Origin: Candidatus Thorarchaeota archaeon
GTDB lineage: Archaea; Asgardarchaeota; Thorarchaeia; Thorarchaeales; Thorarchaeaceae
Assembly (NCBI GenBank): GCA_963726195.1
Contig: CAVSBO010000014.1
Span: 1 to 15,054, forward strand
Reading direction: 5' to 3'
Length of the DNA stretch: 15,054 nt
This document shows positions 1-15,054 of the stretch, piece after piece. Under the pieces are notes generated by a model. The model ran no database searches. It saw only the letters and a program-made list of their open reading frames with translations, and was not told where the DNA came from. The first letter of the stretch is position 1; every line of letters begins with the position of its first letter. The translations under genes were made by a program, and so were the position numbers.

Positions 1-64
1 CTCGTAGTGTGCGACACACTACGCAAAGCGAGTGCAGCGAGCGGAGGCTCTTCGGGGCGGTCAT
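1..64 (-). CDS. 5' start of a small gene running off the window edge (MTAPKSLRSLH...)
   Basis: GGAGGAGG-AC-ATG on the minus strand (ATG at 64). Same SD/start arrangement as the small gene at 933 that follows the other repeat copy. Confidence 0.3.
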   Translation of the reverse strand, partial: MTAPKSLRSLHSLCVVCRTLR

Positions 65-129
65 GTCCTCCTCCTTCTTGTTCTCTGGTTCCGGCATATC
101 TCCATACAGGCGCTCGCCCGCCGCTTCCT

Positions 130-592
130 CGGGAAATCCCTTGCCCGGAAACTCACTCATCACGGTTCTACTCCAATCATGTTCCAACAAAGACCTGCCT
201 CATATTGAAACCCCAGCGATGCCGGGTATCTGCGCAACAGAAGCCACCCACATCAAGCAGACGAACGCTTGTTTGGAAACAGCAGCAGTAGTAGGGCCAT
301 TAGCCCGACTATTTGGTTGGATTCCATAGCCGCTAGGCTCGCCACTTGGAATCTCAGCGCCGGACTTGACGGACTGAAGCCAAACATTCCGCGAGCGTTT
401 CCAACGAGCATGTTCCACATGCCAGGACTGAAAGGGTCTGCAATCGCAACGGCCACCCCCTCCTTGTAAACCATTGCCCCCAACCGAATCACCTTACCAT
501 CTCTTCTCGCATATGGTGTATCCGTTCTTGGTAGCGCTCCAGAGGCATGTTCCTTGGTCGTTTGGACTTGTTCCCCGAACGCGTCATGTAGG
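130..592. repeat. Imperfect direct repeat of about 1045-1510
   Basis: Shared blocks such as ttctactccaatcatg, gccacttggaatct, cggactgaagccaaacattccgcgagcgtt and tatccgttcttggtagcgctccaga. Confidence 0.9.
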
Positions 593-610
593 GTCATGGA
601 CCACGCGCAG

Positions 611-685
611 GCCTAGGAGGAACTGGAGGGACCGGGCTTGGACGTCCCTAGCCCCTGCTCCCTGTGCCTTTGCCTGACAGGCGTC
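611..685. repeat. Imperfect direct repeat of 2161-2235
   Basis: Ungapped alignment at offset 1550 (gcctaggaggaactgg / gccaagtaggaactga). Encodes ARSLQFLLG / ARALQFLLG. Confidence 0.8.
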
Positions 686-686
686 A

Positions 687-933
687 TTAATGGCGCCTTA
701 TCCTTCTGATTTTGACGTATAGCATCAGGGCACCGCATGCTGCGAAAAACAGGCAGGCTGCCGCAACGAACGGGGTTAAAACCGAACGAGACTCGTCCGT
801 ACTAGTAGCACAGAAACTGTAATCGCCCCCATGACAATGGCGAGGAAGAACATAAAGGACATGCAGTCAGACCCAGATGCCGAGAGCCCGACTGCCGACC
901 TACTTGTGCTGGTGGGTAACTATCATGAGACAT
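687..933 (-). CDS. Small two-TM membrane protein, frameshifted (candidate immunity/accessory protein)
   Basis: SD GGAGGAGG then ATG at 933. Hydrophobic segments MSFMFFLAIVMGAITVSVLLV and LTPFVAAACLFFAACGALMLYVKIRRIRRH* lie in different frames; stop at 687-689. Confidence 0.5.
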
Positions 934-949
934 GATTCCGCCTCCTCCG

Positions 950-2727
950 TTTCATCTTGAGACCTTTCGTTTGCAAACGCAGGTAAATACCTTGTGTGTC
1001 GGGCGCAACTTCCTTCCCCGGTCATACGTTTCTTTTCATATCTTCTCGAGAAATCTCTTAACCGGGGATTCGTTCATTATGTTTCTACTCCAATCATGCT
1101 CTAATAAGGAACTACCTCACATTGAGGTCTGAACGGGACCGAGTGCTTTGCGACATCAGATTCACGCCTCAAGAGGACGAAGATGTATTTGGAAGCAGGA
1201 GCAATAGTAGGGCCATTAGTCCAATCATTGAGTTCAGCTCCCATGGCCGCCAAGGCCGCCACTTGGAATCTTAGCGGGCAGAGTTGGCGGACTGAAGCCA
1301 AACATTCCGCGAGCGTTCCCAAAGAGCATGTTCACCATATCAGGATTGATATGGTCCGCAATCGCAACGGGCACACCTTCCTTGTCAGCCATTGCCTGTA
1401 ACTGAATTGCACCACCTTCTTTCTCATATATGGCATATCCGTTCTTGGTAGCGCTCCAGAAGAATGTTCCATGTTCGGTCTCAATCTCTTGCGCAAACAC
1501 TGTATGTAGGCCGCCAGCCGGGTCTCTGACCTTGATTGGCGAACTTGCCTCAGGTGCGCCCCTTGTGGGACGGACAGCCGAACCGATTAGGACCGCTGCA
1601 AGCATACCAACACTGAATCCAATGCTCCACCAGTCCGCGCTCTCTCGCCCGCCTTCGGCGTAGGAAAGTGCCATCATACGCATCGTGGCCGATCCTAGAA
1701 GAAGCTCCAGTGCAAACTTACCTACCTTCCAACCGATTTGCACCAATGTGAACCGCACCAGTGTGCTGGTGCTCGTCGACATCATCTGTTGGAGAGTCGG
1801 AGCTGACTTCCTCGGCGGCCTCTGTCACTCCACCTCCTATTGCTGTGCCTATTGCTCCGCCGAGAAGTCCCAGACCTGCACCTACCGCCATGTAAGTTAG
1901 GGCCGTTAACACTGCATTCCATGTTGCATCGCTGGTGAAGTCGAAGAAGCTGAAGCCCGGCTCAAGCATGTATGCGACATCGCATCCAGCTGCGACTGCT
2001 ATATTGAAGAGTGCCCACGTGAGGGCCATATCTATCAGGGACCGGCCTGTCACAGCTGGTACATGTTGTCTATTCCAAAGACTGCCATCGGGAGACCTAC
2101 CGCAAGTCCGCCTCCTCCTGTGCACGCAGTCGCTAAGACTGCTCCAATGACCAAGCACAAGCCAAGTAGGAACTGAAGAGCCCTGGCCCATAAATCCTTG
2201 GCTCCCGCTGCTTGCGCCTTCGCCCAGTAGGCGTTCCAGTATGTCATGTCGTAAGTGATCTTCAGGTAGGTATAGTCATAGGTGACAAGGTTCGTCATCA
2301 GAGACACAATGTCTCCTTTTGGAATCAGCACCGGGTTGGTATTGAATACAAAAACCTGCAGCATGGGCACTGAACTACAAGCATCAGGGTTAGCACCATC
2401 ATAGACTACTACTCCGGGTTCGGGTGTATAGACGGGTACGTAGTTTCTATCACCACCATAATCACCGCAGCGCATGCTGGTGTGCCCCACGGCTTTGTAT
2501 CCTGTAATCCGCTTGTTGGCATATTGCGTCAAGTCAAAGTTCAAAGTCATTACTGCCTGCGTCATAGTCACGTTACGGTATATCGTGATGTCTCCATAGA
2601 AGAGGCTCAGCTGGACAAAGTATGTATGTCCTGACTGAAATATACCTGTAAGGTTCAAGGTGGTACCGATGCTTGTCGCGAAGACCTGCTGCGACCGGCC
2701 ACACTGTCTTTCTGTGTACACACACAT
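950..2727 (-). pseudogene. Large frameshifted membrane/surface protein (copy B): beta-rich N-part, Gly/Ala-rich hydrophobic helices, soluble C-terminal domain; polymorphic-toxin-like
   Basis: ORFs 2050..2727, 1718..2191, 1234..1785 and 1101..1322 join into one reading through small indels near 2055, 1790, 1280 and 1150. Both ends are approximate, and the breaks may be sequencing errors. Confidence 0.6.
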
Positions 2728-2898
2728 TTTCCCGTTGCAAAGAAAGGCGACCAGAGCACATAGCGCTTTGTTGTTCTCTTTCCTCGATAGGCACTCTGGG
2801 CGTGCGCTAACGTAGCAACTCCGGTATTCATTGACCTAGCCAATTCGGAGTTCGCCTATCTTCAGAGTTTGCCGGCTAAGTCAAGAGGAGTCTGTCAG

Positions 2899-3153
2899 AT
2901 GACGAAATTCCTGCTTGCACTGTGCGGACTTCCTGTTTCTGGAAAGACAACCCTTGCGGAGCAAATCAGAAGAAGTCTGGAGATGCCCTCAAAGGTTCAG
3001 ATTGTAAGCGCAGATCAGTGGCGTGACAGAGAATACTACTCCAGATTCGAACCCAAGACTGTTTCGCCCTTCGAAGCTGAGGCCATAGTGTCACTTCATC
3101 CAGAATTTGAGGAACCGGCTCGTCAAAGTCCACTGGCAGTCTTTTGCAGATGA
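2899..3153 (+). pseudogene. Truncated P-loop kinase, PSTK/KTI12/AAA_33-like N-terminus (authentic only to about 3055)
   Basis: SD GAGGAG at 2885-2890 and ATG at 2899. Walker A LCGLPVSGKTT and VSADQWR are present but no Walker B. The remainder is the antisense of the radical SAM fragment. Confidence 0.7.
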
Positions 3154-3379
3154 ACTTGGCATAGCACCCCCACCAGCACCCGTGGCCCTTGTTCGTCTTC
3201 CCTCCCCTGCATCCGTACACACTCTCCAGTGTGTTTGCCTGATTCTTCGAGTTGCCGTGAATCTCCATAGGGCGAGAGCGGAACCTTCTCTCCTTGGTGT
3301 CAATCCACTTCTTGACCCTCTGGGCAAAGACAGACCTCGGGACTTCGGGAACTTCGGTCTCGACGAGAGAGGGTTTCCA
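3044..3379 (-). pseudogene. Second radical-SAM-like domain, C-terminally truncated
   Basis: GNSK...LESVYGCRGGKTNKGHGCWWGCYA...FDEPVPQIL...WVRI aligns with GNNK...LDTVRGCSFAAVHGFRGCYGNCYL...YWIPVSMKL...YVRN of 3380..4312. The frame is open back to the TAG at 3380-3382; first ATG at 3268. Confidence 0.75.
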
Positions 3380-4312
3380 CTACTCGTCCCCCCAATAGCA
3401 AGCCTTGCTCATGCACTGATTGGAACATTCGTAGCAGTGAGAGTAGCACCCACGACAGCTGTACCCAATGTCGCCAGCACTCTTCCACCGATTAGTGAGG
3501 CGACCATCAGTGTTAGAGAAGGTCGGGGCATAGTGCGCAAGATCGAGCAGGTCGTTGATGGGGCTCTTGCCTCGAATCCTGAGAGGCTGCTCGAATGCCT
3601 TGTCCATGGACATCAGTTCGTCTTGGGTATCCCAGAGTGAGGACTGCTCATCGTTGAACCAAGCTGTAATGACTCTTCTGACCGAATGACCGCCAACAGC
3701 TTCGTAACGTTCAAGGTTGTCGAGGACACGGTCTCGATGTTTTGCAGGGTCTATCGCGCTCGCCGAACCATGAATGACACAATCTATTCTCGCAAGCCTT
3801 TCAAGGACCTGAACCGAAGGCTCAACTCCGAATCGTGTCAGAAGAACAGTTGCCTTGTCGCAGGTATCGCAAAGTTCGGCAACACAAGTGGTTAGTTCCC
3901 AATCAAATGAGGGTTCGCCGTTGACGCCGTTTCTCACATAGTCAGACTTGATAGACTCTATGTCTCTTACGAGTAGACTGGCATTCAGCTTCATTGACAC
4001 AGGAATCCAGTAGTTCATGTGGTATCTTGCCATACTCTCTGCGAGGTAGCAATTGCCATAACACCCCCGAAAACCGTGGACCGCGGCGAAGGAGCAGCCG
4101 CGAACTGTGTCTAGGTTGATTCCGAGCTCAGTTACATTCCGTCGTCCGTACGGCTTCCCGCTCGGGCTGACGTTCGACTTGTTGTTTCCAAATAGCCCGA
4201 TAATCCGCACAGCGAAGCGCAGCCATGGCCTAGACCATCCGGAGCGGGTCCACACAAGAGTAGGCTCGTCTTGTTGAGCATACCCCAGTTGACCGAGGCC
4301 GCCTACCACCAT
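3380..4312 (-). CDS. Radical-SAM-like Fe-S protein with Cx10Cx3C motif and C-terminal Cys cluster
   Basis: RGC-x10-CYGNCY (4049-4096), GGE-like VRNGVNGEPS, LLTR, and C-terminal CxxCxxxCxxCxxxC. Resembles SplB-like and phage radical SAM families. Confidence 0.75.
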   Translation of the reverse strand: MVVGGLGQLGYAQQDEPTLVWTRSGWSRPWLRFAVRIIGLFGNNKSNVSPSGKPYGRRNVTELGINLDTVRGCSFAAVHGFRGCYGNCYLAESMARYHMNYWIPVSMKLNASLLVRDIESIKSDYVRNGVNGEPSFDWELTTCVAELCDTCDKATVLLTRFGVEPSVQVLERLARIDCVIHGSASAIDPAKHRDRVLDNLERYEAVGGHSVRRVITAWFNDEQSSLWDTQDELMSMDKAFEQPLRIRGKSPINDLLDLAHYAPTFSNTDGRLTNRWKSAGDIGYSCRGCYSHCYECSNQCMSKACYWGDE

Positions 4313-4497
4313 GTACCTGCGTCTTGATTTCGGTTAATAACGTCATACGAACTATCATCGCTCAGAACCGACCGAACGAGTATCTTTCCTCGGCAGACAT
4401 CGCAGCTGGAATTCACTTAGAAGTCACCATCATGCTTATATGGGCAGGTCAAGGCGATGGCCATTGTTAGGAAACTCGAAAATGCCCAGCACATATT

Positions 4498-4632
4498 GCC
4501 GCGGTAGCTCAGCTGGGAGAGCGCGAGACTGAAGGCGGCGGCAGCAGACTGTTGCTGGCATACATCTCGCTGTCACTGGTTCGCCTGGACTGACTGCCAG
4601 TCCGGGGCCAAAAAATCCGGTCCGCGGCACCA
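4498..4632 (+). tRNA. tRNA-Phe(GAA) with two introns (37/38: 4535-4563; 56/57: 4583-4612)
   Basis: Acceptor GCCGCGG/CCGCGGC-ACCA. After splicing, anticodon arm CGAGA-CTGAAGA-TCTCG and T-arm ACTGG-TTCAAAT-CCGGT. BHB-like geometry at both introns. Confidence 0.92.
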
Positions 4633-4665
4633 ACTCCTTTTTCGTTCGGTTCGAACTAGCAGTAT

Positions 4666-4720
4666 CTGGTTCAAATCCGGCCGTCTGCACCATCTCCTTT
4701 TTCATTCGGTTCATAGCAGC
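4666..4720 (+). repeat. Degenerate tandem copy of the intron-less tRNA-Phe 3' end plus trailer
   Basis: CTGGTTCAAATCCGGccgtctGCACCAtCTCCTTTTTCaTTCGGTTC versus spliced CTGGTTCAAATCCGGtccgcgGCACCAaCTCCTTTTTCgTTCGGTTC. Confidence 0.85.
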
Positions 4721-4728
4721 AATGTGCG

Positions 4729-5190
4729 ATGAAGACCAGTTCATCAGCGAGCAAAGAAGCCGTGTCAGTTCGCGTGAAGCTGCTGAACGCTGATTCTAAG
4801 ATGCCGTCCCTTGCCAACGAAGGGGACGTGGCTTTCGACCTCTATTCAACTGTCGATATTGATCTTCAACCGGGTCAGCGTTTTGCAGTGCCTATCGGAA
4901 TATCAGTGGAAATACCGCAAGGATATGAGGGACAAATCAGGCCAAGGAGCGGGCTCGCTCTGCAATATGGCGTAACCGTTCTCAATGCTCCTGGCACAAT
5001 CGACAGCGGCTTTCGTGGCGAAATCAAATCGATAATGGTAAACCTCGGGTCAGATGCTTTCAGTATTACGAAGGGAATGAGAATCTGCCAGCTCGCCATC
5101 AGACGCGTGCCGGAAGTGCAACTTGTGAAATCAGAAACCCTCACTCCCTCAGAGAGGGGAGAGAAGGGCTTTGGCAGCAGTGGACATTGA
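4729..5190 (+). CDS. dut: Trimeric dUTPase
   Basis: Motifs AFDL, GQIRPRSGLA, NAPGTIDSGFRGEI, GMRICQL and RGEKGFGSSG. Confidence 0.97.
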   Translation: MKTSSSASKEAVSVRVKLLNADSKMPSLANEGDVAFDLYSTVDIDLQPGQRFAVPIGISVEIPQGYEGQIRPRSGLALQYGVTVLNAPGTIDSGFRGEIKSIMVNLGSDAFSITKGMRICQLAIRRVPEVQLVKSETLTPSERGEKGFGSSGH

Positions 5191-5268
5191 ATTCACTGAA
5201 TGCCGCAGGGCCAGTTCTATCGTTGAGCCTAGGTTGCATGCCAAAGAAGCGCATTCAATGTCGCAACG

Positions 5269-5278
5269 TTTTTAATTG
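5269..5278 (+). promoter_or_regulatory. TATA-like box for tRNA-Val
   Basis: TTTTTAAT about 27-34 nt upstream of the tRNA start. Confidence 0.5.
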
Positions 5279-5302
5279 ACTGCAATCGTCGCTCATTAAA
5301 AC

Positions 5303-5380
5303 GGGTGGGTAGTCTAGATCGGTTATGATACTGCATTGACAGTGCAGTGGTCCCGAGTTCAAATCTCGGCCCACCCACCA
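5303..5380 (+). tRNA. tRNA-Val(GAC)
   Basis: GGGTGGG/CCCACCC-ACCA acceptor; CTGCA-TTGACAG-TGCAG anticodon arm; CCGAG-TTCAAAT-CTCGG T-arm. Confidence 0.96.
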
Positions 5381-5436
5381 CTTCTTCTGTAACGGACAAG
5401 ACCTAACATACAAACAATGCGTCGCGAGAGATGCTC

Positions 5437-5957
5437 CTACACGAACATTCCCGCCCTGTGCGGGTAGCGTTTCCGGAACAGTTCGTCCGCGTCTCTATCC
5501 AAAGAGACCTGAGTCTTCAGAATGTCAGGACCAAGCGATCCGAGGTCAGGTCTCGTCAATATGGGACCGCTCAGGAAGTGACCTCCATGTTCCTGCTCCA
5601 TTTCTTCAAGGCTTATTGGTGCCCTCTTGATAATCGATTCCACTGAGAACCGGTTGCTACTGGGGTCGCTCAACGCCTCGAACAGACCTCTTACGTCAGC
5701 CTCGCTCAAAGCTCTGAATCCAAATTCGGGCGCAGACTTTAGCGTCTCGACTACAGTGCCGGGGTTCGGTATCTCCACTCCTGCTCCTGTGAACTCAAAC
5801 GGGTTCAATGGAATAAGCTTGAGCTGGAAGCTGACTCAGGCCCGATGACCATCATTTCCCCCCGTGGGGTACTCAGAACCCTCCAACCTCTGGGCCGGTC
5901 TGAGTATTGCCTGAGTATCCTCTGCACGACGCCTTCCGCCGGCTCGCTTTCCGTCAT
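5437..5957 (-). CDS. Hypothetical protein (~173 aa) with a 1-bp frameshift near 5830
   Basis: ATG at 5957 gives MTESEPAEGVVQRILRQYSDRPRGWRVLSTPRGEMMVIGPESA, which joins FQLKLIPLNPFEFTGAG... (ORF 5437..5808) if one base is added. Confidence 0.75.
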
Positions 5958-6099
5958 AAGCTATCGCATACACATGTTGGCTCAAATACTCATATCGTTG
6001 TCGGTCTATTGCTTGCCGTGCCTTCTCCTGTGCGATATCTCAGGAATAGCTGGGCAAAACCGATTGTGCGAACTCAGCACAAAATGCAGTTCGGCAAGA

Positions 6100-6582
6100 C
6101 TAGGGCCGGACGAACAACTCTTCTCCCAACGAAGGCTCGCTCTCTATGGTTCCACGCACAACATTGCATTCCGAGTCGAGCCGTGCCATGAGTTCCTTGA
6201 TGGCTTCGTCAGTGTCTCTAACCTGATCGTCCCATGTCCGAGACTTGTCAGTTAGGCCATTGTAGTCGAGAATGTACTTGAAAGTCAATGCAACGCCCTT
6301 GATCTTGACACCCACAGCGCTCAGTGTGATCCTGCGCAACCTCTTGTCATCCCCAAAGAACGGCGTATTGAAGTACTCCGGAGTGTAGACAACCAGTGCG
6401 GCGTCTTTTGCGAACTTCCTGAACTCTTCGTAGCTACTGAGAACGATTGGGGGAATGAAAACGGGGGTTTCGCTGTCCATCTTTACATCAACTCGGTGCT
6501 CTTGTTTCCACACCCGCACCCCACCGCTTCCAGTGGAGCTTCTTGGGTTGTGAGCCGCTTTGGCCATGTTCTTGAGCACCAA
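6100..6582 (-). CDS. Hypothetical protein (start uncertain: 6582, 6567 or 6480)
   Basis: Protein-like composition, co-oriented with neighbours, AT-rich TATA-like tract at about 6601-6615. Confidence 0.7.
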   Translation of the reverse strand: MVLKNMAKAAHNPRSSTGSGGVRVWKQEHRVDVKMDSETPVFIPPIVLSSYEEFRKFAKDAALVVYTPEYFNTPFFGDDKRLRRITLSAVGVKIKGVALTFKYILDYNGLTDKSRTWDDQVRDTDEAIKELMARLDSECNVVRGTIESEPSLGEELFVRP

Positions 6583-6719
6583 GTAGAACTAATATGCAAA
6601 TGAATATAAATCTATTTGTTCAGTACCTCTCGCATCGCGTTGCTTGACAGCCCTTTGTTAGAACACGTGTTCCAATAGGCCAACCCACCACGGGCGTAGC
6701 GGTTGCGTTCTATGTGTTT

Positions 6720-7169
6720 TCAGAAAGACTCGCAAACGGACCGAATCATCTTGATTTGTTCGCCCTTCGTGTGAACAAGGTACTGAAAGAGCCGGCTAAT
6801 CACTGGAGAGTGCGCTCTCGCTGCTATGGACAAGTAGAAGGTGTAAGCACTCATAGCAATCTTCAACGCCTTGTTGCAAACAAATAACCGAGGGTCGACT
6901 TCTGCTCGCACAAGATCGAATGGAGTTTCATCGGGCTCTTCCACGTCAACCGTGCGTGCTTCTTCAACTGCATCGATTACGCTTCTGAACATCATGGATT
7001 CAATCTTGTCAATGATTCCTTCCTCGGACTTGGCCAGAAAGAGCAGCAGTTCCTTCATTTCTTCAGTTTGAACGGTAGTTGATGCATCTTGGTAGAACTG
7101 ATACTGATTGAGTGACGTGGCAAGCGCTACGTTCAGCATGCGCTCCACGGGGTTCTTTTTCTGGCTCAT
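6720..7169 (-). CDS. Ferritin-like (rubrerythrin-type) four-helix protein with degenerate metal ligands
   Basis: Two-fold pattern AL...YQFY..AS.....EEMKELLLFLAKSEE and AL....AYTFY..IA......ISRLFQYL. GGAGG precedes the ATG at 7169. Confidence 0.7.
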   Translation of the reverse strand: MSQKKNPVERMLNVALATSLNQYQFYQDASTTVQTEEMKELLLFLAKSEEGIIDKIESMMFRSVIDAVEEARTVDVEEPDETPFDLVRAEVDPRLFVCNKALKIAMSAYTFYLSIAARAHSPVISRLFQYLVHTKGEQIKMIRSVCESF

Positions 7170-7219
7170 AGGTTCAAACAGGCCTCCACGCATTCATAAT
7201 GATTGCATCTTTCTTGAGT

Positions 7220-7936
7220 TCACGCACGTCCCTGATATTTGCTTGGGTCGGCAAGATAGGCTGAGATTGTGGTGTAATCCTCGGGCGGCATGAGATCCTT
7301 TATCATTGGCAGGCCTTCGTCCATGAACTTGATCAATGTGTGCAGCTGCATGCCCGAGGCCTTCGCGCGATCACCTGCGCCTTGCTGTCTATCAATGAGA
7401 ACTGCCACATCATCGCATTTCACATTCTTGGTTCCGCGCTTCTCAAGTTCAGACATGACCTGAGTGCGGGCCATCAGCTTGGCGTCGAGTTGGGTGACCA
7501 AATCATCAACCAAGCAAAGCCTGTCGCCCTCTTCGACTTCGCCCTCGAGGAGCGAGTGCTGGCCGTACTGAGCCAACGCCTTCTGCAGCTCCTCATCCGT
7601 CGTCACGCCCACAAACTTTCGAGTATGACACGCTGGAATGCCAGATACGATGGACAGAGCTGTTGCTATTGGAACTCCTGCAAACGCGATGCCCACTAGT
7701 CTGTTGACGTGAGGGGCCTCCTTCTTCAGCATAAGGGACATGGCCTCGGCGACCTTCTTCAAAGTGGCAGGGAAGGAGTTTAGAACACGGAGCTGAATGT
7801 AGAACGGGCTCCACACACCGGACAGCAGCTTCCAACCCTCAGGACGATCGCGTCTCGCCGTCAGCAGCATTCGGTTCTCGTAGATATCGCGCATTATCTC
7901 TCGTTTGAGGTTGCGGAGATTCCTGCTCTCGGCCAA
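7220..7936 (-). CDS. pyrE: Orotate phosphoribosyltransferase-like type I PRTase
   Basis: WKLLSGVWSPFYIQLR, GIAFAGVPIA, TRK..YGQHSLLEG, PRPP loop LVDDLVT, VLIDRQQG. Confidence 0.85.
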   Translation of the reverse strand: MAESRNLRNLKREIMRDIYENRMLLTARRDRPEGWKLLSGVWSPFYIQLRVLNSFPATLKKVAEAMSLMLKKEAPHVNRLVGIAFAGVPIATALSIVSGIPACHTRKFVGVTTDEELQKALAQYGQHSLLEGEVEEGDRLCLVDDLVTQLDAKLMARTQVMSELEKRGTKNVKCDDVAVLIDRQQGAGDRAKASGMQLHTLIKFMDEGLPMIKDLMPPEDYTTISAYLADPSKYQGRA

Positions 7937-7995
7937 GGTTCACGCCCGAGGAAGGAAAAATCCGTCAGCTCTTAACTCTAGTCTCAGAACTCTCA

Positions 7996-9114
7996 TCATT
8001 GAGGTGCCCCAGAGTCTTGACGACGATATCTACCACTGAAAACCAGAGAGAGCGCCCTGTTCCTTCTGATCAAACGGCTGGCAAGGACAAATGAGAGTGG
8101 GACACCAAGCACAAAGCGCGCCAGCCACAGACAATTACTGATATCAGTGTTTGTAGTCAAGGAAATGCCCAGGATGGCTGCGAGTATCGGAATCAGGTAG
8201 AATGTCAGAGGATGAACTTCGTATACCTCCTGAGACACTCCGCCAAGAGCGGAGAGGCCCCTGCCCGGTGCTGAGGACTTGTGAAGCAAGCTGGAAACCT
8301 GAAATACTAGAAGACAGCCCGATGTCCCTGCGGCCAAGTAGAACCAGATACAGGCCCCGTATCTGTCCACGGCCATGTCAGTGAATCCATTGAGCTGAGA
8401 AAACGTCAGAACAAGAATCGCGAGTGCTAGAATGCCAACGATGTTCTTCGCAACCGACCGACTTGCCAAGGGTTTCAAATCTCTAGATTGGCGCAGCTCG
8501 TTTCCGATTAGCACAAATGCTGCGGCAATGAGGACTGAACTGAATCGCCAAGGAACAAGGACTGGGCGGAAGAATGACCAAATCGCATCTGCGGCGAGTA
8601 AGAGGAGTACCAACACGGCCCACTTGGAACCTCTCGGCAGGCGGTACGTCATCTTGTCAATCAGTGCAAACACCATCAGTCCGAAATATAGCACGGGAAG
8701 AAACCAGAGATGGCTGGCGGAGTTAGGGGGACCATTCCCGTAGAGGAACCAGAACATGACTTGATCTGGTGTCAAGGAGGTGTCGACGACTGGCGAAAGT
8801 GGGATGAACAGCACTATCATGATTACGTACAGCGAGAAGTATGGGATGAGAAGAGCGCGCGCCCTGGATTTGGCCAGCCCTCCAAGGTGGGCTCTGTGTC
8901 TCTCATTGTCATATGTAAGTCCGGTGAGCATGAAGAAGATGGGAATTGTGAAGCTGCTGAGGTGAGTTGTAACCGGGTTGATGTCTGGAATCATGGAATG
9001 AACAAGAATCACAAATGTGACGCCGATGCCCTTTGCAATCTCAATCCATCCGGCACGTTCCTCTGCGAAGGGCGGGCCTTCCGATGATGAACCTCGATCG
9101 ACTTCGGTTATCAC
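7996..9114 (-). CDS. Acyltransferase family 3 (OafA-like multi-TM O-acyltransferase)
   Basis: RAGWIEIAKGIG..VILVHS, FTIPIFFMLTG, RALLIPYF, HLWFLPVL, S..VYEVH; about 10 hydrophobic segments. Confidence 0.9.
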   Translation of the reverse strand: MITEVDRGSSSEGPPFAEERAGWIEIAKGIGVTFVILVHSMIPDINPVTTHLSSFTIPIFFMLTGLTYDNERHRAHLGGLAKSRARALLIPYFSLYVIMIVLFIPLSPVVDTSLTPDQVMFWFLYGNGPPNSASHLWFLPVLYFGLMVFALIDKMTYRLPRGSKWAVLVLLLLAADAIWSFFRPVLVPWRFSSVLIAAAFVLIGNELRQSRDLKPLASRSVAKNIVGILALAILVLTFSQLNGFTDMAVDRYGACIWFYLAAGTSGCLLVFQVSSLLHKSSAPGRGLSALGGVSQEVYEVHPLTFYLIPILAAILGISLTTNTDISNCLWLARFVLGVPLSFVLASRLIRRNRALSLVFSGRYRRQDSGAPQ

Positions 9115-9152
9115 TCCGAACCTCTTCTCCGAGAGCGCTGTGCTTCGACAAG

Positions 9153-9160
9153 CTTTTTAA
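9153..9160 (+). promoter_or_regulatory. TATA-like box for tRNA-Gly (possibly bidirectional with the acyltransferase)
   Basis: CTTTTTAA about 27-34 nt upstream of the tRNA. Confidence 0.45.
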
Positions 9161-9186
9161 CGTGCTCGACCTGAAATCCAAGGCGG

Positions 9187-9290
9187 GCGCTCTTTGTCTA
9201 GGGGCTAGATGCTTGAGCTAATCGGCATCACCCACATGATGGATCCCTGCCACGGATCCGGCGCGGGTTCAAGTCCCGCAGAGCGCACCA
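9187..9290 (+). tRNA. tRNA-Gly(GCC) with non-canonical D-loop intron (about 9207-9235, position ~20a/21)
   Basis: GCGCTCT/AGAGCGC-ACCA; GATCC-CTGCCAC-GGATC; GCGGG-TTCAAGT-CCCGC. BHB: GGGG/ACCC helix, bulges CT|A and AC|A, outer helix GATGCT/GGCATC. Confidence 0.92.
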
Positions 9291-9630
9291 TTCTCTATAT
9301 GTATCGTGAAAGCCCAAACGTCCATAGGTCGAACCCTTCGTTTCTCAGCCGTCATGAAATCGACGTCTCCTCCGTAGGCTGTATCGAGACATATGAGTCG
9401 CGCTTCTCTGGGTTCCAAAGGTACCGGCGTAATACCCTCTTTTCGTCGAGAGCCCTCAAGAAAAACCGCAACTCAAGGTCTGGCATATCAGAAATACCGA
9501 GTCGCTCTTGAACTGAGACGTACACCTTAGTTCGCACGCGTCTGGAAGCCTTTGCTGCTGACAGTAACAGCGAGGCAGAAGCTTTAAGATTAAGGAATAG
9601 CACAAAGCGTGCACGTGTGTTGGGGGGTCG

Positions 9631-11262
9631 TTGACATTGAATAAGATTGTTCTTACAGTGCTAGTTCTCCTCGTCCTTTCCATGACTGCTGTTCCTGTCG
9701 CTGCCAGTGCAACAAGCGGTGGTGGTCATAAGAATACTGGAGCAACGCAACGGACCAATTCGACGTTGGGTGTTACTACGCCGATTTCCATGAGTGATGT
9801 CAAAGATACCTTTGTGAATCTGCCAACTGAAAGCAACAGGTCGCAGAGCTCTGCTCCCGTAGTCGTGGCACCTGTAGCAAAGGGTAATCTGTCGATGTCT
9901 TCCACCATCTACTCTCAGTATTTGTCAATGGGACAATACATGCCCTGCGTAACTGTGGCAAGGGTAACGAAACATCTCTGGGTATACAATGGGTTCTTCT
10001 CTCCCACTCCTTTGTTGGTGAGCTTTGCGTTCTCCAATCCTGATGAACAATACCCCCGATATTTCCGAGTATATGTTGATGGGTCGAAGGTATGGGAGCA
10101 GGTGGTCCAAACTACGCGCCTCGAAGGGGCGTTCTGGCAGAGCCTTGCAAATGGTATGCACGAGTTCATTTTCGAGGTTTACTATGGTGGTTATGCAAGA
10201 GGTTGGGCACTTGAATACGCAGAGATACAAACAGACCAAGCTATAACCTTGGAGACGTCCGCAGAGCTCGCCCACAATCAGTTGTTTCCTCTTGTTGGCA
10301 TTGCGCAGATTGTGAAGTTTGTTTACGTGGGGGACCTGATAAACAGTCTAAATGAAATGGTACATGTGGCTGTCTCTTCACAGGACATATACAGCCGCTA
10401 TTTGCGCATCAGAGTAAACGACGCCTTAGTATATCAGGTCGTGATATACAAGTCATACGAAACAAGCGTTGATCTGTCGCAGTATATAACACAGGTTGGA
10501 ATCTCGAAGATGACCATAGAGATTCAGTATGCAGGGTACATGCAGTGGAATCTCGTGTATCTCGCAGTGGAAAGGACTGTATCCAAGTATGTTCCTGTGG
10601 CTCTTTCATTGACGCTGTCGTTTGAGTGGTTTCCCGACACAAACTACCTGAACGATTTCATTGCAGGTCTCAGATTCTTCGTAAATCACTGTTGGGATGG
10701 CTTCGAACAGCAAGTCATTATAACGCGAATTGATGTATATCAAGGTGGGTCGATGTGGAACTCAGCCAACATACGCGTTCACTCAGCTAATAACTTCAAC
10801 CCATATTCAAGGGTGTACGCGCCAAGAGACCAACAAGGGAATCCCATACAAGGCGCTTTTCGTGGGCTTCAAGAGATTCACTTGCCCAGGTACTGGCCCA
10901 ATGACTTCTCAACATGGACGACATGGCCAAGTTACTTAGCAATCACTCACGAACTAGCCCATGCCTTCTTCAATGTAGTTGATGAAGGCGTTGGAGGCCA
11001 CCCGGAGATAGAGTGCCGGTCATGGTACGAATGTGTTTCTATTATGGACTATGTACCAAGGCCGTTCATGTTCGAAAAGACAGAGTTCTGTGTTCGCATC
11101 AATCACGATCCTGATGGAGACACGCCACAGACCGCGTGGTGGTGGGGGTGGTCCTGCTGGGAGACAATAGCATACTTCAACGCTGAGATGTACGAGCCCT
11201 TCGTAGTATACAGTACTCCGCAGACTGTGGCATCCAGTTACATGCAGGTTATCGTACATTAG
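9631..11262 (+). CDS. Secreted zinc metalloprotease: signal peptide, S/T linker, two tandem beta-rich repeats, C-terminal CLCA_N-like domain
   Basis: Signal MTLNKIVLTVLVLLVLSMTAVPVAA; HELAH-x6-DE (10948-10986); SIM...EFC...NH......Q.......SCWETI matches the CLCA protease signature. Confidence 0.85.
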   Translation: MTLNKIVLTVLVLLVLSMTAVPVAASATSGGGHKNTGATQRTNSTLGVTTPISMSDVKDTFVNLPTESNRSQSSAPVVVAPVAKGNLSMSSTIYSQYLSMGQYMPCVTVARVTKHLWVYNGFFSPTPLLVSFAFSNPDEQYPRYFRVYVDGSKVWEQVVQTTRLEGAFWQSLANGMHEFIFEVYYGGYARGWALEYAEIQTDQAITLETSAELAHNQLFPLVGIAQIVKFVYVGDLINSLNEMVHVAVSSQDIYSRYLRIRVNDALVYQVVIYKSYETSVDLSQYITQVGISKMTIEIQYAGYMQWNLVYLAVERTVSKYVPVALSLTLSFEWFPDTNYLNDFIAGLRFFVNHCWDGFEQQVIITRIDVYQGGSMWNSANIRVHSANNFNPYSRVYAPRDQQGNPIQGAFRGLQEIHLPRYWPNDFSTWTTWPSYLAITHELAHAFFNVVDEGVGGHPEIECRSWYECVSIMDYVPRPFMFEKTEFCVRINHDPDGDTPQTAWWWGWSCWETIAYFNAEMYEPFVVYSTPQTVASSYMQVIVH

Positions 11263-12594
11263 GTGAGGAGTTGCTTACTGAAAGTGAGCCTCGCAAGAAT
11301 TGGCACACGCAAACAGACAGCTTGTGTTCTGGTCTTCGCGGTCATAGCTACAACGGCATTCTGGCTTCTGCCTGTGACTGCGACCTATGTTGACACGAAT
11401 GCATACCATGTTCTTGTTGTGCCGTTGCGGGACGGAGTAGTTTACCAGAATATGCAGGTCGGAGACCTCAACTCTGACGGGCTCGACGACATTGTGTTAA
11501 CTGGCCACCAATCGCTGGAAGTTGTCCTCCAGAACTCAAGCGGGAACTTCGAACTAAGACCCGCAGTATTCCAAGGGGAAACCTATGGTCGGTTTGTCCT
11601 GACCGACCTCAATGGTGATGGCAGCCTCGACATATGTTGCAGGAACGGTTCTTCGTCGCTTGTCCTTGCTTTCAACGACGGAAATGGCAGCTTCGCAAAC
11701 AGGACGGTCATCGGAATAGGTACGGATACAATCAAGGACATCGTTGTTTTTCACCCCACTAATCTCACAATGTCTATGTTTGCAGTGACGACAATTGGTG
11801 CTCCAGGTGAAATGGCCTTAGTCATACTCTCAAGTGACGGTCATGGACACGTTCATGTTCAGGCGACGGCCAACCTTGCGGAATGGCCAGTCGACATTAG
11901 TGCTGGCGATTTCAACGGTGATACAAAAGACGAGATTGCAGTAATGGGCGATCGTGGGAACCTCAGTTTGATATCTTGGAACGGCTTGTCCTTCGGTGTT
12001 AGCAGTATCAATGCAAGCGGCCTAGCAGGTCTGTTCTATTCTGGATGGTTGCTGCCTATCCGGCTCAACGCTGACCCGTATTGTGATTTGGTGTTTGTGA
12101 CCGACACGGGTCCGGGGCGGCCCGGAAGTATCGCGTTCTTTCTAAGCACAGGGTCGGCTTTCTCTGAGACGCCATCTGTCAAGTCTCTCTCCGGACCCTT
12201 CTTGGGTGCGGGATATGCAGATCTAGATAATGATGGCGAGAGCGATATACTTCTCACTCAGCTTGGTGGAGGAACGCTTGCCATTGAAAACGACATGAGC
12301 GGGGCGCCAGCTCGTTACATGATACTTCCTAATATGGTGACTCCTCATTCCCCGGTAGCTTTGAAGTTGGCCGGTGCCAGTCTTCCCTCCGTCGCGGTGC
12401 TTTCTGAACGCTACTACGGCGATAACTGGATGCAGATTGTTGTATTCTCAAGGGCAAGCGGAATCCTGAGCGAAGCCGTCCCTTTTTCGAGCCAGTATCT
12501 CTACAACCTTCCTTTGCTCGTAGCGCAGTGGGCCACAATATTCATCTGGGTATCCTTGGTTGTCATGATAGTTGGAGGCCGGCTGCGGAGATGA
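11263..12594 (+). CDS. FG-GAP/VCBS-repeat beta-propeller with N-terminal signal/TM and C-terminal TM anchor
   Basis: GDLNSDGLDDI, DLNGDGSLDI, GDFNGDTKDEI, LNADPYCDL and DLDNDGESDI; C-terminal hydrophobic helix followed by GGRLRR. Confidence 0.9.
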   Translation: MRSCLLKVSLARIGTRKQTACVLVFAVIATTAFWLLPVTATYVDTNAYHVLVVPLRDGVVYQNMQVGDLNSDGLDDIVLTGHQSLEVVLQNSSGNFELRPAVFQGETYGRFVLTDLNGDGSLDICCRNGSSSLVLAFNDGNGSFANRTVIGIGTDTIKDIVVFHPTNLTMSMFAVTTIGAPGEMALVILSSDGHGHVHVQATANLAEWPVDISAGDFNGDTKDEIAVMGDRGNLSLISWNGLSFGVSSINASGLAGLFYSGWLLPIRLNADPYCDLVFVTDTGPGRPGSIAFFLSTGSAFSETPSVKSLSGPFLGAGYADLDNDGESDILLTQLGGGTLAIENDMSGAPARYMILPNMVTPHSPVALKLAGASLPSVAVLSERYYGDNWMQIVVFSRASGILSEAVPFSSQYLYNLPLLVAQWATIFIWVSLVVMIVGGRLRR

Positions 12595-12675
12595 TTCCCA
12601 AGAAGACGCCCTCCTGCGTGATTGAAGAATCGCCAATGACCAGATGGTCAAGGACGCCCAGGATGGAGACTTTCT

Positions 12676-12703
12676 CCGGGTTCGAGTCCCGGTGGTCGCA
12701 CCA
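12676..12703 (+). other. Orphan tRNA 3' end (T-arm + acceptor strand + ACCA); pseudo-tRNA or att remnant
   Basis: CCGGG-TTCGAGT-CCCGG-TGGTCGC-ACCA with a T-rich trailer. No pairing 5' acceptor or anticodon stem upstream, only the D-loop-like AGATGGTCAAGGACG. Confidence 0.75.
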
Positions 12704-12900
12704 TTTCTCATTCTGAACTGTGAAGAAGTCATGCCGCAGGAAAGCAATGATCCATCCTATCGCTTTGCACATGGACAGTCTTTGCGTAGTGTCAGCTACA
12801 CAATGCTTTTTTCCACGACGCTGGGACCAGCGCCTGAGATGCTGGCCTGTAACATCGGGGTCTCTTGATGCTCTGGGCTCGGTCATGATGAGGTATTGAA

Positions 12901-14929
12901 ATGAAGTCGCTAAAACACAATGGCATTCTGGTCATTCGTCCTCCCGAAGCCCATGGTCTCACTATACGTGCACGTGGCAGAGAGCTGACGTTGAACCCAC
13001 TCCAAGAGGAAATGGTGGTAGCTTGGGTGAAGAAGCTAGGCACGCCATATGTCGAGGACCCTGTTTTTGCCAGGAATTTCCTGGCTGATTTCAGCAAAGA
13101 ATTGGGTATCAAGCCGCCCCTGAAGCTTGAGGAAGTCGACTTCACTCCTGTTGTACAATTCGTTGAGAAGGATCGTCAGCGAAAGGAGAACATGACAAGC
13201 GAGGAAAAGAAGGCAGACCTAGAGCGGAGGAAAGCCGAGCGCGAGAGGATGAAACAGCTCTACGGCTATGCTACCGTCGATGGAGAAGCGATGGAGCTGG
13301 CAAACTACACGACTGAACCCTCGGGCATATTCATGGGACGAGGGCAGCATCCCCTCAGAGGTCGCTGGAAGCACGGTGCTCTTGAGAAGGACATCATCCT
13401 GAACCTTGACCCGAACTCTCCGAGACCGAAGGGCGATTGGGGCCAGATTGCTTGGGCGCCCGATTGTATGTGGATAGCAAGGTGGACTGACAAGCTTACA
13501 GGCAATGGGAAGTACATCTGGCTACACGATGCGACGCCGATAAAACAGGAACGAGAAGAGGCGAAGTTCGACAAGGCCCTCAAGATGGAAGTCAAGAGGG
13601 AGGAAATCCGTGCCCACATAATGGATGGTCTTCATTCAAGTGATCCCAAGAGGAGAGAGGTTGCAGCCGCGTGTTATCTGATTGATAGGCTGAGCCTGCG
13701 TGTCGGTGATGAGAAAGACCCCGATGAAGCGGACACCGTAGGTGCCACTACACTCAGGGCTGAGCACCTCGCATTCAAGAAAGATTCCGTCCTGTTCGAC
13801 TTCCTAGGCAAAGATAGTGTTCCTTGGCACAAGGAGCTTGAAATGCCTCCGGATGTCTATGCGGTCTTCAAAGAGCTGCATGACAAGGCGGTTGAGAGAG
13901 TTGATTCCTTCAAGACCCGCGCGAGCAGCAAGACCAGCAGCGACCCAAAGAAGGTTGCTCAGGTATTCTCGCGTGTGCGCAGTACTGATGTTAACAAATT
14001 CCTTGGTGAGATAGATCCAGACCTGACTGCCAAGGTCTTCAGGACTCTTCGTGCGACCGTCACGATTCGAGATGAGCTCGGAAAAAGCGGTGTCAAGCGC
14101 AGCGACATGGATTTCATCAAGCGGACAGCGTTCAAGCGAGCGAATCTTGAGGTTGCTCGAGTAATGAACCACACGAAGCAGGCCCCAAGAGGCTGGGCTG
14201 CGACTGCGAAACGCTATGAATCAAGAATCGGGGTCGCCGAAGAAAGGGTCGCCAAAGCGAAGAAACAGTTCGATGAAAAGAAGCGCCGGCTAGCTGATGT
14301 GAAAAGAAAGCAGGCACCCGGGCTCGCGAGGGCTGACGAGCTTGTCTCAAGGCAGAAACAGACTTGTCGAGAAGTACAAGGACTCTGTCTCTCGATGGAG
14401 AGAGAGGCGCGACAAAGCAAAGGTTGCTTGGGATAACGCTCGAGACGACAAACATCGTACGAGAGTCAGTAGGCGCAAGGGCAAGAGGACCAAGAAGGAG
14501 CGACTTGAAGAAGCTGAAAACCGGGTGGACAATCTGAAGCTGAGGCTGGACAAAGCCGAGGAAGGGCTCGTGAAAGCACGCGAAAGGTACGAGAAGAGCC
14601 GAGCTGCTCTGGAGAAGAAAACGGCGGCCCTTGCTTTCTCCAAGCAGAAGTCAGCTGAGCAGGTTGGCCGAGTCGAGAAGACGGTGAACACGTTCAAGAA
14701 TCGAGTCAAGAAGGCCGATGCTGCAAGACAGAAGCTTCAAGATGATTACGACATCGCAAAGAGCACACGCACGTGGAACTTGGGTACATCGCTCAAATCG
14801 TACATCCACCCCAGAGTCGTCTATGACTGGTGCAGAAAGGTGGACATGGACTGGCGGTCCGTCTACTCAAAGACACTCCAAAGGAAGTTCACATGGGTCG
14901 AGCAACCTCGCATCCGTGCTGCCTCATGA
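12901..14929 (+). CDS. top1: DNA topoisomerase IB, eukaryote-like, with a frameshift near 14355-14365
   Basis: LKHNG, EPSGIFMGRGQHPLRG, LRVGDEK..DEADTVGATTLRAEH, FDFLGKDS, TAKVFRT, NH, and GTSLKSYIHPR (catalytic Tyr at 14801) in the second frame. Confidence 0.93.
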
Positions 14930-15029
14930 TAATGAACAGGTGCTTGTGCCCTCGTACGGAGCACATCTAGCCCCTGACCGTATAGCAATGCCATCGTAAT
15001 CCGAGGGCTAAGTGAGAAAGAGGATGAAG

Positions 15030-15054
15030 TGGTGCGACTGCCGGGAATCGAACC
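15030..15054 (-). tRNA. 3' end of a tRNA cut by the window edge (Gly-like acceptor; identity unconfirmed)
   Basis: Reverse complement GGTTCGATTCCCGGCAGTCGCACCA. Confidence 0.7.

Follow-up and report, generated by a model that had tools for sequence, protein, structure and literature searches.

A probable radical SAM enzyme of an unnamed family, and the probable remnant of its paralogous partner, on a decayed island at the tRNA-Phe locus of a Thorarchaeota archaeon

Within a stretch of 15,054 nucleotides from a Candidatus Thorarchaeota archaeon (the whole of which we call the window), two adjacent regions, unit 1 and unit 2, encode the same unusual arrangement of three cysteines. The account that we favor, with moderate confidence when it is taken as a whole, is that unit 1 is an intact radical SAM enzyme, perhaps acting on DNA; that unit 2 is a dead remnant; and that both belong to a decayed island at a tRNA-Phe gene. 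Coordinates are collected in Table 1.

Table 1. Coordinates of the features discussed, numbered along the window.
Feature	Position	Strand	Evidence
Strain-specific island, 4.6 kb	38..4665	.	Comparison with congener G022
Membrane-protein gene, split into ORFs 2050-2727 and 1718-2191	1718..2727	-	Homology
P-loop kinase gene, 5' fragment (MTKFLLALCGLPVSGKTT...), ~53 codons	2899..3057	+	tblastx
Unit 2, probable remnant, matching residues ~17-115 of ~325-aa U2 proteins	3044..3337	-	tblastn
Unit 1 (P0001), U1 subfamily, predicted radical-SAM-fold protein, 310 aa	3380..4312	-	ORF and translation
C-terminal Cys cluster C286..C304 of unit 1	3401..3457	-	Translation and alignment
G-E-P-S, residues 132-135 of unit 1, after beta2	3908..3919	-	Alignment and model
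Cys motif C73-x10-C84-x3-C88-Y of unit 1	4049..4096	-	Translation, conservation, model
tRNA-Phe(GAA) with two ~30-nt introns, right end of island	4498..4629	+	Rfam RF00005
3' remnant (T-arm and acceptor) of original intronless tRNA-Phe	4666..4691	+	Comparison with G022 tRNA-Phe

Conservation of unit 1

The preliminary description of this DNA had reported a G-C-x10-C-x3-C-Y motif in both reading frames (4049-4096 and 3164-3211), as well as a GEPS motif and six C-terminal cysteines in unit 1, and all of these are indeed present in the translations. Unit 1 reads GNNKSN...DTVRGC73-x10-C84-x3-C88-Y, with NGVNGEPS at residues 128-135 and with C286, C289, C293, C296, C300 and C304 towards its C terminus; the conserved core of this last cluster is C289-x3-C293-x2-C296-x3-C300. 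Relatives of 311-315 amino acids align with unit 1 over its full length at 43-80% identity, and unit 1 keeps every residue conserved in the family. Its open frame is backed by an independent contig (X2 record 12, 4041-4252) that aligns without gaps; the copy on contig C8 has a 2-nt deletion there. Such independent contigs cover parts of the window. We rejected the reading of this second copy as a real duplication, since it arises where the ends of two contigs overlap over 4.5 kb.

Clustered at 50% identity, the family has about 194 representatives. The cysteines, on whose conservation in homologs the preliminary description had staked its reading, are nearly invariant: in an alignment of 88 sequences C73 is conserved in 87, C84 in 84 and C88 in all 88. 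In the columns of G-E-P-S, the same alignment holds G in 63 sequences, D or E in 85, P in 82 and S in 71, and R127, G129, W138, T159, Q230 and R245 are conserved as well. Toward the C terminus, C293, C296 and C300 are found in 69, 66 and 69 of the 88 sequences, respectively; the four-Cys form of this cluster is at least 90% conserved across the U2-type alignment, and phage members keep CxxCxxxCG at this place. Family members differ in the length of the cluster loop, which ranges from x3 to x11; in nine full-length proteins the motif is Cx3Cx2C. The maximum-likelihood tree of the family is a quick version, rooted at its midpoint only.

Neither of the two units nor their neighbors matched any family model when scanned with Pfam, NCBIfam, PHROG and PADLOC. 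The Pfam model Radical_SAM (PF04055) has no match to P0001 or P0002; it stays below its gathering score in all members, with weak matches in 5 of 88 relatives (best E = 1.3e-4). Sequence searches of the PDB with profiles A2 and A3 gave chance matches only, tblastn found no match to P0001, P0066 or P0040 among the genomes of 50,697 isolated phages, and IMG/VR yielded no relative when scanned with the Thorarchaeota profile. In the source databases, clusters of the family are named ‘hypothetical’ or not at all, the sole exception being a hydrolase name on an amidohydrolase fusion (P0118), and literature searches on DUF5131, on the ‘three-Cys-motif partner’ and on fusions of radical SAM and DNA methyltransferase domains found no account of it. 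The preliminary description had spoken of a poorly characterized system; no curated model claims the proteins, and in all likelihood they belong to a real, unannotated and unnamed clade of the radical SAM superfamily, with unit 1 as an intact member.

Predicted fold of unit 1

AlphaFold reached a pLDDT of 46 when given 7 sequences; the model used here comes from the run with 88 homologs, and it has six beta-alpha repeats, a pLDDT of 91.8 and a pTM of 0.91. In this model strand 70-72 precedes C73, C84 and C88 and helix 89-95 follows them, the x10 insert forms a short helix (residues 74-81) in the beta1-alpha1 loop, and G-E-P-S follows strand 125-128. We take G-E-P-S to be the counterpart of the ‘GGE’ SAM-binding motif, whose role in radical SAM enzymes it would share.

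A Foldseek comparison, one of the checks that had been proposed, recovers a partial TIM barrel whose top matches in the PDB are radical SAM enzymes, with modest TM-scores of 0.35-0.44. With VIA-align, spore photoproduct lyase (SPL; 4fhc) ranks first among 48,161 chains (Z = 12.7, rmsd 3.8 Å, 232 residues), in an alignment that covers residues 2-291 of the model, N-terminal part included. Radical SAM enzymes also make up almost all of the 40 or so rows that come next, at Z-values of 7-10.8, and structure matches in BFVD agree with this picture. Only two of the VIA-align matches, SPL and lysine 2,3-aminomutase, span the N-terminal 60 residues. Judging by the model, we are confident that unit 1 has the radical SAM fold, as a partial (beta/alpha)6 TIM barrel, and belongs to that family.

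The canonical cluster motif of radical SAM enzymes is Cx3Cx2C. This spacing is absent from the proteins of the window, where both units have Cx10Cx3C, a spacing for which we know of no precedent among radical SAM enzymes. The aromatic residue of the motif follows the second cysteine, departing from its usual place before the third.

The remnant of unit 2

When it is required to begin with a start codon, unit 2 is an ORF of 100 amino acids on the minus strand (2966-3268), which reads GNSKNQ...SVYGC20-x10-C31-x3-C35-Y. Its likeness to unit 1 is beyond chance: BLASTP aligns the two over 62 residues (E = 1e-5), a profile of unit-1 relatives matches 3047-3250 (E = 4.3e-9), and tblastn with the full-length unit 2 of relatives gives E = 1.9e-26 for L027 (3047-3337) and E = 4.9e-19 for L026. 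The two units are true paralogs.

The homology ends near position 3044, the left boundary that the preliminary description had given to the pair, and tblastn with unit 2 of L027 and L026 finds nothing downstream in any frame. Homologs elsewhere are about 290-330 amino acids long, so that the window holds roughly the first third of such a gene; the GxxGEPS region, the C-terminal Cys cluster and all but one of the six barrel repeats are missing. At the other end, the conserved N terminus (24 residues) is encoded ahead of any start codon, and no in-frame ATG, GTG or TTG occurs between the stop codon of unit 1 (3380-3382) and the ATG at 3268. The last 26 or so codons of the ORF run antisense to the fragment of a kinase gene, which matches G022:C24 (tblastx, 70% over 54 aa, E = 1.7e-24) and also G024:C16, where the gene continues. 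Unit 2 and the kinase fragment abut tail-to-tail. A separate metagenome contig (X1 record 5, 2962-3146) spans this junction with 3 mismatches, and the C8 copy is identical there. No intact unit 2 was found in the 88.9%-complete assembly, which has only a 58-aa fragment on C4. Unit 2 in the window is almost certainly a pseudogene, namely a 5' fragment. Of the tandem pair that had been described at 3044-4312, the relationship between the units is therefore upheld, while the second unit shrinks to the first third of a gene.

In related Thorarchaeota, six loci spread over four genomes (three in G060, and one each in G040, G012 and G042) have unit 2 directly after unit 1. At G060:C67, where the pair consists of P0007 and L026:1067-2044, its two ORFs share 10 nt, and downstream of them lie a gene for a TcmP-like protein, for which a PDB sequence search returned nothing, and an SPL-like radical SAM gene at 3.8 kb from the pair. 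The neighbors of the pair in Thorarchaeota are mostly unknown proteins. Some unit-2 proteins have PIP-box-like tails (Q-x-x-L-x-E-F). The suggestion of a two-component system accordingly fits the other Thorarchaeota, in which the tandem pairing is kept, and fails for the window, in which unit 2 lacks the SAM-motif region, the C-terminal cysteines and its native start. If the enzyme requires unit 2, unit 1 may here be inactive and itself decaying.

Comparison with known systems

Spore photoproduct lyase (SplB; PF20903, TIGR04070), the best structural match, shares with unit 1 the partial TIM barrel of radical SAM enzymes, and it is a repair enzyme that acts on DNA. The two differ in sequence: unit 1 matches neither PF20903 nor TIGR04070, nor SPL in PDB sequence searches, and hhalign of its family against the SPL-like neighbor gives a probability of 1%. 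Moreover, SPL has Cx3Cx2C and is without the C-terminal Cx3Cx2Cx3C cluster of unit 1.

The DUF5131 proteins (phage Gp37-Gp68; PF07505) have an N-terminal three-Cys motif, ‘GC...GC..CYA’, in the same style as unit 1, and they are borne by phages or islands together with a methyltransferase-like partner, TcmP (TIGR04474), which recalls the TcmP-like gene near the pair at G060:C67. However, PF07505 has no match among the window proteins or at family loci in 87 Thorarchaeota genomes, and the spacing in DUF5131 is Cx6Cx2C as against Cx10Cx3C. We rejected an identity with DUF5131, given that the hhalign match, at a probability of 50%, is confined to the Cys motif and its surroundings (33 columns).

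Another tandem arrangement of two radical SAM genes on mobile DNA is the radical SAM mobile pair A/B (TIGR04471 and TIGR04470), with which units 1 and 2 share that concept. Neither model matches P0001 or P0002, and P0019 matches mobile pair A only weakly (E = 0.006, 16 bits against a cut-off of 355). The members of the mobile pair come from different radical SAM families, whereas units 1 and 2 are paralogs of one family.

Other radical SAM enzymes depart from the canonical motif, such as QueE (Cx14Cx2C), HmdB (Cx5Cx2C) and ThiC (Cx2Cx4C), and they are precedents for lengthening of the cluster loop without loss of SAM cleavage. QueE is also among the fold matches of unit 1 (VIA-align Z = 10.1). 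None of the three has a sequence relation to the unit 1 family and, to our knowledge, none pairs a long first loop with x3 between the second and third cysteines.

Phage relatives and the link to DNA

The phage clade of the family has 208 matches in IMG/VR. Among 40 examined loci, 29 genes are fusions of about 730-790 amino acids (L041:6950-9193 is an example of a phage fusion), and nine others adjoin a protein of about 463-474 amino acids, of a kind that carries a DNA methyltransferase domain where scanned. This domain is recognized by phrog_498 (down to 3e-38) and as N6_N4_Mtase; a PDB sequence search with the methyltransferase-like partner returned nothing. No defense model of PADLOC-DB matched unit 1, unit 2 or the Thorarchaeota neighbors, and its Type II methyltransferase models match only the methyltransferase half of one phage fusion. 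Elsewhere in the family, P0130 carries a fused domain of an ATP-dependent DNA ligase, and members of the x6x3 clade are fused to TauD and amidohydrolase domains, which suggests that substrates probably differ across the family.

Because of the methyltransferase fusions or adjacency in phages and the ligase fusion, a DNA-directed radical reaction is our best guess, and we name DNA, either repaired or modified, as the substrate of the unit 1 family tentatively. The preliminary description had noted that variant spacings occur in phage or mobile-element families, and had suggested a system that possibly modifies nucleotides, DNA or tRNA. The mobile setting applies to the wider family, while no phage genes were found on the island itself; the nucleic-acid link is plausible from the DNA methyltransferase and DNA ligase fusions, while position implies no functional link to tRNA. 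The evidence pointing to DNA comes from other clades, in the form of the phage methyltransferase fusions and the ligase fusion, and from the neighbors in one relative.

Proposed mechanism and alternatives

By analogy with radical SAM enzymes, C73, C84 and C88 in the enlarged beta1-alpha1 loop would bind a [4Fe-4S] cluster, the fourth iron of which would hold S-adenosylmethionine, with G-E-P-S in contact with SAM. Reductive cleavage of SAM would then yield methionine together with a 5'-deoxyadenosyl radical, and this radical would take a hydrogen atom from the substrate, for which DNA undergoing repair or modification is the best candidate. The C-terminal Cx3Cx2Cx3C of unit 1 would hold a second Fe-S cluster or a zinc ion. 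Unit 2 is very probably the dead 5' third of a paralogous partner gene that in related Thorarchaeota is full-length and overlaps unit 1, a deletion having fused what is left of it tail-to-tail with the truncated kinase gene.

One might instead follow the preliminary description and take the two units for partners in a functional radical SAM system, the 100-aa unit 2 supplying a second Fe-S site. The ORF is open, begins with ATG and keeps its three-Cys motif, and the occurrence of the junction in an independent contig implies that the arrangement persists in nature. Against this, however, a protein of that length lacks two-thirds of its homologs, including the GxxGEPS region, most of the barrel and the C-terminal cysteines; its conserved N-terminal 24 residues precede any start codon; and its final codons are the antisense of a kinase gene. 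We consider a working pair in the window highly improbable. It is somewhat less improbable, but still hard to credit, that unit 1 has kept a radical-SAM-like barrel and lost radical chemistry, its cysteines binding zinc or a structural cluster and the protein serving in binding or in non-radical catalysis. In favor of this, the x10/x3 loop is enlarged and the aromatic residue displaced relative to the canonical motif, and the Pfam Radical_SAM model fails; yet the same family includes canonical Cx3Cx2C members, the three cysteines and the GGE-like motif are nearly invariant across very divergent sequences, and long-loop enzymes such as QueE are known to work.

A more serious question is whether a true radical SAM enzyme acts here on something other than DNA, be it tRNA or rRNA, a protein or peptide, or a small molecule. 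The fusions to TauD dioxygenase or amidohydrolase in one clade suggest small-molecule chemistry, the fold matches of unit 1 cover many substrate classes, and the Thorarchaeota neighbors offer mostly unknown proteins. The dominance of methyltransferase fusion or adjacency in the phage clade, the DNA ligase fusion, the PIP-box-like tails of some unit-2 proteins, and the rank of SPL as top structural match, spanning the N-terminal 60 residues, all speak against it, and we regard a non-DNA substrate as unlikely. Returning to DNA as the favored substrate, we advance as speculation a broader proposal: a new functional class with an expanded cluster loop and radical chemistry on DNA, acting in Asgard archaea as a unit 1/unit 2 heteromer, possibly recruited by a PCNA-binding tail of unit 2, and in phages in a form coupled to a DNA methyltransferase, writing or repairing a DNA modification.

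More undiscovered enzyme chemistry lies in the radical SAM superfamily than in any other known source. With fusions to methyltransferase and ligase domains as pointers to DNA, the present family, which has roughly 194 clusters and hundreds of phage genes, is a candidate for a new DNA modification or repair reaction common to phages and Asgard archaea. That one family spans cluster loops from x3 to x11 also means that motif-based radical SAM searches would miss such members.

The island at tRNA-Phe

In the congener G022, which is without the island, the counterpart of window position 37 is joined to that of 4666 through an intact intronless tRNA-Phe, with flanks about 80% identical. Very probably, then, a 4.6-kb island has been inserted at the tRNA-Phe gene. 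Besides unit 1 and what remains of unit 2, it carries the kinase fragment, a membrane-protein gene and an internal repeat of 440 bp; neither an integrase nor a phage gene was found on it. The tRNA-Phe at its right end, 186 nt from the start codon of unit 1, scores 38.3 bits with Rfam RF00005 (gathering score 29), has two insertions of 32 and 33 nt, and is 86% identical to the G024 locus; ARAGORN did not detect this intron-bearing gene. We rejected an ORF on the minus strand (4436-4744) as a gene, as it overlies the tRNA. The 3' remnant of the original tRNA-Phe lies within a direct repeat, 4613-4661 and 4673-4721 (repeat family D5). The proximity of unit 1 to a tRNA and a dUTPase, which the preliminary description had pointed out, reflects the insertion of the island at the tRNA-Phe gene and not a functional link to tRNA or dUTP metabolism. 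The copy in the window is half decayed, and what it mainly documents is the gain of a module at a tRNA gene followed by erosion.

The membrane-protein gene of the island is 29% identical to L024:5879-7150, and the window and the C8 copy differ in it by indels near 2056 and 1990. At G060:C19 a single gene, of 424 aa, separates unit 2 from a downstream homolog of this membrane-protein gene.

Sequence and homology of the two units

Unit 1 and unit 2 of the window each contain the motif GN-x-K ... G-C-x10-C-x3-C-Y, at 4049-4096 and 3164-3211 respectively, exactly where the preliminary description had placed it; the NGVNGEPS motif and the six C-terminal cysteines that it reported for unit 1 are also present. 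Judging by sequence similarity, the two units are homologous: BLASTP aligns them at E=1e-5, a profile built from relatives of unit 1 matches window 3047-3250 (E=4.3e-9), and the unit-2 proteins of related genomes match 3047-3337 (E=1.9e-26). Unit 1 is full length and keeps every residue conserved in the family.

Features of the window discussed in the text
Feature	Position	Strand	Remarks
~440-bp direct repeat	124-560 and 1042-1482		71-86% identity, spacing ~917 bp
P-loop kinase 5' fragment	2899-3057	plus	~53 codons (GLPxSGKTT; MTKFLLALCGLPVSGKTT...); cut where the unit 2 fragment ends
Unit 2 ORF	2966-3268	minus	100 aa
Unit 1	3380-4312	minus	310 aa
tRNA-Phe(GAA)	4498-4629	plus	complete, two ~30-nt introns (anticodon loop and T-loop); Rfam
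49-nt direct repeat	4613-4661 / 4673-4721		spans both tRNA 3' ends and trailers
dUTPase	4729-5190
tRNA-Val	5303-5380
Topoisomerase IB	12901-14436		eukaryote-type

Searches of Pfam, PHROGs, NCBIfam and PADLOC gave no model match for either unit. A word-indexed search returned only 17 relatives; an exhaustive HMMER search with a seven-sequence profile, at a threshold of E<=1e-3, returned 194 representative proteins.

Fold and cysteine motif

Using an alignment of 88 full-length family members as input, we obtained a confident AlphaFold model (pLDDT 91.8, pTM 0.91) with six beta-alpha repeats between residues 70 and 247. The partial TIM barrel expected of a radical SAM protein is thus seen in the model, and fold searches recover it as well. 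In the PDB, Foldseek places radical SAM enzymes at the top, among them AprD4, HydE, EpeE, MgmA, QueE, MiaB, PFL-AE, viperin, MoaA, anSME, BioB and spore photoproduct lyase (SPL), and a search of a viral structure library is consistent with this result. In a structure search independent of Foldseek, SPL ranks first (Z 12.7, 232 residues, rmsd 3.8), and the roughly 40 entries below it are nearly all radical SAM enzymes (Z 7-10.8).

The three cysteines are conserved among the homologs, as the preliminary reading required: C73 occurs in 87, C84 in 84 and C88 in all 88 of the aligned sequences. Other near-invariant residues in this alignment are G-[DE]-P-S (132-135), R127, G129, W138, T159, Q230 and R245. 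In radical SAM enzymes a [4Fe-4S] cluster is bound between the first strand and the first long helix, and in the model the three cysteines lie between just such elements (residues 70-72 and 89-95), with the x10 insert forming a short helix (74-81). Across the family the spacing of this loop varies: the canonical Cx3Cx2C occurs in nine full-length members, Cx6Cx3C-F in one clade, and Cx9-11Cx3C-Y in most of the others. A quick, midpoint-rooted tree places the canonical sequences in separate clades and joins the subfamilies matching unit 1 and unit 2 with an intermediate group in a single clade (SH-aLRT 97%).

It is important to ask whether the family belongs to one already described, and we find no characterised family that claims these proteins. 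SPL, a DNA repair enzyme, is the nearest structural match, but the family fails every SPL sequence-model test. Among the 88 members there are weak Pfam matches to Radical_SAM (five) and DUF5131 (one). We rejected assignment to DUF5131 because a PF07505 search finds only loci other than those of the family, and the hhalign match consists of the cysteine motif alone. Nor is the family a member of the TIGR04470/04471 mobile pair. We conclude that within the radical SAM superfamily it represents a new variant, one that merits experimental work. On the modelled structure, it probably works like a radical SAM enzyme. The analysis shows the fold and the conservation of the motif; cluster binding, SAM cleavage and substrate we infer.

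Distribution and associations with DNA enzymes

Matches to the family occur in 17 of the 87 genomes of the class, many of them as fragments with stops or at contig ends. The tandem order, unit 1 and then unit 2, recurs at six loci in four genomes (three in G060, one each in G040, G012 and G042), and the three loci of G060 share ~87% DNA identity. The distribution is that of a patchy, mobile and often decaying module. At one locus, contig G060:C67, the ORFs of the intact pair overlap by 10 nt and are followed (L026 2048-6738) by a 493-aa protein without assigned function, a 552-aa TcmP-like protein (E=6e-10 to TIGR04474, short of the cut-off) and a 307-aa SPL-like radical SAM protein; pair and downstream genes together may form a larger DNA-directed module.

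A phage clade of the family comprises 208 IMG/VR hits. At the 40 phage loci examined, 29 genes encode fusions of 730-790 aa (e.g. L041:6950-9193); most phage relatives have this form, with a DNA methyltransferase domain at the C terminus. At about nine of the 40, the relative instead adjoins, upstream or downstream, a separate gene for a protein of ~463-474 aa, and all five such proteins scanned carry a DNA methyltransferase domain. The domain models concerned are phrog_498 (down to 3e-38), N6_N4_Mtase and PADLOC MTase_II. A fusion with an ATP-dependent DNA ligase domain occurs in one further relative, and of about eight unit-2-type tails inspected, three contain Q-x-x-[LV]-x-E-F, which at the motif level resembles a PCNA-interacting box. 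Methyltransferase fusion or adjacency, ligase fusion, TcmP- and SPL-like neighbours, the structural match to SPL and the PCNA-box-like tails are all leads pointing to DNA. Conversely, members of the Cx6Cx3C clade are fused to TauD or amidohydrolase domains, which counts against a uniform DNA role.

The copy in the window

In related Thorarchaeota unit 2 is ~325-330 aa long (e.g. L026:1067-2044, L027:6795-7784) and has both a GxxGEP motif of its own and, at the C terminus, Cx3Cx2Cx3C. In the window, homology to it runs only from 3337 to ~3044 (residues ~17-115), with none beyond ~3044 in any frame. The sole start codon, the ATG at 3268, comes after a conserved N-terminal stretch (...KKWID...), and the sequence separating it from the unit 1 stop contains no ATG, GTG or TTG in frame. 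By comparison with its relatives, then, unit 2 in the window is a gene fragment. The kinase fragment occupies the strand opposite unit 2 from 3057 leftwards, and has full-length homologs in two congeners (G022:C24, G024:C16). Two convergent genes have therefore been cut short and fused, for which a deletion is the simplest account.

This is a real junction and no artefact of assembly: it is identical in an overlapping contig, C8, and an independent wetland-metagenome contig spans it (X1 record 5, 2962-3146, 3 mismatches). Elsewhere in the assembly (19 contigs, 88.9% complete; the window is G000:C14:1-15054) an intact unit 2 is likewise missing; a 58-aa fragment on contig C4 is all there is. 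Close homologs of unit 1 are labelled Candidatus Thorarchaeota by their sources.

C8:1-4491 matches window 4494..1, read in the opposite direction, with 99.1% identity and several indels of 1-2 nt. We rejected a duplication here: two contig ends overlap and were left unmerged, and the indels have the look of assembly errors close to those ends. The C8 copy of unit 1 has a 2-nt deletion; an independent contig (X2 record 12, 4041-4252, no gaps) lacks it.

An island at tRNA-Phe

The flanks of congener G022 are ~80% identical to those of the window, and in G022 an intact tRNA-Phe(GAA) without introns links the positions that correspond to window 37 and 4666. The window retains the first 4 nt (34-37) and the last 26 nt (4666-4691) of this gene, separated by 4.6 kb absent from G022. 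The insert ends in the intron-bearing tRNA-Phe, which scores 38.3 bits against an Rfam gathering score of 29 and is not detected by ARAGORN; congener G024 has the intron-bearing form at the same locus. A 102-aa ORF overlying it (4436-4744, minus) was discarded as spurious. The tRNA remnants and the 49-nt repeat mark the ends of the island.

Besides unit 1, the island carries the fragments of unit 2 and the kinase, a split gene for a membrane protein (with a homolog downstream of the G060:C19 pair as well) and the ~440-bp repeat. This repeat covers ORF 253-597 and part of ORF 1234-1785 (both minus), neither of which has a family match. Among the genes of the island we recognised neither an integrase nor any of phage origin. 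The window copy is half dead: one gene is intact, the other a fragment, and the tRNA-Phe island that carries them is eroded. Since the island inserted at tRNA-Phe, its proximity to a tRNA and dUTPase reflects the insertion site and not function. The preliminary observation holds, and its interpretation does so in part: the radical SAM assignment stands, the functional tie proposed from these neighbours does not.

The window also encodes an acyltransferase and an FG-GAP protein. In three congeners the segment bearing topoisomerase IB (12860-14911) is inverted and directly adjoins position ~9290, and the stretch 9293-12859, which holds a 543-aa ORF and an FG-GAP protein, finds no match at the DNA level in these three. 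The arrangement of 9293-14911 reflects either a rearrangement or a second insertion.
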